A stretch of DNA of 64,000 nt from Escherichia phage LinBro. The DNA lies in the sequence record OR896830.1; one strand, given 5' to 3'. The notes beneath the pieces were generated by a model. It did no database searches. It had not been told where the DNA came from and saw only the letters and a program-made list of their open reading frames with translations. A program made the position numbers and the translations under genes. Below are positions 1 through 64,000 of the stretch, piece by piece; within the stretch, counting starts at the first letter, position 1, and the number at the start of each line of letters is the position of its first letter.

Positions 1-2
1 CT

Positions 3-875
3 AAGACAGGGCTGTATAATGTCAAGACTGGAGCTACATCATCAAATCTTTTACTTCAGTTATATCAGGGGTCTGAGTCATCTACACCGTCTGCGCAGCT
101 AAGATTTAAATGGGCGAATGGTGGTATGTGGTATAGGACATCAAGAGATGGTAATGGCTTTGAGAAAAGTTGGGCTATGGTGTACACAACTGCACAGAAG
201 CCAACCCCTTCAGATATTGGTGCATACACTAAAGCAGAAACTGACCAGAAGATTGCACAGGCAGTAAGTGATTCAACAGACCTTAATAAAATCTACCCTG
301 TTGGTATTGTAACGTGGTTTAACAGTAACGTTAACCCTAATACAGCACTGCCTGGTCTAACTTGGACGTACCTTAACAATGGTGTAGGTAGAACAATCAG
401 GATTGCAGCAGCTAACGGTTCAGATGTTGCTACAACTGGTGGTTCAGATTCTGTAACGTTATCTGTTGGTAACTTACCTTCACACACACACAGTTTTTCT
501 GCTACTACTTCGTCTTTTGACTACGGAACAAAAAACACTAACACGACTGGTGCTCACACCCACTCTGTAAGTGGTTCTACTTCATCTGCTGGTAACCACA
601 GCCACTCTATTTCGTGGATTGGTCAGAACTCACAGCACTATTCCGGTGGTGGTGGTGGTTACATTGGTACAGGGCCGGGTTACACCGATGCTAACGGTGC
701 TCACACCCACTCTGTAAGTGGTACTGCCGCTTCTGCTGGTAACCATGCTCACAGTGTTGGTATTGGTGCTCACAGTCATACAGTTAGTGGTAACACTGGT
801 GGTACAGGTTCTGGTTCAGCATTTAGTGTTACTAACCAGTTCTATAAGTTAATGGCTTGGGTGAGGACTGCTTAA
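3..875 (+). CDS. tail fibre protein, C-terminal part (5' end outside window)
   Basis: Frame is open from window start with no stop before 126; Gly/His-rich repeats (GAHTHSVSG...SAGNHSHS, three copies) typical of fibre tips. Confidence 0.5.
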
Positions 876-954
876 TCCCTTATTGACTGATTGTTAAGAT
901 GGTGTTAATATTCTTTATAGGTATTCTCACCATCTTGGCTGATGAGGTGATTAA

Positions 955-1149
955 ATGCCTACAATCCTAGCAATTCTCCTAAAAAATCTAGGTAGTTTCT
1001 TCTGGAAACTCATTTTATCTCTTCTAAGTGAATACATGATTGAGAAAGTGTTCTTTAAGCTTGCAAGATACCTTGCGGGTAAGACAGACACCCCTATTGA
1101 TGATGAATTCGTAGATAACTTAGAAAAAGCTTTTAAGGGGGAGAAATAA
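955..1149 (+). CDS. hypothetical small protein
   Basis: 64-aa ORF immediately after fibre gene, same strand. Confidence 0.35.
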   Translation: MPTILAILLKNLGSFFWKLILSLLSEYMIEKVFFKLARYLAGKTDTPIDDEFVDNLEKAFKGEK

Positions 1150-1521
1150 ATGAAGTGGATAGAGGAAGCTTTTAAAAATAATATTGGTGCAATTGTTGTT
1201 GGTATTTTTAGTGTTATTGGGATGTATACCACGATGCAAGTTTCAAGTGGTAAGCAAGAGGTGTCTGTCACAACAAAATTACAGCAGCTAGATAATTATA
1301 GCAAATCTAATTACTCAGCTATTCGTGATTTACAGTCTGACATAAGACTTATTCAGTTAGGGATGGAGAACCAGAAAGTTCAGTTAGAGAATGTTAAGGG
1401 TGAGAATGCAAAACTTACCAAAACTCTTGATAAATTCTCTGACAGTGTGAATAATCTGGCTCAATCAGTATCAGCCCTCCAAGCTATTACTGAAAAGAAC
1501 ACAAAGAATACTGAAAAATAA
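1150..1521 (+). CDS. hypothetical membrane-anchored coiled-coil protein
   Basis: N-terminal hydrophobic segment (IGAIVVGIFSVIGMY) then coiled-coil-like region; followed by terminator. Confidence 0.4.
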   Translation: MKWIEEAFKNNIGAIVVGIFSVIGMYTTMQVSSGKQEVSVTTKLQQLDNYSKSNYSAIRDLQSDIRLIQLGMENQKVQLENVKGENAKLTKTLDKFSDSVNNLAQSVSALQAITEKNTKNTEK

Positions 1522-1527
1522 AATTTA

Positions 1528-1560
1528 AGGCTCCTTTTTACGGGAGCCTTTTTTTTTTTT
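1528..1560. terminator. rho-independent terminator between convergent genes
   Basis: GGCTCC...GGGAGCC hairpin followed by a T12 run; flanked by A-run so could act in both directions. Confidence 0.7.
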
Positions 1561-1563
1561 GTT

Positions 1564-2463
1564 TTACTTACCTACTGACAGAGGTGCTTCAATCTTTCCT
1601 GCATGTTGGTAGTTGCTAATACCACCAATAAAATCACTTGCGGTAAGGTGTTTTAGGTCACTTAGCGTGTTAAGCTGCACACCAATCTCAAAAGTAGGCG
1701 CATGGAACTCTTTATTGTTCATCAGTTCATAAACCTGCTTCATATGGTTCTGATAAATCTGAGTATCCCCAAAGACACCTATCAAGTACCGTGGAGTATA
1801 TCCAGTCATCTTGCAAAGTACTTCCAGAATAAAACCATAAGATGCAATGTTAAATGGAAGACCTAAAAAGGTGTCTACAGAACGTTGATACCATTGTAAG
1901 TCAACCTCACCTTCGTTAGTGATATAAATCTGAAACAGAACATGACAAGGTGCTAAAGCCATTGAGTTAGCTGCAATATCTGCTGCATTCCAAGCATTAA
2001 CAAGCATGTAACGGTCTGTGATATCACCTTTCATCTTCGTTACTAAGGTCTCTAACTGGTCTACAACACAACCGTTATGACCTTCAAAGTTTCTCCACTG
2101 AACCCCGTAGATTCTCCCACCTGCATCTTCTAACCAGTCTTGCTCAGAAGAATAGTTAGAGCTTAACCAGCGTTTAAAATCATCTGACCAGATAGTCCAA
2201 CGTTCCCCATCATTTTCACCCCAAGTACGGTAACGGAGTTCACCAAGTTTATTCTCACCATTCAGGAACCATAAAGCTTCCCCAATAACTTGCCGTGTAA
2301 ACACCTGTTTAGATGTTAAGAGTGGGAAACCAGTACGCATATCAAAACGAAATTTTGGTGGAGCAAATGCAGAGATAACATCTCCAGTTCGTGTAGTACG
2401 CAGTTCACCAACGGATAAAACATGGTTCAGGATATTTTTGTAACTCAAATCAGCTTGTGACAT
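1564..2463 (-). CDS. thyA: thymidylate synthase
   Basis: 299 aa; active-site region MALAPCHVLFQ and conserved GVQWRNF, DQL..L motifs. Confidence 0.9.
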   Translation of the reverse strand: MSQADLSYKNILNHVLSVGELRTTRTGDVISAFAPPKFRFDMRTGFPLLTSKQVFTRQVIGEALWFLNGENKLGELRYRTWGENDGERWTIWSDDFKRWLSSNYSSEQDWLEDAGGRIYGVQWRNFEGHNGCVVDQLETLVTKMKGDITDRYMLVNAWNAADIAANSMALAPCHVLFQIYITNEGEVDLQWYQRSVDTFLGLPFNIASYGFILEVLCKMTGYTPRYLIGVFGDTQIYQNHMKQVYELMNNKEFHAPTFEIGVQLNTLSDLKHLTASDFIGGISNYQHAGKIEAPLSVGK

Positions 2464-2464
2464 A

Positions 2465-3010
2465 TCAAAAGTGTCCTTTTACTTGTGGAACATAGATTTC
2501 AAAGGTTGCTTTACCATCATCTGAAGGTCTCGACTGCACCTTTGCAAATACACGGTTATCATACAGCTTATCAAAGAAGTTTTCAAAAGGTAAATACACA
2601 GTGGCCTCTTCAGTAACTTTATGGAAAACTGTATGGAAAACTACACCAGCATATGGTAAAGCATCGACAAGAACACCTGCACCACCAATTACAAAGACAT
2701 CTTCATCAATAGAGCTATCAAGATACTTCAAAAATGCTCCAAAGGACTCTTTGCTGGCCTTAGCATACATTACATCTTCTTTACCAAAGTCTATACCATA
2801 ATAAGGTACAGAGTTTGTTAAGATAAGGTTTTCACGTTCTGGTAAAGGCTTACTACCCAGAGTCTTGAAAGTCTCGTTACCCATAACTACTAAGTTATCT
2901 TTAGTAAGTCTCTTAAACTCTTGCATATCCTGTTTATGTCGAGGCCACGGCATACCAGTTGGAGTGCCAAATTCACCGTTTTCACCACTTGCAAATATTA
3001 GTTTAATCAT
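2465..3010 (-). CDS. frd: dihydrofolate reductase
   Basis: 181 aa; N-terminal MIKLIFA..GENG..PW and central VMG..TF motifs of DHFR; adjacent to thyA. Confidence 0.85.
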   Translation of the reverse strand: MIKLIFASGENGEFGTPTGMPWPRHKQDMQEFKRLTKDNLVVMGNETFKTLGSKPLPERENLILTNSVPYYGIDFGKEDVMYAKASKESFGAFLKYLDSSIDEDVFVIGGAGVLVDALPYAGVVFHTVFHKVTEEATVYLPFENFFDKLYDNRVFAKVQSRPSDDGKATFEIYVPQVKGHF

Positions 3011-3267
3011 TTTGTAAACCCTTTCTTAATGAACCAGTTGATGACACTCTTCACAACTTTACTACGATGGTAGATAAAATGTGGAGAGGGTTGGTATGAA
3101 CCATAAGCCCAGAAAGCGATAATTTCATTACACCCTGTACATCGGGTACTTTCTTCAGCAATATGACCGTTGACTATTTCACTTACCTCACCTTGTAAGT
3201 CTGTACACCCACAATGTGGACATCGGATAGGTGTTCCATCAGACTCATAGCAGTGTTCAATTTTCAT
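3007..3267 (-). CDS. zinc-ribbon protein, function unknown
   Basis: CPHCGC...CTGC cysteine pairs. Confidence 0.45.
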   Translation of the reverse strand: MKIEHCYESDGTPIRCPHCGCTDLQGEVSEIVNGHIAEESTRCTGCNEIIAFWAYGSYQPSPHFIYHRSKVVKSVINWFIKKGFTK

Positions 3268-3783
3268 TTACTTAACCTCAAAAACTGGCTCAAGAACCAA
3301 TATAAAGTCTACACAGTCATCTTCTTCATCCAGAATACCATCAAAGTTCTTAGGAACGAAGTCGAAGAGGCTCATAACAAAACAGTCAGAAGTGACCCTG
3401 ATAGTTCCTCCCATGTTCTCTACAGTTAACACTGTACGACTTTCTTTTACCTCCCTCAGAAGATTACTCACAAAGTCATCTAAGAAGTACTTCATCAGTG
3501 ACTTGAAACCTTTAGGATAATCTGTACCAGAGTATGTTTCAATCTGTGGTACAAGCTTAACATTTATACTAGTCTTTGTTAAGAACGTTTTAGAGAACAT
3601 ACTATCAGGTAACTTACAAACAGTCTTTCCAGTACCTTCATGCTCAATCTCAACAAAACCAGCTTCATCGCCACATGTAACTATTTTAAAAGATGCTTCA
3701 TTCTCATACTGTGAAGCCATAAACTTTTTAAGCATTTCTTTAAGGAAATCTGCATGAGCATCCTGTAAGAAGATATCAATCAT
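3268..3783 (-). CDS. hypothetical protein
   Basis: 171-aa ORF in co-directional gene block. Confidence 0.45.
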   Translation of the reverse strand: MIDIFLQDAHADFLKEMLKKFMASQYENEASFKIVTCGDEAGFVEIEHEGTGKTVCKLPDSMFSKTFLTKTSINVKLVPQIETYSGTDYPKGFKSLMKYFLDDFVSNLLREVKESRTVLTVENMGGTIRVTSDCFVMSLFDFVPKNFDGILDEEDDCVDFILVLEPVFEVK

Positions 3784-3796
3784 AGTTAATCACCTA

Positions 3797-4156
3797 TTAT
3801 GGGAACAGACACTTAATGTCATCGTTTTTGAAAACAAAACTTGTGTAGTTATGACCATCAACATCCAACCAAACAGCCTGAACATCTACACCATCAAGAT
3901 TCTGGTAAAGCTCTTTGATGAAGTGGTCTTTTACAATCTGACTGCTAGTTGTTTCCAGCTTAATGTTCGAGATTGCTGAACCTACAGCCATATAGCCCAT
4001 GACACGTTTCTTCTCAGTATGCTTAATCTTACCATCTTTGTAAGCCATAATGAGATTGGAAAGAATCTTTACACCATAATACTTTTCAAGGTGAGTAGGC
4101 ACACCATAAAAGCCTAATGCGAAGTTTTCAGAGTGGATAATGTTTTCACGTTTCAT
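3797..4156 (-). CDS. hypothetical protein
   Basis: 119-aa ORF in co-directional gene block. Confidence 0.45.
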   Translation of the reverse strand: MKRENIIHSENFALGFYGVPTHLEKYYGVKILSNLIMAYKDGKIKHTEKKRVMGYMAVGSAISNIKLETTSSQIVKDHFIKELYQNLDGVDVQAVWLDVDGHNYTSFVFKNDDIKCLFP

Positions 4157-4157
4157 A

Positions 4158-4457
4158 TTAATCTGCCAACCTTAAATTGAAATTAACACCAAATTTTTCG
4201 CATACTTCCAACATATACTCAAGGGAGACGTTACCAGTGAGGTGGATTATGTTGGATACACGAGCCTGAGAGATACCACAAATTTTAGCGACTTGCTCTT
4301 GAGAAAGACCTCTGGATTTAATCTCTCTCTTAAAACGATGTGCAACGAAGTCTCTCATTTCGTCTACATCCATTGGACAAATATAACTCTCCATTTCAGC
4401 CTCTCTATCAGCCTCCCAATCATCTTGTGGAGCATAAGGGTCAAAAACCTCATTCAT
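4158..4457 (-). CDS. helix-turn-helix DNA-binding protein (XRE-like)
   Basis: C-terminal LSQEQVAKICGISQARVSNI HTH-like segment; start placed at internal Met (MNEVF) to avoid overlap, uncertain. Confidence 0.5.
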   Translation of the reverse strand: MNEVFDPYAPQDDWEADREAEMESYICPMDVDEMRDFVAHRFKREIKSRGLSQEQVAKICGISQARVSNIIHLTGNVSLEYMLEVCEKFGVNFNLRLAD

Positions 4458-4662
4458 CTTTCTTCTTCCGTTTGCGTGAAGTGTCAATCAATGAATCTAT
4501 GTTTGTAGCCCTAACCTTTTCACGTTCATCGTTAAGATAATCATCAAGAGCCTTTTCAATCTGTGAATCATCTTGACAGATAACTGTAAAGACTGTAAAG
4601 CCGTCTGTATCGTCAATTATCTTACCATAACCGCTTCTGGGATGTAACTTTTTAAGAGCCAT
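4450..4662 (-). CDS. hypothetical protein
   Basis: 70-aa ORF, short overlap with downstream gene. Confidence 0.35.
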   Translation of the reverse strand: MALKKLHPRSGYGKIIDDTDGFTVFTVICQDDSQIEKALDDYLNDEREKVRATNIDSLIDTSRKRKKKDE

Positions 4663-4663
4663 A

Positions 4664-5047
4664 TCAAATACCTGTGCAGCTTCTGTTTTCTAAGAAATAC
4701 TCAACACCGTACATAGCTTTTTGCATCAAATCTTCTTTAAACTGGATACGGTGGTTGAGCATAGACTGTACATCAATATCATCACGGTGTTTCTCTTTAA
4801 TGTTTGCAGATTGCAGGAAATACTCTGCAAGAACACGATACTGGTAGTCAGTCACCTTATCAGTCATCTCTGTTAAAGACTCTTCAGAGATTGGTTTAAG
4901 TAGCTCACCATTCGCTAGAGCAACACCCTTTACAATCTGACAAGTATCCTCTTGGACGCCTGATAAGTTCACATTTGGTAGTTCTGTTGAATGAACTGGT
5001 AAACTCATTGTCATAACCATTGCAGCAGCTAATAAAATCTTTTTCAT
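4664..5047 (-). CDS. secreted or periplasmic protein
   Basis: Signal-peptide-like N-terminus MKKILLAAAMVMTMSLPVHS. Confidence 0.5.
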   Translation of the reverse strand: MKKILLAAAMVMTMSLPVHSTELPNVNLSGVQEDTCQIVKGVALANGELLKPISEESLTEMTDKVTDYQYRVLAEYFLQSANIKEKHRDDIDVQSMLNHRIQFKEDLMQKAMYGVEYFLENRSCTGI

Positions 5048-5319
5048 AATGACCTCAAAGTTATATTAAATTTTGTATTACGTTGAGTATAAAAATAAGC
5101 TATAACACCTGACTTGTCAACAGATTTTATAGCTTATTTGGCAGATTTTTTATAAGGCTACTGCCATCCTTCCATGCTAGACTACGCCATGCCAAACCAG
5201 ACTTCACATCACCTTACCGTGCAATACATCACTTAAAAACCCTCTTAGAAGACTCTTAAGTGATACTGGTGAGTACCCGTTGGTTTATGCTGCTCAGTAT
5301 ACTCACCAAATTTTCTATG

Positions 5320-5508
5320 TCAACAACTTTCTAATAAAGTTTTATGAAGATTTTGCTTAACGACCCGCCTCACATGCCTATGCTCTTTCTTGATAAAGAG
5401 TGACCTCTTCTTAACAGAGCGCCTATTCTTGTAAGTATTACTAGGATACTTATCATGAACCGGACAACAACTCCCCGGATTTGTAAACTTGATAATCTCT
5501 CTTTTCAC
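5320..5508 (-). CDS. small basic protein
   Basis: 62-aa Lys/Arg-rich ORF abutting ligase gene. Confidence 0.3.
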   Translation of the reverse strand: MKREIIKFTNPGSCCPVHDKYPSNTYKNRRSVKKRSLFIKKEHRHVRRVVKQNLHKTLLESC

Positions 5509-6647
5509 TATTCATAATCCCTAATAACTAACCCAACAGGGAACAGCAGAGACCCCTTACGAGTCATCTTCTGGAACTGAACCGTTAAAGGCTTTCCGAT
5601 AAACTCATCAGGGTGCTCAGCAAGATACTGTTTTTTCTCATGAGTAGTCTTCCATGAGACATCTACAAAGACGTTAGGAAGAGTCTCTACAACGAACTTA
5701 CCATGACCACGTTTATCGGTCTTGACACCAGTAACTTTAAACTCTTCAGTGTGCATCTTCTTGTGCTTAATCAAGAAGTATGAACGGTGACCACACTCAT
5801 AGAAGGAGTCTTCAGAGATTGAACGGTACATTGCACCTTCAAACTTAGCTTCAACCCACTTATCATGAGCTTCATCAAACTCTTCCCAAGAATTTACACG
5901 ACGAGATTTAACAGGAACAACTTTACAGCCGTCTCTAAAATCATTCAATGGTGAAGTCTCAATAATATCTCTACGCTCAGGCCACGTCTTAGTACTGTCA
6001 CAGATATCGTACCAGTAAAACTTGAGTAGATGTCGGTCAGGATTGTCTTCATTTTTAATCATAGAGACAATATCTTCTAAGTCCCACCCATGAGCATAAA
6101 TCTCACCATCAAATTCATCAACATCTTTATGAATCCTCAACATTGCCATAATGTCAGGTATTAGCTCAGTAGGAATTTTATAAACAGTATTCTCACGAGA
6201 GTATGCTGTAAATACACTACCAATACTCAAGCGTCTTGAAATTCTACAACGAACACCATCAAACTTCGGTTGAGCATCAGCAGGGAATTTCAAATACTTT
6301 GCATGACTAACCTTTGAAGCATCATGAGCAAGCTGTACACCTACCTTCTCAGTATTCTGTGCAGACTCTTTTGTGTAAGCATAACCTTTACGGTCAACTT
6401 GCTTTTTATACTTAGCAGCAACTTCAAAGAGAGCTTGCTGTTCAGCGTTACGCTCATTCTTTTTACCGATGTTTTTAGGTTCTGCTGTATACTCTTCAAA
6501 CATCATCTTGCCATTTTCTTTACCATAGGTTGTAATAACTTTGTCACCTACAGCAACGCATGACCAGACGTTGAAAGAGCCATCTTTATTTTGTTTGTAT
6601 AGGATTGTCATTTTATTCCTCTGAGTGATACCAAGTGTTGCAAGCAT
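5508..6647 (-). CDS. ATP-dependent DNA ligase
   Basis: Motif I KFDGVR, motif III EFDGEIY, motif IV EGAMYR, motif V LIKHKK in correct order; 379 aa. Confidence 0.8.
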   Translation of the reverse strand: MLATLGITQRNKMTILYKQNKDGSFNVWSCVAVGDKVITTYGKENGKMMFEEYTAEPKNIGKKNERNAEQQALFEVAAKYKKQVDRKGYAYTKESAQNTEKVGVQLAHDASKVSHAKYLKFPADAQPKFDGVRCRISRRLSIGSVFTAYSRENTVYKIPTELIPDIMAMLRIHKDVDEFDGEIYAHGWDLEDIVSMIKNEDNPDRHLLKFYWYDICDSTKTWPERRDIIETSPLNDFRDGCKVVPVKSRRVNSWEEFDEAHDKWVEAKFEGAMYRSISEDSFYECGHRSYFLIKHKKMHTEEFKVTGVKTDKRGHGKFVVETLPNVFVDVSWKTTHEKKQYLAEHPDEFIGKPLTVQFQKMTRKGSLLFPVGLVIRDYE

Positions 6648-6804
6648 TACATGCGTAAAGCTCTAAGTCATTTTTATCCGGTTTATGAAAACAGTTTGCT
6701 CCGCAGTGGCAACGAAATGGCTTTCCACCAACTGTCAGGACGAAGGACTGAATCTTTCCATCAGGAGTTCGTACAGCATTTTTATGCTTATCTTCTTTGT
6801 TCAT
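6613..6804 (-). CDS. small Cys-rich protein
   Basis: CHC...CNACN cysteine cluster; overlaps ligase start. Confidence 0.35.
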   Translation of the reverse strand: MNKEDKHKNAVRTPDGKIQSFVLTVGGKPFRCHCGANCFHKPDKNDLELYACNACNTWYHSEE

Positions 6805-7007
6805 TTCCTCTTGCCACCAATTTCTACGTCAATAACTTGAACATCACCAGCAACATCAAACTTATGAATGATGCTTTCCACAGTGTAAGTCCAACCATCA
6901 ATGCGAACCAACTCACCTTCTCGTGGGACGATTGGGTTACGTTGAGCTACCGTTGTAGTAGAGTGAACAACATCATAACAATAGATATAGTTTACTAGGA
7001 CTTCCAT
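6801..7007 (-). CDS. hypothetical protein
   Basis: ORF 6801..7106 trimmed to internal Met with GAGGG RBS so it does not overlap upstream lipoprotein gene. Confidence 0.35.
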   Translation of the reverse strand: MEVLVNYIYCYDVVHSTTTVAQRNPIVPREGELVRIDGWTYTVESIIHKFDVAGDVQVIDVEIGGKRK

Positions 7008-7017
7008 CGTGAAACCC

Positions 7018-7278
7018 TCACTCAATAACCGTAGTGTGTGATTGACCATTTTTGCCATAGCTATAAGATGTTGTTGTTTGGGAGTTTGGACATCTGACAA
7101 CAACAATATCTCTGCTTATAGCATCACCATGTAACTTGTATACTCTGCAATCTTGCATCTCTGGTGGGAGGCTGTAAGAAGCATTTTTATCTTCATAAGA
7201 AGGGTTGCAGCCAGATAGAAAAATAACACCAAGCGCAATTACTGATTTCCACATAATACACCCCTGTTTACTGTTCAC
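7018..7278 (-). CDS. putative lipoprotein
   Basis: Lipobox-like LSGC after hydrophobic N-terminus. Confidence 0.45.
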   Translation of the reverse strand: MNSKQGCIMWKSVIALGVIFLSGCNPSYEDKNASYSLPPEMQDCRVYKLHGDAISRDIVVVRCPNSQTTTSYSYGKNGQSHTTVIE

Positions 7279-7441
7279 GATGCTCTACTTCTCTGTATGT
7301 ACGTCGATAATGAATGATAAGTGGTGCTAATTCATTGCTTTTAACATTTGAGCGTAACAGTTGCCAGTCAAAACCTTTACCAACTCTTCCATATAAATTA
7401 AAAAACTTAACTTTGCGTTTCATTTTCGGTATCTCCAATAT

Positions 7442-7669
7442 TCAGAGGTTAATATTAATACGTTCGCCCTTAAGGACTCCAGTACGGTCCCTTGCAATCT
7501 TACCATCAACAATAAGGATATGCACAGACCTTAAAGAGTCATTATTAAAACCTTTTACGAACTTACTAGGCATCACTACAATAAGCATCTCCTGAATCAA
7601 CTCTGGAGTATAGCAGTTATCATGAAGTTGTTGGATAACGTCTGCAAGTGTCATTTTTGATGTCTCCAA
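7442..7669 (-). CDS. hypothetical protein
   Basis: 75-aa ORF. Confidence 0.3.
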   Translation of the reverse strand: METSKMTLADVIQQLHDNCYTPELIQEMLIVVMPSKFVKGFNNDSLRSVHILIVDGKIARDRTGVLKGERININL

Positions 7670-7860
7670 TACTCAATGTCAATAAGTTCTTGTGCAATGC
7701 TTTTCAGATTACCTTTCAAGAAAACCTTCTCAGAACCTGAAAGAGATGAATTGTCAATTAACCTGTTCATTCTCTCAAACAACTTCTGCTTACGGTTCTT
7801 GATAGTTTCCTTTGAAGCGCCTTTCATCATCGCTGCATGGGTTCTTCCACGATGGCTCAT
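7651..7860 (-). CDS. hypothetical protein
   Basis: 69-aa ORF. Confidence 0.3.
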   Translation of the reverse strand: MSHRGRTHAAMMKGASKETIKNRKQKLFERMNRLIDNSSLSGSEKVFLKGNLKSIAQELIDIEYWRHQK

Positions 7861-7921
7861 AAGTCCTCCTATACAAGATATTGTATAAGGTACTCTTCCC
7901 TGAGCACCTTGTCAATACTAA

Positions 7922-8485
7922 TTAGTGTACTTCAAGCCAATTCTTACCAACTTTACCAGTACCAGTTACAAGCGTTTCCTCCTTAAGTCCTAAGTTTCTT
8001 GATGCCTGACCATACATCCAGTCAATCACTGCTTTAACATCTTGTGTCATCTCTTCTGGGCACTCCCAACTGTTCTCATCGTGGTATGCTAGAAGCAATC
8101 TAGCACCAATAGCTGGTTTTCGACCATTCAGCTTTGTAAGACCCTCTTCACAAGTTCTTCTACAAGCGAGGTTGATGGCTTCATTCTGAACCTGACTTTC
8201 CGAACCCATGAGCAGATAATTCAATAGTTTGTGTGGAGATTTACACCACAACCATGCACCAGCAACCTTTACAAAACCACCTTTAGAGATTGCAGCAGTC
8301 TTACCAAATACCTCTTCAAGAGCCTTCTTAGTGGCTTTGAAGTCAGCTTCCAAATTATCTATCAACTTTTTAATCTTAGGGAGGCGTACAAAGTAAGTTT
8401 GCTTAGTTAAAGCACCTTCTTCGGTTGTTGATGCTTTAATCGTCTTGGCAAACTTCTCATCACCTGCCCCAAACAATACATCTGG
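7922..8485 (-). CDS. DNA polymerase (family A), C-terminal segment
   Basis: Begins FGAGDEKFAKT (second half of motif B, cf. T7 YGAGDEK) and contains motif C LLAYHDE; frame opens just after a stop at 8486-8488. Confidence 0.8.
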   Translation of the reverse strand, partial: PDVLFGAGDEKFAKTIKASTTEEGALTKQTYFVRLPKIKKLIDNLEADFKATKKALEEVFGKTAAISKGGFVKVAGAWLWCKSPHKLLNYLLMGSESQVQNEAINLACRRTCEEGLTKLNGRKPAIGARLLLAYHDENSWECPEEMTQDVKAVIDWMYGQASRNLGLKEETLVTGTGKVGKNWLEVH

Positions 8486-9270
8486 TCAATACACTCGCAA
8501 GGTGTACCAGTTCTCTTATGAACTTCTCCGCATTTCTACGGAGTGTCGGACTATATCACGTAGTAGTAATACTACCGTTGCACTTGGGAATGGTCATTAG
8601 CTTACCACCCTACTCTACTCAGTTCATACATTAAGTATGCTTTTCGATAGTCTCTGAACGTTTCTCTGTTAGGAACTCTAAAATACTATTGTTTACTAAG
8701 GTATGCAATTGCTCTCTGCATATTATCAACGCTATCTGCAAGCAACCCCAAAGCCCTATTGCAATTGTGGCACAACATACCTCTTACTTTTCCGGTTTTG
8801 TGGTCATGGTCAACGACAAGTTTAGCCTTATGCCGTGAACTATTCATGATAAAACCTTCACCGCCACAAATTTGACATTTGTAATCACAGTTACGAAGTA
8901 GGGTTTCAACCTCTTCTCTTTCTAAACCATATGTTCTCAGGTAGTAATTCTTAACTCTACCTTTCTCTCCGCAATGCGAAGAACAATAAACTTGCCTTGC
9001 TGTTCTAGGCATGAACACCTTCTCACAGCTAGGACATTTCTTAGTAAGAACCCTATGTTCTGCTCTTCTGTCAAATTTTAATACGCAACTTCTGCACCGT
9101 TTTTGATTGTATTGGTATGGTTTAAACTCTGCACCACACTCAGTACACAATCTCTCTTTGTAACCTGCCATTGTCTCTCTCCTTTGCTTTAGGAGTCCTA
9201 ACAGAGACTTCGCTGCTGATTACCATATCTTTACAGACTTAGGCTTCCAGCAATTCACAACGTTTTACAT
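8477..9270 (-). mobile_element. intervening sequence in DNA polymerase gene (group I intron-like) carrying HNH endonuclease
   Basis: Polymerase motif B is split: upstream ORF ends RKKAKNGIYA...stop, downstream ORF resumes FGAGDEK; HNH ORF lies between; boundaries approximate. Confidence 0.55.
8686..9171 (-). CDS. HNH homing endonuclease
   Basis: CxxC pairs plus VVDHDHKTGKVRGMLCHNCNRALG HNH motif. Confidence 0.8.
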   Translation of the reverse strand: MAGYKERLCTECGAEFKPYQYNQKRCRSCVLKFDRRAEHRVLTKKCPSCEKVFMPRTARQVYCSSHCGEKGRVKNYYLRTYGLEREEVETLLRNCDYKCQICGGEGFIMNSSRHKAKLVVDHDHKTGKVRGMLCHNCNRALGLLADSVDNMQRAIAYLSKQ

Positions 9271-11452
9271 GCGCCACTGACGCATAAATGCCATTCTTGG
9301 CTTTCTTACGACCCTTACTAATTTCTTGAAGAAGGTTTGTATCCTGAGTAGCTCGACAAGTCAAGATATCTTCCTCTTTATTAAGGCTGAAGTAGATGCT
9401 ATTTAAAGTATGCGCATCAGTTCCTGAGTACACCACGTACAAGTCATTTTCAGAATCATAATGCAAATACTTGTCAATCTCTGGGTTTAGATACTGGTCA
9501 AAATGTTTGCAATAGTATCTGCCATCCTCTTGTTTGACAAACTCAACTTCTTCTTTACCCTCTGTCACTGCTTTGGTGAACTCTTTATCACCCATAAAGT
9601 TACACAGCAGTACAAGTTGCGCGCTATTCATATCTGCTGAAACAATATTAGTTCCTTCTTCACAAGTCCACACCTCCCTCATAGGTGCTCCATAGACAGC
9701 AGCACCAGACGGTACGTTTACAATACCATATTGTGTCATACGTCCAGTTGAAGTACCAAACACCATTGCACCAGCACTAAGGCGACCATCAGGACGAATC
9801 TGGTTCAACCAACCTTTTTCATCATCTTTTGAGTTCTCAATAGTTCTGCGTCGGTGCATTAAAGTATAGTACTTAGCAATCTTCTGTCCAAGCTCACCTT
9901 CAATCGTATCATAAGATGATTCAGTAAGTTTTGGTGAAGTACGGATTAAGCAAGGCTCAAGCAAATCTGTGTACTTCTTCACAGACCAGTTATGCTCAAT
10001 GTACTGTACACCTTCATGTTCAACATAACTCAAACCACACCGCTCAACCATTTCCTGCCACTTAGGATGCTTTGTAATCATCTTTTTATTGTCTTTGAAA
10101 CGACAAACTTTAACAGGGCGACCATCTGAGTCTTTCTTGTAGTTCCAGTCATCTGGAATCCAACCAACTGATTTCAAGTAGTCTTTAACAACTGCTACCT
10201 GAGTCATACGAGAAACTTCGAACTCAATTGGTGTATATGGTGCATCAATCAAACCTGTGTAGCGACTTGACTCAAGTTCAAAGTGATTGACAACGTGACT
10301 GTTATAGTACTTCACAGTCTTGACTGTTTTTACTGGTTTCCAGTCTTTGCATTTTTTGCCAATCTTTGCATTCAACTCGTTGCAGATTGCACGAGCATCC
10401 TTCATCGCTACAAAACCCTCTTTGTACTCTTCACCAGTTACAGAGTTGGTTGGTGTATAGCAATTTCTCTTTTCAATGTTAAAAATCTTTGTAGTTGGCT
10501 TACCAAATGGTTTGATTTCATAAGTCTGCATCTCACCATTACGTACCTGCTGACGGTACTTTGTCTTAGGGTACTTGGTAATTCTCTTCAGTCCATCTGC
10601 ATGACCAAATGTTTCAACATACTCATTCCAAGCTTTTGCAAACTCTTCTCCAGTCACTTTACCTTTGGTCTTAATAGTTGGAGGTAGATGTGGTTCAACC
10701 TCTGAAGCAAGCTCATTAGTCAACTTGTCAAGTTCCTTTACATGGAACTCCATAAGCTCCTTATCAGCTTTCCAACCATTGATAGCTTGTTGACTCATCC
10801 AGAAAGATGTTTCTTTAGCTCGCATATAGGTTTCATAAGTATCTATGCCACACTTCTTAAGCTTGAGATACTCATTATCAAGTGCCCGTTTAGTTTTGGC
10901 GTTAATACGGATATCTTCTACAACACGAGTGAAGATTTCTGCATTCCACACACCCCAATGTTCAATCTCTGGTTTACGGACACCAACACGAGCACCCCAT
11001 GCAGCCAAACCATGAGCACCTTTATAACCCTTTGGGGTTGGCCTATCCATCCACTGAACACGAGACTGGATAAGAGAATCCTGAAAGAAATTACTCCACG
11101 GCTTACATTTTGGATTATCAAAGTTCCATAAATCAGGCGCAATGTGATTGAAAACCCACCAGTCATAGCCGAGACCATTATGGATGCAAAGACGTTTTGC
11201 CTTTAACGCAAATTCAACACCTTCACGTAAGCCGCCCTTGATGTACTTAGTGTACTTGTGACCGAGGATAGGTTCATCTGTAAAGACCCATACAGGTGGC
11301 TCTTCATCATCAGATTTATAGTCTGCGAAAGCCATTACGTGCACTTTAGTGAACTCAAGGAGTAAACCATCAGTTTCTGTATCACCAACCAAATGTAAGT
11401 TTTTAAAATCTACGTTTTCCATTTTTACTCCCTCTAAAATCATTAACCTCAT
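9239..11452 (-). CDS. DNA polymerase (family A), N-terminal segment with 3'-5' exonuclease domain
   Basis: Exo I motif DTETDG near N-terminus, motif A-like ADMNSAQL, motif B start RKKAKNGIYA; last ~10 codons probably intron-encoded. Confidence 0.9.
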   Translation of the reverse strand: MRLMILEGVKMENVDFKNLHLVGDTETDGLLLEFTKVHVMAFADYKSDDEEPPVWVFTDEPILGHKYTKYIKGGLREGVEFALKAKRLCIHNGLGYDWWVFNHIAPDLWNFDNPKCKPWSNFFQDSLIQSRVQWMDRPTPKGYKGAHGLAAWGARVGVRKPEIEHWGVWNAEIFTRVVEDIRINAKTKRALDNEYLKLKKCGIDTYETYMRAKETSFWMSQQAINGWKADKELMEFHVKELDKLTNELASEVEPHLPPTIKTKGKVTGEEFAKAWNEYVETFGHADGLKRITKYPKTKYRQQVRNGEMQTYEIKPFGKPTTKIFNIEKRNCYTPTNSVTGEEYKEGFVAMKDARAICNELNAKIGKKCKDWKPVKTVKTVKYYNSHVVNHFELESSRYTGLIDAPYTPIEFEVSRMTQVAVVKDYLKSVGWIPDDWNYKKDSDGRPVKVCRFKDNKKMITKHPKWQEMVERCGLSYVEHEGVQYIEHNWSVKKYTDLLEPCLIRTSPKLTESSYDTIEGELGQKIAKYYTLMHRRRTIENSKDDEKGWLNQIRPDGRLSAGAMVFGTSTGRMTQYGIVNVPSGAAVYGAPMREVWTCEEGTNIVSADMNSAQLVLLCNFMGDKEFTKAVTEGKEEVEFVKQEDGRYYCKHFDQYLNPEIDKYLHYDSENDLYVVYSGTDAHTLNSIYFSLNKEEDILTCRATQDTNLLQEISKGRKKAKNGIYASVAHVKRCELLEA

Positions 11453-11679
11453 ACATTACTGCAAAAAATTATAAAAAGCAAGTTGACAATGCACTTGACA
11501 AGGTGTTAATCTTTGCGAAGTGGGTTTTTACTTAAAAGGTTACTTAACAGTTTAACTATACAGATACTTTAAAACTCTTAAAAGATTATTTAATAGCTTT
11601 TAAAAAGCTTTAAAGTATAACGTATAGAATACGTTAAGATAAAAGATTAAAACTTAATAGCTACTTAAAAGAGGCTTAC

Positions 11680-12102
11680 ATGCAGAAAATGTTTGTTCAC
11701 CCAGACATAGCTGACTTTGTTAGAGCTTTGCAGAAGTTGGAAGAACTTGACATTGCTGCTCAACGGGAATATGCTCACCATCACAGGAGAATGGTTGATA
11801 TACAACATGAAATAGAGTTGTCTGAAGACTATGAAGATGACTTAAAATGCTCTGTATTTGAGCATATGAAAGATGTTGCTACAGCGAGACGTAAAGCTAA
11901 AGACACAGTTGCTTTACTAGATTCTCTTAAAAAGAGGTTGCAAAGTGGTACAGACCTGTGTAATCTAGCATCACTGATTAACGATGTTGAAACTTCTTGG
12001 GATAGGCACTATTATCCACGTTCTGAAAAGACACTTGACTTTTCTTCATCCGAAAACTTAAAATGTTCTAGAAAGAAACTTAACCAACTGAGAGAGAAAT
12101 AA
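11680..12102 (+). CDS. hypothetical protein
   Basis: 140-aa ORF, first gene of plus-strand block. Confidence 0.45.
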   Translation: MQKMFVHPDIADFVRALQKLEELDIAAQREYAHHHRRMVDIQHEIELSEDYEDDLKCSVFEHMKDVATARRKAKDTVALLDSLKKRLQSGTDLCNLASLINDVETSWDRHYYPRSEKTLDFSSSENLKCSRKKLNQLREK

Positions 12103-12103
12103 T

Positions 12104-12904
12104 ATGAATATCGATGTAGAAAAGATGCTTGAAGAGAAAGGTGTTGATGAAGCATTCTTAATCAATGCCGTAGAAAGCATGGCTATGATTCTTCGTGGCA
12201 ACAACTACACAGAACAGTTTATGCCTGCAAGCTATAACTTGCCTGAAGACAAGTCTGATAACGGTGCTTTTGCAGAACAGGTTAATATGATGTTGACAGA
12301 CACTACACTTGCTCTGGCATCTATTGCGGTTGGTGTTGATGCACTTGCTGAGTTCATTTTTTATGAAATGCAAAAGAATGACTATATCAGGATGTCAGAC
12401 GAAGATAAGGAACTGTTGCTGACTAAGGACACTGATTTCATTATTGATACGCTTATCTCATCAACGAGTGCTGTTATGGCTGTTCTTGAGAAGCGTATGG
12501 AAGAGAAACTTTCACGATATGAAAAACTTGATTGGGGCGTAGAAGAATTAAACCCACGAATCAAAGAGATTATCCAGCAAACTAAAGAGTCTTTGGAAGA
12601 AGCTGTTGAAAATGACTCTGTAGCTGACATTGAACCACTTCAGGTGAAAGTTGCACTGATGATTCCAGCTATATCTACGATGATGAATATCGTTGCACTA
12701 ATCCAACTGTCACAGATGATGGGTGTGAGTATTGAGTTCATTGAGGAAATGACTGGTGGCGTTAGTATGCAAGCAATCAATGATGTTTTGGTGAACATTG
12801 GTGCTTCAATCATTGAAGAGAAACTACGCATTAACTTCGGTGATGATTTTGTGAAGCAAATCTCAGCTATGGCTGAAAAAGAGGCTGCTGAGCAACTGCA
12901 CTAA
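12104..12904 (+). CDS. hypothetical protein
   Basis: 266-aa ORF. Confidence 0.45.
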   Translation: MNIDVEKMLEEKGVDEAFLINAVESMAMILRGNNYTEQFMPASYNLPEDKSDNGAFAEQVNMMLTDTTLALASIAVGVDALAEFIFYEMQKNDYIRMSDEDKELLLTKDTDFIIDTLISSTSAVMAVLEKRMEEKLSRYEKLDWGVEELNPRIKEIIQQTKESLEEAVENDSVADIEPLQVKVALMIPAISTMMNIVALIQLSQMMGVSIEFIEEMTGGVSMQAINDVLVNIGASIIEEKLRINFGDDFVKQISAMAEKEAAEQLH

Positions 12905-12921
12905 GTCTTTATAAATCTTAC

Positions 12922-12947
12922 AAGCCTCCTTAGTTGGGGGCTTTTTA
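12922..12947 (+). terminator. rho-independent terminator
   Basis: AGCCTCC...GGGGGCT hairpin then TTTTT. Confidence 0.55.
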
Positions 12948-12965
12948 GTAATTAAGGGAGATAAA

Positions 12966-13709
12966 ATGAGTAATATTATCGCATTTACTGGAAAGGCACG
13001 TTCTGGAAAAGACACCTCATGTTCTATTGTGAAGAACATCTTAGAGGATGAGTATGGCTACAATGTTGCTGTAATGGCCTTTGCAGACAACCTTAAACTA
13101 TCTGCATCAAAGATATTTGACTTGACTTGGAATGACCTGTACGGTGAAACTAAAGAGACTCCACAGGTTTTTGACTTATCATACTCTGAACTGATGTTTA
13201 AAGTTACGGAAGCTATGGAGTTCACCTTCAGAGATGAACGTTACCATATGGACTTCAAGCTTATGTCAGAGTTAACCGGACGATTAATCATGGAGCTTAA
13301 GAAGGTTGCTAAACCGACTCTATTGACACGTCTGGGGTTTAGTAAAAAGTATAAATTCTCATCAAGACAAATTCAACAGGTTTGGGGTACTGAAGTTGTC
13401 CGTAAAGTAATGGGCGACAAGTTCTGGTCTAAAGACCTTGAAAAAAGAATGGTTAGATTCCATGAAATGTGCTCACTTAGAAACCAATATGGTTTTGTCT
13501 TAATCAGTGATTTAAGATTTGACTCTGAAGCTGAATGGCTGAGTAGATTTGCACACCAAACTATTGAAGTAAAAAGAGACAATGTGGACAAAGTTTCATC
13601 ACATGTTTCAGAAAATGGGATTTCTACAAAATATGAGCGTGACATTATTCATAATAATGGTACTCTTGCAGACCTTGAGAACAAGCTAAGAGCCATCATT
13701 AAAGTTTAA
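12966..13709 (+). CDS. deoxynucleoside monophosphate kinase
   Basis: N-terminal P-loop IIAFTGKARSGKDT, resembling T4 gp1. Confidence 0.65.
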   Translation: MSNIIAFTGKARSGKDTSCSIVKNILEDEYGYNVAVMAFADNLKLSASKIFDLTWNDLYGETKETPQVFDLSYSELMFKVTEAMEFTFRDERYHMDFKLMSELTGRLIMELKKVAKPTLLTRLGFSKKYKFSSRQIQQVWGTEVVRKVMGDKFWSKDLEKRMVRFHEMCSLRNQYGFVLISDLRFDSEAEWLSRFAHQTIEVKRDNVDKVSSHVSENGISTKYERDIIHNNGTLADLENKLRAIIKV

Positions 13710-13717
13710 AAGAGAGA

Positions 13718-13918
13718 ATGAAGATGAGAGTAAAAGACAATTTTAAAGTTATTGACCACCGTTTAGTGGAACTCTCATCTCTTTCCAATGAGGTAATGAT
13801 TGAACGTCTTAAGAGGGTTGAATCACGAAGGAAAGAGATTGCAGATGAAATTCATGAACTGGACAAGATTGAAAATGGATTGAAGGAAGAACTACAACGA
13901 AGAGGTGCTAATGTCTAA
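13718..13918 (+). CDS. hypothetical protein
   Basis: 66-aa ORF. Confidence 0.35.
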   Translation: MKMRVKDNFKVIDHRLVELSSLSNEVMIERLKRVESRRKEIADEIHELDKIENGLKEELQRRGANV

Positions 13919-15896
13919 AGGTCGTAAATTGAAAGAGGCTGGTCAGTTTGTTGGTCATTGCGCATGTCCACGTTGTGGTTCATCAGATGCTGGTTCAATC
14001 TATCATCATGACGATGGTTCTTATTCAATGACTTGCTTTAGTTGTAACAAAGGTTTCCCAGAGTGGGATTTTGATAAAGGACAAATCGTGAGCACTTATT
14101 CTACTGGTTCAGACAATAAAAACCGTACTTTCCGTGGAATGGATTTAGACGATGTGAAAGAAAACCTTGAAGCAATGGACTTAAAGGATAGGAAGATTCC
14201 TGCAAAAGTCCTTGAACGCTTAGGTATCAAGGTTGACATTGACAGTGACGGTGAAATTGATGCGCACTTCTATCCAACTTACAAACGTAATGAAGATGGT
14301 AAGCTGGAACATGTTGGCTACCGTGTTCGTCACCGTTACCCAGAAGACCATCCAAAAGAGCACCTACGTGGTAAGCTAAAAGACTTTTCTGGTGGTGTTG
14401 GAGACATTAAAGGTGAACTAGCAATGTTCGGTTCATGGATTGCTCCAGAAGGTGGTAACCGTCTATTCATCTGGGAAGGTGAGATGGAATGTGCGACAGC
14501 AATCTATATGACTTCTCTTGCGATTAAGGACAAGTCTCGTCGTAAGAATTACTGTCACGTATCTGTTCCATCAGGTGCAAACATTAAGTCTATCAAAGAC
14601 AACTATCAGTACATCACATCATTTGATGAGATTTACTTGTGCTTTGATAACGATGAAGCAGGTGCTAAAGCCACTAAAGAGGCTGCTGGCATTCTCCCTA
14701 TCGAGAAGGTTCGTTTATTCCAGTATCCAGAAGGTGTAAAAGACCTTAACGAATGGTGGACAAAGTTCTATAAAGAGAAAGATACAGTTCTTGAAGGGTT
14801 TAAGCAGCGTATATACAATGCACCCCGTTACTGCCCTGCTGGTATCAAGAACTTCGCAGATGGTTTTGAGGCAATGAAGAATCGTGGTCAGATTCCATTG
14901 ATTCCTTTCCCAGAATCATTCGGAGATTTGAACAGACTGACTTATGGCGGTTATGGTTTAGGTGAGATTACAACTCTGGCAGCACCCTCTTCAGTGGGTA
15001 AATCTGCATACACTCGTGAAATGATTTACACAGCTTGGAAAGAAACCGATTACAATATTGGTGTAATTCCTGTAGAAGATACCTATGAAGAGTTGATGGA
15101 GATGCTTTGTGCAATCCACCTTAGCAAGCAGATTTCTGAGATTCCTTATGACGAACGCGATTGGGATGAATTGAAGGAAGCACACGCAGAACTGTCTAAA
15201 GGTCGTCGTATCCACATCGTAGACCATCAAGGGGCAATTGACCAAGATAACTTGCTGGAGTTTGTTGACTATCTTGTTAATAGCTTAGACTGTAAGATTA
15301 TTATTCTTGACCCTATTACGTTGGCTCTGTCACGTTCAGATACGGATGAAGAGGAAGTTTTGTCTGAGCTATTGCGTCGTTGCAAACGCTACCAGTATGC
15401 ACAAGTGAACGTCTGTCACGTTCGTAAGAGTGCAGGTGGTCAGAAGGCTAACTCTGAAGGTGGGGATATCTCTGAAGAGGATATTAAAGGCTCTGGTGCG
15501 TATTTCCAGATTTCTATGAACAACATTCTGTTAATGCGTAACAAGGTTGACCCAGACCCTGTTAAGAAAAACTTGACAAAAATCAAGCTAACTAAATGTC
15601 GTCGTCACGGTAAGTCAACGGGTATTGCTGGTCATACTTGGTACAATCCAGATACAGGACGCCTCATCAAAGCATCTGGTTGCGGAGTTGACATTGATGG
15701 TGCAGCAGAAAATATTCGCCAACAGTTTGGTATTGGTGAAGCTGAAGACCATTACGATGACTCTTTGCCACATTATGAGGATGAAGTGTTTGACCGTGAG
15801 ACTGGTGAAGTCTATGCTGAAGAGCAGCGCCAAAGCTCAACGATTCCACCTGTATTAAGTGAGGATGCAGATGACTGCCCATTCGAAACTGAGTGA
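13905..15896 (+). CDS. DNA primase/helicase (T7 gp4-like)
   Basis: N-terminal Zn ribbon CACPRCG...CFSCNKG, TOPRIM-like EGEMECATA / FDNDEAG, helicase Walker A APSSVGKSA and Walker B IIILD. Confidence 0.85.
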   Translation: MLMSKGRKLKEAGQFVGHCACPRCGSSDAGSIYHHDDGSYSMTCFSCNKGFPEWDFDKGQIVSTYSTGSDNKNRTFRGMDLDDVKENLEAMDLKDRKIPAKVLERLGIKVDIDSDGEIDAHFYPTYKRNEDGKLEHVGYRVRHRYPEDHPKEHLRGKLKDFSGGVGDIKGELAMFGSWIAPEGGNRLFIWEGEMECATAIYMTSLAIKDKSRRKNYCHVSVPSGANIKSIKDNYQYITSFDEIYLCFDNDEAGAKATKEAAGILPIEKVRLFQYPEGVKDLNEWWTKFYKEKDTVLEGFKQRIYNAPRYCPAGIKNFADGFEAMKNRGQIPLIPFPESFGDLNRLTYGGYGLGEITTLAAPSSVGKSAYTREMIYTAWKETDYNIGVIPVEDTYEELMEMLCAIHLSKQISEIPYDERDWDELKEAHAELSKGRRIHIVDHQGAIDQDNLLEFVDYLVNSLDCKIIILDPITLALSRSDTDEEEVLSELLRRCKRYQYAQVNVCHVRKSAGGQKANSEGGDISEEDIKGSGAYFQISMNNILLMRNKVDPDPVKKNLTKIKLTKCRRHGKSTGIAGHTWYNPDTGRLIKASGCGVDIDGAAENIRQQFGIGEAEDHYDDSLPHYEDEVFDRETGEVYAEEQRQSSTIPPVLSEDADDCPFETE

Positions 15897-16148
15897 TAGT
15901 TATAAAAGAGAGGGGTTCACACCCTTCTTTGAAGAAAAAAGTTTAAATAAATTTCAGGAAGAGTGTTTGACAAAGATTGATAGACTCTATAGAATGCTCC
16001 TCATGAAATGCGATGGAGAGGTTGAGATAAAAGAAGATTTTCACCAGAGCATGATTACAGTCATCATTGCGCTGCCTCAGCATAATATTAGTTGGCTGTT
16101 TATAATTAAAGAAAATGTGTTTGAATATCAAGTATATCGGAGAATATC

Positions 16149-16298
16149 ATGAAACACTCTAAAGCATTTGAAAAAGTTTTTGGGGATTCCTTAAAAGCCA
16201 CTGCTGGAAAACCAGCAAAATACTATGAAGAAAAACGTGTAAGAACTGGAAAAACTGCACGTAAAGCAGCTTCTAAAGATAAGCACAACTTCCAGTAA
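16149..16298 (+). CDS. small basic protein
   Basis: 49-aa ORF below the track cutoff, found by reading the intergenic gap. Confidence 0.25.
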   Translation: MKHSKAFEKVFGDSLKATAGKPAKYYEEKRVRTGKTARKAASKDKHNFQ

Positions 16299-16370
16299 TT
16301 AGTATTTGACAATAGAGTATCAACAAACTAGAATTGGTACTCTTCATAAATTGAGATAGAGGTTTAAATA

Positions 16371-17228
16371 ATGTCTAAAGTTGTTAAAATGAAAGCTCCG
16401 GTAGAGAAATACAATGGTACTGAACGCCAAACTCTGCGATACCTGCTGAAAGATGTCTGGTTTTATTACCTGAACACTTCACCACGTCCGGGAAAAGGTA
16501 AGTCTATTGATAAGAAATTCCCAGGCAAAGACTGTAACTACAGCGTATCAATTCTGGCAGAAGACGGTAACAAACTGTTTAAAGAGTTTACTAAGTCTAA
16601 GAAAAATCCAGAAGGCTGGGATAAAGTCACTACTGAAGCAGTTGATGCAGATGACTTCGAAGAGAAGTTTGGTTGTAAACCACCTTTTGAAGCAGACACT
16701 TACTACATCTTGAAAGTAAGTCGTGCAGCAGCTTATAAAGATGGTGCTGTGTGGACAGCTAAACAGTCATTCCCTGTAATGCTGATTGAAGAAGTAAATG
16801 GTAAGCGTGTAGCTGTTAAACAGCCGATGAAGAAAATCAAAGCTCAAGCATCTGACAAACATGAAGATGATAAGAACTATGATGTAATTCATCCAGATAT
16901 TGCAGTTGGTAACGGTTCTTTTGGTAGTGTGATTCTTTCTACTCACTTCTACACTTTTGAGAACAATGTCCTGACAAAACCTATTCAGGAACAGTTTATC
17001 ATTGACACTCTTGTACCTTACACTGGTGGTAACGGTACTAATGGTGAACCTGAACTGGATGAAGATGAACTGGCTATGCTTGGTCTTGATGGTGTCGAAG
17101 ATAACGGTGAAATCACTGAAGAAGACGCAACAGACCATAAATCTTCGAATGATTCTGATGATGGTGACGATGAAGACTTGCCAGACCCAGATGACGAAGA
17201 AGATGAAGACTTCGATACAGAAGACTAA
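16371..17228 (+). CDS. single-stranded DNA-binding protein
   Basis: Long acidic C-terminal tail (DDGDDEDLPDPDDEEDEDFDTED) as in phage SSBs; position in replication module. Confidence 0.5.
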   Translation: MSKVVKMKAPVEKYNGTERQTLRYLLKDVWFYYLNTSPRPGKGKSIDKKFPGKDCNYSVSILAEDGNKLFKEFTKSKKNPEGWDKVTTEAVDADDFEEKFGCKPPFEADTYYILKVSRAAAYKDGAVWTAKQSFPVMLIEEVNGKRVAVKQPMKKIKAQASDKHEDDKNYDVIHPDIAVGNGSFGSVILSTHFYTFENNVLTKPIQEQFIIDTLVPYTGGNGTNGEPELDEDELAMLGLDGVEDNGEITEEDATDHKSSNDSDDGDDEDLPDPDDEEDEDFDTED

Positions 17229-17247
17229 TCTCTAAAAGTTACTTTAA

Positions 17248-17276
17248 AGCCCTGTACTTAGTATGGGGCTTTTTCA
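17248..17276 (+). terminator. rho-independent terminator
   Basis: AGCCCTGTAC...GTATGGGGCT hairpin then TTTTT. Confidence 0.5.
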
Positions 17277-17290
17277 TATGGAGAGCCATA

Positions 17291-18331
17291 ATGGAGAAGT
17301 ACACATTAACAAAGCTTCCCGATTCAGTTACACATGTCTTTATTGACTCTGACAGCATTGCCTATAAAGGTGCTTGTGTAGTTGAGAAAGCAAAGTATAA
17401 ATACGTTAATAAACTCACCGCAGAAGAATCTGAGCCATTTGATAATGCAAAAGATGCTGCAAGATGGTTAGCAGACCAGAGAATCCTTGTAGAAGAGCTT
17501 GGCCTAGCATTTGATGAAGATGAATGGGAAAGACAGACTTGGAAAGAAGCTAAGAGTGAAAAAGAAGCTATCATGGCTACTCAGCAGGTTCTTCAGGAAT
17601 GGCTTAAGGTTGTTGGTAAAGAAAGAACTTGGGTAGGTTATTTAACAGAGAAGGGCGTGCATAAACATAAAGACATTAAAGGTCTTGAGCACCAATATCA
17701 AGGTAACCGTAAAGATGCTGTCACACCAACACACTTAGTTGCTTGTCGTGAATACCTTCTGTCAAGACCAGAGTTCAAACTGATTCTTGATGGATTTGAA
17801 GCCGACTCTATCGTTATTGCTAAAGCTGAAAAGATGGGTAAAAAGGCTGCCTTGATGAGTATTGATAAAGACCTTCGCCAAGCTGAAGGGACTTACTGCA
17901 TTGATATGACCTATGAGAAGTCACCTTTGATTTTCATTGCTGACAACAACGTAGGTGAAATTTGGGATTGCCCAATAAAATCAACACCAAAAGCTAAGAA
18001 GACAGTTGGTGTAGGTTTTAAATTCCTTTGTTATCAAGCTGTGGCTGGTGACAATGCTGATAATTATTTTGGTTTAAAGGGCGTTGGTAAGGCTACTGTA
18101 ATGAAAGCCCTTGAAGGTAAAACCACTTACAAAGAGTGTCTTGATGCAATTTATGAGCTTTATGCTAAGAAAGAGTCATACACTTATGTCTCGTGGGATG
18201 GTCAAACAATTACCAGAACACCTTTAGAGTTAATGCAGCAACACTTTTTCTTAGCTTATCAGGAAAGAAACAAGAAAGACGATTTCACTTTTAAGAAATA
18301 TAATTGGGAGCCGTGTATGAATGAAGATTAA
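17291..18331 (+). CDS. 5'-3' exonuclease / flap endonuclease
   Basis: H3TH-like GDNADNYFGLKGVGKAT and N-terminal acidic DSDSIAYK cluster. Confidence 0.65.
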   Translation: MEKYTLTKLPDSVTHVFIDSDSIAYKGACVVEKAKYKYVNKLTAEESEPFDNAKDAARWLADQRILVEELGLAFDEDEWERQTWKEAKSEKEAIMATQQVLQEWLKVVGKERTWVGYLTEKGVHKHKDIKGLEHQYQGNRKDAVTPTHLVACREYLLSRPEFKLILDGFEADSIVIAKAEKMGKKAALMSIDKDLRQAEGTYCIDMTYEKSPLIFIADNNVGEIWDCPIKSTPKAKKTVGVGFKFLCYQAVAGDNADNYFGLKGVGKATVMKALEGKTTYKECLDAIYELYAKKESYTYVSWDGQTITRTPLELMQQHFFLAYQERNKKDDFTFKKYNWEPCMNED

Positions 18332-18818
18332 AGGATTTGGCAATTGCCCCACCTACGGTCATTGGGTATCTTTATGTGGGGAAGTTGACCCCACTAAACA
18401 TTTTGGCTTTGTCTACCTAGTGTACTGCAAAAAGACTGGACAGTATTATTTGGGTAAAAAACAGCTTAACAGTGTGACCAAAAGAAAAGTTGCTGGGAAG
18501 ACTCGGAAGAAGGTAGTCACTAAGGAGAGTGATTGGATGACTTACGAGACTTCTTCTGAGTATATTAAAAAAGATATTGAGAGTTTTGGAAAAGAATTTT
18601 TTGACTTTTACATTATTCAGACCTACTACACAAAAGGTGGCCTAGTCTATGGTGAAGCAAACCTTCAACATAAATTCGATGTAATGACAAAAAGGATTGA
18701 CTCTAAGCTCAGACTCTTCTACAATGCCAATATTGCAGCAATTAAGTTTATCACTAAAGAAACTTATGAAGATGCTGAAAAAAGAATCCATAAGGTCATG
18801 AAAGCAAATTGTGCTTGA
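18321..18818 (+). CDS. GIY-YIG-like nuclease
   Basis: FVYLVYC...QYYLGKK resembles GIY-(10)-YIG spacing, with downstream Arg. Confidence 0.35.
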   Translation: MKIKGFGNCPTYGHWVSLCGEVDPTKHFGFVYLVYCKKTGQYYLGKKQLNSVTKRKVAGKTRKKVVTKESDWMTYETSSEYIKKDIESFGKEFFDFYIIQTYYTKGGLVYGEANLQHKFDVMTKRIDSKLRLFYNANIAAIKFITKETYEDAEKRIHKVMKANCA

Positions 18819-18824
18819 TAACTA

Positions 18825-19088
18825 TTGAGAGAGAATAAAATGTTTAACAAAAGTAAAGCTGTGAGTCATGTAGCAAAAGTTGACAGCAAGATTGAAGAAC
18901 TTGAGCGCATTCTTGCAAATGCTAGAGAATCAATAATTAAAGAAGTTGAAGCTGTTGAATCACAAATGCAGCACCTAATGCTTAAACGCCAAGAGCTACG
19001 TGAGCATCTAGAATATATTGAAACACGAGAGCTAAAGGTTAACAGATATTTTAAGGAGTCCAAATGTTTAACTCAAGAGAATCAGTAA
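18825..19088 (+). CDS. hypothetical coiled-coil protein
   Basis: 87-aa ORF. Confidence 0.4.
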   Translation: MRENKMFNKSKAVSHVAKVDSKIEELERILANARESIIKEVEAVESQMQHLMLKRQELREHLEYIETRELKVNRYFKESKCLTQENQ

Positions 19089-19819
19089 AAAACTGGAATC
19101 TTCGTTGTGGAAACACTCAAAAACAACCTTACAGTAATGAGTATTGGGAATCTTTGAAATCTCAATCTCTGTGTATGCTTGAAGAAGCAAAAGAGCTTGT
19201 AAAAGCAATTGAAGAGAAAGACCCCATTGAGACACTGGATGCTCAGGCAGATTTGCAATATGTTCTTGACGGTTTGATTTACCTGTCACAACATGACCAT
19301 AACGGTGCTATGAAAGCTGTTTGCCATAATAATGACCTGAAATACACAGATGACTATGAAGAGGCTTTAAAACGTCTTGCAGACATTGAAAAGCGTACTG
19401 GTCAAGAGTGTATTATCAGAATGTCAGTAGTTGATGGTAAAGAGTGGTATGTGATTGTTCGTGCAGCCGATGGGAAGATTATGAAGCAATCAAATCTCCC
19501 TAAAGTACAGCTTGGTGAATACATTGTAGAACTTGAAAGCCAAGAACTTTTTGTGGTAGTATCTGAGACATGCGTTATCTGCAAAGGTATTGTAGGTAGC
19601 TTAAAGGATTTGGGTGTAGATGGTTTTGTAGAAGTTAATCCAATTACCTCTAAAGCAGATAAAGACTTCTGTAAAGAGAATGGACTATGGATTGCAGATA
19701 TTGTCTATTATGATGGTGAGCAGTTCCATGTAACCTCATACCCGAAACTGAATTATGATGCTAATAACCTGAAGTGCTGGTTAAAAGGGGTTGGTTATAA
19801 TGGATTCACAGAACATTAA
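19064..19819 (+). CDS. hypothetical protein
   Basis: 251-aa ORF. Confidence 0.45.
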   Translation: MFNSRESVKNWNLRCGNTQKQPYSNEYWESLKSQSLCMLEEAKELVKAIEEKDPIETLDAQADLQYVLDGLIYLSQHDHNGAMKAVCHNNDLKYTDDYEEALKRLADIEKRTGQECIIRMSVVDGKEWYVIVRAADGKIMKQSNLPKVQLGEYIVELESQELFVVVSETCVICKGIVGSLKDLGVDGFVEVNPITSKADKDFCKENGLWIADIVYYDGEQFHVTSYPKLNYDANNLKCWLKGVGYNGFTEH

Positions 19820-20123
19820 TAAAGAGGGTGTGGCTCAGAAGAGCCACTTCTCAAACTACAATATTTCTATGACGGTGTTTATGAATGACCCGTTACTAGA
19901 AAAATATGGTGAGACTCCAGATACACTTCTGGACAATGAACAAGTTTTAAAAGCAGTCCTGTACAAATATGGGATTGATATTGAGAAAGAGTATTCCTTT
20001 GAAATCTGCCAACACAGAAATACTTTCGGTAAAGTTGTGATGGCTCCGCTCTTTATGGGTGTAGAAAGGACTGACTATGGTTGGTTGTATCTGAAAAGAA
20101 ACTTGGAGAAATACCGTGTCTAA
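19800..20123 (+). CDS. hypothetical protein
   Basis: ORF 19791..20123 with start moved to first ATG. Confidence 0.4.
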   Translation: MDSQNINKEGVAQKSHFSNYNISMTVFMNDPLLEKYGETPDTLLDNEQVLKAVLYKYGIDIEKEYSFEICQHRNTFGKVVMAPLFMGVERTDYGWLYLKRNLEKYRV

Positions 20124-20451
20124 AGCAAAAAAGCTATCTTATGATGACATTATCTCAGGTGCTAAGTTAGGTGTTGATAGTATCGGACAAGATGTTAAGC
20201 ACGGAGACACAGTCATGTACTGTGATGACCGAAGAGGTAGAAGTGCAATCTTGTTTGGAAGAATTGTTTGCAAGATGAGAGGTAATTACGTTGTTGCAGA
20301 CATGGATGTGAACGTTACACAAAAACTTGAAACAATTATGGATGCTATCGCACCATCATGGTTCCTAAATTGTATGCACACCTCGTCAGTCACAAAAGTA
20401 AGTGATAAGTTTTACGATATGTGGCAGAATGAGCAAATTTTCAAGATTTAA
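20116..20451 (+). CDS. hypothetical protein
   Basis: 111-aa ORF. Confidence 0.4.
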   Translation: MSKAKKLSYDDIISGAKLGVDSIGQDVKHGDTVMYCDDRRGRSAILFGRIVCKMRGNYVVADMDVNVTQKLETIMDAIAPSWFLNCMHTSSVTKVSDKFYDMWQNEQIFKI

Positions 20452-20455
20452 ACTA

Positions 20456-20480
20456 TGGAGCCTCTTCGGAGGCTCTTTTC
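20456..20480 (+). terminator. rho-independent terminator
   Basis: GAGCCTCTTCGGAGGCTC hairpin (TTCG loop) then TTTT. Confidence 0.7.
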
Positions 20481-20497
20481 ATCTGTAGGATTCAAAA

Positions 20498-22732
20498 ATG
20501 ATTAAGACAATTAAAAAATCAAACGGTACAGTAGTAAGCTTTGACCCAGAAAGACTGAATAAGTGGGCATCATGGGCAGATAAACGTGGGATTATCTGGT
20601 CAGAAGTCACTATGGAAGCCATGAAACGTGTTTATGAGGGTTGCACTACAAAAGAGATGCACCAAGCCATGATTGATGTTTGTGTTGATAAACAAACTCA
20701 AGAGTACTCAGATATGGCTGGACGACTGCTTTTGGGTATTATCTACAAAGAAGCCTTTGGAGGCTTTACTAAGGTTCCTACGCTGGTTACCTTCGTTAAA
20801 AATATGGAGAGAGCAGGACTTTGGGAGAAGATGGATTATTCACAGGAAGAGCTTGAATACCTGCAAGGTTACATCGTACACTCAAAAGATATCTCTTACG
20901 GTTATGCAGTCTTGAAACAGTTCAGAGACAAGTATGGTATCCGTGATATTAAAACGGGAAGACTTTTTGAGTCACCACAATTTATGTTTATGGGTATGGC
21001 TATGAAAGCTTTTGAGAAGCAACCAAAGCACCGTAGACTGCAAGATGTTATCAAGCTGTACACTTATCTATCTGACCTGAAGATTAATGCTCCCACACCT
21101 TATTTAAACGGTTTAAGAGCTACTAAATCAGGTTATGCGTCATGCTGTTTGATTAAGGCGAATGATACTGCTGAATCTCTAGGTATTGCTGCAAAGGTTG
21201 CCTATGACATGACCACAAAGCAAGCTGGTATTGGGATGCTGATGGAGACTCGCACTATTGGTGATGGCATCCGTCAAAATACTATTGAACACATGGGTAA
21301 GCTGCCTTATTATAAGCTTGTACGTTCATCTGTAGAGGCAAACAAACAGAAGAGTCGTGGTGGTTCAGCTAATAACTTCTACACTGCTCTAGACCCGCAG
21401 ATTGAAGATTTACTGCGTTTGAAGCACCCTACAACGGTTCCTTCTAAACGTATTAATGAGATGGACTACTCATTCGGCACAAACGATTATTTCTGGCAGT
21501 GTGTTCAGTATGATACAGATTGGTTGCTATTCTCTTACAAAGATGCACCAAAACTCTATGACATGTTCTACACAGCATCTGCTGATGAGTTTGCTATGGC
21601 AGTTGGTCACGCAGTACATACAGGAGTTAAGCACAGACGAGTAAAGGCTCGTGAAATTGCTAAGCTGTTTATTCAACAGCGTTATGCTACAGGTCGTGTG
21701 TATCCATTCTTCACTAACAATGCAAACACACATACACCATTTAAAGAACCATTGAAGATGTCAAATCTTTGTATGGAAATTGTATTGCCAGTGTATGGTT
21801 TTGAGAAAGAGACAGACCTTTACAGAGACGATGCTGTGAAAGAGGATGGTGAGGTGGCTCTTTGCTTCCTAGCTAGTTTGGTTGCAGGGAGAATTTCAGA
21901 AGATGAATACGCTGACGTTGCTTATTATGCTCTTGCAATGGTTGACTCCGTTATTGACCTTATGGATTATCCGTATCCGTCGATGCGTAACCATGTTCAG
22001 AAGCGTCGTTCTGTTGGGATTGGCCTTACAAATGTGGCTCATTACCTTGCGAAGAACTACGTGAACTACTCTTCACGAGCAGGTAAAACGAAACTTCATG
22101 AACTTGCAGAGATGCACTCTTACTATCTGCATGAAGCCTCTCTGAGACTTGCTAAAGAGCGTGGCGTTCCAGAGTACATGAAGTTCACTAAGTATCCTGA
22201 AGGCTGGGTTCCTCCAAAGACAGCTAACAAGAAGATTGATGAAAAGCATGATGCAAAACTACGATATGATTGGGATGACTTAGCACAACGTATCAAAGAA
22301 AATGGTGGAATCCGAAACTCTGTATTAGAAGCTTACATGCCTAATGAGAGTTCTTCACTAGCAACTAATACGACAAACGGCTTGTACCCAATTCGTGACT
22401 TTATTTTAACTAAAAAGTCTGCAACCGGTAACGTACTGTTTATTGTTCCAGATTATGAAGAACTGAAGTATGTCTATGAAATTGCTTGGGATATTGACAC
22501 CTTTGATATGATTGATTGTTATGCAATTGTTCAAAAGTTCACTGGTCAGGCTATCTCTTCAGACTTCTATGTTGACTATGCAAAGTCTAAGAAGGTATCA
22601 TTGGCTCAAGCTTTGAAGTACATGATTTATGCCAACTCGGTAGGTATGAAAACCATGTACTACCTTAACAGTCGCATTGGTGTAGGTAAATCTGCACTGC
22701 AAGATGCTTATTGCGAGGGTTGTGGTGTTTAG
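20498..22732 (+). CDS. nrdA: ribonucleotide reductase class I alpha subunit
   Basis: N-terminal ATP-cone, active-site NLCMEI, C-terminal YCEGCGV. Confidence 0.9.
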   Translation: MIKTIKKSNGTVVSFDPERLNKWASWADKRGIIWSEVTMEAMKRVYEGCTTKEMHQAMIDVCVDKQTQEYSDMAGRLLLGIIYKEAFGGFTKVPTLVTFVKNMERAGLWEKMDYSQEELEYLQGYIVHSKDISYGYAVLKQFRDKYGIRDIKTGRLFESPQFMFMGMAMKAFEKQPKHRRLQDVIKLYTYLSDLKINAPTPYLNGLRATKSGYASCCLIKANDTAESLGIAAKVAYDMTTKQAGIGMLMETRTIGDGIRQNTIEHMGKLPYYKLVRSSVEANKQKSRGGSANNFYTALDPQIEDLLRLKHPTTVPSKRINEMDYSFGTNDYFWQCVQYDTDWLLFSYKDAPKLYDMFYTASADEFAMAVGHAVHTGVKHRRVKAREIAKLFIQQRYATGRVYPFFTNNANTHTPFKEPLKMSNLCMEIVLPVYGFEKETDLYRDDAVKEDGEVALCFLASLVAGRISEDEYADVAYYALAMVDSVIDLMDYPYPSMRNHVQKRRSVGIGLTNVAHYLAKNYVNYSSRAGKTKLHELAEMHSYYLHEASLRLAKERGVPEYMKFTKYPEGWVPPKTANKKIDEKHDAKLRYDWDDLAQRIKENGGIRNSVLEAYMPNESSSLATNTTNGLYPIRDFILTKKSATGNVLFIVPDYEELKYVYEIAWDIDTFDMIDCYAIVQKFTGQAISSDFYVDYAKSKKVSLAQALKYMIYANSVGMKTMYYLNSRIGVGKSALQDAYCEGCGV

Positions 22733-22787
22733 TTTTAATAACTATGAGGGTCGTAAAAGACCCTCTAAAAATAACTTTGGAGAGACC

Positions 22788-23045
22788 ATGAAAGATTTAA
22801 TAGAAAAACATGAGCGGCCTATATACTTGCTCCACAAGCCTCGGAAAACGATGTACTATGTTAGTAGCACAGATATGATGATAAAACAAAATGATGACTC
22901 ATGGGTTGCTGGTATCTCTTACATCTCTACAGCAGATGGTAAAATATACGCAAGACCTTATGAGATGTTCAATGAAGAAAATTGGGAAGTTTTAGACAGA
23001 AAACAAGCCTTAGAAATGATAAAGAAAGGAGAAATCACACTATGA
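22788..23045 (+). CDS. hypothetical protein
   Basis: ORF 22704..23045 trimmed to ATG with GGAGAG RBS. Confidence 0.4.
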   Translation: MKDLIEKHERPIYLLHKPRKTMYYVSSTDMMIKQNDDSWVAGISYISTADGKIYARPYEMFNEENWEVLDRKQALEMIKKGEITL

Positions 23046-24115
23046 TTAACCAGCACCCAATCTTTTTAGGTGGTGAGAGAAAAACTTTTGACTCACTTAA
23101 TAAACACTACCCAAAAATCTTTGAGCTTTATAAGCAACAAAAAGCACAAGACTGGTCAGAAGATGAGTTCCCTTTTGAACAATCACGTCTTGATTTTGAG
23201 AGTGTCCCAGCATCAATGTCAGGTGTAATGCTTGAGATTCTTAAGTGGCAGTGGGAAGCAGATACCCAAGTTGCTAAGAGCTTGGCATTTGCCTTCGCAC
23301 CATTTATCTCTGATGACATCTATGCAACTGCAATTATGAAGCAGTCTGAGATTGAAAACCTACATGCTCTTACTTACTCAGAGATTGTAAGGCAATGTAT
23401 TAAAAACCCTGAAACAATCTTAGATGAGATTAACCAGAATGTTGCTGTGCAAGACCGATTAAAAACTGTGAATCGTGTTCTTGAAGAATTACTGGATGAA
23501 GGTATAAACTATCGTCTGAATTATGTTCGTGATTCACTTCTGGACAAAGACCCTTTACACTTCCATAAAGTGATTCTGAAAGGGCTGTTTGCAGTGACTG
23601 CACTTGAAGGTATATCTTTTATGGCATCATTTGCATGTACTTTTGCACTTGATGCTCAAGATAAATTTCAGGGTATTGCTCAAGCTGTCCAGAAAATTAT
23701 GCTTGATGAAATCCTTCACACTAAAATTGATATTGAAGTTTTAAAAGAAACTTTAAGAGATGATGAGTGGCAGAAAGCTTTTCAACAGATTCTTCCAGAG
23801 ATTAAAGTAATCTTAGATGAAGTAGTTGAAAGCGAAGAAAAATGGTCGTATTATATCTTCTCTGAAGGACGTGCTGTAGTTGGTTTAAATACAAAGCTTC
23901 TTCATGAGTGGGTTTACTATAATGCCGCCCCACTGTACGATATGTTTGGCATTCCCAGAGATTTTGTAGCTCCTAAAGAACCACCTTTGAAATATATGAT
24001 TAAAAAGATGGAAATTGATAAAGAGCAGAATGCTAATCAGGAGCAACAGAACGGTGCGTATTTATTGAATACTGTTGTAGATGACTTAAATAGTGGATTT
24101 TTAGAGGTTCCTTAA
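23042..24115 (+). CDS. nrdB: ribonucleotide reductase class I beta subunit
   Basis: Start taken at ATG with AAGGAG RBS (MINQHPIF); ferritin-like helices; directly downstream of nrdA. Confidence 0.85.
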   Translation: MINQHPIFLGGERKTFDSLNKHYPKIFELYKQQKAQDWSEDEFPFEQSRLDFESVPASMSGVMLEILKWQWEADTQVAKSLAFAFAPFISDDIYATAIMKQSEIENLHALTYSEIVRQCIKNPETILDEINQNVAVQDRLKTVNRVLEELLDEGINYRLNYVRDSLLDKDPLHFHKVILKGLFAVTALEGISFMASFACTFALDAQDKFQGIAQAVQKIMLDEILHTKIDIEVLKETLRDDEWQKAFQQILPEIKVILDEVVESEEKWSYYIFSEGRAVVGLNTKLLHEWVYYNAAPLYDMFGIPRDFVAPKEPPLKYMIKKMEIDKEQNANQEQQNGAYLLNTVVDDLNSGFLEVP

Positions 24116-24357
24116 TGACTTATGTAATTTACTCCAAAACTGGATGCCCTCAGTGTGAGACTGCAAAGAATTTTGCAAAAGCTCGTGGTATTGACCATGT
24201 TGTGAGAATGTTAGGGCAGGATTATGAACTATCAGACCTGATAGATATTGCACAGATGCCAGTTCGCCAGATGCCATTCATCATGAAAACGGATGGTCAA
24301 AATCTAAAACCTGTTGGAACGCTACAGAATTTTATGACAGAGGTGAATAATGCTTAA
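24115..24357 (+). CDS. nrdH: glutaredoxin-like protein
   Basis: 80 aa with CPQC redox motif near N-terminus. Confidence 0.7.
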   Translation: MTYVIYSKTGCPQCETAKNFAKARGIDHVVRMLGQDYELSDLIDIAQMPVRQMPFIMKTDGQNLKPVGTLQNFMTEVNNA

Positions 24358-24556
24358 ACGCATTTGGGAAGGTTTGGTTATTGATGCACCAGCCATTGTG
24401 ATTGGTATGCTTGTTGTTAACCTATTTACTGATTTTGAACAAGGTTCATTGTTTGGAGCCATGTTACTATGGGTTATCTTTGAAATATTAGAGATACAAC
24501 TAGGCATCACTGAAAAACTAAGAAAACTCGTTTCAAAGTTTTCTAAAAAGATTTAA
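24350..24556 (+). CDS. small membrane protein
   Basis: 68 aa, hydrophobic core. Confidence 0.35.
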   Translation: MLKRIWEGLVIDAPAIVIGMLVVNLFTDFEQGSLFGAMLLWVIFEILEIQLGITEKLRKLVSKFSKKI

Positions 24557-24562
24557 AATGAA

Positions 24563-24586
24563 AGGGTCTCTTCGGAGACCTTTTTA
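24563..24586 (+). terminator. rho-independent terminator
   Basis: GGTCTCTTCGGAGACC hairpin then TTTTT. Confidence 0.7.
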
Positions 24587-24604
24587 GCATGTAAAGGGGT
24601 AATA

Positions 24605-25804
24605 ATGAACAAAGTACAGATTATTAAAAAGAATGGCTCACTTGAAGAACCCGATATCAAAAAAGTTTTAGCAGCAGTAACTAAGTCAGCTAACAGGGTT
24701 GGATATAAAGAACTTCCACCAGATGTTACCCAAGCTCTTGAGTCAGCATTTATGAGGATTCTGGTAAAGTCCACTAAGCAGAATAATTTGCTCATCTCGG
24801 TAAATGATATTCACAGTATTGTTGAGGGTGCTTTGGCAGAAGTCAATCACGAGATTTATGAGTCTTACTCAACATATAGAAATTACCGTAAAGAGGTTGC
24901 TCAAAATTGGGACGAGCTTTACCAAAAGACTAGGGATACACTCTTCTTAGGTGACCGTGAAAATGCTAACTTTGACAGTAGTTTAATTTCTACAAAAGGC
25001 TCAATTATTCGTGGTTACTTGACTAAAGAAATCTTTAAACAGTACCATTTAACACCAGAGGAACTTGAAGCCATTGAAAAAGGGTTTATCTACATCCATG
25101 ACTTAAGAGACCTAATTTTTGGTGGTATCAACTGTTGCCTGTTTGACATCGGCAAAGTACTGAAAGGTGGCTTTGAAATGTCTGGTATCGAATACTGTGA
25201 ACCAAAGTCTGTGCTGTCAGCCTTACAGGTTATTGGTGATGTAGTTCTTTCAGCAACTGCACAGCAATTTGGTGGCTTTACTTTAGCAGAGATTGATAAG
25301 GTACTTGTGCCGTATGCTAAAAAATCTTTAGTGTACCACTCAGAGAAAGCTGAAGAGTACGGAATCCCTAAAGAGCAACACTATAATTACGTAATGGAGC
25401 AATTACAGAATGAGTTAACACAAGGTTTCCAATCTCTTGAAATGAAACTCAACACTGTTCCTTGCAGTCGCGGTGATTTTGCATTTACTACTCTGACATT
25501 TGGCCTGTTGGAACCAGATATGCACAATGAAGATAACCGTCTTCAGTTTATGATTGCTAATACAATCCTTAATGTAAGGATGAACGGGCAAGGGAAAAGC
25601 AAAAAACCTGTTGTTTTTCCTAAACTTGTGTATATCTATGAAGAGACAAGACATAAACTTGATGTATGCCAAGCAAGGTTGTTTGAAAAAGCTATTGAGT
25701 GTTGCTCTAAAGCGATGTATCCAGATTTCTTAAGTGTATCTGGTCATGGTGCTGTAGCAGATGCTTTTGAGCGTTCTGGTAAGGTGATTTCACCGATGGG
25801 TTAA
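24605..25804 (+). CDS. nrdD: anaerobic ribonucleotide reductase, N-terminal segment
   Basis: ATP-cone-like N-terminus; ORF terminates without the Zn ribbon and glycyl-radical region, which resume downstream. Confidence 0.8.
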   Translation: MNKVQIIKKNGSLEEPDIKKVLAAVTKSANRVGYKELPPDVTQALESAFMRILVKSTKQNNLLISVNDIHSIVEGALAEVNHEIYESYSTYRNYRKEVAQNWDELYQKTRDTLFLGDRENANFDSSLISTKGSIIRGYLTKEIFKQYHLTPEELEAIEKGFIYIHDLRDLIFGGINCCLFDIGKVLKGGFEMSGIEYCEPKSVLSALQVIGDVVLSATAQQFGGFTLAEIDKVLVPYAKKSLVYHSEKAEEYGIPKEQHYNYVMEQLQNELTQGFQSLEMKLNTVPCSRGDFAFTTLTFGLLEPDMHNEDNRLQFMIANTILNVRMNGQGKSKKPVVFPKLVYIYEETRHKLDVCQARLFEKAIECCSKAMYPDFLSVSGHGAVADAFERSGKVISPMG

Positions 25805-26522
25805 CAAGCTCTATAGCTCATCTAAAACGTGCCTAAACAGGGAAACTCTACAGATGTAGACAATCCTGTGCTAAATGATGTACGATGTAAGAAACTATAC
25901 AACATAGGAGTCTTACATGCCAAACTATCACGTCACTGAAGATGGAAAAGTCTTTAGGGAAAATGGTGTAGAGCTTACGCAGTGGAAATCCAACACTGGG
26001 TATATGAAAGTGAGGTTTTACGGTAAGAAGAATCGTGACATGTATGTCCACAGGTTAGTTGCTGAGAAATATGTACCTAACCCGAACAATCTTCCAATTG
26101 TAAAACATAAGGACGATAACAAACTAAATAACCACGTATCTAACTTAGAATGGGGTACTCATTCTGATAATGCTAAAGAAGGTTATGAGAATGGATGTTA
26201 CAAGTTCCACAAGCGTTCATATGCCGTGAAAGCCACACACAAAGTGACAAAGGAAGTTATTGTTACTAAGTCAATACGAGAGTTATCCAATATACTTGGA
26301 TACAATCGCAAGACCATCTCTTCAATATTGAAGGGTGTAAAAGAGCATAATAACTTCGAATATGAGTTTGAATACATCTAAATGCCGAACGACTAACCGT
26401 GATGAATGTAGCGGTGTAGGGTCAAGCGACTCGAAATGGTACGCTACTTAGAAATAAGTAGAAGATATAGTCTGGACTTACTGGCGACAGTAAGCAGCTT
26501 GAATAAAGCGGGGTAAGCTTAG
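25790..26522 (+). mobile_element. intervening sequence in nrdD (group I intron-like) carrying HNH endonuclease
   Basis: Splits nrdD between two ORFs; downstream frame open from 26523; HNH ORF inside; boundaries approximate. Confidence 0.55.
25917..26381 (+). CDS. HNH homing endonuclease
   Basis: VHRLVAE...VKHKDDNKLNNHVSNLEWGTHSDN HNH_3-type motif. Confidence 0.75.
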   Translation: MPNYHVTEDGKVFRENGVELTQWKSNTGYMKVRFYGKKNRDMYVHRLVAEKYVPNPNNLPIVKHKDDNKLNNHVSNLEWGTHSDNAKEGYENGCYKFHKRSYAVKATHKVTKEVIVTKSIRELSNILGYNRKTISSILKGVKEHNNFEYEFEYI

Positions 26523-27491
26523 CGAACTTACCTGAACAATAAGTGTAGAGCATTTTTATCACCATACCATAACGAATATGGTGAAGAGTTTTATGTAGGT
26601 CGTGCTAACATTGGTGCTGTATCTTTGAACTTACCAATGATTTACCAGTATTCTAAAGAGAATGGTTTAGATTTCTGGAAAGAGCTTGATAAGTACCTAG
26701 AGATGATTCGCAGCTTCCACAAGAAACGCTACGAAATGATTGCTAATATGCCAGCAAGCTCTAACCCTCTTGCATTCACACAAGGTGGCCTGTACAAAGG
26801 GACTAAGAAATCTACCGACAAGGTTGGCTGGGATATCGTGAAGTCCTTCACAGCTTCTTTTGGAGTTACTGCGCTTGATGAGCTATCTGTTCTTGCTGAA
26901 GGTAAACGACTTCATGAAGTTGGGAGCTATAGTTTTGCATACGATGTTCTGGCATACATCAACATGAAAACTGAAGAGTTTAAAAATGAAGATGGCTTCT
27001 TATATGCTGTCTATGGTACTCCAGCAGAATCACTTTGTGGAACTCAACTAAAACAGTTCAGAGAAATGTTTGGTGTTATCAAAGGTGTTTCTGACAAGGA
27101 ATACTTTACAAACAGTTTCCATATGAATGTTGCAGCAGACATCTCACCATTTGAGAAGCAGGACTTAGAAGAGCCATTCTTCCATATCTGTAGAGGTGGC
27201 AGAATCCAGTATGTCAGGGTAGCTAACCCAGAAAACTTAACAGCACTTAAGAGTTGTATTACAAGAGGGATGTTGAAAGGTTTTTATCAGGGACTTAACT
27301 TTGACCTAGCAATTTGTGAGCATTGTGGTAGCAGACCAAAGGCTGATGTTGAAGAATGTGAGGTTTGCCATTCACATGACATCTCTGTGATTAACAGGGT
27401 GTGCGGATATCTGGGATGGACTAAGATTAAAGGTGAATCCCGAATGAATGATGCAAAAATCGCTGAGATTCGTGACAGGATTTCTATGTAA
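26523..27491 (+). CDS. nrdD: anaerobic ribonucleotide reductase, C-terminal segment
   Basis: Zn ribbon CEHCGS...CEVCHS and glycyl-radical-like RVCGYLG near C-terminus; no canonical start, frame open from 26523. Confidence 0.8.
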   Translation, partial: RTYLNNKCRAFLSPYHNEYGEEFYVGRANIGAVSLNLPMIYQYSKENGLDFWKELDKYLEMIRSFHKKRYEMIANMPASSNPLAFTQGGLYKGTKKSTDKVGWDIVKSFTASFGVTALDELSVLAEGKRLHEVGSYSFAYDVLAYINMKTEEFKNEDGFLYAVYGTPAESLCGTQLKQFREMFGVIKGVSDKEYFTNSFHMNVAADISPFEKQDLEEPFFHICRGGRIQYVRVANPENLTALKSCITRGMLKGFYQGLNFDLAICEHCGSRPKADVEECEVCHSHDISVINRVCGYLGWTKIKGESRMNDAKIAEIRDRISM

Positions 27492-27499
27492 AACTTGAC

Positions 27500-27540
27500 A
27501 AGGTGATGTGGGTCTTGATAGGCTTACATCACCTTTTTTA
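27500..27540 (+). terminator. rho-independent terminator
   Basis: AGGTGATGT...ACATCACCT hairpin then TTTTTT. Confidence 0.6.
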
Positions 27541-27645
27541 TTGGATGTCAGACATGGCAGAGAGTATTATCGGTTTGTTCATAGGTTCTGTCTTACTAGG
27601 ATTCTTTTTAGGACTTTCTTATTGTGAATTGAGAGATAAGTTAAA

Positions 27646-27846
27646 ATGTTTAAAATATCAAAAACGTTGATATACATACTCCACATTCTAATCTTCTTCT
27701 TTGGGGTTAGTGTTATGGTATGGGGTTTTTCAGACCCACAATGGAGTTTATCATATCACGGACAAATGGATTTATGGTCATGCTTCAAACCATTTTTAGG
27801 GTTAGCTATAGCATTCAGTGCATTACCAACTAGGGTGAAATTATGA
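27646..27846 (+). CDS. small membrane protein
   Basis: 66 aa with two hydrophobic stretches. Confidence 0.35.
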   Translation: MFKISKTLIYILHILIFFFGVSVMVWGFSDPQWSLSYHGQMDLWSCFKPFLGLAIAFSALPTRVKL

Positions 27847-28238
27847 TTAAGTTGAACCAAAAACAGTTAGAGTGGGTTAAAGACTACACCTCAGAGTGTG
27901 GCTCTTGCGAAAAGAATCACGTAAAATACTCAACATTCCATACAGTCTTCACATTGTACATCAGCGACAATGTTCTAAGCGACTCCGTAGAAGACGGTGT
28001 AGCGTTGCCTAATGAGTTACTTGATAAATTAGCTGTAGTCACTGGAACTTGGTCTGAAGAAGATGGTCATGAATTATCTGATGATGTTGTCTTCTACACC
28101 CTTGAAAACATCATGAATCCAGAGTACATTATGCTAATGACTTGCGCGCAAGACTGTGTTCCATTACAAGACTTTATTAAAGAACACTGTGAAGAGTTTA
28201 TTACTAAACAGGTTCCTTGTGAGGTGGTGTTTGAATGA
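27843..28238 (+). CDS. hypothetical protein
   Basis: 131-aa ORF. Confidence 0.4.
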   Translation: MIKLNQKQLEWVKDYTSECGSCEKNHVKYSTFHTVFTLYISDNVLSDSVEDGVALPNELLDKLAVVTGTWSEEDGHELSDDVVFYTLENIMNPEYIMLMTCAQDCVPLQDFIKEHCEEFITKQVPCEVVFE

Positions 28239-28297
28239 GTAAAACAATTCGAAGAAAAGGTTTAAAGAACATTTATATTTATTGGTGAGGTAACTAG

Positions 28298-28783
28298 ATG
28301 AATTACATGGAGATTAGACCATTTGACACAGCTAATGGTGAAGGGGTTCGTGTAAGCCTCTTCGTAGCTGGCTGTAAACATCACTGTGAAGGCTGCTTTA
28401 ACAGGGAGTCTTGGAAGTTTAATGCTGGTAAAGTATTTACTTATGCAAACCTCTACGGCATCATTAAGTTAATGGATGATGAGGCCATCAGTGGGTTGTC
28501 AATACTTGGTGGGGAGCCTCTGGATGATAGAAACATTCAAGAGGTCACCAACATATGCAAACGTATTAAAACTGTTTATCCAGAAAAGTCTATATGGCTT
28601 TGGACAGGTTTTCAGTTACACGAAAAAATTCACTTAGATGTGATGAAATATGTTGACGTAGTGATTGATGGTAAGTATGATTCATCTAAACCAACAGTTA
28701 AACCTTATCGTGGTTCTGATAACCAAAACCTCTGGAGAAAAGAGTATGGGTGGCAAGGTGATTGTCAATGGCGAGCAGAATGA
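28298..28783 (+). CDS. nrdG: anaerobic ribonucleotide reductase activating protein
   Basis: Radical-SAM cluster CKHHCEGCFN near N-terminus; 161 aa. Confidence 0.8.
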   Translation: MNYMEIRPFDTANGEGVRVSLFVAGCKHHCEGCFNRESWKFNAGKVFTYANLYGIIKLMDDEAISGLSILGGEPLDDRNIQEVTNICKRIKTVYPEKSIWLWTGFQLHEKIHLDVMKYVDVVIDGKYDSSKPTVKPYRGSDNQNLWRKEYGWQGDCQWRAE

Positions 28784-29021
28784 TTATTCTGGCAAGTGGA
28801 CTTACGACATCAACAAGTTAGATGCTTGGATGATTTATACAAGAGAAAAATTTGGCGAACGTTCATTATGTGCTCTTGCAACAATGGTGAAGAACGTTGC
28901 CTTTGTCATTCATGAATCAGATAAGTTTGGAGACTTCTACAGGATTCAAAACATTAGAGAAGGTATAACTCCAATCGGTATCACTGAAGAAGAACTCCAT
29001 AAGTTCTGTATTAAACTTTAA
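28745..29021 (+). CDS. hypothetical protein
   Basis: ORF 28665..29021 trimmed to ATG with GGAG RBS; overlaps nrdG 3' end. Confidence 0.3.
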
Positions 29022-29036
29022 TGAGAGAGACTAAAA

Positions 29037-29303
29037 ATGGGAATTTTAGGTAATATGAAAGCTGGCTTCTTGAAGGCACTGGCAAAAGCAGCAGCAATCA
29101 TTTCTATGACTGGAAAGCAGGTTGGTGTAGATGCTTCAGCAATTGCACAGGTTCTTGCAAGCCAAATTGAACAGCAGCCTTACATCCACGTTGGACGTGG
29201 CAAAGGTGGTAAGAAACAAGCACATCGACCAACTGGTGCAGCAGCAATTAAACGTGCAGCTAAAAAAGCTCGTAACCGTAAACGTAATAAGAAGGCTAAA
29301 TAA
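29037..29303 (+). CDS. hypothetical protein with basic C-terminal tail
   Basis: 88 aa ending KKARNRKRNKKAK. Confidence 0.4.
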   Translation: MGILGNMKAGFLKALAKAAAIISMTGKQVGVDASAIAQVLASQIEQQPYIHVGRGKGGKKQAHRPTGAAAIKRAAKKARNRKRNKKAK

Positions 29304-29305
29304 TC

Positions 29306-29626
29306 ATGAGCAAAGTTTATAACACTCGTAAATTACAGATTTTCGTACTGTGCCAGTTTATGGCTAAAGAGTATAACTACTACTACTGTGGTACAGGGTT
29401 CATCAGCGATGATGACGGTTCATACCTACCATTTAAAGAAGCTGTGAAGCTCTTTAATGAAGAGAAAAACTCTAAGAAAGATATTGAAAAGGTTAAGCTA
29501 ACCTACAGCAAGAAAGATAAGAAGATTATCTGCCTAGATAACTTTGTAAAAGTTACTGGAGAAGCAAAAGAGTTTATGGATGAGAGTGAGATTTCATTCA
29601 CAAGCATCTTGAAAGTAGCTCAGTAA
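29306..29626 (+). CDS. hypothetical protein
   Basis: 106-aa ORF. Confidence 0.4.
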   Translation: MSKVYNTRKLQIFVLCQFMAKEYNYYYCGTGFISDDDGSYLPFKEAVKLFNEEKNSKKDIEKVKLTYSKKDKKIICLDNFVKVTGEAKEFMDESEISFTSILKVAQ

Positions 29627-29638
29627 ACAGATACTATA

Positions 29639-29668
29639 AGGGAACTGTAAAGGTTCCCTTTTTATTTT
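29639..29668 (+). terminator. rho-independent terminator
   Basis: GGGAAC...GGTTCCC hairpin then TTTTTATTTT. Confidence 0.65.
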
Positions 29669-29677
29669 GGAGATAAT

Positions 29678-30193
29678 ATGTACCTGTCAAATCTGAAACG
29701 TTCTGCTGCAATGTCAGTGTTAAGACTCAGTTTTGAGGAACGTCAAGAGTTCATTGACTCCCACCAATACGACCCTTCTAACTCCAATCACATGATTCTC
29801 TGGAATCGTGACAGTACTCGTGAAAGAGCACTATTCCGTTACTACCCACATTACACCATAGACAACTTGTATGAATGTTTTGTTGTGAAGAACACCATTA
29901 CAGTACTCAATAAACTTTGCAGATACACAGGTAGTCAATCCTTCACATTAGGCCACCACAAACCCGTTACAAAGGGTGGTGAGCATCACTGTGCAAACTG
30001 GTTTATCCAGACTAAACTTGATAACCAGAAGCAAGGGGATAACCTCCTAAGCACACCTAAGATGACCTATGAAGAGCAAGAGAAATATATCAAAAATAAT
30101 ATGCCAGATGTGCTTGACAACAACTATACAGATTTGGCAATATCTCTCCTGTTGAAGTTCGAGACAGTTTATAGGGCAACTTACAATGGCTAA
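29678..30193 (+). CDS. HNH-like nuclease
   Basis: GHHKPVTKGGEHHCANW...NQKQGDN resembles HNH core. Confidence 0.4.
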   Translation: MYLSNLKRSAAMSVLRLSFEERQEFIDSHQYDPSNSNHMILWNRDSTRERALFRYYPHYTIDNLYECFVVKNTITVLNKLCRYTGSQSFTLGHHKPVTKGGEHHCANWFIQTKLDNQKQGDNLLSTPKMTYEEQEKYIKNNMPDVLDNNYTDLAISLLLKFETVYRATYNG

Positions 30194-30464
30194 AGAGAAG
30201 TGGGAGATTTTACCATTAGTCAGTGAAGGCGGTAATGGTTGTGAAATGTACATGATACGTGGGCATGTTCCAGAACCAATTGCACTTGAGATGGTAAACA
30301 ACTTTACAGATGGCTCTTACAAAGACTTAGGGGAGCCAAATATAAAGCAGCAATGGGTAAAGCCTGTACCAGACAGCACAGGTAACTGTAGTGTACTTTA
30401 TCACGTTGTAGACCCTGCAAAATGCAAATCTGCAATGGCAGTAACAAACGTAACTTTTGATTGA
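30186..30464 (+). CDS. hypothetical protein
   Basis: 92-aa ORF. Confidence 0.4.
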   Translation: MAKEKWEILPLVSEGGNGCEMYMIRGHVPEPIALEMVNNFTDGSYKDLGEPNIKQQWVKPVPDSTGNCSVLYHVVDPAKCKSAMAVTNVTFD

Positions 30465-30475
30465 GAGAGAAAACT

Positions 30476-31357
30476 ATGAAAACTGTTATTGAAGCCGTCG
30501 TCACCGCTCAAGAGAAATTCTTCCACACAGAAAAATTTAATATCATTCAATTCCCATCTGGAGAAATTGGTGGAAACTTCTCTGAAGATTTTGTTAAGTT
30601 TACTGAGCGTAATGCTGGTAAGATTGATAATGTTATAATTACTGTACAGGGATATGACAAAGATACACTGTTTGCATTAGCTTTGGCTAAGGATGCCGTT
30701 GACAGTCTTGTTCCCCAGAAATCAGCGATGAAAACCGTTGTTTTCGGGTTCTTACCAAATGCTCGATATGACCGCCACATGTTCAAAGGTGATGCAGCAG
30801 CACTGAAAGCCTTTGCCAACCTAGTTAATGCAATGGGTTTTGATGCAGTATGTGCTCTTGACCCTCACAGTAATGTTGCAGAAAACTTATTTAAGTGCTT
30901 TCAAAGCATGAAGCAAAAAGATGTGGCAGTACACTTTGCAAGTGACCCACGCATTGATTTCTTGGTAGCCCCAGATGCAGGTGCAGCTAAGAAGACTGAA
31001 GATACCGCTAAAGAGGTGGATAAGCCGTATATCACAATGTCTAAGGTGCGCAATCTTAAGACTGGAGAAATCACTGGTATGCGAATCCTTGACGATGTTG
31101 ATTTGACCGATAAAACTGTCATGATTCTTGATGATATCTGTGATGGTGGTCGAACATTCGTAGAGGCAGCTAAACACCTACGTGAAGCAGGTGCAAAACG
31201 TGTGGAACTCTATGTAACTCATGGTATTTTCTCTAAAGGTGTTGAAAACTTACTTGACAACGGTATTGACCATATCTACACTACAAACACTTTAGGCGAA
31301 GCTAAAGACCGTGGCTTAACACATTATGGTCAAGTTACTGTAGCAAACATTGATTAG
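30476..31357 (+). CDS. ribose-phosphate pyrophosphokinase-like protein (Prs family)
   Basis: PRPP-binding type motif MILDDICDGGRTF; start moved from TTG to first ATG. Confidence 0.65.
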   Translation: MKTVIEAVVTAQEKFFHTEKFNIIQFPSGEIGGNFSEDFVKFTERNAGKIDNVIITVQGYDKDTLFALALAKDAVDSLVPQKSAMKTVVFGFLPNARYDRHMFKGDAAALKAFANLVNAMGFDAVCALDPHSNVAENLFKCFQSMKQKDVAVHFASDPRIDFLVAPDAGAAKKTEDTAKEVDKPYITMSKVRNLKTGEITGMRILDDVDLTDKTVMILDDICDGGRTFVEAAKHLREAGAKRVELYVTHGIFSKGVENLLDNGIDHIYTTNTLGEAKDRGLTHYGQVTVANID

Positions 31358-31365
31358 GTAACAGT

Positions 31366-31857
31366 ATGAATAAGGGTTATTTTGAAAGATACCTAATATA
31401 TGAACCAGATACAGGTTTATTAATTTGGAGAGTAACCCTTTGCAGTACCGCTATTGCTGGTAATGTGGCTGGCACAAGGTCTAAGAAGGGTTATATCCAA
31501 GTCCAGATAAATAAGAAGAGGTACTATGCACATAATATTGCATGGATTATGTCTGGAGGTGAGATACCAAGTGGATATGAGATAGACCACATAGACCTTG
31601 ATAAATCTAATAATAAGTTGGAGAATTTAAGACTTAGCACAAAGTCACAAAATCAGAGGAATAGGGGTATATACAAGAATAATAAAACTGGTGTGAAGGG
31701 TGTAAGTTTTTGTAAACAAACAGGTCTTTACAAAGCAAGAGTCATGCTTTACCATAAAGAATACTTTTGTGGAAGATTTAAAACGGTAGAAGAAGCAAAA
31801 GAAGCTGTAATTAAAAAGCGAATAGAACTTCATGGTGAGTTTGCAAGACATAACTAA
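31366..31857 (+). CDS. HNH homing endonuclease with AP2-like DNA-binding domain
   Basis: YAHNIAW...EIDHIDLDKSNNKLENLRL HNH core then GVKGVSF...GLYKARV AP2-like segment. Confidence 0.8.
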   Translation: MNKGYFERYLIYEPDTGLLIWRVTLCSTAIAGNVAGTRSKKGYIQVQINKKRYYAHNIAWIMSGGEIPSGYEIDHIDLDKSNNKLENLRLSTKSQNQRNRGIYKNNKTGVKGVSFCKQTGLYKARVMLYHKEYFCGRFKTVEEAKEAVIKKRIELHGEFARHN

Positions 31858-31871
31858 GAGAGAGGTAAAAT

Positions 31872-33653
31872 ATGAGTAAGTCACTTTACGCAGTACCAGC
31901 AGGTCTTAATGCAGATGCTTACAAGGCATCACATATATATCAGTATCCAGATGCTACGCAATATCTTATGTTGAACCTGACACCACGTAGTGATAAATGG
32001 TTTAACAGCCCCTTAGCAATTGACGGTGTAGTAGCTTTTGGTATTCAACGTTTCGTTAAAGATTACTTGATAGACCATTGGAATGCTACGTTCTTTGAAC
32101 GTGACAAAAAAGAAGCAATTGACGAAATCTTAGAAGTCATGAATGGTGTTCTGGGCAAAGATGCTATCGGTCGAGAGCATTGGGAGGCACTTCACGACTT
32201 AGGTTATCTACCAGTTGAAGTATACGCTGTAGAAGAAGGCACAGTTGTCCCTATGCGTGTTCCGATGATTGTTTTCCAGAACACTGTTTCAGGTTTCCAT
32301 TGGGTAGCAGGTTATCTGGAAGATGCTTTCTCTGCTGAGATTTGGAAGGCTTGTACCATTGCAACTATTGCATTGCACTACAAACGTATCTGTAAGAAGT
32401 GGGCTGACCTTACTTGTGACAACGACTTGCATTTGCCTTATCAGTGCCATGACTTTGCTATGCGTGGTATGTCCGGCTTTACTGATGACGCATTTAACGC
32501 TGTAGGCCACTTAACCAGCTTTAAAGGAACTGATAGCTTCCCTGCTGTGTATACGGCTAAACGAATCTATGGACAGTCCTACCCAATCTCTGATATTGGT
32601 AGCTCTGTACCAGCCACTGAGCACTCTGTAATGTGTGCAAACATTGCTTGGGAAGGTGGTAATGAGTTGATTGAAGAAGAAAGACGCTTTAAAGGTGAGT
32701 TACAGACCTTCCGTCGTTTCTTAACAGAAACTTACCCAACTGGTATTGCAAGTATTGTTTCAGACACTTATAACTTCTGGAGAACTGTGTCAGAAATCTT
32801 ACCAGCACTTCGTAAAGAAATTATGGAACGTGATGGTAAGCTGGTAATTCGCCCTGACTCTGGAGACCCTGTACATATTGTCACAGGCTATAAAGCAATC
32901 CACTTAGAGTGTGCTAAGAAGGCTTATTATGAGCACCTAAGCAAGCTGGAAGCTAGTGACACAATGTTGAATGCTGTTCTGAACATGAAGCTTGAAAACA
33001 TCAACTATGGTATTGCTGGATGGCTACTGTCAGAAGGCTACGAAATGGTTGTTGACAGAGAAGACTTTGAAGTTGCTGATACAGTGATGTTGAAAAATGC
33101 TTATATGGTTGGCTCTGCAAACGTTGTAACACGTCCTGTAGCAGAGATTGATGGAGCTATTAAGACCCTGTACAACATCTTCGGAGGGACTATTAACTCT
33201 AAAGGGTTTAAGGTACTGGATGAGCACATCGGCCTTATCTATGGTGACTCTATCACGCTGGAACGTGCAAACGAAATCCTGAAGCGTCTGTATGAAATGG
33301 GTTTTGCAAGCTCTAACGTAGTGTTTGGTGTAGGCTCTTACACTTACCAGTACATGACTCGCGACACCTTTGCATTTGCTGTCAAAGCAACTCTTGCAAG
33401 CATTGGTGGTAAAGAGATTATGCTTGCAAAAGACCCTAAAACAGATAGTGGTGTTAAGAAATCTGCCTTTGGTGGTGTAGCACCTATGTGGGATGGTGAT
33501 AAGCTGAAAGCTGTAGATGGCTATGGATTCCAGAGTTTTGCAGATGTACTTGACCACCAAGCTTGTGCTTTACGTTTAGTCTTTAGCGACTCTGAGCAGT
33601 TCGGTTATACAACTCTTGGAGATATTCGAAATAATATTGACAAGCAGCTTTAA
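31872..33653 (+). CDS. nicotinamide phosphoribosyltransferase family protein
   Basis: 593 aa; judged Nampt/NadV-like from overall resemblance, no single diagnostic motif verified. Confidence 0.6.
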   Translation: MSKSLYAVPAGLNADAYKASHIYQYPDATQYLMLNLTPRSDKWFNSPLAIDGVVAFGIQRFVKDYLIDHWNATFFERDKKEAIDEILEVMNGVLGKDAIGREHWEALHDLGYLPVEVYAVEEGTVVPMRVPMIVFQNTVSGFHWVAGYLEDAFSAEIWKACTIATIALHYKRICKKWADLTCDNDLHLPYQCHDFAMRGMSGFTDDAFNAVGHLTSFKGTDSFPAVYTAKRIYGQSYPISDIGSSVPATEHSVMCANIAWEGGNELIEEERRFKGELQTFRRFLTETYPTGIASIVSDTYNFWRTVSEILPALRKEIMERDGKLVIRPDSGDPVHIVTGYKAIHLECAKKAYYEHLSKLEASDTMLNAVLNMKLENINYGIAGWLLSEGYEMVVDREDFEVADTVMLKNAYMVGSANVVTRPVAEIDGAIKTLYNIFGGTINSKGFKVLDEHIGLIYGDSITLERANEILKRLYEMGFASSNVVFGVGSYTYQYMTRDTFAFAVKATLASIGGKEIMLAKDPKTDSGVKKSAFGGVAPMWDGDKLKAVDGYGFQSFADVLDHQACALRLVFSDSEQFGYTTLGDIRNNIDKQL

Positions 33654-33666
33654 AAGTATATGATAA

Positions 33667-33694
33667 GAGGCTCCTACGGGAGCCTTTTTAATTT
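33667..33694 (+). terminator. rho-independent terminator
   Basis: AGGCTCC..GGGAGCCT hairpin then TTTTTAATTT. Confidence 0.65.
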
Positions 33695-33706
33695 CTGGAG
33701 AAGATT

Positions 33707-34042
33707 ATGAAAATCAAAGAAATGAACATTAACGTTGTCCTAGAAGAACGTTGGGAGAACATTAAGAAACCTGAAGATGGTAAAAAGTTCCTTAACAAAA
33801 TTTTAGTAGCAGCTAAAGAAGAACTGACTGGCAAGATTGCAGCAGCAATCACAATAAAAATCTGTGTAAAAGGTCTTCCACAACATCACCAATTTGCACT
33901 TGACGAGTTTAAAGAAAGCTTCTACAATCCAAACAAACAGATGCTTGAAAGTAACTTTGCAGTGTCTACAAGTATCGTCCATGACAGAAGCTTTATCCTT
34001 TACAAGAATATGAGAGGTGAGTCATGCAAGCATATTGGATAG
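33707..34042 (+). CDS. hypothetical protein
   Basis: 111-aa ORF. Confidence 0.4.
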   Translation: MKIKEMNINVVLEERWENIKKPEDGKKFLNKILVAAKEELTGKIAAAITIKICVKGLPQHHQFALDEFKESFYNPNKQMLESNFAVSTSIVHDRSFILYKNMRGESCKHIG

Positions 34043-34200
34043 AAATTTTACTGTCACTTGGTAGTGTAGCAGTATTTGTTTACCTTCTTTGCAAGTACTA
34101 TGCAGAGCACAAGAAGTGTGATTACTGCAACGGGGAAGGGTACACAAGAGCAGGTTGTTGCCCTATTTGTGGTGGTTCTGGTAAAATGTTTAATAAGTAA
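34024..34200 (+). CDS. small membrane protein with Zn-ribbon
   Basis: 58-aa ORF below track cutoff; hydrophobic N-terminus and CDYC...CPICG. Confidence 0.3.
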   Translation: MQAYWIEILLSLGSVAVFVYLLCKYYAEHKKCDYCNGEGYTRAGCCPICGGSGKMFNK

Positions 34201-34228
34201 TTTAACAGTAAACTAAGAGGAAAGTATT

Positions 34229-36595
34229 ATGCGCATGGTAAATGACCACGCAGAAGTGATTAAGAGTTCAACTTCTTTGGAGACATCTCAAGCACAGATT
34301 ACAATGACACCTGAAATGTTCAGCCTTCTGAGTTCTGGTGTATACACATTCAAAGAAAGGGCAGTGATTCGTGAACTGTCATGTAATGCAGTAGATGCTC
34401 AGAAAGAAGCTGGAAAAGAGAACATCCCATTCCATGTGCATTTACCTACTCGATTTGAGCCTTACTTTGAAGTCCGTGACTTTGGAACTGGTTTAACCCA
34501 TGACAAAGTAATGAGTTTGTACCTGAACTATGGGGCTTCTACGAAGAATGACTCTAATGATTACATTGGTGCAATGGGTATCGGCTCAAAATCACCATTT
34601 GCAATTGCTCAGTCATTCACAGTGTCTAGCTATGTTGATGGTGTTGTTAATAAGTACTCTGTTTACCTTGAGAATGGTATACCTCAAGTAACTAAGCTTA
34701 CTACTAACCCAACAAATGAACCCAATGGTTTAGCTGTACGTGTGGCAGTTGCTGACCACCGTATTTCAAAGTTCTTTGAAGAGGCTGGTCATGTATACTC
34801 ATACTTTGCTGTAAAACCAGAAAGTAACATTGTATATGATGATGTGTTAGCAGATATGAACGTCATTGCTCGTGAAGAAGGTGTTTATGATGCCATGATT
34901 CATAAGCAAAGCTGGCGTTCTAGTGGTAACAGGACGGAGTTTAATGTGGTGATGGGTAATATTGCCTATCCAGTGAACATGGAAGCATTACTTGGTGATG
35001 ATTTCTTCAAAGTCTTGCCAGAGTTTTTCCGTAGGAGCGTAGACCTTGTAAACATTTACATGCCTATTGGTTCAGTCGCTATTGCAGCTTCTCGTGAAGC
35101 ATTGCAGATGAATGATACGACAAAAAATGTTATCATTGAGGCTACTAAAAAGATAACTGAAGCAATTACAAAGGATGTTATCAAGAAAGTTAATAGCCAA
35201 CCTACACTCATGGATGCTGCACAGGCTTATGCTGAGTTACGTTTGAACTCACGAGAGATGTTTAATGCTGTGTGTCCAAAGTTAGAGTGGGGAGGCGTTA
35301 AGCTTGATTCTTTGGAAGAAGAATTACTAAACATTCGTCGTGGGATTATCTACGCAGAAGACGGCTCAGTCATTTATGAACGTGACGGCAAAGGTAATAT
35401 TAAGGTTGACAGTAAAGGAAACAACATTCCTAAAGTGGACTACCTATACAATCCAGTTGCTTATGTTAAGTTCAACTCTTTAGAGAGTAAGATTCGTGCA
35501 ACAGCACTTTCCTACACTCAAGAGGCGAGCATGTTCAATATCTTTGGTGCAATGCGTAAAAGCCAAATTGAACAGTTTTTGTTCGTGATTAATGACCGTC
35601 GCAATAAAAACGGTACTGAAAAGACTGTAGGCCGCAATCAGATTCTGCGTGGTGCATGTCGAGACTACGCCAGTGAGTCAAGTCTGTTTCACAGATATAA
35701 TGGTATTGTGTTTGTATTCTCGACTGAAAAAGAGTTAGACGACCTAATCAATCTACACAAACTTGATAAAAGCTTGTTAAAGATTGTGAAAATGTCTGAT
35801 AAGGAGCACCATTACCAGCGCAAAGAAGCTGTAAGGGGTGTTGTAAAACTCTGGAAAGCTGTTCCAGCAGAAGGTGTAGCTTCCTATAAAGAGGTTTCAG
35901 AGGACTTTGATACAATTGAAGAACCTCAGCTTTACATTAAGGCAGTTGGTGACACAGTTGATGGCGAATGTTTTTGCTCATCTCCAGAAGATGTAGCTAA
36001 GTCAGTCGCTAATGTTCTAGGGAAGACAGTCTATGTTTTCCGAAAAGCAAATTGGAAAAAGATACCAGAAGACTGGATTGAAGTAGATGAGAAGCTCTTG
36101 AACGACAGCTTAACTGATGTTCACTGGATTAATCATAACAGGTATATGACACGTATCTATATGAATGGTGTTCTTGACCTTACAAGCAGTTGGATTATCA
36201 CCAGAAACTTTACATTCAATAACAGGAAGATTTCTCGTGGTTATTGCTATTCACGAGATACTAACAAAACTATCTTCCTAGAAGGCAATGAAGATGCTGT
36301 AGAGGCAATGTTCGGTAAAATCCAATACGTTGCTGCACCATTTGCATACACTTATACTGTTAGTGTATTGAAAACTTTGAAAGACTGTCTTGACAATGAT
36401 ACAAAGCTTTACAAGAAAATTAAGAAAGCTGGTGACCGCATGGTCATTAAGGTGACAAACTACCTTTCAAAAAGAAAACAAGAAAACTTCTTGCTTTCTC
36501 ATTTAGATTGGAATAAAGTGTCGCCTATCGAAGTGAGTAAGTTCTTAGGCTTTGATGTGAAGTGTGTTCCAGAAGGGACTACAATTTACGATTAA
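34229..36595 (+). CDS. rIIA: rIIA-like protein (GHKL ATPase fold)
   Basis: N-terminal GHKL N-box RELSCNAVDA and G-rich IGAMGIGSKSPF; 788 aa. Confidence 0.6.
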   Translation: MRMVNDHAEVIKSSTSLETSQAQITMTPEMFSLLSSGVYTFKERAVIRELSCNAVDAQKEAGKENIPFHVHLPTRFEPYFEVRDFGTGLTHDKVMSLYLNYGASTKNDSNDYIGAMGIGSKSPFAIAQSFTVSSYVDGVVNKYSVYLENGIPQVTKLTTNPTNEPNGLAVRVAVADHRISKFFEEAGHVYSYFAVKPESNIVYDDVLADMNVIAREEGVYDAMIHKQSWRSSGNRTEFNVVMGNIAYPVNMEALLGDDFFKVLPEFFRRSVDLVNIYMPIGSVAIAASREALQMNDTTKNVIIEATKKITEAITKDVIKKVNSQPTLMDAAQAYAELRLNSREMFNAVCPKLEWGGVKLDSLEEELLNIRRGIIYAEDGSVIYERDGKGNIKVDSKGNNIPKVDYLYNPVAYVKFNSLESKIRATALSYTQEASMFNIFGAMRKSQIEQFLFVINDRRNKNGTEKTVGRNQILRGACRDYASESSLFHRYNGIVFVFSTEKELDDLINLHKLDKSLLKIVKMSDKEHHYQRKEAVRGVVKLWKAVPAEGVASYKEVSEDFDTIEEPQLYIKAVGDTVDGECFCSSPEDVAKSVANVLGKTVYVFRKANWKKIPEDWIEVDEKLLNDSLTDVHWINHNRYMTRIYMNGVLDLTSSWIITRNFTFNNRKISRGYCYSRDTNKTIFLEGNEDAVEAMFGKIQYVAAPFAYTYTVSVLKTLKDCLDNDTKLYKKIKKAGDRMVIKVTNYLSKRKQENFLLSHLDWNKVSPIEVSKFLGFDVKCVPEGTTIYD

Positions 36596-36600
36596 AGTGT

Positions 36601-36630
36601 TTGACAAGGGGCTTTGAAGCCCCTTAGAAT
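36601..36630 (+). promoter_or_regulatory. sigma70-like promoter with hairpin in spacer
   Basis: TTGACA, 18-bp spacer containing GGGGCTTTGAAGCCCC palindrome, then TAGAAT. Confidence 0.4.
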
Positions 36631-36674
36631 AGCATCACAAAATGATTTATTAACTAACAAGAGAGAGTAATAAG

Positions 36675-37784
36675 ATGACTACTAAAACTAAAGCACAGAT
36701 TGACGCAGAAATTTACAAACTGGTTAAAGAAGGTAAGCTGACTAAAACAGCTATTGCACAGAAATTTAATACTTCAACCCGTTCAGTTGGTCGTGCTGTA
36801 GAGCGTCATGAAGCAACTTTAAAAGGGGATAAGAAGGCAACTTCTACACCAGCTACGAAGACTTTGAAGCAAGTTGCTAAGACATTTAAAAAGAAAGCTG
36901 ACAAACCAGTTGAAAAGGTCGTTAAAGATGCTGTACAGAAAGCTCCGGTAAATAAACTGCATGAAGCTATGCAGAAAGATGACAAGATTGAGTACATGAT
37001 TACTGGTGACTCTGTAATTATGACTTATGGTTCAGAATCTGAAATTGTTGAGTCTACTCATCCGAACTATCAAGAGATTGTAGTTCATGTTGTGAAAGGT
37101 GAGTTCAAAAAAGCCTTTGAATTGATGAACATTCGTAAGTCTATCGAAAACTTCACTCAGGGCGCTATCACAATCAAAGGTGACAAGTTATTCTACGGTG
37201 CTGTTGAGATGCGTTCTACTCTGGTTGACCGTATTCTTCACATGATGAAGACTGGAGATAAAGGTTTCGAACGCCTTGTGATGTTCTTCGAAAAACTGAT
37301 GGAAAACCCATCTAAAGACTCTGTAGAACAACTTTGGGGCTTCGTATCTCACCTTGATGTTGAAATTGATGAAGAAGGCTACATCATTGGTTGGAAGAAA
37401 GTATCTACTCGTGAAGGCAAGCTGGTTGACTCCCACACCTACAGAGTACCTAATGATTTGGGTAACATTGTAGAAATGCCACGTTGGATGGTTGATAATA
37501 ACCGTAACGTGACTTGCTCTCAAGGTCTTCATGTTGGTGCTTGGGATTATGTTCGTTGCTTCTCAGGTGATACAATTCTGAAGGTTCGTGTCCATCCACG
37601 AGACGTTGTATCCGTACCAACTGATTACAACGATATGAAGATGCGCTCGTCTCGTTATGAAGTTGCAGCAATCGTTGATAATCAACGTAAAGTACTGAAA
37701 GCATGGGATGGCAAGACTGAAGCTTTGCATGTCATCGTTGGCACTGCTGGGGAACTTATCTCTCAGCGTAAACGTGAAATCTAA
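36675..37784 (+). CDS. rIIB: rIIB-like protein
   Basis: Directly downstream of rIIA-like gene; LFYGAVEMRSTLVDRIL and VHPRDVVSVPTDYNDMKMR recalled as rIIB-conserved, from memory only. Confidence 0.55.
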   Translation: MTTKTKAQIDAEIYKLVKEGKLTKTAIAQKFNTSTRSVGRAVERHEATLKGDKKATSTPATKTLKQVAKTFKKKADKPVEKVVKDAVQKAPVNKLHEAMQKDDKIEYMITGDSVIMTYGSESEIVESTHPNYQEIVVHVVKGEFKKAFELMNIRKSIENFTQGAITIKGDKLFYGAVEMRSTLVDRILHMMKTGDKGFERLVMFFEKLMENPSKDSVEQLWGFVSHLDVEIDEEGYIIGWKKVSTREGKLVDSHTYRVPNDLGNIVEMPRWMVDNNRNVTCSQGLHVGAWDYVRCFSGDTILKVRVHPRDVVSVPTDYNDMKMRSSRYEVAAIVDNQRKVLKAWDGKTEALHVIVGTAGELISQRKREI

Positions 37785-37797
37785 TAAGTAATTTCTT

Positions 37798-37826
37798 AAA
37801 AGGCTGCTTCGGCGGCCTTTTTTATT
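37798..37826 (+). terminator. rho-independent terminator
   Basis: GGCTGCTTCGGCGGCC hairpin then TTTTTT. Confidence 0.7.
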
Positions 37827-37884
37827 TGTATTTTGTGCAGAGTGCTGTATAATTGTTTTCACGATAAACTAAACAGGAGAACCA

Positions 37885-38433
37885 ATGAAGAAATTGATTC
37901 TAGGTTTGTGCTTAATGTTTACAGCACACTTATCTTATGCAGTTGACTGCCCAGAGCTATCAATTAGCCAAAAAGTAAACATGTTAAAAGCTTACCAGTA
38001 TGGTGAGAATAACATGGGTAAAGGTTGGGGTATCACTCTAGCTGCTATAGCCTTACAAGAGTCAGAGTTAGGTCTGAAGGTAGAGAATAAAAAGACCCAT
38101 GACTATGGTATCTTCCAGAATCACTTGAAGACTGTTGTAAAGCGTAACAAAATTAGTCCTAATGTGGCTAAAAAGAAACTCTTAAAAGACTTTGACTATG
38201 CTGCGAAGGAAACTCACAAAGAGCTTGAGTTTTGGACAAAGGTGCATGGTCAGCCAAAGTCAAAGAAGACTTTACAAAAAGTTTTAGCATCATATAATGC
38301 TGGGTATTCGTACAGAATCCCTAAAGCTAAGAAATATTCTCAAGATGTCTATAACAACATGAAAGTTATTGCTCAATGTGAATTTGCAACAAACATTTCT
38401 AAGGTAAACCATGAAAAAATTAAAAAAGTCTGA
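37885..38433 (+). CDS. secreted protein, possible lytic transglycosylase
   Basis: Signal peptide MKKLILGLCLMFTAHLSYA; ALQESELG...GIFQ resembles SLT-domain ES..G.MQ motif. Confidence 0.4.
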   Translation: MKKLILGLCLMFTAHLSYAVDCPELSISQKVNMLKAYQYGENNMGKGWGITLAAIALQESELGLKVENKKTHDYGIFQNHLKTVVKRNKISPNVAKKKLLKDFDYAAKETHKELEFWTKVHGQPKSKKTLQKVLASYNAGYSYRIPKAKKYSQDVYNNMKVIAQCEFATNISKVNHEKIKKV

Positions 38434-39106
38434 TGAAGTACTGTGTCATGCTTACGACTTACATCCTCATGAGTTAGGTCTTGATTCCTGTGTATGGACT
38501 CCAGAACAGTGTAGGGATTTTGAAGACACTGCAAGAGAAGTTGTATGTTCACTCGAAGAGTTCCACACATCAGAACCAATTGTGAATGTTGTAGATAAAG
38601 AGACTGGACAAACTATAGGTGTAAGTCGTGATAGCTTAGTCATAGTCAATAAAGACCTTGTAGAAAAAGGGAATCTCATCTTAGCAGATATTGATGGTGT
38701 TCTTACAAATTTTAATCACGAAGATTGTTCAACGGAATTGACTGACGGTTCATTCTCGCAGTACACTAATCTTCTTGACTCTGTAAGAGCAAAACCAACG
38801 TATGTTTTCAATATCATTGATGCAATTGCTAATCATGCTGCTGTTGGACTCTTGACAGCGAGAGGTGAATCTCAGAGAATACCTACTGAGATGTTTTTAA
38901 GGCATAACACAGAGCATGACTACATGCTTTTTATGCGTGGTTTTGGGACTAACTCTATAAGCGCAGAAAGTTTGAAAGTGAGGATGATTCAGTCTTGCAT
39001 TCTGCCTTACTTTAATATAGTATGTTTTATAGAAGACACAGAGAAGAATGTGCAGAAGGTGAACAGAATCCTTCCACACATTAAAACCATGTTAGTTAAA
39101 CATTGA
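38411..39106 (+). CDS. hypothetical protein
   Basis: 231-aa ORF. Confidence 0.4.
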   Translation: MKKLKKSDEVLCHAYDLHPHELGLDSCVWTPEQCRDFEDTAREVVCSLEEFHTSEPIVNVVDKETGQTIGVSRDSLVIVNKDLVEKGNLILADIDGVLTNFNHEDCSTELTDGSFSQYTNLLDSVRAKPTYVFNIIDAIANHAAVGLLTARGESQRIPTEMFLRHNTEHDYMLFMRGFGTNSISAESLKVRMIQSCILPYFNIVCFIEDTEKNVQKVNRILPHIKTMLVKH

Positions 39107-39116
39107 GAGAAAACTT

Positions 39117-39581
39117 ATGAACAATATCATTACGGTAGCACTGGACGATACGGTAAACAAATCTGCAATAGTTCGTAAAATGATTCAAGGTAACTTTGAA
39201 GGTAAAATTTTTCGTGCTGTTAATGTAAAAGCTGATGGCAGCATTCGTGAATATCGTGCATTATTGAATGTTAAAAAACACGTAAAAGGTGCTGGTTCAA
39301 CGACTGCACACAAAGAAAACCTGATGACTATCTATGATATGGGTAAGGCTTCAGAGTTAGGTGCTGAAGGTATCGTTAAAGAAGGTGCTCCGTATCGCTC
39401 TTTCAATCTGGAAACTACTCTTATGCTTTCCTTTACAAGTGGTTCTAAAACAATCACTTACCTCTTTACTGATGCTGCAACGGTATCTGCTATTAAGGAT
39501 AGCACTGTCAAAGCTGGCGTAGTTGCTGCTGCAAAAGCTTCTTCGATGGCTGCGAATATCCTTGCTAAAGTCCTCGGTTAA
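39117..39581 (+). CDS. hypothetical protein
   Basis: 154-aa ORF. Confidence 0.4.
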   Translation: MNNIITVALDDTVNKSAIVRKMIQGNFEGKIFRAVNVKADGSIREYRALLNVKKHVKGAGSTTAHKENLMTIYDMGKASELGAEGIVKEGAPYRSFNLETTLMLSFTSGSKTITYLFTDAATVSAIKDSTVKAGVVAAAKASSMAANILAKVLG

Positions 39582-39591
39582 GGTTAAGATA

Positions 39592-39620
39592 CAGGCTCCT
39601 TCGGGAGCCTTTTTCATTTT
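39592..39620 (+). terminator. rho-independent terminator
   Basis: GGCTCCTTCGGGAGCC hairpin then TTTTT. Confidence 0.7.
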
Positions 39621-39633
39621 AGGAGATTGTTAA

Positions 39634-39981
39634 ATGACATTTAAAGAGTTCTGTCAAGCTACTTTCATAATTGTTTTCTTAGTTGGGGCAGGTGTCTGGG
39701 GAGGATACTCTTACAGAGACTACCAAGTTGCTGAAACTGAGCTAAACAATCAAAAGCTCATAAGTGTTGCTAAAGATGCTTATCAGGAAGGATTAGTCAC
39801 ACTGAGCACCAATTACAAAAATGATTTGAAAGACGTGCTTGCTAAGAATAAGCACACAAAAGAGGTACTAACATATGAAAAGACTAAGCCAGAGTTTTAT
39901 AATGTTTGTGTTACTGATAATTATGTCAGGGTGTTCAACGAACAAAGTGAGCAGTACATTCAAAAACTCCCAAGTAAGTGA
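39634..39981 (+). CDS. putative inner-membrane spanin (Rz-like)
   Basis: Single N-terminal TM helix then periplasmic region; second ORF embedded in +1 frame. Confidence 0.45.
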   Translation: MTFKEFCQATFIIVFLVGAGVWGGYSYRDYQVAETELNNQKLISVAKDAYQEGLVTLSTNYKNDLKDVLAKNKHTKEVLTYEKTKPEFYNVCVTDNYVRVFNEQSEQYIQKLPSK

Positions 39982-40144
39982 GAGTGATAAGTACACCCAA
40001 GAAGAATCACGGTATATCATCAAAGGCAACACAGGCAGCGATGTAGCAGCAGCCCTTGAGTTCTATCGTGACGGCTTTTACCAGTGCACAATCAAAGCTA
40101 ACAACCTTATTGACATGATTTTATTAGGGAATAAGCAGCAATGA
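39875..40144 (+). CDS. putative outer-membrane lipoprotein spanin (Rz1-like)
   Basis: Lipobox LIIMSGC; overlaps 3' end of preceding ORF in another frame. Confidence 0.45.
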   Translation: MKRLSQSFIMFVLLIIMSGCSTNKVSSTFKNSQVSESDKYTQEESRYIIKGNTGSDVAAALEFYRDGFYQCTIKANNLIDMILLGNKQQ

Positions 40145-40410
40145 CAGAGAATCAAGATACTTTTTACGTAGAAGGGTACTTACTGTTACCACGACCAAAA
40201 GAGACTTATATGCGAATTGATTTCTCACCAACCATTATGGATAATGTGATGTGCCATATCTTTATGCAAGGTGTCACAGCACAGCTTAAACATGTTGGTA
40301 AAGAGTGCAAAATAAAGGTTGACACTCATCCAGAAATCAAAGAGAATCACTACACATGGTTCTTACCAGATTCTAAAGAAATCTTAGCAGTTCTTAAAAC
40401 GAGGAAGTAA
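40141..40410 (+). CDS. hypothetical protein
   Basis: 89-aa ORF. Confidence 0.4.
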   Translation: MTENQDTFYVEGYLLLPRPKETYMRIDFSPTIMDNVMCHIFMQGVTAQLKHVGKECKIKVDTHPEIKENHYTWFLPDSKEILAVLKTRK

Positions 40411-40412
40411 CT

Positions 40413-40739
40413 ATGCAGATTAATGGAAGAGACTTTGTAGCCGTTTACTATGAGAAAGGTAAAGAAGTTGGCGTAGCACAAGTATCTTATGGCAATGGTA
40501 AGTGGCTATATGGAACAATCGCAGTAGTTGGAACAAGAAGTGATACAAAAACTTTTAAAGACTGTGTTGACCTTCTTGAAGAATCCATCCATAATCATTG
40601 GTGTCTGATATGGATGACTGACAACGAAGTGATAGAACGCTTCAAAAAGATTGGTATCAACATTGATAGTATTGAGCATGTTGATTTATATGAACTAACT
40701 GAGAAGGTAAACTATGAAAGTAATACTAGCCAGAGATAA
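40413..40739 (+). CDS. hypothetical protein
   Basis: 108-aa ORF. Confidence 0.4.
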   Translation: MQINGRDFVAVYYEKGKEVGVAQVSYGNGKWLYGTIAVVGTRSDTKTFKDCVDLLEESIHNHWCLIWMTDNEVIERFKKIGINIDSIEHVDLYELTEKVNYESNTSQR

Positions 40740-40941
40740 AAAGACACGGAAAATTATCCGGTCAGCAGTATTTATTGGAAGAAATGAAGTGATTCCTTTT
40801 ACAGCAAATGATGTGATAGTCTACAGGAAAAAATTAGCATTCAGTTATTGCTTACGTGGCTTTATCTCCCAGCCATTAGAAGATTTTAAAAATCGTTGTG
40901 GTAAAGGCATCATCATTCAAGAGGCAATTATTCATGGCTGA
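40714..40941 (+). CDS. hypothetical protein
   Basis: 75-aa ORF. Confidence 0.35.
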   Translation: MKVILARDKKTRKIIRSAVFIGRNEVIPFTANDVIVYRKKLAFSYCLRGFISQPLEDFKNRCGKGIIIQEAIIHG

Positions 40942-41134
40942 CTTCTGCAAAGACTGTGCTATCGAGATGTTTGGGCGTGATACAGGTGATTTAAAAGGTC
41001 TTATCACTGAAGATGACTTTAAAGCTGGCTACGCAATGCCAGTAATCTGTGAAGGTTGTGGGTGCATCTGGGTAGACCACGAAGGACAGCGTGTAAAACC
41101 TTCAGAAGATAAAGAGTCTTGGGAGAGATGTTAA
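40934..41134 (+). CDS. hypothetical Cys-rich protein
   Basis: ORF 40898..41134 trimmed to ATG (MADFCKDC); CxxC...CEGCGC. Confidence 0.35.
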   Translation: MADFCKDCAIEMFGRDTGDLKGLITEDDFKAGYAMPVICEGCGCIWVDHEGQRVKPSEDKESWERC

Positions 41135-41920
41135 ATGGGTATTGTAAAAATAATCAATGGTGATATCTTTGCCGCATTTGATAAAGGTAAGTTTGACATC
41201 ATCGGTCACGGTTGCAACTGTATGAATTTAATGGGTGCAGGTATCGCTGACAAGATTTCTAAACTTTACCCAAAAGCATATGAGACCGATACAGAAGTTT
41301 ATCTATATGCAGGTGGTATAGGACACAAGCCCTGTGAAAATTTACTAGGCAATTTCTCTGTAGCACGTTTAGAACAAGGCCGTATAGCTAACCTTTACAC
41401 TCAGCTTAAGACTGGTAAAGATGCCCGATACAGTGCTTTAGAATCATCTTTGAAACAGCTTAACAGATACTGTGAAGTTAACCAGTTGAAGAAAGTTGGT
41501 CTACCTATGATTGGTGCAGGTATCGGTGGGCTAGACCCTCAAGCCGTCACAGTTATCATTAATCAGGTGATGAAGAGTGTAGATGTGTATCTGTATGTCT
41601 ATGAAGGAGAGATGTACCACAAGTTACGCTCAGGTTGGAAGAACTACTGTGAACCAGAATACTTTGCAGGTGTAGTAACGTTCACAGACAATACAGTTAC
41701 CCTCTTCAGACGAAGAAAAGGTAAGATACATCAAAGTAACCCTCCGGTTGAAAAGATGTCTCTGAGTAACGCTCTAGTTACCCACCTGTCGAAGAGCAAT
41801 CACAGAATTGCAGTAACATTTGGCAGTGATGCAGATACTTATATCTATGCAAGGACTGATGAGGGTATTGAGTTAATCTTCTCTTCACCAGAGCTTACCT
41901 TCTTAGACGCAAAGAACTAA
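41135..41920 (+). CDS. Macro-domain protein (ADP-ribose binding or hydrolysing)
   Basis: N-terminal IINGDIF...DIIGHGCNC...MGAGIA matches macro-domain GDIT..D.IVNAAN..GGG pattern. Confidence 0.55.
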   Translation: MGIVKIINGDIFAAFDKGKFDIIGHGCNCMNLMGAGIADKISKLYPKAYETDTEVYLYAGGIGHKPCENLLGNFSVARLEQGRIANLYTQLKTGKDARYSALESSLKQLNRYCEVNQLKKVGLPMIGAGIGGLDPQAVTVIINQVMKSVDVYLYVYEGEMYHKLRSGWKNYCEPEYFAGVVTFTDNTVTLFRRRKGKIHQSNPPVEKMSLSNALVTHLSKSNHRIAVTFGSDADTYIYARTDEGIELIFSSPELTFLDAKN

Positions 41921-41990
41921 GAAATTTCGTAGTATATTCACAATAGACTAAGCCTTTCTTATCTGGTAAATTTTTCAGGTAAGGAGGGCT

Positions 41991-42172
41991 TTTTCATTTC
42001 AGATTTGTGCAGGTAGAGTTCTGTAGAGAAATCTGTAGAGAGAATTTTAAACTCCAAAGAGAAAATTCATTTTCAAACTGTGCAGGTAATCTCCAAAGAG
42101 CTTTTTCATTTTCAAAACGTGCAGACCCCGCTCAGGTCGGGCAAGAAAAATCATTTTAGAATTGTGCAGGTA
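41991..42172 (+). repeat. four direct repeats TCATTTT(N3-6)GTGCAGGTA
   Basis: Copies near 41991, 42066, 42104 and 42149; a related TTTTGTGCAGAG follows the rIIB terminator at about 37830. Confidence 0.5.
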
Positions 42173-42348
42173 GGTGGGTGTAGGTGGGGCTGTCGCCATT
42201 TCTCACAAGGCTACCACATCTGAAAATAAAAGTCAACAGAAAAATTTGTAGCGGATTGAAAAATAATTCTTGATTGTAGTTCTGTTTTGTGGTAGTCGCG
42301 CGCACCCGTTTCATTACAATTTTTGCAAAAATATTTTTAAAATTCCTA

Positions 42349-42377
42349 TTGACTCTTTGAGTATGGTTATCTAATAT
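42349..42377 (+). promoter_or_regulatory. sigma70-like promoter for the small-gene array
   Basis: TTGACT, 17-bp spacer, TAATAT; about 50 bp upstream of first array gene. Confidence 0.6.
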
Positions 42378-42427
42378 TTGCATCAGACGGGCAATCAAGC
42401 CCACTTCCTAAACTGGAGAATCTAAAA

Positions 42428-42634
42428 ATGCTTTACAGTCGCGAATTGATGGTTACAACTAACATTAACACAAAGGCAAAACGTTTTTACATGCAAATCT
42501 GTGGCGTATGGTCCAGAATATCAGAAGCTGACTATTGCAACTATGTAGAAACGGCTATTAATTCGAATTGCTACCTTACAAGAAACACTAAGAAGTTTAC
42601 AAGACAGACAGCAATTTACTACTACGATAAATAA
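42428..42634 (+). CDS. array gene 1, hypothetical
   Basis: 68 aa, GGAG RBS, first ORF after promoter. Confidence 0.4.
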   Translation: MLYSRELMVTTNINTKAKRFYMQICGVWSRISEADYCNYVETAINSNCYLTRNTKKFTRQTAIYYYDK

Positions 42635-42720
42635 AGTACTTTACAAGGGGCTTATAGTTCGATAAAGTAAGCCCCAGATAAAGAGCTTTACTAACTAACC
42701 TTAAACTAGGAGATTCAAAA
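42631..42720 (+). repeat. type-A leader element, copy 1
   Basis: ATAAAGTACTTTACAAGGGGCTTA..TAAGCCCCAGATAAAGAGCTTTAC with 8-bp stem, then AGGAG-type RBS and ATG. Confidence 0.6.
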
Positions 42721-43104
42721 ATGGCTTATCGTGCACCGAAATTCATCAACAAAGACAACTTTCGCAAAGTACTGGAGAAGTCACTTGATGAGAATTTTAA
42801 AGGCAATATTATTGTTGTTCACGCATTCAATTTTAAGTATGATGTAAACGGGAATAGAATCAACCATTACACGGCAACCATGTTAGATGGTACACTATCA
42901 AGTGAAAAAGCCGTACTGAATGCACTAGCAGGACGCGGAAAAGTATTAGTAAGATGCGATAAGCGACGTTATCAGGGTGGCGCATATGGTCATGATGATG
43001 CTGTTTATCATCTTGAAAATATGGGCTATAAAGTAGAAAAAGCTGGGGTATCGCAAATCATCGGGAGCGATGGTTATGTAACAATCTTCAAAATTAACGA
43101 ATAA
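42721..43104 (+). CDS. array gene 2, hypothetical
   Basis: 127 aa behind type-A leader. Confidence 0.45.
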   Translation: MAYRAPKFINKDNFRKVLEKSLDENFKGNIIVVHAFNFKYDVNGNRINHYTATMLDGTLSSEKAVLNALAGRGKVLVRCDKRRYQGGAYGHDDAVYHLENMGYKVEKAGVSQIIGSDGYVTIFKINE

Positions 43105-43190
43105 AGTACTTTACAAGGGGCTTATAGTTCGATAAAGTAAGCCCCAGATAAAGAGCTTTACCACTAAATCCTAAATTGGAGAACTTAAAA
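43101..43190 (+). repeat. type-A leader element, copy 2
   Basis: Near-identical to copy 1. Confidence 0.6.
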
Positions 43191-43484
43191 ATGGCTATTA
43201 TCAAAAACGTTGTAATTCCTGCAAAAACTCGTGATGACGCTCGTATTATGGCTAAAAAGTTATGCGGGAAAGTGGTTGACAACGGAAAACAAGCTGCTGT
43301 AAGGTGGGGCGTGAAGGCTGATAAACAGTTGAAGTTAAAAAATTCACCGATAAACCTTTTTACATGTGTAAACACTATCGGGAAGACAAATGTATACACG
43401 AAAAAGGCATACATTAGACGCGTAGCATTAACATCCCCCATTCGTACAATGAGAAGTTATGCAAAGCTGAAAAATAACCGATAA
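43191..43484 (+). CDS. array gene 3, hypothetical
   Basis: Start moved to ATG after leader (MAIIKNVV); track start 43176 is a TTG inside the repeat. Confidence 0.45.
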   Translation: MAIIKNVVIPAKTRDDARIMAKKLCGKVVDNGKQAAVRWGVKADKQLKLKNSPINLFTCVNTIGKTNVYTKKAYIRRVALTSPIRTMRSYAKLKNNR

Positions 43485-43571
43485 AGTACTTTACAAGGGG
43501 CTTAAAAGTTGATATCTTAAGCCCCAGATAAAGAGCTTTACCACTCAATCCTTAAACTAGGAGACTCAAAA
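43481..43571 (+). repeat. type-A leader element, copy 3 (variant loop)
   Basis: Same flanks; stem loop changed to GGGGCTTAAAAGTTGATATCTTAAGCCCC. Confidence 0.55.
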
Positions 43572-43868
43572 ATGAAATTATCGAATAAAGTTCGTGAAAA
43601 TCTAAGCAAGTTACTCAACAAAATTGATTTTATCGAGACATCAAGAAATAATCATGATGTTATGGAATGGTTGCACGGCAAAATAAAAGGCCGTCGCGTA
43701 GTGATTTGCTTATGGAATAGTTGCAGGGAGTATAAAAAACCTGTATTGCAAGTAAATATTTATGATGATACTTTTAAAAGTCCAGTAAAGTCTAAAAGTG
43801 ACTTATTAGAATCCTATGAGATAACTGTAAATGGCAAAGTATCACGTAAAGAGGAAACACCATGTTAA
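43572..43868 (+). CDS. array gene 4, hypothetical
   Basis: 98 aa behind type-A leader. Confidence 0.45.
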   Translation: MKLSNKVRENLSKLLNKIDFIETSRNNHDVMEWLHGKIKGRRVVICLWNSCREYKKPVLQVNIYDDTFKSPVKSKSDLLESYEITVNGKVSRKEETPC

Positions 43869-44194
43869 TGACTGGCATCACCGCAATCCTTGCCATTTTC
43901 GCGCTATATAAGGCATATAAAGCCTATAATCTAGCAAATAAGGCAATCACGCAACAGGTCAATAATAGCCTTGTAATGAGCTTTCTGGAGCGTTTAAGTG
44001 ATGAACAAATAAAACGGTTAGAAATGAGCTTCAGATTTCAATCAAAAACTTATCAAATCAGCGACATTTTCAAAGATGATTTTCAGTTAGTCGATGATTA
44101 TAATTCTCTGATAAATGCTTTAAATGTCAGTGACTTAAAAGACTACTACGCTGTAATTGTTCAAGAATTGAGCAAACGAAAAAATTTCTCTTGA
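43862..44194 (+). CDS. array gene 5, hypothetical
   Basis: 110 aa; overlaps gene 4 stop, GAGGAA RBS, no leader of its own. Confidence 0.4.
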   Translation: MLMTGITAILAIFALYKAYKAYNLANKAITQQVNNSLVMSFLERLSDEQIKRLEMSFRFQSKTYQISDIFKDDFQLVDDYNSLINALNVSDLKDYYAVIVQELSKRKNFS

Positions 44195-44281
44195 TTTTGG
44201 TTTTTAAAACAAGTAAATTACTAATCAACGGGAGGTAATAACCTCCCCACTAAGTAAAGTCCTTAAACTAGGAGATTCAAA
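44189..44281 (+). repeat. type-B leader element, copy 1
   Basis: TTGATTTTGGTTTTTAAAACAAGTAAATTACTAATCAACGGGAGGTAATAACCTCCCC...AGGAG; stem GGGAGG/CCTCCC. Confidence 0.6.
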
Positions 44282-44554
44282 ATGTACACTACTAACAACG
44301 GTCGCACCTTAAACGTAACCATTCGTCACTATGTGAACGGTGTAATGCACTTCGAAGATTTACAAGCCGAACAACATATCTTAGATTGGCAACTTGCAGG
44401 ACTACAAAAAACTGCTACAGGATACGGGAAAAAGATTCCAACCAGTTGGAAAGTATACTACGAAGGCCGTTTGCGCAGAATTTATCAAGATGTATACAGC
44501 AATAGCGCAACAAGTTACATCATAGTAAAAGGTAAAAAGCTGCATTTAGTATAA
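44282..44554 (+). CDS. array gene 6, hypothetical
   Basis: 90 aa behind type-B leader. Confidence 0.45.
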   Translation: MYTTNNGRTLNVTIRHYVNGVMHFEDLQAEQHILDWQLAGLQKTATGYGKKIPTSWKVYYEGRLRRIYQDVYSNSATSYIIVKGKKLHLV

Positions 44555-44640
44555 AGTACTTTACAAGGGGCTTATAGTTCGATAAAGTAAGCCCCAGATA
44601 AAGAGCTTTACCACTAAATCCTAAATTGGAGAACTTAAAA
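44551..44640 (+). repeat. type-A leader element, copy 4
   Basis: Near-identical to copy 2. Confidence 0.6.
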
Positions 44641-45045
44641 ATGGCTATTAATAATCGCGAGTTATCAATCTTAAAAGCACGTTTGACCGTTAACCGGATT
44701 AATGTTATTACGTCATCAGCACCGGACGAAACATTGCACAACATTATTGGGAAGATTCAAAGCGTTATCTTAGACGTTGAAAACGTAAAAAACTCATTGG
44801 CTGACGTTGCAGCAGGTATCACGCTAGACGGTGCACAATATGAAATGACCGACATGTTAGGCAAATCTAAGGTAATGAATAAAGAGCTTGATTTGAAAAT
44901 GTTTCGGTTTGCTGTTAAAGTGTGGCTATCTGTCGAGTATGACGCTAACTTTGCAATCGCTGACTTTTTCGCCACTTGGTTACAACGTAATTTGACAAAT
45001 CATGATTTTCGTGGTATCTGTGATGCAATTTACACAGAACTCTAA
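44641..45045 (+). CDS. array gene 7, hypothetical
   Basis: Start moved to ATG after leader (MAINNREL). Confidence 0.45.
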   Translation: MAINNRELSILKARLTVNRINVITSSAPDETLHNIIGKIQSVILDVENVKNSLADVAAGITLDGAQYEMTDMLGKSKVMNKELDLKMFRFAVKVWLSVEYDANFAIADFFATWLQRNLTNHDFRGICDAIYTEL

Positions 45046-45053
45046 AAATTTAT

Positions 45054-45146
45054 CTTGATTTTGGTTTTTAAAACAAGTAAATTACTAATCAACGGGAGGT
45101 AATAGCCTCCCCACTAAACAAAGTCCTTAAACTAGGAGATTCAAAA
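45054..45146 (+). repeat. type-B leader element, copy 2
   Basis: Near-identical to type-B copy 1. Confidence 0.6.
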
Positions 45147-45350
45147 ATGGCTATTATTAACGGTTTAACCATTGAAACTACACACATCAAAGATATTAAA
45201 GTCGGTGATGTAGTTCTCTTTCACGGTGTAGAAAAAACCGTCACGGCGAAAGATATTACAGAGGACTCCTTCATGGGTAGGTCACTCTTCGGTGATTCTT
45301 ATTGCTTAGGTTACCGTGCAGTTTTAAAAGTTGTAAAAAATAACCGATAA
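45147..45350 (+). CDS. array gene 8, hypothetical
   Basis: 67 aa behind type-B leader. Confidence 0.4.
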   Translation: MAIINGLTIETTHIKDIKVGDVVLFHGVEKTVTAKDITEDSFMGRSLFGDSYCLGYRAVLKVVKNNR

Positions 45351-45435
45351 AGTACTTTACAAGGGGCTTATAGTTCGATAAAGTAAGCCCCAGATAAAGA
45401 GCTTTACCACTAAATCCTAAACTGGAGATTCTAAA
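45347..45435 (+). repeat. type-A leader element, copy 5
   Basis: Near-identical to copy 1. Confidence 0.6.
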
Positions 45436-45978
45436 ATGAAATGCTTTCACGGTACTACCCAAGAAAATTTCCTCAACCTGATTAATAACGGTGACAAGCC
45501 ATCAGGTGCATGGAATTGTTCGGATATGGACGGCAATTTTTACGTGTACCCAGAAAATAAAATCTATGGCGACGATGAGGAAGAGATAATCTCTGAAGGT
45601 ATCCAGCAAGCGTTAGGTAATGCCACTATTACGGCCGCTTTCCAGATGAAAACCCAAAATATTGTTATCTTAGAACTTGATATCCCAGAGGATGACCTAA
45701 ATGACGATTATTCTTGTGATAATATGTCTGGCGTAGCAAGTTTTACAGAATACTTCGATTTAAATTGGATTAAAAAGGTTTACGTAACCGAGTTTAATGC
45801 GATGTTTTCGCCTTTTTGTCTTCCTTCATTGGATAACCCAAATTTAAAGTATCTTGATGAGTCTCTGGAGCTTCTTGCTAAAAGTATTCAACAGTCGGAT
45901 AGTATTCAGGTTTTTTGTGACATCATGGATACACTAGCGGGAAACATCACAGAGAGAGATTTAAAGAGCTTTTTCTAA
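45436..45978 (+). CDS. array gene 9, hypothetical
   Basis: 180 aa behind type-A leader. Confidence 0.45.
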   Translation: MKCFHGTTQENFLNLINNGDKPSGAWNCSDMDGNFYVYPENKIYGDDEEEIISEGIQQALGNATITAAFQMKTQNIVILELDIPEDDLNDDYSCDNMSGVASFTEYFDLNWIKKVYVTEFNAMFSPFCLPSLDNPNLKYLDESLELLAKSIQQSDSIQVFCDIMDTLAGNITERDLKSFF

Positions 45979-46009
45979 AAACCTATGCAATCACCTTATA
46001 AACACTGAT

Positions 46010-46030
46010 TAGCCCCTCACAGGGGCTTTT
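46010..46030 (+). terminator. rho-independent terminator
   Basis: AGCCCCTCACAGGGGCT hairpin then TTTT. Confidence 0.55.
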
Positions 46031-46044
46031 AAGAGGCTTAAATC

Positions 46045-46278
46045 ATGCTTACAACCGTTTATCTTATCCTTTCTATTTGTAATGGTCATTCATGTGATTT
46101 TAAAGGGCTTGAGGAGTTTACAGGAAGTAAAGAAAATGCTGTTCAGGTCTGTCAGATAGCAAGACAAGACTATCCCGCTAGTGATGATATACAATGTTAC
46201 TTTAAGACAGAAGATGAAGACGGTATCTATTTTGACAGCGTAGATGGTCAGTATGAAATTATCATTGAAAAAGACTAG
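46045..46278 (+). CDS. array gene 10, hypothetical
   Basis: 77 aa; no conserved leader. Confidence 0.4.
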   Translation: MLTTVYLILSICNGHSCDFKGLEEFTGSKENAVQVCQIARQDYPASDDIQCYFKTEDEDGIYFDSVDGQYEIIIEKD

Positions 46279-46296
46279 ACAAGCCTGATAAAAGTA

Positions 46297-46366
46297 TGTA
46301 AATTGTCAATCAACGGGAGGGATAACCTCCCTACTAAGTAAAGTCCTTAAACTAGGAGATTCAAAA
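46297..46366 (+). repeat. type-B leader element, copy 3 (5'-shortened)
   Basis: GTAAATTGTCAATCAACGGGAGGGATAACCTCCC...AGGAG. Confidence 0.55.
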
Positions 46367-46708
46367 ATGGCTTATGTAACCGTAATTACCGATAAAGATG
46401 GCTCATCTTGGTCAACTCAAGTAAGCGATAAGATGTCACCTATGCAGTGCCTAAAATACTTTGAGCAATGGAACAAAGGCGAGGACACAAGCCCCTTTCA
46501 AGTGATGCAGATTATCCATGTAGATAACGAAGGGAATAAAACGGTTTTAAATAGTGAGTACTACGCAAGCCGTTTTGAAACGAGAAGTAAAACAATGAAG
46601 CTTTTACGTGAATCCGGTTATGCCCATATCGCCGCGTTAATCTGGGATGACCTGCTAAAAAGTCAGCGTATCAGCTATGTAAAACCTGAAAAAATATTCA
46701 TCAGTTAA
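46367..46708 (+). CDS. array gene 11, hypothetical
   Basis: 113 aa behind type-B leader. Confidence 0.45.
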   Translation: MAYVTVITDKDGSSWSTQVSDKMSPMQCLKYFEQWNKGEDTSPFQVMQIIHVDNEGNKTVLNSEYYASRFETRSKTMKLLRESGYAHIAALIWDDLLKSQRISYVKPEKIFIS

Positions 46709-46740
46709 TCAATAACTTACAAAAAACTTTCAAAAAAGTA

Positions 46741-46769
46741 TTGACAACGCCCCTTGACATTGGTAGATT
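46741..46769 (+). promoter_or_regulatory. sigma70-like promoter inside the array
   Basis: TTGACA, 17-bp spacer, TAGATT. Confidence 0.4.
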
Positions 46770-46852
46770 TGTTCGAGGGGGTTTATCTAAAAGGGATTAA
46801 CTTAAAAGATTCTTTATAGATAAACTTAAAAAATTGCTTGCAATCAGATATC

Positions 46853-46929
46853 AAAACAAGTAAATTACTAATCAACGGGAGGTAATGACCTCCCCACTAA
46901 ATAAAGTCCTTAAACTAGGAGATTCAAAA
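46853..46929 (+). repeat. type-B leader element, copy 4
   Basis: Near-identical to type-B copy 1. Confidence 0.6.
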
Positions 46930-47460
46930 ATGAACAAATTTCAAGCTATCAACTACATTCGTTCAAATGCTGTAATGGCTAAGCCTGTTAAAGATACCTA
47001 CGAATTTCGCTGCAATGGGGTACACTTTGCAACCATCACTAAATCAGAAAATGGGGCTTATTATGTACATCGTCGTAATGTTGCAACCGTTGTAGTCTCT
47101 CACTTTATGCAAGCTGTAGCAGAGTTATTACCGCTATTCTTAGGGATTTACTTAGATGAGTGTAAAAACGTTCGCAACCACGTTAAAGACCTTTTAAACG
47201 GTTATAAAATGGCTTATGAGCGTTCTATCAAGTCCTTAAACAAGTTCTATAAAGCCCCTGTAAATACTGTTTCAATGGCTTACAGTGTAAGCGGTGAGTT
47301 GGTTAGTCTCTTCGAAGTGGAAGAAATCGAACTGCATGACTTGCGCCCTAGTGGTTACAGCAAAACATTGGGAGAGGGTTTATCTTTCAATATCAAGAAC
47401 TTAGAAAAAACTTTAAAAGATATTGAAAAAGACATTGACGAGACAATCAAAAATCTGTAA
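46930..47460 (+). CDS. array gene 12, hypothetical
   Basis: Start moved to ATG after leader (MNKFQAINY); track start 46885 lies inside the repeat. Confidence 0.45.
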   Translation: MNKFQAINYIRSNAVMAKPVKDTYEFRCNGVHFATITKSENGAYYVHRRNVATVVVSHFMQAVAELLPLFLGIYLDECKNVRNHVKDLLNGYKMAYERSIKSLNKFYKAPVNTVSMAYSVSGELVSLFEVEEIELHDLRPSGYSKTLGEGLSFNIKNLEKTLKDIEKDIDETIKNL

Positions 47461-47528
47461 ATTGTCAATCAACGGGGAGGGAATGACCTTCCCCACTAAA
47501 TAAAGTCCTTAAACTAGGAGACTCTAAA
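47456..47528 (+). repeat. type-B leader element, copy 5
   Basis: Near-identical to type-B copy 3. Confidence 0.55.
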
Positions 47529-47777
47529 ATGGCAACTATCCGCGCAACTGTTAACGAATTTGGCTTCTACTCTCTGGATGTTAAATTCGACCTTGTGGGT
47601 ACTGATAACGCCTTTGAAATGGTGAAAGTTCTTATCAGTCAGACCATCAAAGACTATAATCCTTCAGATGAGTTCTGGAAAGAAACAAAACAGGAAGTTC
47701 TCAAAGAGGGCTATTCATATCACTATTGGGGTGAAAAAATCGTCTCCCTGTACTACGACAAAGAAGGCACTAACTAA
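47529..47777 (+). CDS. array gene 13, hypothetical
   Basis: 82 aa behind type-B leader. Confidence 0.45.
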   Translation: MATIRATVNEFGFYSLDVKFDLVGTDNAFEMVKVLISQTIKDYNPSDEFWKETKQEVLKEGYSYHYWGEKIVSLYYDKEGTN

Positions 47778-47815
47778 TCGACGCAACGGGGCTAAATAGC
47801 CCCAGATACCTTTAC

Positions 47816-47842
47816 AGCCCCTCTGAATAGGGGCTTTTTTAC
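47816..47842 (+). terminator. rho-independent terminator closing the array
   Basis: AGCCCCTCTGAATAGGGGCT hairpin then TTTTTT. Confidence 0.65.
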
Positions 47843-47843
47843 G

Positions 47844-49424
47844 TCTTATGAAATGCCTATACAATCCTTTCCCTTTCCTTTCCAGAATCTTATCAGACCT
47901 TAAAAAGCAATAACTTTACAGCCTTTTACTAAGTCAATTAATTGGCCTTATTAATAAGCCCTTAAACATAAGCCAATAACCCCAGAAAGGGGGCAACCCA
48001 TTTAAACGCCATATAAAGCCCTATAACGGCCTTTTTAACCTAACTTAAGGGATTGCATTACCTCACCCTTAAAAGCCCTTTATAAAGCTTCACAGAGCCT
48101 TAAAAGAATCTTATAAGGGTGTAAGCTTTATTATCTCGTTAGCTATCTTGTGAACTACTAAACAACCCCCTTGATAGTAACTGAAAAGTATGTTATAGGG
48201 GCTTTAAAGTTACTTTGAAGTAGCTTAAAAGTTACGTAAATGCTAGCCCCCTTAACATTTTCTTAACATTTTCTTAACAATCCCTACATAGTTATGCTTG
48301 TTAGAGACTTGTTAGCCCCTTGTTAAATCTCTGTTAAGACCACGTAAAAGCCTTGTAAGAGTCTTTGACATAGCCTTAAAAGCTCCTGTAAAGCCCTATA
48401 AAGAGGTGTCTGTATAGTTGGGGGATAGATACTAGGAAGAGACTTAAAAGGGCTTATAAAGAGCTATAGAGAGCTTCTAAGAGGTATGTTTAAGGAATCA
48501 CTAAGAAAGAGAGGGAACGATAAGAAAGAAGTAGTGACCATGTTAATAGCTTGTTAAAAAGATTAAACACTTGTTAGAGACTTGTTAATTATCTTAATAA
48601 AATAACTCTTTAAAATTAACTTGTTAGCTCTTGTTAGTCATCTGTTAAGATTCTGTAAAGCCTATTCAGCACTTGTTAGAAAACTGTTAAGCCCTTGTTA
48701 GTTCTGTTAAGAATCTGTTAAGACCTTTGAAGAGTTGTTAAGAAGATGTGAGAACTGTTAAGAGATTGTTAAGGATATTTTAAAATTTTGCAAAGTACTT
48801 GTAAGGGAGCTGTTAAGGGCTACCAAGCAGATATACATCTTCTACAGATATTTTTCAGTTCCTTCAAAGACCCTAAAAAATGACTTGATAGTCCTATTTT
48901 ATAAAAATTTTAAGATTCTGAATAATTACCTAGACAGTCTTTTAAAAATACAGGTAATAACAGGCTTATAAGATACCTTGTTAGTACCGTGTTAGACCTT
49001 GTGAGATAAGGTCTGTAAAGATATTCCTGTTAAGTTTGTTAAAACAGTCTATATAGAGGCTTAGTAGTACCTAGTGAACACCTATAGAGAGTGTCATAGC
49101 TGACATAGAGATTAAGAGGTGTATAGGAGCTTCTAAGAGGGTATAGAGAGATGGTTAAGGTGATTGTATAGGTTGTTAAGAAGGATTGTTAGAAGAGTGT
49201 TTAGAAGGGCTATTTAGAAGGGCTATACAGAGAGCTATTAAGACCACTAGATAGTTACTAAGACACTATATAGTACTATATAACTATATAGAGAGTAAGA
49301 TTAAGAAGGTTGTTAAGAAGGGTAGATATTTTGTTCACATATGATGGTGACCCAGAGGTTGGGACAACCGATAAAATTTTATAAAAATTAAAAAGCCCCC
49401 AATTAAGGAGGCTCTTAAGATATT
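47844..49424. repeat. ORF-free region dense in short direct repeats
   Basis: No ORF of 60 aa or more on either strand; more than 20 copies of (C/T)TGTTA(A/G) at helical-turn spacing, CCTTAAAAG repeats, tandem TTAGAAGGGCTAT. Confidence 0.5.
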
Positions 49425-50030
49425 TTAAATGAGTGTTTCCAGAACTGTCTTCAGTGATGACTTGGTTGTCTGATAAAAATGAGTGAAGCCGTTGTTGTTA
49501 TCAAACACCTGCATCATGATATCATCTCCCTTGATTGGGTACACTCGGATATCATAGTGAAGCCCATTAAAGACAGCAGAACCACTACAGAATGAACTAA
49601 AATCATCTACTGAGATGTACTCTTCATGACCTGTGATTTTTATACAAACACCTTTACTCGGTCTCTTAGGGTTGATATCTTCCATCACAGACATATTCTG
49701 TCCACCAAGAGATATCATAGTGACCACTTTACGGTTCTTCTGTCTGAAGTACATTTTAACCTTCTGCAAGGTATCTTCATAGAACGGATAAGACTTCTCT
49801 ACAAAGATTCCTTCAAGTGGCTCTTTACCGTTTACAATACCTCTGGTATGGCGTACTGAGAAGATAAGTTGCTCTAGCAGGTCAAGGCTTTCTTCGGATA
49901 GTGCTTCCCGAATATCATTCCAATCAAGTACTAGGTAGTTACCTTCAACATCTTTTAAGTTATCTTTTTCCATATCTATCACACCATTATCGTAAAACTT
50001 GGTAAGCTGGGACTGCAAACTTGTTGCCAT
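49425..50030 (-). CDS. hypothetical protein
   Basis: 201-aa ORF. Confidence 0.45.
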   Translation of the reverse strand: MATSLQSQLTKFYDNGVIDMEKDNLKDVEGNYLVLDWNDIREALSEESLDLLEQLIFSVRHTRGIVNGKEPLEGIFVEKSYPFYEDTLQKVKMYFRQKNRKVVTMISLGGQNMSVMEDINPKRPSKGVCIKITGHEEYISVDDFSSFCSGSAVFNGLHYDIRVYPIKGDDIMMQVFDNNNGFTHFYQTTKSSLKTVLETLI

Positions 50031-50451
50031 TGTTCTTAATGAGGTCTTCTTCTGTTACTAAGAATGTAATCCCACATAAGTGTGTGTAGTGGCTATCATA
50101 CTCAAATATTTTAAGTAAGTATTTACCATCGTGATAAACAGATTCTACTACACCTTTTGCAACAATCTTTCCAGTCTTGAAATCTTTAAGAGGGTATACA
50201 TTACCAACTTTAGGAACTGTTTTCATCTCAGGTTCTTTTAGCTTCTCACCAGCTTCTACATCACCTAGTAAGTGAGAACTTTCAAACGCTACATATTGCA
50301 TATAAGCCTCTGAGCATTCCCAGATAAAACAATGTACAAGAACCTTAGCAGCATGTCTTGAACAATTCAACTTATCACAAATCTCTTTGTACATTTCGTC
50401 TTTAGTTGAGTTATCAAGCATTGCTTTTTGAACGACTTCTTTAATTTTCAT
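49987..50451 (-). CDS. hypothetical protein
   Basis: 154-aa ORF. Confidence 0.4.
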   Translation of the reverse strand: MKIKEVVQKAMLDNSTKDEMYKEICDKLNCSRHAAKVLVHCFIWECSEAYMQYVAFESSHLLGDVEAGEKLKEPEMKTVPKVGNVYPLKDFKTGKIVAKGVVESVYHDGKYLLKIFEYDSHYTHLCGITFLVTEEDLIKNNGNKFAVPAYQVLR

Positions 50452-50504
50452 TTCGCTACCTTCTAAGTTTCTACAAAGGGGCTATCAAGTAACCCCTCAA
50501 GTTA

Positions 50505-50729
50505 TTACTCAGACTTCTCAGTCTTCTTATCAGATTTCTTACTAGTCTTCTTCTCAGCTTTCTGTTCAGGTTCCTTCTCAGAAGTTGCCTTGATAACCAT
50601 ATCAAGAAGCTCTGATAGGTCACTCTTCAGCAAAGTAACAGGCTGCTCATTGTAGAAGTTTTTGTCAAGATAAACTTTGAACTCTTCTATAGAAGGAAAT
50701 CCAAAAATTGGTACAGGTGTCTTAATCAT
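50505..50729 (-). CDS. hypothetical protein
   Basis: 74 aa with Lys/Glu-rich tail. Confidence 0.35.
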   Translation of the reverse strand: MIKTPVPIFGFPSIEEFKVYLDKNFYNEQPVTLLKSDLSELLDMVIKATSEKEPEQKAEKKTSKKSDKKTEKSE

Positions 50730-50805
50730 TACTTAGTCTCTCCATAGGCATCTTTTAAGATTGCCTTGTTAATCATTTCAGCGATTGCAAAACGAACACA
50801 TACAG

Positions 50806-51339
50806 CTATAATTGTAGGTTGCATTCTTTACTTACCTCTTCAAGTTTAACCTCAGAATCCTTAAGTCGTTTCTTATGAACTCTGAACCTCATTAGTGAGA
50901 TGATGATACCAGCTAAAGGAACAACATACAAGTACCAGACATCATGCAACTTTGCAGTAATCTGTGTAATGGTCAAGTCTTGAGCTATGTAGCTGATTGC
51001 TGATACAGCTAGTAATGTTGCTAAGAAGAAAACCAGTATCATAACAATATTCAGACAACCTCTGGCATGGTATTCATGCTTAATGCACTTATTCTTCTCT
51101 TCAACAACCCTGTTGTAGTCATTTGTAAAGTCTCTGTAGAAAGCTTTTAAGTATTCTTGAGTGTAGCCTTCAAAGCAACCTGTACCATACCAATAATCAC
51201 CACCAAAATGTGCTATGATACCAACCTCTCCATTTGGTTTCGTCACTCTTAAAGAAGTATGATGGCAAGTATCCTGAAAATCTATCTTGTATCTTTCTTC
51301 GTAAATCATTTTCCAACCCCTCTCAATCGTTTGTTCCAC
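50806..51339 (-). CDS. membrane protein
   Basis: Two hydrophobic helices in C-terminal half. Confidence 0.45.
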   Translation of the reverse strand: MEQTIERGWKMIYEERYKIDFQDTCHHTSLRVTKPNGEVGIIAHFGGDYWYGTGCFEGYTQEYLKAFYRDFTNDYNRVVEEKNKCIKHEYHARGCLNIVMILVFFLATLLAVSAISYIAQDLTITQITAKLHDVWYLYVVPLAGIIISLMRFRVHKKRLKDSEVKLEEVSKECNLQL

Positions 51340-51524
51340 TCAAGGTCAACAAGTCTTTGCAGGACTTTCCCTCTAGGTGTTACGCCTTTTAAATCTGCAT
51401 CATAGCAACGGTAAAAGTCACCTTCAGCGTGCTTACCATAGCATTTTCTGATATTCTGGCTTCTACGATACTGTTCTAACAGGGAAAGTTTGTAGTAATC
51501 TTCAACTGTAGTTAACTTTTTCAT
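51306..51524 (-). CDS. hypothetical protein
   Basis: 72-aa ORF. Confidence 0.35.
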   Translation of the reverse strand: MKKLTTVEDYYKLSLLEQYRRSQNIRKCYGKHAEGDFYRCYDADLKGVTPRGKVLQRLVDLEWNKRLRGVGK

Positions 51525-51607
51525 TCTTTTACCATGTCTCTTATCTAGAAACTAAAAAGGGAACTACCTCTCGATAGCTCCCATCATAATCAGTTTTGTA
51601 TACTCGG

Positions 51608-52189
51608 TCAAGAGTATTTTTTAGGCAGTAATGCACTGCGCTTGTTACTCTCTTCACTCAATAGTGCGATAAAATCATCACTTTTACCTTTCCACGGGCT
51701 GAATGAAGGGATATGTTCACGGATAGCCTCGATAACCGTCTTAAGTGCTGTGTTCTTCATCCACCAATCAGGGTCTGCTGATGCTACCACGTAGTACCCA
51801 CCGTCATCAGTTAAAATCGGCTCTGAAATACATGGTGAAATCAAAGTGGTGATGATTGAGCCATTGTTCATGTAATATGTACGCTTAATAACCTTTTCAA
51901 GAAGCTTGTGAAGGTCACCAAACAGTGTTACAAGTTCTTTGTGGTCAATGTCTTTTTCGAGGCTTGCTCGATACTTCAATAGTGCAGCATCAACCTCTCT
52001 GTCATTAAACTTGAAATATTGAACTTCATCAACAAGGCAAACACTGATGTTGTTAACATTCATAGTCAGCTTGCAAACTTTTGCAGGAGAGTTGATGCTT
52101 GGTTGAAAAAGTGCAACACACCCTTCAATATTCCCAAAGTGTTGTACAAGTGTTACTTGTGGAATGATATCCTGTTGCTCTTCGGACAT
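51608..52189 (-). CDS. hypothetical protein
   Basis: 193-aa ORF. Confidence 0.45.
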   Translation of the reverse strand: MSEEQQDIIPQVTLVQHFGNIEGCVALFQPSINSPAKVCKLTMNVNNISVCLVDEVQYFKFNDREVDAALLKYRASLEKDIDHKELVTLFGDLHKLLEKVIKRTYYMNNGSIITTLISPCISEPILTDDGGYYVVASADPDWWMKNTALKTVIEAIREHIPSFSPWKGKSDDFIALLSEESNKRSALLPKKYS

Positions 52190-52533
52190 TACAGTTTCCT
52201 CATTAAATACTTTTTAAGTTGTGTGTTAGGTTTCTCAAAAACTTCTATAGAAGATATCTTAACAGATTCACCACGCATACCAGTATGTTTGAATATGTAA
52301 TACTCTAACATCCCTATGTACTTTGCTGGTAAGTCATGCTTGACATACACCGTCACAGAATCTTCAAATTCGACAACCTTTGTACCATCTTTGTAGTTAA
52401 ACTCTTTAGGATGGTTGTAGTTGTCTATGTCGTACATTAAAAAGAGTCTTTTACGTTGTAAGTCAAGCTTATTTGTTAAAGACTCTTTGATATCTGAGAA
52501 GTTTTTGTACACTGTGACATGGAGCTTACTCAT
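52189..52533 (-). CDS. hypothetical protein
   Basis: 114-aa ORF. Confidence 0.45.
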   Translation of the reverse strand: MSKLHVTVYKNFSDIKESLTNKLDLQRKRLFLMYDIDNYNHPKEFNYKDGTKVVEFEDSVTVYVKHDLPAKYIGMLEYYIFKHTGMRGESVKISSIEVFEKPNTQLKKYLMRKL

Positions 52534-52819
52534 CGTTAAACTCTCTGACGAAGAAATAGTTGACTTTGTTATTACCTACCATAAGGTCAAAGCAGGTATT
52601 CTCAAAAGGTTTGTTGTAGGCATCATATGAAACATATGGGTCAGCTACTTGCTTAGTGCTTAACTTCTTACTTGATGGGTTTAAGAGGCCACCATACAGC
52701 TTCTTGATAGACTCTTCTACAACAGACCAGATGATTTCGTCAGTAATTTCTTCGTACAGGTCAAGTTCACGCTCTAGTGAGAAGTCACAAATAGGGAAAA
52801 TAACCTGTACTTTACTCAT
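52526..52819 (-). CDS. hypothetical protein
   Basis: 97-aa ORF. Confidence 0.4.
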   Translation of the reverse strand: MSKVQVIFPICDFSLERELDLYEEITDEIIWSVVEESIKKLYGGLLNPSSKKLSTKQVADPYVSYDAYNKPFENTCFDLMVGNNKVNYFFVREFNDE

Positions 52820-53214
52820 TAGCGAATGACCTGTGTTACCTGAATAGCTTCAGTTACTGACAAATCACCAACCGTTTCTTCTTTGACGAAGGTGAAGGTA
52901 AGTTCAACAGGCTCTTGTTCTTCCTGCTCAACCGGAATACCGTTAAGCTCATCAAAGATTGATTGAGTTGTCCAGTCTTCTCCACCATCTGGGTAGTGGA
53001 TTGCGTAAAGTGGAAACTCTAAATTATACCAAGCAAAAACAGGGCAACCATCTGCATCATCTCGACATCTGTGGAGATATGTGTTTGTACCTTCAAAATG
53101 CAAATGGAGATTACCATTCTTCTCAAATAGAAGAGCATCTTGCAGGTCTAGTTCCTCATTTTCGCTGTAACGGCTGACATCAACCTTAACATGGATATGA
53201 CTGTTATTATTCAT
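52819..53214 (-). CDS. hypothetical protein
   Basis: 131-aa ORF. Confidence 0.45.
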   Translation of the reverse strand: MNNNSHIHVKVDVSRYSENEELDLQDALLFEKNGNLHLHFEGTNTYLHRCRDDADGCPVFAWYNLEFPLYAIHYPDGGEDWTTQSIFDELNGIPVEQEEQEPVELTFTFVKEETVGDLSVTEAIQVTQVIR

Positions 53215-53605
53215 AAAAACCTCTCTCTGCTTGTTCGATTTTTGCTCTTAAAATTTCGCAATGTTGTAAATGGTAGTTAGCTTCTTGTTCATGTGTTGCT
53301 AACTGCCTTTCAAGAACAGTTTTATAATAACCTGCAAGTTGCTCTTTTGTCAACGGGTGTTCTGAAATAATATCGAGTCCACTTTCGCCAAGAGGGTTGA
53401 ATTGTCCATGCTCATTGACATTGTAAGTCTCAAACTTGAACAGGCCATTGTTCACAGACTCAATAGGTGACAGTTCAACAAGCTCTACAGTAAACCGTGT
53501 ATACACCTTGTCGCCTCTTGAAACCACATTGTTTCCGACAATGCGTACAAGCGAGCCATTGCGAGTGTACTTAAAAGTCCCAAAGTCACTAGCCCAAAGC
53601 TTCAT
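53207..53605 (-). CDS. hypothetical protein
   Basis: 132-aa ORF. Confidence 0.45.
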   Translation of the reverse strand: MKLWASDFGTFKYTRNGSLVRIVGNNVVSRGDKVYTRFTVELVELSPIESVNNGLFKFETYNVNEHGQFNPLGESGLDIISEHPLTKEQLAGYYKTVLERQLATHEQEANYHLQHCEILRAKIEQAERGFYE

Positions 53606-53611
53606 AGTTTT

Positions 53612-53650
53612 CTCCTTAGAAAATAAAAAAGGCTCCCGAAGGAGCCTATG
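53612..53650 (-). terminator. rho-independent terminator
   Basis: Minus strand reads GGCTCCTTCGGGAGCC hairpin then TTTTTTATTTT. Confidence 0.65.
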
Positions 53651-53656
53651 AAGATA

Positions 53657-54121
53657 TTACTTTGGATATACACTGTCAAGATAAATGTCAGCTTCCATTC
53701 TACGTCTGTTTTTCAGACCGTTTGAGGTGACCTTCTTACCTTTGACTGTAACCTTGTTCCACCACTGCATAGCTTCTGCGCAACCTACCTTATTACCAGC
53801 ATTGTGGCGCTTGATAAATGTAGAATCCTGCATAGCTGTGATGCCGATGTTGTATGTTTCACTTACAAGTGCATCAAACTCGTTCTGAGAAGTTGGAACC
53901 TTGATAGCTTTGTTCACTGCTGCAACGAACTTTTCAACATCTGCGAGAAGATACTGTTCAGCTTGTTCAGCGGTAATCTTCATACCCATCTTAACAGGCT
54001 TCCCACCAATACGAATTGTCCCATACCCAATTGTTGGGATTCCGGCAGAGTCTTCGTAAGCCTCTAACTTCAGACCTTCGAAGAACTTAATAGCATCTAA
54101 ACCTTTTCTTGAGAGTTGCAT
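53657..54121 (-). CDS. endolysin, T4-type lysozyme
   Basis: EGLKLEAYEDSAGIPTIGYGT with catalytic Glu/Asp/Thr spacing; 154 aa. Confidence 0.85.
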   Translation of the reverse strand: MQLSRKGLDAIKFFEGLKLEAYEDSAGIPTIGYGTIRIGGKPVKMGMKITAEQAEQYLLADVEKFVAAVNKAIKVPTSQNEFDALVSETYNIGITAMQDSTFIKRHNAGNKVGCAEAMQWWNKVTVKGKKVTSNGLKNRRRMEADIYLDSVYPK

Positions 54122-55005
54122 TATGCCTCCCCTGCTGGATTAACTGTAACTGTTGCTGCATTAGATGTTACAGAGCCACCTGCGCCAGTAACTACACAGG
54201 TGTAGCTTCCTGAATCAGCAGCGGTTGCACCTTCTTTGGTGTAAGTTGCAGTAGTTGCATCGAGGATGTCTTCCTCACCTTTCTTCCACTGGTAACTTGT
54301 TGCACCTGTTGCCACAACATTCAGCGTTAAGGTATCACCTTCAGTGATTTCTTGATTGGTTGGCTGTTGAGTGATTACCGGAAGTGCATTCACAGTCACT
54401 GTTGCTGCATCTGAGGTAACACTTGTTCCACCCTCTCCAGATACAACACAAGTGTATGAACCAGCGTCAGAAGGTGCTACTGACTGTTTTGTGTAAGTTG
54501 CAGAATTGGCACTAGGGATGTCCTCACCATCCTTCTTCCACTGATATCCAGTGGCGTTAGTTGCTAGAATGCTTAGAGTAAGTGTGCCACCCTCATTGAC
54601 TGTTTGACCTGTCGGTTGCTGAGTAATTGCTGGTGGCTTAATAGCATCCTTCAACTTAGCATTCAACATTGAGAACGGCTTAACTCTTGCCAACCATTCA
54701 CAGTAAATTGTGTCAACATCTTTACCATTGATGATTGCATACTGCAAATCCATGAAGAAATCAGCAGTTCTCATCTGTGCACCAACACTGTAAAGCAATT
54801 CGTCACTAAATGGAACTTTGTAGTCTGGTTTGTAGTCAAACTTCTCAACTTCTGCAATATCAGCTTCAGGCCAATATGAACTATAGGTAAGTGGTAAAAT
54901 AGCCTCTTGATATGTTCTAAAATCATATCTCTTACCAGCCTTTACATTTGCAATGAAACCCTTCACAAACTCTTTGAAGTCTGGGTAAGTCTTTGCTTTA
55001 ATCAT
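54121..55005 (-). CDS. protein with two tandem Ig-like domains
   Basis: Two ~80-aa repeats (ITQQPT.Q...G.TLTL...ATGYQWKK...YT...GSYTCVV.G.GG.VTS.AATVTV); N-terminal domain paralogous to next gene. Confidence 0.5.
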   Translation of the reverse strand: MIKAKTYPDFKEFVKGFIANVKAGKRYDFRTYQEAILPLTYSSYWPEADIAEVEKFDYKPDYKVPFSDELLYSVGAQMRTADFFMDLQYAIINGKDVDTIYCEWLARVKPFSMLNAKLKDAIKPPAITQQPTGQTVNEGGTLTLSILATNATGYQWKKDGEDIPSANSATYTKQSVAPSDAGSYTCVVSGEGGTSVTSDAATVTVNALPVITQQPTNQEITEGDTLTLNVVATGATSYQWKKGEEDILDATTATYTKEGATAADSGSYTCVVTGAGGSVTSNAATVTVNPAGEA

Positions 55006-55373
55006 TTCTTTTTAGCCTCTAAATGTGCGTTTAGTCTAAAATAACCTTTGTGATGCGGAGATACATCACCAACAACAATACCTTTAACCTTATAACCTTT
55101 ACCAATTACATACTGGATATCCATAAGGAATCTTCCAAGACCAACAATATGGAACATTGGATATAATAGATTCTCAGAATCTGGAATATTGATTTCAGGT
55201 TTGTAGGTACGCTGTTCGCTTGTTGGTGTAATATCTTCTTCAGGCCACTTACTGAGTCTCCATGTCAAAGGTGTTGGGATAACATCATTAAGGTTGTACC
55301 TTTCACCATTTTGCACGGAATTGATATAGGATTGTAGGAAGCAATAAAAGTCTTTTGCACTCTTAGCTTTCAT
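55002..55373 (-). CDS. paralog of N-terminal domain of Ig-like protein
   Basis: Shares MDLQY.I..GK, YKP and LLY motifs with 54121..55005 product. Confidence 0.45.
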   Translation of the reverse strand: MKAKSAKDFYCFLQSYINSVQNGERYNLNDVIPTPLTWRLSKWPEEDITPTSEQRTYKPEINIPDSENLLYPMFHIVGLGRFLMDIQYVIGKGYKVKGIVVGDVSPHHKGYFRLNAHLEAKKK

Positions 55374-55420
55374 TAAATATCCTTATAAATAGTTAAAGGG
55401 GCATCAGCCCCTATTCACAC

Positions 55421-56011
55421 TTAAGCTTTGGTCTTAAGTAGGTTCTTAAGTTTTTTAAGATTCATACTCTCATCAAACTTAAAACCAAATCCATTGACAT
55501 AATCAATGAACTCGGATTTCTTACTAAGTGACAATGCGTAACTCATATCAAAGTTCTTACTTGTTTCTGCGTCTGGACTAGAGTTCACATCAAATGAAAT
55601 TTCTGTAGGCTCTTGCTTACTTTTTCTCATATTATCAACCAACAAACATGTATAGTTTGCTGGATAGAAGTTTACACTACCATCAACGTAGCTGTACTTA
55701 TTATTATGGATAAGGTTGGAAAATACCTTAAGAAATGTTTCTGAGTCGTGGCAAACAAGTTTGAATTGGCTGCTCTCTCCAAGCGCAACTAATGAGTACG
55801 GACTTTCACTATCAAAGTCATAATTTGGATTCGATGCCGTCACTGTTACACGCATCAAGTTATTAGCAATAGTCTTCTGTTTAAAAGAATTTTGAACATA
55901 GTGAAGACCTCTATCACACTGATTGACTAGCTCTTTAAGTAGGTCATTTGCATATGGTGAATTAATTGATACAGAGCCATCACTATTGTAATTAAAACTT
56001 ACTGTTAACAT
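55421..56011 (-). CDS. hypothetical protein
   Basis: 196-aa ORF. Confidence 0.45.
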   Translation of the reverse strand: MLTVSFNYNSDGSVSINSPYANDLLKELVNQCDRGLHYVQNSFKQKTIANNLMRVTVTASNPNYDFDSESPYSLVALGESSQFKLVCHDSETFLKVFSNLIHNNKYSYVDGSVNFYPANYTCLLVDNMRKSKQEPTEISFDVNSSPDAETSKNFDMSYALSLSKKSEFIDYVNGFGFKFDESMNLKKLKNLLKTKA

Positions 56012-56238
56012 TTTTCAGTTCTCCTGCGATTTATAATTTTGCTGCAATAGAGAAACGAAGTAAACTCACTGGAAGAAACCATTAAGTGTTGTTCACTAGA
56101 TTGAGCCATTGCCCTGAAATACATTCCAGTCAAAGCATCATAGTGACTATTCTTTCCAATTGAGGTTATATAGCCATGACTCTTTGCAGTTTGATATAAA
56201 TCTATAATATCTGCGATTTCTAATTGGGAACTACACAT
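56005..56238 (-). CDS. hypothetical protein
   Basis: 77-aa ORF. Confidence 0.35.
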   Translation of the reverse strand: MCSSQLEIADIIDLYQTAKSHGYITSIGKNSHYDALTGMYFRAMAQSSEQHLMVSSSEFTSFLYCSKIINRRRTEKC

Positions 56239-56402
56239 AGATAATCCTCTTGTCTTCTGTAATTTTGAAAGAACAGGTACAGACCAATTTCAGAGGATGA
56301 ATAGTAGATTAACTCTACCCTTTTTGATTCCTTACAGTGATTGGTATTCTTACCTTTCTTCGGTTTATTTGATTTTCTCATTAAGTCTCCTTTGTAGAAC
56401 AA
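56220..56402 (-). CDS. hypothetical protein
   Basis: 60-aa ORF. Confidence 0.3.
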   Translation of the reverse strand: MFYKGDLMRKSNKPKKGKNTNHCKESKRVELIYYSSSEIGLYLFFQNYRRQEDYLCVVPN

Positions 56403-56630
56403 GGCAGACCTACAGCTTTAAGTAAGATGGTACAGTAATCCATACAACAAGTCAAGAACTATTGCAAGTTAAAAAAGTTGTTGACAAAGTACTTGACAAG
56501 GTGTAGGCTTATAAATACTTAGAAGATAACTTAAAAGGTTCCTCTAAAAAGGCTATTTAAACAGATATCTTTCTGGATATCTATCTTTTATCTTAAAAGC
56601 CTTTTAAGAGGTCTTATAAGAGGCATACCA

Positions 56631-57002
56631 ATGAAAAACAGAACAAACAAAGGCCAGTTTAAAAAAGGCCAATCTGGAAACCCATCTGGAAGACCAAAAG
56701 GCTCTCGCAACAAAAGCTCACTTGTAAAAGCTCAACTGACCATTGACAATTCTGCTGAGTTTGCTGCAAAGTTATTTGAAGCGATTGTTACAAGGGATGC
56801 TGCTAAGCTTGCAGAGTTCGGGTTAAACACAGATGACGTAACCATCAAGAGTATGATTGAGGTCGGTAAAACTATCTTTACTCACTCAGCAGGCGAGATG
56901 AAAGCACTTGCAGCAGACACTAAGAAGACTCCTGATAGTGGTGGTCAACAACAGACAGATAACAAACCAACGTTCTCTGCTGTAGCGACTCTCAAAAAAT
57001 AA
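56631..57002 (+). CDS. hypothetical protein
   Basis: N-terminal basic KGQSGNPSGRPKGSRNK motif. Confidence 0.4.
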   Translation: MKNRTNKGQFKKGQSGNPSGRPKGSRNKSSLVKAQLTIDNSAEFAAKLFEAIVTRDAAKLAEFGLNTDDVTIKSMIEVGKTIFTHSAGEMKALAADTKKTPDSGGQQQTDNKPTFSAVATLKK

Positions 57003-57014
57003 TTTTAAAAGGTG

Positions 57015-57044
57015 TTGACAGACTCTACAAAGTTGCTCTAAAGT
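57015..57044 (+). promoter_or_regulatory. sigma70-like promoter upstream of Ro60-like gene
   Basis: TTGACA, 18-bp spacer, TAAAGT; GACAGACT / AGTCTGTC inverted repeat overlaps it. Confidence 0.35.
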
Positions 57045-57083
57045 CTGTCACATCAAACAACAAATGAGAGAAGAGAGTAAAAT

Positions 57084-63398: not shown

Positions 63399-63491
63399 GG
63401 AAGATTAACCCTAAAAGGTAAGGGAGCAGTTTGCTAAACTGCCAGTAGCTGAGAAATCGGTGTACCAGTTCAAGTCTGGTATCTTCCTCCA
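63399..63491 (+). tRNA. tRNA-Ser (anticodon GCT), long variable arm
   Basis: Acceptor GGAAGAT/ATCTTCC perfect, anticodon stem GCAGT/ACTGC, loop TTGCTAA, long arm, T-arm ACCAG-TTCAAGT-CTGGT. Confidence 0.75.
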
Positions 63492-63495
63492 ATTT

Positions 63496-63571
63496 GAATC
63501 CGTGACAGAAATGGATATGTGCCTGTCTGCAAAACAGGTTTATAAGGGTTCGAGTCCCTTCGGATTCTCCA
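63496..63571 (+). tRNA. tRNA-Cys (anticodon GCA)
   Basis: Acceptor GAATCCG/CGGATTC perfect, anticodon stem CCTGT/ACAGG, loop CTGCAAA, T-arm AAGGG-TTCGAGT-CCCTT. Confidence 0.75.
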
Positions 63572-63608
63572 AGTTATTTTACTCTCTCTCAATTAAAATA
63601 ATAATAAT

Positions 63609-63668
63609 GCCCTGCTATAGGTATTCTTCCTTTCGCTACCGAAGAGTATTTTTAGACAGGGCTTTTTT
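63609..63668 (+). terminator. terminator-like long hairpin after tRNA cluster
   Basis: GCCCTG ... CAGGGC outer stem then TTTTTT. Confidence 0.45.
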
Positions 63669-63793
63669 ACAGAGTTATACTTTATAAGAAGGCTTATACA
63701 GTATGTCTCTGACGTACATTGTGGTTTCTCCTTGACGGTCTCTGTGCCGTCTTTTTTAAGGAGAAACATGGTTAATTATTTGGAGAAAACATA

Positions 63794-63994
63794 ATGAGTG
63801 AGACCGTTTATAAAGAACTTTATGAAGCTAACAAAAAGCTAGAATTTATGCAGAACACTATCATGGCAATTGCAGATAGATTATCTGTAGCAACAGGTAT
63901 TGATATCAAAGAAGCCTCTATGGATGCACTTCTTGATGCTGTTGATGCAAAGTTCGAAGTTAAGAAAGAAGAGACTGCTACAGACTCTGAATAA
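63794..63994 (+). CDS. hypothetical protein
   Basis: 66-aa ORF with stop just before window end. Confidence 0.35.
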   Translation: MSETVYKELYEANKKLEFMQNTIMAIADRLSVATGIDIKEASMDALLDAVDAKFEVKKEETATDSE

Positions 63995-64000
63995 TTCTAT

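Follow-up and report, generated by a model that had tools for sequence, protein, structure and literature searches.

Probable PeSL-type promoter-hairpin cassettes head the small genes of the variable early region of Escherichia phage LinBro

The 64,000-nucleotide stretch of Escherichia phage LinBro analysed here (OR896830.1; the window) belongs to a Felixounavirus, a Felix O1-like myovirus. Between positions 42,349 and 47,843 it carries an array of small genes, 11 of the 13 headed by their own composite regulatory cassette of ~90-110 bp. We consider it likely that these promoter-hairpin cassettes represent, here in the Ounavirinae, the promoter-early stem-loop (PeSL) design of T4-type phages. 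Repeats were recorded earlier without interpretation, as direct repeats in Felix O1 (2010) and as a "SAS-like" repeat in Mordin (2015) (PMC4611695).

The segment is the hyperplastic, variable early-gene region of this Felixounavirus, and 254 records from that genus and related phages match it. As the preliminary description stated, the promoter at 42349 is followed by 13 small ORFs of 67-180 aa, all on the + strand; they span 42428-47777. In order they lie at 42428..42634 (68 aa; phrog_5293, the Felix O1 g15 family), 42721..43104 (127 aa; phrog_4495), 43191..43484 (97 aa; phrog_5089), 43572..43868 (98 aa; phrog_4401), 43862..44194 (110 aa; phrog_4375), 44282..44554 (90 aa; phrog_3436), 44641..45045 (134 aa; phrog_4327), 45147..45350 (67 aa; phrog_3623), 45436..45978 (180 aa; phrog_3303), 46045..46278 (77 aa; phrog_4640), 46367..46708 (113 aa; phrog_4318), 46930..47460 (176 aa; phrog_4725) and 47529..47777 (82 aa; phrog_4559), the last gene of the array. 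Apart from the 180-aa protein, an ortholog of Bas63 gp107 whose predicted structure is weakly similar to the ADP-ribosyltransferase fold, all are of unknown function.

The leaders share a layout. Each starts on or close to the preceding gene's stop codon, contains an A/T-rich tract, a sigma-70-type promoter and a G-run/C-run stem-loop, and ends in a conserved Shine-Dalgarno block and ATG, CC(T)TAAACT(A)GGAGA-N8-ATG. Two types recur in five copies each, with the stems and the ribosome-binding block originally described, and within the 64-kb window full leaders are confined to the array. Type A (~100 nt, pairwise identity 78-100%) has TTTACA-17-TAnnnT with a GGGG...CCCC stem, GGGGCTTA/TAAGCCCC, between -35 and -10. 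Its copies, like all features given here on the + strand, are leader 1 at 42631..42720 (-35 TTTACA 42640-45, -10 TAAAGT 42663-68), which starts at the upstream TAA stop and has a GC hairpin at 42647-42675, an extended helix at 42632-42690 and the RBS CTTAAACTAGGAGA; leader 2 at 43101..43190 (-35 43110-15, -10 43133-38); leader 3, a chimera, at 43481..43571 (TTTACA-17-TATCTT with TG); leader 4 at 44551..44640 (-35 44560-65, -10 44583-88), 100% identical to leader 2; and leader 5 at 45347..45435 (-35 45356-61, -10 45379-84).

In type B, an A-tract precedes TTGNNN-17-TAAATT and ATCAAC, and a hairpin follows where the transcript is predicted to begin; its stem is GGGAGG/CCTCCC except in B5. B1 lies at 44180..44281 (A-tract, -35 TTGATT 44191-96, -10 TAAATT 44214-19, ATCAAC, hairpin GGGAGG-taataa-CCTCCC 44230-44247, RBS block), B2 at 45044..45146 (-35 45055-60, -10 45078-83, hairpin 45094-45111), B3 at 46264..46366 (-35 TAGACA 46276-81, -10 TAAATT 46299-304, hairpin ~46315-46333) and B4 at 46827..46929 (-35 TTGCAA 46838-43, -10 TAAATT 46861-66, hairpin 46877-46894). 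B5, at ~47422 (47422..47528), has its -35 (TTGACG 47435-40) and -10 (TAAATT 47458-63) inside the 3' end of the previous ORF, whose TAA stop doubles as the first bases of the -10; its hairpin is GGGGAGGG-aatga-CCTTCCCC (47474-47494).

Eleven ORFs had been placed behind these two types. Ten are, and the eleventh (42428) instead follows a B-like variant attached to the first promoter, P0 (42349..42427): TTGACT-17-TAATAT (42349-42377), ttgcATCAGAC, the hairpin GGGC-aatcaa-GCCC (42389-42402) and the RBS block CCTAAACTGGAGA. Outside the scheme are the 110-aa ORF (43862), whose start overlaps the end of ORF 43572, so that the two are probably translationally coupled, and the 77-aa ORF (46045). The latter follows a hairpin, AGCCCCT-CAC-AGGGGCT plus TTTT (46011..46030), which is predicted to be a weak terminator or attenuator and whose 3' flank provides the RBS AAGAGG. 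An extra strong promoter-like site, TTGACA-17-(TG)TAGATT (46741-69), precedes a 45-nt AU-rich hairpin (46781-46825) and, at 46741..46825, stands in tandem with the B4 promoter. What reads as a degraded A-like remnant (47788..47815; GGGGCT-aaat-AGCCCC plus AGATACCTTTAC, with neither -35 nor -10) adjoins the intrinsic terminator that closes the array (47816..47841; AGCCCCT-ctgaat-AGGGGCT plus T6), the equivalent of Felix O1 t23.

The promoter signatures are far from random. A scan returned TTTACA-17-TAAAGT or TATCTT in 5/5 A copies; in the B copies it returned TTGACG or TAGACA-17-TAAATT. In the window, TTTACA-N17-TAnnnT occurs nine times (1.84 expected from shuffles), five of these being the A leaders, and the B pattern five times (0.02 expected). 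Across 56 distinct A leaders there is no variation in TTTAC, in CCCCAGATAAAGA or in the T-A...T of the -10, which keeps a spacing of exactly 17 nt; the columns constant across 49 B leaders are the T.G of the -35, TA...T, ATCAAC and the upstream A-run. Among copies pooled from ~40 related genomes, TTTACA-17-TAnnnT is kept in 190 of 202 A leaders (the -10 takes 13 different hexamer forms, and 174 leaders have G at -14), and the promoter is kept in 140 of 146 B leaders, with the A4 tract in 138 of 140. For comparison, the early promoters of T4/PST PeSLs have the consensus TTTACW-N17-TAYWAT. The leaders had been suggested to be phage promoters; given the -35, the 17-nt spacer, TAnnnT, the upstream A-tract and the G at -14, the best reading is that they are early promoters of the host sigma-70 type, not phage-specific ones. 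We found no transcript-end data for Felix O1-like phages in the searchable literature, and promoter activity and start sites are therefore predicted from sequence alone.

The hairpins persist in many variants of the sequence, among which G-U pairs and compensatory changes occur. Nearly all of the 22 A and at least 20 B variants folded at ~-9 to -16 kcal/mol, the outliers being one per type (-5.8 and -5.7 kcal/mol). In type A an extended helix is 96.8% paired, with double changes at four pairs; its covariation score of 0.099 compares with 0.056 in shuffles and was reached in 0 of 500, and slid registers are at most 56% paired. The frequent G-U pairs fit an RNA of the + strand. Folding the full A element gives -24.3 kcal/mol (z -4.2), whereas RNA from its predicted start is unstructured; RNA from the predicted B start has a hairpin 3 nt from its 5' end (z -3.8). 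In type A the conserved RNA helix also pairs four of the six -35 bases, and the stem includes the final base of the -10, so RNA structure could explain part of their invariance. No T-run follows the leader stems, which makes classical intrinsic termination unlikely. The original view of the leaders as functional-looking regulatory modules other than terminators is supported.

Searches of other phage genomes found the leaders in hundreds of relatives (288 records for A, 239 for B), which differ from one another by whole cassettes, leader-type swaps and chimeric leaders. A cassette map of 11 relatives contains at least nine presence/absence or replacement differences of whole cassettes, in addition to leader-type swaps. 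The promoter-hairpin half of leader 3 is identical to the leader 5' of a 170-aa cassette in Bas63/warpig, and its RBS half comes from the leader preceding the family of the 98-aa ORF (43572); as judged from these matches, leader 3 marks the junction where the 170-aa cassette was lost or gained. That cassette is absent from heid too, with a different crossover point inside the leader. Leaders are exchanged ahead of nearly identical coding sequences. The 127-aa ORF (42721) has an A leader in the window and a P0/B leader in heid, VpaE1 and H12, and the 113-aa ORF (46367) has a B leader in the window and an A leader in phiSUSP1 and Mordin. Two B slots carry the same promoter subtype within a genome and different ones between genomes; the B2 slot (45044) has the subtype of B1 in the window and another in heid, VpaE1, Alf5 and Bas63. 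Presence of the 68-aa ORF (42428) varies among relatives, and in Suspvirus and Mooglevirus the slot of the 67-aa ORF (45147) is occupied by an unrelated ORF of 82 aa. Some indels also fall in a leader-free block upstream.

Two earlier generalisations need narrowing. The claim that leaders are far more conserved than the ORFs they precede holds only for paralogous copies within the genome, and across genera paralogous leaders are more similar than orthologous ones. In orthologous cassettes of related phages, however, the leader is about as similar as the coding sequence or less so (Bas63, identity 0.87 versus 0.91). Likewise, recombination inside leaders adds, removes and re-heads whole cassettes, but a leader that "captures diverse small genes" is an overstatement, because 332 leader-cargo pairs pooled from 55 sequence sources fall into 18 cargo families whose order is largely conserved among Felixounavirus, Suspvirus and Mooglevirus loci. 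In the Erwinia (Kolesnikvirus) locus the shared families stand in a different order. With a repertoire this small and, elsewhere, largely syntenic, shuffling has been limited; the set of cargo families is restricted to the subfamily and does not amount to an open capture system.

Could the leaders act purely as RNA punctuation? The array would then be one operon from the 42349 promoter, with promoter-like hexamers that are incidental or by-products of the RNA helix, and the leaders would be intercistronic RNase III/E sites, 3'-end stabilisers or translation-initiation regions. The array is indeed bracketed by one strong promoter and one strong terminator, the TTTA of the -35 pairs with an invariant UAAA, and the ~20-bp interrupted type-A helix, with its covariation and G-U pairs, keeps alive the processing function first proposed. 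In T7, RNase III processing hairpins sit between early genes, and these sites carry no promoters. The size of the type-A helix and its invariant 3x3 internal loop are reminiscent of them, as are the position between consecutive early genes and the lack of a U-run, although the type-A upper stem is only 9 bp and the leaders carry predicted promoters. We nevertheless regard this explanation as unlikely. The unpaired T-A at -12/-11 and G at -14 are (near-)invariant while the remaining loop varies, and they stand always 17 nt from TTTACA, whose C and A are conserved though unpaired. B leaders keep TTGNNN-17-TAAATT and the upstream A-tract without a conserved helix across them, and the equivalent T4-type elements are strong promoters by experiment (Arbiol 2010, PMC2839356).

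Very unlikely, in our view, is that the palindromes and RBS block are sites for a phage-encoded repressor or translational repressor, which would jointly shut off the early gene set and could coexist with promoter function. Two TAAAG-NN-CTTTA palindromes do flank the type-A stem (TAAAGTACTTTA, perfect and overlapping the -35, and TAAAGAGCTTTA at ~+4 to +15), CCCCAGATAAAGA is invariant in 56/56 leaders beyond the needs of a promoter, the RBS block is specific to the array within the window, and the Mordin authors compared it to start-associated sequences of cluster K mycobacteriophages. Yet compensatory G-C to U-A changes and G-U between the palindromes (pairs 12-62 and 10-64) favour RNA pairing, and no regulator was found, none of the 13 ORFs having DNA- or RNA-binding family matches. 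To tandem duplication of one gene with its upstream region we give next to no credence. Only the head-to-tail repetition of similar upstream regions suggests it, and a decayed-paralog origin is contradicted by the assignment of the 13 ORFs to 13 separate PHROGs (families built by remote homology), by the lack of any pair that clusters in BLASTP, by lengths of 67-180 aa and by the conserved orthologs of each family across genera.

The PeSL reading is drawn from RB49/phi1, T4/PST and KVP40/nt-1 (Arbiol 2010, PMC2839356; Comeau 2014, PMC4122927). PeSLs are modules of ~100 bp that start at the upstream stop codon and end in SD and ATG, with an A/T-rich tract, a sigma-70-type promoter with a 17-nt spacer (-35 TTTACW in T4/PST) and polyG/polyC stems with G-T pairs. 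Subclasses differ in the position of the stem, which is between the -35 and -10, across the -10 or immediately downstream, and promoter and terminator activity was demonstrated experimentally (Arbiol 2010, PMC2839356). They cluster in a hyperplastic region of small ORFans, with indels and replacements whose crossovers fall inside the module, and with degraded "half" copies. Every sequence-level feature of the LinBro leaders matches, the subclass whose stem lies between -35 and -10 included. Unlike PeSLs, the LinBro array lies in another subfamily, Ounavirinae (~87 kb), has only two sharply defined leader families per genome, an extra outer helix that makes type A a ~20-bp covarying structure, and stems without a U-run. 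Promoter and terminator activity and mini-circles are features of the T4-type PeSLs; for the LinBro leaders promoter activity is predicted. Searches with A and B leaders detected no sequence similarity to T4-type PeSLs.

Other systems share parts of the design. The SAS/ESAS of cluster K mycobacteriophages, to which the Mordin repeat was likened, are also conserved RBS-containing blocks a few bases 5' of start codons, serving a subset of genes in one genome arm (Guan 2015, PMC4611695), but in LinBro the block belongs to a larger promoter-hairpin module, of which it is just the 3' third, and sequence and host clade are unrelated. PAK_P1-like Pseudomonas phages, a related myovirus group, have 41-nt repeated sigma-70 promoters (TTGACA-N17-TAgAAT, 5-6 times) in an 11-kb variable early region, with unusual conservation around -35 and -10; those repeats are shorter, and the study reported neither a stem-loop nor a shared RBS block and did not analyse recombination (Henry 2015, PMC4309531). 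Like morons and integron cassettes, the LinBro units are small, self-contained genes that bring the signals for their own expression, and their arrays differ by entire units. The array has no integrase or attC sites, however; mobility appears to rest on leader homology, within a closed repertoire of 18 families.

If these are PeSL-type cassettes, host RNA polymerase would fire at many tandem promoters right after infection, the hairpins would attenuate, insulate or stabilise transcripts between cassettes, and a strong common RBS would give high translation of small accessory, host-takeover proteins. RT-PCR in Felix O1 bears on the predicted early timing in both directions: g16, g20, g21 and g22 are maximal at 5 min, but g14, g17, g19 and g23 at 25 min, not 5 min. 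Because the type-A stem lies between -35 and -10, transcripts from that promoter would lack the hairpin, which would fold only in read-through RNA from upstream, as a ~20-bp interrupted helix. In type B and at P0, 2-3 nt separate the hairpin from the predicted start, and it may act as a 5'-terminal stabiliser. Repeated head-to-tail, the ~100-bp modules would have a second role as homology patches, at which recombination and gene conversion may delete, insert, re-head and homogenise cassettes.

Judged from its sequence, the LinBro array of 13 small plus-strand ORFs (42428-47777) is a series of promoter-hairpin-RBS cassettes, carried by a Felix O1-like phage, of the kind known in T4-type phages as promoter-early stem-loops (PeSLs). 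These cassettes probably drive immediate-early expression by the host RNA polymerase and mediate modular recombination. The arrangement set out in the preliminary description, with type-A and type-B leaders of about 100 nt standing before small ORFs, was confirmed, and full leaders are confined to 42.3-47.8 kb of the 64-kb window. Comparative data came from the array of 11 annotated relatives (four genera) and from 43 stretches of 53-94-kb IMG/VR contigs.

A promoter consensus scan identified TTTACA-17-TAAAGT in all type-A copies except copy 3, which has TATCTT with TG, and TTGACG or TAGACA-17-TAAATT in type-B copies; TTGATT and TTGCAA were read directly from the sequence as further versions of the B -35. 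The A pattern occurs nine times in the window compared to 1.84 in shuffles, and the B pattern five times compared to 0.02. Among 56 distinct A leaders, no variation occurs in TTTAC, in the -10 T-A...T that lies exactly 17 nt further or in CCCCAGATAAAGA; G stands at -14 in at least 90%, and the remaining loop is variable. In 49 B leaders the unvarying columns are the -35 T.G, TA...T, ATCAAC and a run of A upstream. Among pooled copies, TTTACA-17-TAnnnT is kept in 190 of 202 A leaders, with 13 different -10 hexamers, and TTGNNN-16..18-TAnnnT-N4-ATCAAC in 140 of 146 B leaders, 138 of these 140 with an upstream A4 tract. A conserved -12T, -11A and -7T with variable bases in between, together with a constant spacer and an UP-like A-tract, is the signature of sigma-70. 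We thus infer that both leader types hold a host-type, sigma-70-like promoter. The earlier idea that the leaders are phage promoters holds in that A and B copies carry a promoter signature, but that signature appears to be the host-type one. For comparison, the early-promoter consensus of T4/PST PeSLs is TTTACW-N17-TAYWAT (PMC4122927).

The hairpins, too, are conserved. Folding energies lie at about -9 to -16 kcal/mol for nearly all of the 22 A variants and the 20 or more B variants; each type has a single weak outlier, and the means over all copies are -12.2 (A) and -13.2 kcal/mol (B). In type A the GC stem is lengthened by UAAAGUACUUUA, which includes the -35 and pairs with downstream UAAAGAGCUUUA. 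The resulting helix has three paired segments, 20 pairs in all, and a CAA/AGA (3x3) internal loop that does not vary; for the full element the folding energy is -24.3 kcal/mol (z = -4.2). In the 56-sequence alignment 96.8% of cells are paired, as against no more than 56% when the register is slid. Both partners have changed at four pairs (22 cells), examples being G-C to U-A at pair 12-62 and G-C to U-A in the Erwinia phage copy; the covariation score is 0.099 versus 0.056 in shuffles, none of 500 reaching 0.099. G-U pairs are common (53/56 at one pair, 18/56 at another) and would be A-C mismatches on the other strand, so the helix is most readily explained as plus-sense RNA. The alignment and folding proposed at the outset yielded invariant promoter columns and hairpins conserved on the plus strand.

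The RNA expected from each promoter differs between types. From the predicted type-A start (AGAUAAAG...) it is unstructured (z about 0), and hence the A helix would form only in read-through transcripts. From the predicted type-B start it begins with a hairpin 3 nt from the 5' end (z = -3.8). In E. coli mRNA decay, a hairpin this near the 5' end guards against 5'-end-dependent decay, and we infer such a protective role for the B hairpin. The B hairpins were judged by folding each sequence, in place of column-wise covariation, which was dropped because variants lie one base out of register in the alignment. An outer helix bracketing the B promoters in single folds was rejected, as it is lost when GTCAAT and ACTAAT variants are swapped. 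An Rfam search of 41.5-49.5 kb (E<=1) returned one chance-level match only (SIB_RNA, 21.9 bits against a gathering score of 56).

Could the leaders act in some other way? Directly after the stem comes AGATAAAG in type A and ACTAAAT in type B. Neither contains a U-run, and a terminator scan of the array finds 47816-47835 only; we therefore reject intrinsic (Rho-independent) termination, in agreement with the preliminary description. Directly before that array terminator, 47788-47815 holds a degraded A-like hairpin and AGATACCTTTAC. An RNase III site of the T7 early type has about two turns of double-stranded RNA, often with an internal loop. The covarying type-A helix, with its 20 bp in three segments and 3x3 loop, might be one; the 6-8 bp type-B hairpins are too short. 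The main rival reading is that the leaders are RNA-only punctuation of a single operon. Counter to this, the -10 and -14 bases are invariant though unpaired, the 17-nt spacing is fixed and type B carries an UP-like tract, all of which weaken that reading.

A further, rather improbable alternative is that the type-A element is dual-coded, serving as a sigma-70 promoter in DNA and, through the same ~60 nt, as a cut or decay-blocking helix of ~20 bp in read-through RNA. An RNase III-type cut or decay block would then fall at about the promoter's own transcription start, so that each cassette would receive the same mRNA 5' end whether transcribed from its own or an upstream promoter. If true, this would be a built-in transcript-normalising insulator that would also make cassettes freely exchangeable. 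The covarying 20-bp A helix, overlapping its own promoter, is the one aspect that might be hiding something more.

Returning to the reading as promoter-hairpin-RBS cassettes, the map of leader types and cargo families is conserved in order, save that the shared families follow a different order in the Erwinia (Kolesnikvirus) locus. Against this background there are at least nine whole-cassette differences among the 11 relatives. The 68-aa, 127-aa, 97-aa and 170-aa cassettes (ORFs named by length) and several more vary in presence, and an unrelated 82-aa ORF occupies the 67-aa slot in Suspvirus and Mooglevirus. Leader types also change before the same gene: the 127-aa gene has an A leader in the window and the P0/B leader (P0, the 42349 promoter with its B-like leader) in heid, VpaE1 and H12, and the 113-aa gene has a B leader in the window and an A leader in phiSUSP1 and Mordin. 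Relative to Bas63, whose region has been described as a mosaic, leaders are swapped before near-identical coding sequences (leader/CDS identity 0.77/0.98, 0.77/0.93 and 0.77/0.92). A leader 3 (43481-43571) is a chimera, its promoter-hairpin half identical to the leader before the 170-aa cassette of Bas63 and warpig and its RBS half that of the leader after it. Phage heid also lacks this cassette, with the crossover further upstream in the leader; the different crossover points indicate that the two events were independent.

In Mordin (L006, 2333-2481) a solo A leader directly adjoins another, complete A leader; no ORF separates them, and they meet at the internal CTTTAC repeat. This is an empty-cassette scar. 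In FO1a, an 83-kb Felix O1 derivative, the 67-, 180- and 77-aa cassettes are absent and the gene of the 113-aa family is broken into two ORFs of 40 and 67 aa (L004, 6000-6450), from which we conclude that several array genes are dispensable.

How open is this system to new cargo? The 55 pooled sources contain 355 copies of the leaders. The complete ORFs downstream of them, 332 in number, make up just 18 families, seven of which are found behind both leader types. Orthologous leaders are no more conserved than their own genes. Together, these observations argue for a small, subfamily-restricted set of cassettes that has been reshuffled and homogenised, and do not support an open-ended collector. 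Of the proposal that a portable leader captures diverse genes, the exchange of cassettes through leaders stands but the breadth of capture does not. Likewise, the claim that leaders are more conserved than ORFs fails for orthologs across relatives and applies only to paralogous copies within a genome, which are more alike (0.88 and 0.84) than orthologous leaders across genera (0.79). None of the 13 array ORFs has a Pfam match above cut-off, and PHROGs places them in 13 families, every one of unknown function.

PeSLs were described as modules of ~100 bp that begin at the upstream stop codon and comprise an AT-rich tract, a sigma-70 promoter, and a Shine-Dalgarno sequence (SD) with ATG, with polyG/polyC stem-loops that include G-T pairs (Arbiol 2010, PMC2839356). 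Promoter and terminator activity, crossovers within elements and mini-circles were demonstrated in that study, and PeSLs were later extended to T4/PST and KVP40/nt-1 (Comeau 2014, PMC4122927). All sequence-level PeSL features occur in the window's array. The leaders have what reads as a sigma-70-like promoter with a ~17-nt spacer and a G-run/C-run stem, placed between -35 and -10 in type A and just after -10 in type B. They span ~100 bp, with an A/T-rich tract before the -35 and SD plus ATG at the 3' end, and start at the upstream stop (TAA is the first conserved triplet of type A). They cluster in a hyperplastic region, whose small genes are mostly of unknown function, and indel or replacement crossovers lie inside the elements (chimeric leader 3, two crossover points, type swaps, solo leader). 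We had considered type A, with its stem in the spacer, a new architecture; this was rejected, as a stem between -35 and -10 or over the -10 defines the commonest PeSL subclass, others having it downstream of the -10 (PMC2839356). The leaders are present across related Ounavirinae, as the suggested search of other phage genomes revealed. BLAST matches are essentially limited to this group, a few oddly labelled records aside, with both types in Felixounavirus, Suspvirus and Mooglevirus and A only in Erwinia Kolesnikvirus. The resemblance to PeSLs is thus one of design, without sequence descent.

Parts of this system have been noticed before. The Felix O1 genome paper (2010) listed 57-bp and 39-bp direct repeats without function, absent from its promoter list, and asked how the region is transcribed; these repeats are the cores of the A and B leaders, respectively. 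RT-PCR maxima in Felix O1 fell at 5 min for g16, g20, g21 and g22 and at 25 min for g14, g17, g19 and g23. The Mordin announcement found an RBS block of 26 bp, present ahead of eight genes, 'reminiscent of start-associated sequences' (PMC4611695). Start-associated sequences of cluster K mycobacteriophages are RBS-including motifs 3-8 bp before the starts of a gene subset, and 11 array ORFs have CC(T)TAAACT(A)GGAGA 8 nt ahead of their ATG; this is analogy only, the sequences being unrelated. In PAK_P1-like Pseudomonas phages, a sigma-70 promoter of 41 nt is repeated within a variable early region (PMC4309531). Unlike integrons, the array ORFs include no integrase or any Pfam family, and crossovers occur at variable points within homologous leaders, not at attC-type sites. 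A literature search for transcriptomics of Felix O1-like phages gave nothing usable, and searching papers for the stem sequences gave unrelated matches only.

Several neighbouring features deserve mention. The region's strongest sigma-70-like site (46741-46825; TTGACA-17-TGgTAGATT, with CCCCT/AGGGG arms bracketing the -10) is in tandem with the promoter of B4, the fourth type-B leader (46827-46929), and has a 45-nt AU-rich hairpin 3' of it (z = -3.9); it could encode a small RNA or a long structured leader. Beyond the array, the promoter-in-hairpin design recurs at 36596-36630, adjoining on the upstream side the gene starting at 36676, where a promoter-like TTGACA-18-TAGAAT holds a GGGGCTT/AAGCCCC hairpin entirely within its spacer. 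Between the 41950-41991 terminator and the array's first promoter, 42000-42200 contains a ~38-nt repeat, present three to four times and with TCATTTTCAAAAC(G/T)GTGCAGGTA at its end; the copies may be a regulator-binding array. On the other side, 47843-49425 is an ORF-free 1.6 kb between convergent terminator-like hairpins, with at least 20 copies of (C/T)TGTTA(A/G)G in both orientations at spacings of about 10-11 or 20 nt, as well as CCTTAAAAG and ATAAAGCCCTATAA motifs. Its heid counterpart is annotated 'repeat_region' only; it looks iteron-like, perhaps an origin, packaging or partition site.

These findings explain repeats left uninterpreted in earlier genome papers. In each of roughly 290 sequenced phages they allow ~14 'hypothetical' genes to be annotated concretely, with promoters, leader RNAs and cassette boundaries. 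The leaders may also be of use as compact, strong promoter-RBS modules, and as natural sites of insertion, when Felix O1-like phages are engineered; these phages are employed in Salmonella typing, in biocontrol and in therapy. The cargo proteins are candidate host-takeover or anti-defence factors, and one has a fold weakly like that of ADP-ribosyltransferases. PeSL-type mobile regulatory cassettes are thereby extended from T4-like to the unrelated, widely used Felix O1-like phages, a sign that the two groups may have converged on one way of expressing and shuffling their accessory early genes.

Follow-up and report, generated by a model that had tools for sequence, protein, structure and literature searches.

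What does a phage keep in 1.6 kb of DNA without a gene? The question is raised by a stretch of 64,000 nt from the genome of Escherichia phage LinBro (sequence record OR896830.1; hereafter called the window), in which an initial annotation made from the sequence alone had singled out positions 47844–49424 as an ORF-free region packed with short repeated motifs. A replication origin, a packaging site, and the end region of the genome had been named as possible explanations. Here, we place this region among its relatives, map genome ends onto it, and analyze the arrangement of its repeats in order to weigh these and other readings.

A conserved ORF-free gap between convergent gene clusters

The claim that the region holds no ORF of 60 aa or more was borne out: A six-frame list of ORFs with a minimum length of 30 aa contains a single entry inside 47844–49424, which starts with TTG at 48788–48883 and measures 31 aa, and a 49-aa ORF on the − strand extends slightly across the left edge. 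The intergenic gap proper, as defined by the ORF listing and the annotations of relatives, spans 47778–49424, and each of the convergent gene clusters around it is followed by a terminator:

47529–47777, + strand: homologue of Felix O1 ORF23 (82 aa), left neighbor of the gap
47778–49424, between convergent genes: ORF-free gap
47816–47835, + strand: intrinsic terminator closing the early-type + strand gene cluster, with a terminator annotated at the homologous place in phage Moogle
49391–49416, − strand: intrinsic terminator closing the − strand gene cluster, again with an annotated counterpart at the homologous place in Moogle
49425–50030, − strand: homologue of Felix O1 ORF24 (201 aa), right neighbor of the gap

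For the four genes flanking the gap, matches in PHROGs and Pfam were limited to families of unknown function. BLAST searches assigned the region to Felixounavirus: More than 190 records of this genus match it from end to end with 86–96% identity, the best match being phage bumzen (95.8% identity), and the same locus in Felix O1 is the gap between ORF23 and ORF24. A T5-like phage with an injection stop region was dropped as a candidate in view of this assignment and the absence of DnaA boxes.

The gap is equally free of ORFs in the annotations of other Felixounavirus (Felix O1, bumzen, allfine, and VpaE1), of Mooglevirus (Moogle and Sf17), and of Suspvirus (SUSP1 and CHB7), and the Kolesnikvirus Erwinia phage phiEa21-4 has an ORF-free gap of 1.2–1.4 kb. 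The initial description of the gap as unusual for a phage is therefore accurate within the 64-kb window but not across the Ounavirinae, where it is a fixed, conserved feature. Since the relatives compared in these four genera are ORF-free at this locus and ordinary genes were not seen there, the objection that related phages might carry such genes in its place fails.

The core of the gap matches the mapped terminal repeats of relatives

Many of the records matched by BLAST begin near query position 403 and match the region at two places. The boundaries marked by such records delimit a direct terminal repeat (DTR) that is bordered by ~400 bp (left) and ~600 bp (right) of conserved non-coding DNA, each closed by a terminator:

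47844–48245, no strand assigned: left flank, unique non-coding DNA that adjoins the right-hand DTR copy inwardly in virion DNA
48246–48824, + strand: DTR of 579 bp, present as a single copy, with boundaries according to PhageTerm-oriented records
48825–49424, no strand assigned: right flank, unique non-coding DNA that adjoins the left-hand DTR copy inwardly in virion DNA

The segment 48246–48824 aligns end to end with bases 1–581 of MW481326 (phage Pr103Blw) at 92.4% identity. These bases are annotated as “short direct terminal repeat region”, their sequence is found at two places in the record, and the paper on Pr103Blw reports a DTR of 581 bp determined by PhageTerm. Record PP886228 (phage D4) begins at window position 48246, its first 581 bases are the same as its last 581 bases with 0 mismatches, and direct terminal repeats were reported via PhageTerm in its genome announcement. 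The left boundary also coincides, within ~20 nt at most, with the start of records from several independent submitters, PP886229, PP952733, OR498728, MN994499, and OQ174509 among them; OQ743992 starts, in reversed orientation, at the right boundary, and MG969404 and MG969405 end a few bases from it. The record of BPS15Q2 (KX405003) has no end repeat and was opened ~14 bp left of the boundary.

For UAB_Phi87, fixed and non-permuted ends of the virion DNA with a DTR of 608 bp were demonstrated by Bal31 digestion and run-off sequencing (PMC4837284, Fig. S1). We used this published supplementary sequence instead of JN225449, an older 87,603-bp version of the genome that was opened in the tRNA region so that its record ends are uninformative. 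The published DTR maps to exactly 608 bp of the phage’s own genome, corresponding to window positions 48254–48826, and its run-off ends lie 8 nt further in on the left and 2 nt further out on the right than the PhageTerm-oriented ones. PhageTerm-type and run-off mappings thus fall on one locus, and both methods agree on the element. The DTR of Ro111lw was reported as 613 bp, the distance from boundary to boundary is 569–633 bp in eleven relatives, and the TerL proteins of Felix O1-type phages group as a DTR clade (PMC4837284).

By homology to these mapped ends, 48246–48824, give or take a few bases, can be identified as the terminal repeat of LinBro, and the virion DNA of Felix O1-like phages can be described as a linear molecule that carries a short and exact direct repeat at its termini. 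Because the core of the region matches mapped DTRs of relatives, we are highly confident that the gap is where a Felix O1-like myovirus has its genome ends and, in concatemers, its junction. Among the three initially listed options, the genome end is hence the one that stood, with the DTR mapping inside the region; a packaging site is its probable consequence, and the replication origin is unsupported (see below). The single internal copy of the DTR indicates that the assembly collapsed the repeat and that the contig was opened elsewhere, and by this merging of two copies the two genome ends came to meet within the contig. The element is the same as the short DTRs of UAB_Phi87 (608 bp), Pr103Blw (581 bp), and Ro111lw (613 bp), with which it shares orthologous sequence, boundaries, the two neighbor genes, and its length class; the sole difference is that the LinBro assembly has one internal copy and not two terminal ones.

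A helically phased array of TGTTAR motifs

More than 20 copies of YTGTTAR had initially been noticed at a spacing of roughly 10–11 bp, most densely at 48540–48780. We counted 26 exact copies at 48274–49316, all but one of them (25) on the + strand, compared to ~1.7 expected per gap-sized stretch from the 66 copies on both strands of the 62.4 kb outside the gap. The densest stretch lies, as claimed, at 48541–48816. Enrichment of k-mers in the gap is 15- to 100-fold, and the octamers CTTGTTAG and CTGTTAAG were each observed 8 times in the gap (0.03 and 0.15 copies expected, respectively). The shorter motif TGTTAR is found there 30 times (+ strand, 27 copies; − strand, 3 copies) at a modal spacing of 11 bp, which is seen in 11 of 26 successive intervals, with mostly 9, 10, 20, or 31 bp in the remainder. 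Inside the DTR lie 23 of these 30 copies (20 on the + strand, 3 on the − strand), reaching as far as either cut site, and a further 7 are found in the right flank, so that the array is not strictly confined to the DTR. The copies inside the DTR are arranged as follows:

48251–48279, − strand: perfect tandem of three TTAACA units every 11 bp (TGTTAA when read on this strand), 2.6 copies of CTTAACATTTT
48299–48337, + strand: four TGTTAR copies with exact 11-bp spacing
48541–48816, + strand: main array of 16 TGTTAR copies, phase-locked with the four copies at 48299–48337

All copies except the three on the − strand point rightwards, and the last one in the DTR stops 8 nt before the right boundary. 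The three TTAACA are located at offsets of 6, 17, and 28 from the left DTR end, and the same offsets are seen in Felix O1, UAB_Phi87, VpaE1, Moogle, and CHB7.

A common phase links the 20 + strand copies of the DTR over a distance of ~510 bp; the period that fits best is 10.4 bp (Rayleigh R = 0.79, a value never attained in 2,000 random placements). Since this period is the helical repeat of B-DNA, these sites all lie on one face of the helix. The phase is repeated in seven relatives from three genera (10.2–10.5 bp, R of 0.73–0.80) despite insertions that change the length of the DTR, and it is weaker in phiEa21-4 (9.9 bp, p = 0.03). We rejected intrinsic curvature as the source of this phasing: AA/TT periodicity in the region is not above that of the rest of the 64-kb window, so the phasing is not simple curvature and belongs to the motif, not to A-tracts.

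Conservation of cut sites and motifs across the Ounavirinae

Boundaries, ORF-free layout, and array are all kept in Mooglevirus, Suspvirus, and Kolesnikvirus. With the boundary marked by a slash, the left one reads ...GTTACGTAAATGCTA/GCCCCCTTAACATTTTCTTAACA... (i.e., GCTA/GCCCCCTTAACATTTTCTTAACA) and the right one ...TGTTAAGGGCTACC/AAGCAGATATACATC... (also written TGTTAAGGGCTACC/AAGCAGATATAC). Across 11 genomes from three genera (Felixounavirus, Mooglevirus, and Suspvirus), both sequences vary little or not at all. Three further elements lie close to the boundaries:

48249–48257, − strand: 9-mer TGTTAAGGG, 3 nt inside the left DTR boundary
48811–48819, + strand: 9-mer TGTTAAGGG, 5 nt inside the right DTR boundary
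48825–48851, + strand: conserved box AAGCAGATATACATC...CAGATAT just beyond the right boundary, invariant or nearly so in three genera

The 9-mer is found 3 times in the 64-kb window (0.38 copies expected), and two of these copies, inverted relative to each other, form the outermost sites at either end of the DTR. As cut positions vary by method, its symmetrical placement 3 nt and 5 nt inside the ends is valid for PhageTerm-type boundaries only. The conserved box remains recognizable in phiEa21-4, where the conserved boundaries predict a repeat from ~2666 to 3106 of the extracted locus (L010). Records of Kolesnikvirus start at query positions 556–558 and end at 994–997, which are the sites predicted for phiEa21-4 and delimit a DTR of ~440 bp. 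We also folded single-stranded DNA of both boundaries on both strands, which gave structures no better than those of shuffled sequences (z of −0.15 to +0.88), and rejected secondary structure at the boundaries accordingly; a hairpin signal as discussed for T7 is absent there.

Between genera, the gap is 81–82% identical at the nucleotide level compared to 67–75% for the flanking genes. Within the gap, bases of TGTTAR motifs are 93% conserved in comparison to other genera and the remaining bases 72%, a contrast that was reached by 0 of 2,000 circular shifts of the motif mask; since an aligner tends to anchor on repeated motifs, this contrast may be somewhat exaggerated. The initial idea of a phased protein-binding array has thus gained strength from the 10.4-bp phasing together with this phylogenetic footprint on the motif.

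Other repeats and composition of the flanks

Two more observations of the initial annotation could be confirmed. Its repeated units at 47900–48400 correspond to CCTTAAAAG, of which 10 copies with at most one mismatch are found in 47898–48869 (~1.4 expected), and its tandem repeat near 49200–49230 is the following element:

49189–49226, + strand: 13-bp tandem repeat TTAGAAGGGCTAT with two exact copies (49201–49226) and a degenerate one

Tandem Repeats Finder reports 3.0 copies of TTAGAAGGGCTAT with 88% matches across 49189–49226. As a side observation, the CCTTAAAAG motif is also dispersed in other intergenic regions of the window.

The flanks display mirror-image strand composition. On the + strand, the left flank is C-rich with units of the form GCC(C)TTAAA(AG)/TATAAAG, and a GTTACGTAAA(A/T)G unit beside the left boundary varies among relatives in copy number from 1 to 3. 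The right flank is G-rich on the same strand and contains, besides its TGTTAR copies, CTATAGAGAG-type units. Allowing two mismatches, the enrichment of CTATAGAGAG across the window is marginal (86 copies compared to 64 expected), and copies with 0–1 mismatch concentrate in the right flank.

A putative signal for terminus recognition and cutting

Terminase generates the precise ends of DTRs by acting on the junctions of concatemers. We consider it most likely that the TGTTAR array binds a protein through which the termini are recognized and cut when DNA is packaged. Replicated unit genomes would be joined head to tail via one DTR copy, and a sequence-specific protein, probably the small terminase or another partner of the terminase large subunit TerL, would bind the ~23 TGTTAR sites of the DTR cooperatively, 20 of them on one face of the helix. 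The bound array would then mark the junction and recruit or position TerL. At the two boundaries, the inverted TGTTAAGGG copies as outermost sites could place the nuclease in mirror-image geometry, and the same TGTTAAGGG geometry at both ends would lead to nicks on opposite strands. A top-strand nick on the left and a bottom-strand nick on the right would create 5′ overhangs spanning the repeat, and fill-in synthesis would duplicate it to give each daughter genome its own copy. Accessory factors may bind to the different repeat families of the flanks, or these families may determine the spacing, and the terminators would keep convergent transcription out of the junction.

We know of no protein that binds TGTTAR and, to our knowledge, neither a small terminase nor a pac site has been defined for Felix O1-type phages. 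No small terminase is annotated beside TerL in the Pharokka-based annotation of D4, and the Felix O1 genome paper reports that this phage lacks one (Whichard 2010, PMC3185647). By homology with D4, where it is found ~17 kb from the left end, TerL presumably lies just past the end of the window; the TerL-proximal window ORFs 63794–63994 and 62663–63397 match only families of unknown function in PHROGs and Pfam. More tentatively, and at odds that we would put clearly below even, the phased array and its inverted TGTTAAGGG caps might form the complete recognition-and-cutting signal of a terminase without canonical small subunit, with a novel small DNA-binding protein as its reader. Two candidates for this role are a 66-aa protein whose gene directly precedes that of TerL and the product of ORF23 (82 aa), which is associated with the virion. 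If this were true, a small-subunit-free signal would be kept throughout the subfamily, and its mirror-image end sites would account for the ability of a single nuclease to make staggered, repeat-duplicating nicks.

Alternative functions of the region

Instead of or besides a role in packaging, the phased repeats and AT-rich stretches could be the initiator-binding and melting site of a replication origin, as the initial annotation had considered. This reading would account for the many direct repeats in helical phase, for the better conservation of the non-coding DNA compared to the adjoining genes, and for two 100-bp stretches of 24% GC (48550–48649 and 48850–48949, a weak sign given a genome of 38% GC), and the papers that we found on Felix O1-like phages report no mapped origin. 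However, the DnaA box TTATCCACA is absent from 47778–49424 even when one mismatch is allowed, and the units of 6–8 bp at 11-bp spacing differ from the iterons of lambda, P1, or plasmid origins, which measure 17–22 bp. The array also stops exactly at both DTR boundaries, which fits the making of ends (the seven TGTTAR copies beyond the right boundary notwithstanding), and both neighboring gene clusters are transcribed towards the site and terminated before it. Cumulative GC skew, in which an origin is expected at the minimum, has its maximum here and its minimum near 11–12 kb, a terminus-like pattern that is confounded by gene orientation. For an origin of the iteron type in particular, the adjoining genes match no family of known function. 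Taken together, we regard a replication origin at this site as unlikely.

Another possibility is a function of the genome ends that is independent of terminase, with a host or phage protein on the array that guards the incoming ends from RecBCD, pauses or controls DNA ejection in the way proposed for the injection stop signal of T5, or pairs the ends. As in T5, the terminal repeat comes with a large untranslated and repeat-rich block, strand composition is mirrored between the two sub-terminal flanks, and the product of the adjacent ORF23 homologue has been reported as a virion component of Felix O1 on the basis of mass spectrometry (PMC3185647). Against this, the T5 region is defined by 8 DnaA boxes and the LinBro gap has zero; two-step injection is not known for Felix O1-like phages; and the ORF23 product has no DNA-binding domain recognizable in PHROGs or Pfam. 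We therefore assign only a small probability to such a function.

It is highly improbable that the gap encodes non-coding RNAs or micro-peptides with the repeats as by-products, for although some records annotate “hypothetical proteins” of 25–49 aa here and weak sigma-70-like matches reach ~2× the expectation from shuffles, the best promoter match in the gap has at most 9 of 12 positions, ORFs do not exceed 31 aa, curated annotations of four genera are ORF-free, conservation peaks on a short DNA motif and not on a reading frame or helix, folding of the boundary regions does not surpass that of shuffles, and Rfam 15 contains no match at E ≤ 0.1. The lone Rfam match at a permissive threshold, an archaeal snoRNA at chance level (E = 0.76; 16.8 bits compared to a gathering score of 35), was not credible, and a non-coding RNA was rejected on these grounds.

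Comparison to known systems

A packaging signal as proposed here would resemble the junction of T7 in its short exact terminal repeat with, as far as the sequence of LinBro suggests, one copy per junction. The repeat of T7 measures 160 bp and its small terminase gp18 is known, whereas the repeat of LinBro is ~580 bp long, has the short repeats mostly inside, and comes without recognizable small terminase; a sequence relationship between the two junctions is not evident. Short-repeat arrays adjoining the T7 terminal repeat are said to have been described by Dunn and Studier in 1983. The T7 junction contains the packaging signals pacB and pacC. In phages of the T7 type, each concatemer junction has one repeat, where pacB is recognized by the small terminase while cleavage at fixed sites is the task of the large subunit (PMC9860248).

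Similar to pac of phage P1, several copies of a short motif flank a terminase cleavage site that is putative in our case. At P1 pac, TGATCA/G hexamers cluster to either side of the cleavage point, 7 of them within 162 bp and under the control of Dam methylation, and P1 packages by a headful mechanism that gives permuted ends. In contrast, the ends are fixed here, and ~30 copies are present of a motif without GATC. Beyond phages, parC of plasmid R1 contains two sets of five 11-bp repeats that are bound cooperatively by ParR. The direct repeats spaced by about one helical turn could, by analogy, support a comparable one-sided protein filament or wrap in LinBro, but parC belongs to plasmid partition and genes for ParR and ParM are absent here. 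The injection stop region of T5 is an untranslated region with 8 ordered DnaA boxes in the terminal repeat (Davison, bioRxiv 10.1101/866236). The two loci are alike as large, conserved, ORF-free, and repeat-rich blocks tied to a terminal repeat; they differ in that the T5 block is located within a terminal repeat of ~10 kb and carries 8 DnaA boxes, which the LinBro gap lacks.

Known and new features and their significance

Because publications and GenBank annotations place short DTRs of Felix O1-like phages at precisely this position, the element was already known and LinBro provides a further copy. In the literature on these phages that we searched, we found no description of the iteron array and its 10.4-bp phasing, of the inverted terminal 9-mers, or of the subfamily-wide conservation of the cut sites. 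In the passages searched, the Felix O1 genome paper, which lists repeats of at least 24 bp, does not mention the region (PMC3185647), and the PhageMaP paper on Bas63 gives gene scores and nothing on the gap. The anatomy of the array, its phasing, the inverted 9-mers, and the conservation of the cut sites thus appear to be modest additions.

The gap is neither a mis-assembly nor a lost gene nor a new element, and the main value of its analysis lies in annotation: Since it marks the start and end of a linear genome, the contig ought to be opened anew at 48246 and supplemented with a second copy of the DTR. Beyond LinBro, the analysis offers a testable map of a putative packaging signal for the Felix O1 phages used in Salmonella typing and biocontrol as well as for the Bas63 model. 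Anyone who makes transducing particles or reboots synthetic genomes of the Felix O1 type will need these boundaries, and probably the array too.

Exact position of the genome ends

The direct terminal repeat (DTR), present as a single collapsed copy in the assembly, has boundaries that differ slightly with the type of evidence. On the left, records of relatives oriented with PhageTerm place the end at 48246, whereas Sanger run-off sequencing of the relative UAB_Phi87 places it at 48254, 8 nt away; on the right, the corresponding positions are 48824 and 48826, 2 nt apart, and the terminus of Kolesnikvirus records coincides with the run-off right end. These mismatches may be noise from the methods, or they may stem from short single-stranded extensions of the termini.

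Sequence composition and variation around the ends

Between 47800 and 49450, GC skew is negative (-0.3 to -0.47) up to about 48350 and positive (+0.3 to +0.8) beyond it. This flip of strand composition falls within the ORF-free gap. In virion DNA, reading inward from each terminus therefore gives a G-rich strand across the sub-terminal flanks. A 24-bp insertion, ATGAGGTAGATTCTACCGAATCAA, abuts the DTR boundary on the right in VpaE1 (Felixounavirus) and Moogle (Mooglevirus), at the equivalent of the position after 48839. It is identical in these two phages and absent from the closer relatives of each, which suggests that end regions have been exchanged between genera. Among the matches to this enterobacterial phage region was also one record under a Staphylococcus organism name, probably a mislabelled or contaminated entry.

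Small genes next to the right genome end

The right genome end is adjoined by the following gene:

47529-47777, + strand, Felix O1 ORF23 homologue (82 aa)

Its only match was PHROG 4559 (unknown function), and a Pfam search matched no family. The Felix O1 genome paper lists the ORF23 product as a virion protein on the basis of whole-phage mass spectrometry (PMC3185647). As a small virion protein encoded beside a DNA end, the homologue could be an end-binding protein.

Upstream of successive small + strand genes, a cassette of 70-110 bp recurs that combines a promoter-like motif (TTGA...N...GTAAATT) with a hairpin (GGGAGG...CCTCCC) and the invariant ribosome-binding stretch CCTTAAACTAGGAGATTCAAAAATG:

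42690-42754, cassette copy
44213-44282, cassette copy
45077-45152, cassette copy
46298-46371, cassette copy
46860-46932, cassette copy
47457-47533, cassette copy

The genome paper on Felix O1 (PMC3185647) lists repeats of 39 bp and 57 bp, which probably fall within this cassette.

Terminase-proximal region and GC-skew minimum

Homology with phage D4 places the start of the large terminase (TerL) gene just beyond the window end. The window carries these features ahead of that point:

58665-63571, cluster of 26 tRNA genes, every one on the + strand, with a few small ORFs interspersed
62663-63397, + strand, ORF between tRNA genes encoding a 244-aa DUF7217 protein
63794-63994, + strand, ORF encoding a 66-aa protein (PHROG 4397, unknown function)

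A small terminase was not recognizable in either of the two ORFs.

The cumulative GC-skew minimum lies at about 11000-12000, where gene orientation switches from the - to the + strand, and three copies of ACTTAAAAG/TCTTAAAAG are found at 11530-11671. If skew is informative here at all, this divergent region makes a stronger candidate for an origin than the ORF-free gap, for which the initial annotation had considered that role.

Follow-up and report, generated by a model that had tools for sequence, protein, structure and literature searches.

Gene organization of the locus

We analysed a window of 64,000 nucleotides from Escherichia phage LinBro (OR896830.1), a Felixounavirus with megablast identities of 98.7% to phage garuso and 94.8% to Felix O1. 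Two minus-strand open reading frames (ORFs) of 123 and 294 amino acids (aa), each with an ATG start, were confirmed where a preliminary description of the sequence had placed them, and the gene order at the locus is identical to that of garuso and Felix O1. The genes, their domains and the surrounding signals are as follows:

55398..55411, minus strand: hairpin GGGGC-TGAT-GCCCC, then TTT, in the gap that separates the 123-aa gene from the 196-aa gene upstream
55380..55384, minus strand: Shine-Dalgarno (SD) AAGGA of the 123-aa ORF, 6 nt 5' of the ATG, kept in all aligned lineages
55373..55002, minus strand: 123-aa ORF, paralogue of the capsid-binding domain (CapBD) of Hex-Dec, lacking Ig domains and corresponding to Felix O1 ORF37, Sf14 gp21 (FDI99_gp021) and SUSP1 agp126; phrog_4463
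55016..55019, minus strand: SD GAGG of the 294-aa ORF, within the 3' end of the 123-aa ORF
55005..54121, minus strand: 294-aa ORF, assigned as Hex-Dec, corresponding to Felix O1 gp36 and Sf14 gp20; phrog_3995
54640..55005, minus strand: CapBD of Hex-Dec, covering aa 1-122 and near-identical to the residues that were modelled in 9ncf_S and 9c2d_S
54385..54636, minus strand: Ig-like domain 1, aa ~124-207 (Pfam Ig_3 / I-set; AF2 pLDDT >90)
54136..54384, minus strand: Ig-like domain 2, aa 208-290 (Pfam Ig_2 / I-set; AF2 pLDDT >90)
54121..53657, minus strand: GH24 endolysin, 154 aa, Felix O1 gp35 (Pfam Phage_lysozyme 6.7e-41; phrog_7)
53630..53647, minus strand: strong intrinsic terminator AGGCTCC-TTCG-GGAGCCT plus TTTTTATTTT, found by terminator scan, closing the block of paralogue, Hex-Dec and lysin genes

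The 123-aa stop and the 294-aa start overlap as ATGA (55002-55005), and the stop of the 294-aa ORF shares 1 nt with the start of the GH24 lysin gene, bearing out the endolysin adjacency pointed out in the preliminary description. Because the GAGG SD lies inside the 123-aa ORF and the two ORFs meet in the ATGA overlap, they are likely to be translationally coupled. Both signals are kept in every locus compared (30/30), including the pseudogene lineage. The tandem order recurs in 28 IMG/VR loci, in Sf14 and SUSP1, and in one divergent metagenomic phage; synteny with the lysin is kept in all loci compared, Erwinia phages included. Conservation of the two genes extends to about 250 phage records.

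The 294-aa ORF is read in the -1 frame with respect to the 123-aa ORF, whose end (GCT AAA AAG AAA TGA) holds a shifty AAAAAG at 55013-55008, just before the stop, where a -1 ribosomal frameshift would yield a fusion with two CapBDs. We rejected this reading, which is almost certainly wrong. The AAAAAG is not conserved in Mooglevirus, Suspvirus and some Felixounavirus loci (GCTAAGAAATGA, GCTAATAAAAATGA, GCTGAAAAG), and the Hex-Dec ORF has a conserved SD and ATG of its own. Moreover, Felix O1 proteomics contains no fusion: no gp37 peptides were reported, and gp36 was described as a 31.6-kDa protein (PMC3185647).

The hairpin upstream of the 123-aa gene corresponds to "t38", a predicted rho-independent terminator of Felix O1 (PMC3185647 Table 2). 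In an alignment of the upstream region, in which the Felix O1 row was disregarded, it is conserved in Felixounavirus, Sf14 and SUSP1, and the divergent phage L037 carries a hairpin of different sequence at the same place. We grade it as weak, since a simple terminator scan gave no call for it. A promoter scan returned fewer sigma-70-like sites than shuffled sequences did, and no late promoter was definable by it.

Assignment of the 294-aa protein to capsid decoration

The 294-aa protein matches two capsid chains over its full length, from residue 1, in phmmer searches: the Bas63 Hex-Dec (9ncf_S, E=1.6e-245) and Sf14 gp20 (9c2d_S, E=7e-167). For its N-terminal domain, the PDB matches are capsid-bound chains only. 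By sequence, the protein is thus the orthologue of Felix O1 gp36, Bas63 Hex-Dec (PDB 9NCF) and Sf14 gp20 (PDB 9C2D), a family whose role in capsid decoration was already published in 2025. In Bas63 and Sf14, cryo-EM showed a Hex-Dec monomer in the middle of each pentamer-proximal hexamer of a T=9 capsid, 60 in all, and the maps had no density on the 20 unoccupied hexamers (PMC12609058, PMC11821841). The residues through which the Sf14 gp20 CapBD contacts the MCP are Arg79 and Arg107 (PMC11821841). Both (Sf14 numbering) are present here and invariant in the Hex-Dec alignment, and position 79 is Arg in every Hex-Dec, the Erwinia and divergent forms included.

Published proteomics of relatives points the same way. 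Felix O1 gp36 was detected in purified virions by mass spectrometry (MS) with 44% coverage (PMC3185647), and Sf14 gp20 was likewise found by virion MS (PMC11821841). The resemblance to capsid decoration or adhesin proteins suggested in the preliminary description, which named absence from virions as a possible refutation, is therefore upheld for the longer product by the structural matches and the relatives' virion MS; it did not carry over to the shorter one, which was not found in virion proteomes.

Taken together, the locus of this Felix O1-type myophage is very probably a gene pair for hexamer decoration, comprising the 294-aa Hex-Dec and, in the 123-aa product, a diverged duplicate of its CapBD. 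No finding contradicted the Hex-Dec assignment. From the ~97% identity of the CapBD, we infer for this phage the placement that cryo-EM and MS have shown in relatives. A single copy of the N-terminal CapBD (~120 aa, helical) would enter the acidic centre of the MCP hexamer, where salt bridges from Arg79 and Arg107 to MCP Asp221 would keep it in place. Of the hexamers in the T=9 shell, Hex-Dec would occupy just the 60 pentamer-proximal ones. The two C-terminal I-set-type Ig domains would then point outward as a short flexible fibre. By analogy with the proposal made for T4 Hoc, this fibre probably lets the particles adhere weakly to surfaces, mucus or cells, or makes them aggregate. An MCP gene, sought for a check of Asp221, was not present within the 64-kb window; the MCP sequence printed for Felix O1 does contain the residue (PMC3185647). 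The AF2 model of the 294-aa protein has a pLDDT of 30-55 in the CapBD, too poor for interface analysis, and the Sf14 authors reported that the AlphaFold CapBD did not fit their density (PMC11821841).

Most GenBank records and PHROGs present the 294-aa protein as a tail protein resembling a major tail subunit. For example, phrog_3995 is described as "tail protein", the Felix O1 record reads "HK97 major tail subunit", and PHROG matches to major tail protein families are indeed recovered. However, all similarity to tail families falls within the Ig region (aa ~120-290), whereas the N-terminal domain is the capsid-binding domain modelled by cryo-EM in 9NCF and 9C2D. Since the similarity is limited to the Ig domains and cryo-EM of relatives contradicts it, we rejected the tail reading as highly improbable; the label is wrong, and the Bas63 authors call the tail annotation incorrect outright (PMC12609058). 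The assignment thus corrects a widespread mis-annotation and assigns the gene to a family of decoration proteins that is defined by structure.

The 294-aa gene is located away from the structural module, with the GH24 endolysin gene right after it. This adjacency could also suggest that the pair belongs to a lysis cassette, as a holin, spanin or lysis regulator. The 1-nt overlap with the lysin gene and the synteny retained even in Erwinia phages would fit such a role, to which we nevertheless give very little credence. Neither protein has a hydrophobic or transmembrane segment (maximum KD(19) 1.1), and gp36 is a virion protein (PMC3185647). In Felix O1 RT-PCR, ORF36 and ORF37 both reached their maximum at 60 min, whereas the neighbouring ORFs 35 (the lysin) and 38 did so at 25 min (PMC3185647). 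Given the lack of transmembrane segments and the differing expression peaks, we regard the endolysin adjacency as conserved synteny and not as a link to lysis; the lysin, for its part, has no share in the decoration function.

Ig-like repeats and comparison with other decoration proteins

Two Ig-like repeats of ~80 aa had been proposed for the longer product, subject to a predicted Ig fold, and HMM search and structure prediction both recovered that fold. Pfam matched two stretches of the C-terminus each with Ig_3 (4.3e-23), Ig_2 (2e-18) and I-set (4e-16). AF2 modelled both repeats as beta-sandwiches with pLDDT >90, and Foldseek aligned them to tandem Ig structures (among them MALT1, Robo and titin) with E-values down to 1e-14. 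The repeats measure 84-86 aa each and are 62% identical to each other in protein and 63% in DNA. Ig domains are promiscuous add-ons, seen on tail, head and fibre proteins alike.

Across the genus, the Ig copy number ranges from 1 to 4. Ig1 of the present phage shares 92% identity with repeat 1 of L007, a 4-Ig variant; Ig2 shares 97% with repeat 4 of that variant and is also near-identical to Bas63 Ig4. Judged from these alignments, Ig1 is orthologous to the first, capsid-proximal repeat of the 3- and 4-Ig variants and Ig2 to the last, distal one. The 1-Ig forms are chimeras of the first and last repeats with differing crossover points. Copy number thus probably shifts through in-register recombination between repeats, and this phage has the first and the last of them.

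The closest characterized counterpart is the Hex-Dec of Bas63 (Escherichia phage JohannRWettstein; 9NCF chain S; PMC12609058), a phage of the same genus. Its CapBD (aa 1-122) is near-identical, its gene likewise lies beside the lysin and outside the structural module, and the protein has the same plan of an N-terminal CapBD followed by a C-terminal Ig string. Bas63 Hex-Dec has four Ig domains and 460 aa, in contrast to two and 294 aa here, with Bas63 Ig1 and Ig4 corresponding to our Ig1 and Ig2. Sf14 gp20, from a Shigella phage of the genus Mooglevirus (9C2D / 9C3A chain S; PMC11821841), is orthologous, shares Arg79 and Arg107, and is accompanied by the same tandem upstream paralogue, gp21. 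It differs in having three Ig domains (372 aa), and its CapBD and paralogue are ~87% and ~77% identical to those of this phage, respectively.

T4 Hoc offers a functional parallel: it too is a monomer at hexamer centres with an outward Ig-like string, is dispensable in the laboratory, and has a proposed role in adhesion or aggregation. However, the CapBD is C-terminal in Hoc and N-terminal in the 294-aa protein, and the two CapBDs are topologically distinct, without sequence similarity (PMC12609058). The PHROG Hoc-like families match the 294-aa protein only at aa 120-292. As the similarity is limited to the Ig domains, the protein is Hoc-like in how it works and not a member of the Hoc family. 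Similarly, T5 pb10 (PDB 5LXK and others) has a similar Ig domain (E=2.8e-12), with tblastn matches in T5-like phages, but carries a single Ig domain and an unrelated capsid-binding domain, with nothing matching aa 1-122, and is bound to each of the 120 hexamers in a T=13 capsid.

The anchor-only paralogue

The capsid decoration described above is known biology; the modest unreported detail is a conserved, late-expressed paralogue that consists of the anchor domain only. That the 123-aa and 294-aa products share an N-terminal domain, as the preliminary description had proposed, was supported by BLASTP, which aligned the shorter protein to the N-terminal ~120-aa domain of the longer with 38% identity over 101 aa (E=3e-16). 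The families phrog_4463 and phrog_3995 cross-match, and phmmer aligns the 123-aa protein to residues 3-117 of 9ncf_S (E=1.2e-11). Foldseek ranked 9c2d_S / 9ncf_S as the best matches of its model (TM ~0.5), which is of low confidence (AF2 pLDDT 58) and likewise too poor for interface analysis. The protein has no Pfam matches and ends after the CapBD, without Ig-like domains; all 51 of its 51 homologues are 104-124 aa long.

The 123-aa ORF is a real gene, transcribed late together with Hex-Dec. Its dN/dS of 0.126 indicates purifying selection, at a rate of change about three times that of the Hex-Dec CapBD (0.045). It is basic, with a pI of 9.1 against 5.5 on the Hex-Dec side, and the computed charge at pH 7 is +3.8, versus -1.5 for the CapBD and -11.5 for the whole Hex-Dec. 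Residue 79 is Gly in every paralogue, and position 107 is His, Gln or Arg. A knock-down screen in SUSP1 classed the paralogue as non-essential, its depletion having no fitness effect. Its orthologue gp37 is missing from the Felix O1 virion protein list (PMC3185647), and, going by the main text of the VpaE1 paper, the paralogue is not among the 22 virion proteins of that phage. We found no mention of it in the structural accounts of Sf14 (PMC11821841) or Bas63 (PMC12609058).

These properties bear on whether the paralogue is itself a second, Ig-less decoration protein that sits stably on the virion, either on the 20 true-threefold hexamers or in competition with Hex-Dec as a control of fibre density. 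Its membership in the CapBD fold family, late co-transcription and coupling with Hex-Dec, purifying selection, and a basic charge that would match a hexamer centre lined with Asp, as reported for Sf14 (PMC11821841), all speak for this. We nevertheless consider it quite improbable: virion MS of Felix O1 (PMC3185647) and VpaE1 did not reveal the paralogue, although a protein as small as the 9.7-kDa gp23 was caught, the remaining hexamers lack density in the Bas63 and Sf14 maps, and Arg79 is replaced by Gly.

Alternatively, the paralogue might act on Hex-Dec or on assembly intermediates, as a chaperone or placeholder on the acidic CapBD or on procapsid hexamers that is released before or during maturation. 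The opposite charges of the two proteins, the tandem, overlapping and late co-expressed arrangement strictly kept across deep divergence, and the absence from Felix O1 virions (PMC3185647) are consistent with this. So is the pattern of loss: the paralogue is pseudogenised in SP116, Z31 and vB_CECAV_041, and in the lineages that lost it, Hex-Dec is either broken or of the shortest type, with 1 Ig domain. However, other 1-Ig phages (L018, L022 and L031) retain it, the Erwinia Kolesnikvirus, in which the paralogue is absent, makes a decoration protein from a single CapBD+Big_2 gene, and Hex-Dec is monomeric on the capsid (PMC12609058). We therefore regard this reading as unlikely.

As a regulator or chaperone of capsid decoration born from duplication of the anchor domain, the paralogue could also be dedicated to governing where or when Hex-Dec binds. 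Such a late factor might transiently cap the procapsid or the true-threefold hexamers, or escort the acidic Hex-Dec, and would, if true, help explain why only 60 of 80 hexamers are decorated; we assign this proposal a low probability. Our best guess is that the paralogue is an accessory factor that is either not part of the virion or only loosely and transiently associated with the capsid. Rather than serving as a second stable decoration protein, it may have kept the ability to recognise MCP hexamers or Hex-Dec itself. If it does interact with either, the pair would offer a simple and genetically tractable model of the choice that decoration proteins make among quasi-equivalent hexamers, and it could also be relevant to the engineering of Felix O1-type capsids for phage display.

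The CapBD family is confined to Ounavirinae-like phages, since a full HMMER profile search of 1.84 billion representatives recovered just 12 proteins. Word-indexed homologue searches returned close relatives only. The 123-aa gene very probably arose by tandem duplication of the CapBD alone, within the enterobacterial Ounavirinae lineage, and diverged later. In the distant members of the family, the CapBD is fused to Big_2, to I-set or to a Lys-rich tail.

The gene pair and its surroundings

Reading the open reading frames (ORFs) of the window placed two tandem genes on the minus strand, directly ahead of an endolysin gene. The features of the locus and its surroundings are:

55411-55398, minus strand: conserved hairpin upstream of the 123-aa ORF (GGGGC-N4-GCCCC-TTT), identified from the sequence
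55373..55002, minus strand: 123-aa ORF, hereafter the paralogue
55005..54121, minus strand: 294-aa ORF
54121..53657, minus strand: GH24 endolysin, 154 aa (Pfam Phage_lysozyme, 6.7e-41)
53647-53630, minus strand: strong intrinsic terminator after the lysin gene
57084-58499, plus strand: DUF2828/DUF7788 protein, labelled 'RNA-binding', 'vWA' or 'vWFA' in other records
58665-63571, plus strand: block of 26 tRNA genes, 24 of which pass the Rfam tRNA threshold

The 123-aa and 294-aa ORFs overlap by ATGA, and the stop of the latter overlaps the endolysin start at 54121, confirming the adjacency noted in the preliminary description. That description had also proposed paralogs with a common N-terminal domain, the longer one extended by two Ig-like domains of ~80 aa, and its coordinates proved exact. 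Indeed, the ~120 N-terminal residues are common to both products (38% identity over 101 aa, E=3e-16, BLASTP), which also match reciprocally in PHROG. The C-terminal repeats of the longer product, 84-86 aa each and 62% identical to one another, both match Pfam Ig_3 (4.3e-23), Ig_2 and I-set, with two stretches per family. AlphaFold2 modeled residues ~123-290 as two beta-sandwiches (pLDDT >90), and Foldseek matched this region to solved tandem Ig modules of MALT1, Robo and titin, with E-values down to 1e-14.

A megablast search with window positions 53000-56500 matched 252 phage records, of which 233 are full-length. Escherichia phage garuso was the top match (98.7%), and Felix O1 matched at 94.8%. 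In Felix O1 the counterparts are ORF37, ORF36 and ORF35, annotated respectively as hypothetical, 'gene 12, tail protein' and endolysin p13; they stand in the same order as in garuso. These identities and the shared gene order assign the phage, on sequence grounds, to Felixounavirus. A Felix O1-type enterobacterial copy of the locus, 95.3% identical, also occurs at 141185-144685 of GU169904.1 (Staphylococcus phage SA1, 147 kb), an assembly that is probably chimeric or contaminated.

To the right, the locus is followed by a divergently transcribed DUF5681 gene, the DUF2828/DUF7788 gene and the tRNA block; no Rfam family other than tRNA was found within window 50000-64000. On the other side lies a 131-aa ORF (52819-53214, minus strand) that garuso and several further records label 'D-alanyl-D-alanine carboxypeptidase'. 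The ORF had no Pfam match at E<=0.01, and the label looks propagated and unsupported. The counterpart of the Felix O1 'hypothetical membrane protein' is a 177-aa ORF (50806-51339, minus strand), ~2.3 kb downstream of the lysin gene, with a strongly hydrophobic stretch at residues 98-116 (KD(19) 2.73); its product may be a factor in lysis or in the membrane.

The 294-aa protein and its Ig repeats

In a sequence search against all PDB chains, two full-length matches to the 294-aa protein stood far ahead: 9ncf_S, the 460-aa 'Immunoglobulin-like domain protein' of phage Bas63 (E=1.6e-245), and 9c2d_S, the 372-aa 'tail protein' of Shigella phage Sf14 (E=7e-167). Both are Hoc-like hexamer decoration proteins, named Hex-Dec in Bas63 (Sci Adv 2025, PMC12609058) and gp20 in Sf14 (Commun Biol 2025, PMC11821841); the Bas63 authors called the 'tail protein' annotation wrong. 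According to these two studies, a capsid-binding domain (CapBD) of ~118-122 aa at the N terminus sits as a monomer at the center of major capsid protein (MCP) hexamers, and within the T=9 shell occupancy is limited to the 60 pentamer-proximal hexamers and does not extend to the 20 true three-fold-axis hexamers. In Sf14, Arg79 and Arg107 form salt bridges to MCP Asp221 (PMC11821841). The C-terminal Ig domains, of which 1 to 4 are predicted among Felixounaviruses, are flexible and without resolved structure, and the decoration gene lies >10 kb from the structural module (PMC12609058, PMC11821841).

Alignment showed that Arg79 and Arg107 are both retained in the 294-aa protein, whose CapBD shows 95-100% identity among members of the genus. 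Judged by every defining feature that can be read from sequence, the protein belongs to the Ounavirinae Hex-Dec/gp20 family. The orthologues are virion components: Felix O1 gp36 was detected in CsCl-purified virions by shotgun MS (14 peptides, 44% coverage; PMC3185647), and Sf14 gp20 was likewise detected by MS (PMC11821841). The earlier suggestion of capsid decoration was therefore correct and is already published, the main object being known and structurally characterized. With high confidence, we follow the published mechanism shown in relatives: the CapBD would plug the acidic center of pentamer-proximal hexamers via Arg79 and Arg107, and the Ig domains would stick out as a short fiber that probably mediates weak adhesion or aggregation, as in Hoc. 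The adhesin role, also raised in the preliminary description, is a hypothesis that both structural papers took over from T4 Hoc (PMC12609058, PMC11821841). A lysis role for the gene pair was rejected, neither protein having a hydrophobic segment.

Although the 294-aa protein works like T4 Hoc, it falls outside the Hoc family: its domains come in the opposite order, its CapBD is unrelated and the likeness is confined to the Ig domains. T5 pb10 shares the N-terminal anchor, C-terminal Ig arrangement and the hexamer-center location, with a similar Ig domain (E=2.8e-12), but not the anchor itself.

The orthologues in 32 related loci have lengths of 210, 294, 377 or 461 aa, corresponding to 1-4 Ig domains. 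For Ig copy number, we compared the Hex-Dec genes of the window and of four of these loci (L018, L022, L005 and L007). Repeat by repeat, the capsid-proximal Ig1 of the window is 92% identical to repeat 1 of the 4-Ig variant and the distal Ig2 is 97% identical to repeat 4; the 2-Ig form (54136-54636) thus keeps the first and last repeats and lacks the middle ones. In two 1-Ig variants, the first and last repeats are fused into a chimera, with the crossover close to YQWKK for L018 and close to CVV(S/T)G for L022. This orthology and these chimeras show that in-register recombination between repeats has changed copy number repeatedly, and the differing crossovers imply that the two 1-Ig forms arose by separate contractions.

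The Ig-less paralogue

The 123-aa ORF has the marks of a real gene: a Shine-Dalgarno AAGGA 6 nt from its ATG, full-length presence in 232/252 records (it is absent from ~19/252), and a dN/dS of 0.126 (pairwise Nei-Gojobori, 22 sequences). By the same method, the Hex-Dec CapBD came out at 0.045, the lysin at 0.08 and the 196-aa gene upstream at 0.09. Its sequence matches the CapBD of 9ncf_S (E=1.2e-11). The AlphaFold2 model is poor (pLDDT 58), yet its two best Foldseek PDB matches are 9c2d_S and 9ncf_S (TM ~0.5, probability ~1.0). Together, the sequence match and the low-confidence model are evidence for a CapBD fold in the paralogue.

The order 196-aa gene, paralogue, Hex-Dec, lysozyme is kept in Felixounavirus, Mooglevirus (Sf14 gp21/gp20/gp19), Suspvirus (SUSP1 agp126/125/124) and a divergent 87-kb metagenomic phage (L037), whose paralogue is <50% identical (best 48.8%) to any in the phage collection. 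Erwinia Kolesnikviruses are syntenic but carry one CapBD+Big_2 gene without a paralogue, so the CapBD duplication is specific to enterobacterial phages of this group. A full profile search found only 12 CapBD family members among 1.84 billion representative proteins, the distant forms being fused to Big_2, I-set or a Lys-rich tail. The CapBD is thus an anchor module confined to one lineage, and its display domains are exchangeable. The words 'paralog', 'gp21' and 'gp19' are absent from the Sf14 paper (PMC11821841), as is 'paralog' from the Bas63 paper (PMC12609058); the conserved Ig-less paralogue is apparently a modest detail unreported in the searchable literature.

Expression and possible roles of the paralogue

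The Shine-Dalgarno GAGG of Hex-Dec sits within the 3' end of the paralogue ORF. Since this motif and the ATGA overlap are kept in every locus compared, they suggest that the two genes are translationally coupled. A shifty AAAAAG lies right before the 123-aa stop (55008-55013, minus strand), with the downstream ORF in the -1 frame. A programmed frameshift fusion was rejected as unlikely, since neither Mooglevirus nor Suspvirus conserves the motif. The upstream hairpin was listed as a terminator by Whichard et al. (PMC3185647), and L037 has a hairpin of different sequence (GGGGTTA...TAGCCCC) at the equivalent position (3960-3985). That position is kept while sequence differs suggests selection for an RNA or terminator structure that parts a middle-expressed upstream gene from the late pair. 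In Felix O1 RT-PCR, ORF36 and ORF37 peak at 60 min with the structural genes, and ORFs 33, 34, 35 and 38 at 25 min (PMC3185647 Table 3).

Late expression and the anchor fold would fit a stable Ig-less decoration protein, a reading we consider unlikely. The paralogue is not in the list of 17 Felix O1 virion proteins, though a 9.7-kDa protein was detected (PMC3185647). In the VpaE1 paper, gp54, gp58 and gp68 alone were new relative to that list, implying that its paralogue, gp40, was not detected in virions. Unoccupied hexamers showed no density in either cryo-EM study (PMC12609058, PMC11821841). The position of Arg79 is Arg in every Hex-Dec, including Erwinia and divergent forms, and Gly in every paralogue; that of Arg107 is His, Gln or Arg in paralogues. 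The paralogue is basic (pI 9.1, +3.8 at pH 7); acidity is mild in the CapBD (pI 5.5) and strong in whole Hex-Dec (pI 4.6, -11.5 at pH 7). Lacking both display domains and Arg79, the 123-aa protein should not, by its sequence, be annotated as a decoration protein.

Tentatively, the most likely role is that of a late accessory protein, non-virion or loosely bound, which still recognizes MCP hexamers or Hex-Dec. A role as chaperone or placeholder, serving Hex-Dec or procapsids off the mature virion, is unlikely; an unrelated new function is a further hypothesis. The paralogue is dispensable: it is a decayed remnant, with its start lost and a ~220-nt internal deletion, in SP116, Z31 and vB_CECAV_041. 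When SUSP1 was screened transcriptome-wide by CRISPRi-ART, agp125 (Hex-Dec) and agp126 (paralogue) were both 'Not Fit', but so was the lysin, so the screen has false negatives (PMC11879866 supplement).

A conserved Ig-less paralogue is worth a targeted experiment, for which natural knock-outs exist in Shigella phage Z31, Salmonella phage vB_CECAV_041 and an SP116-like contig. The remnants lie at L003:2306-2497, L004:2313-2497 and L023:2809-3000 in these related loci (window 55002-55373), with flanks that still align; in Z31 the Hex-Dec gene is itself split, into 134 aa and 55 aa.
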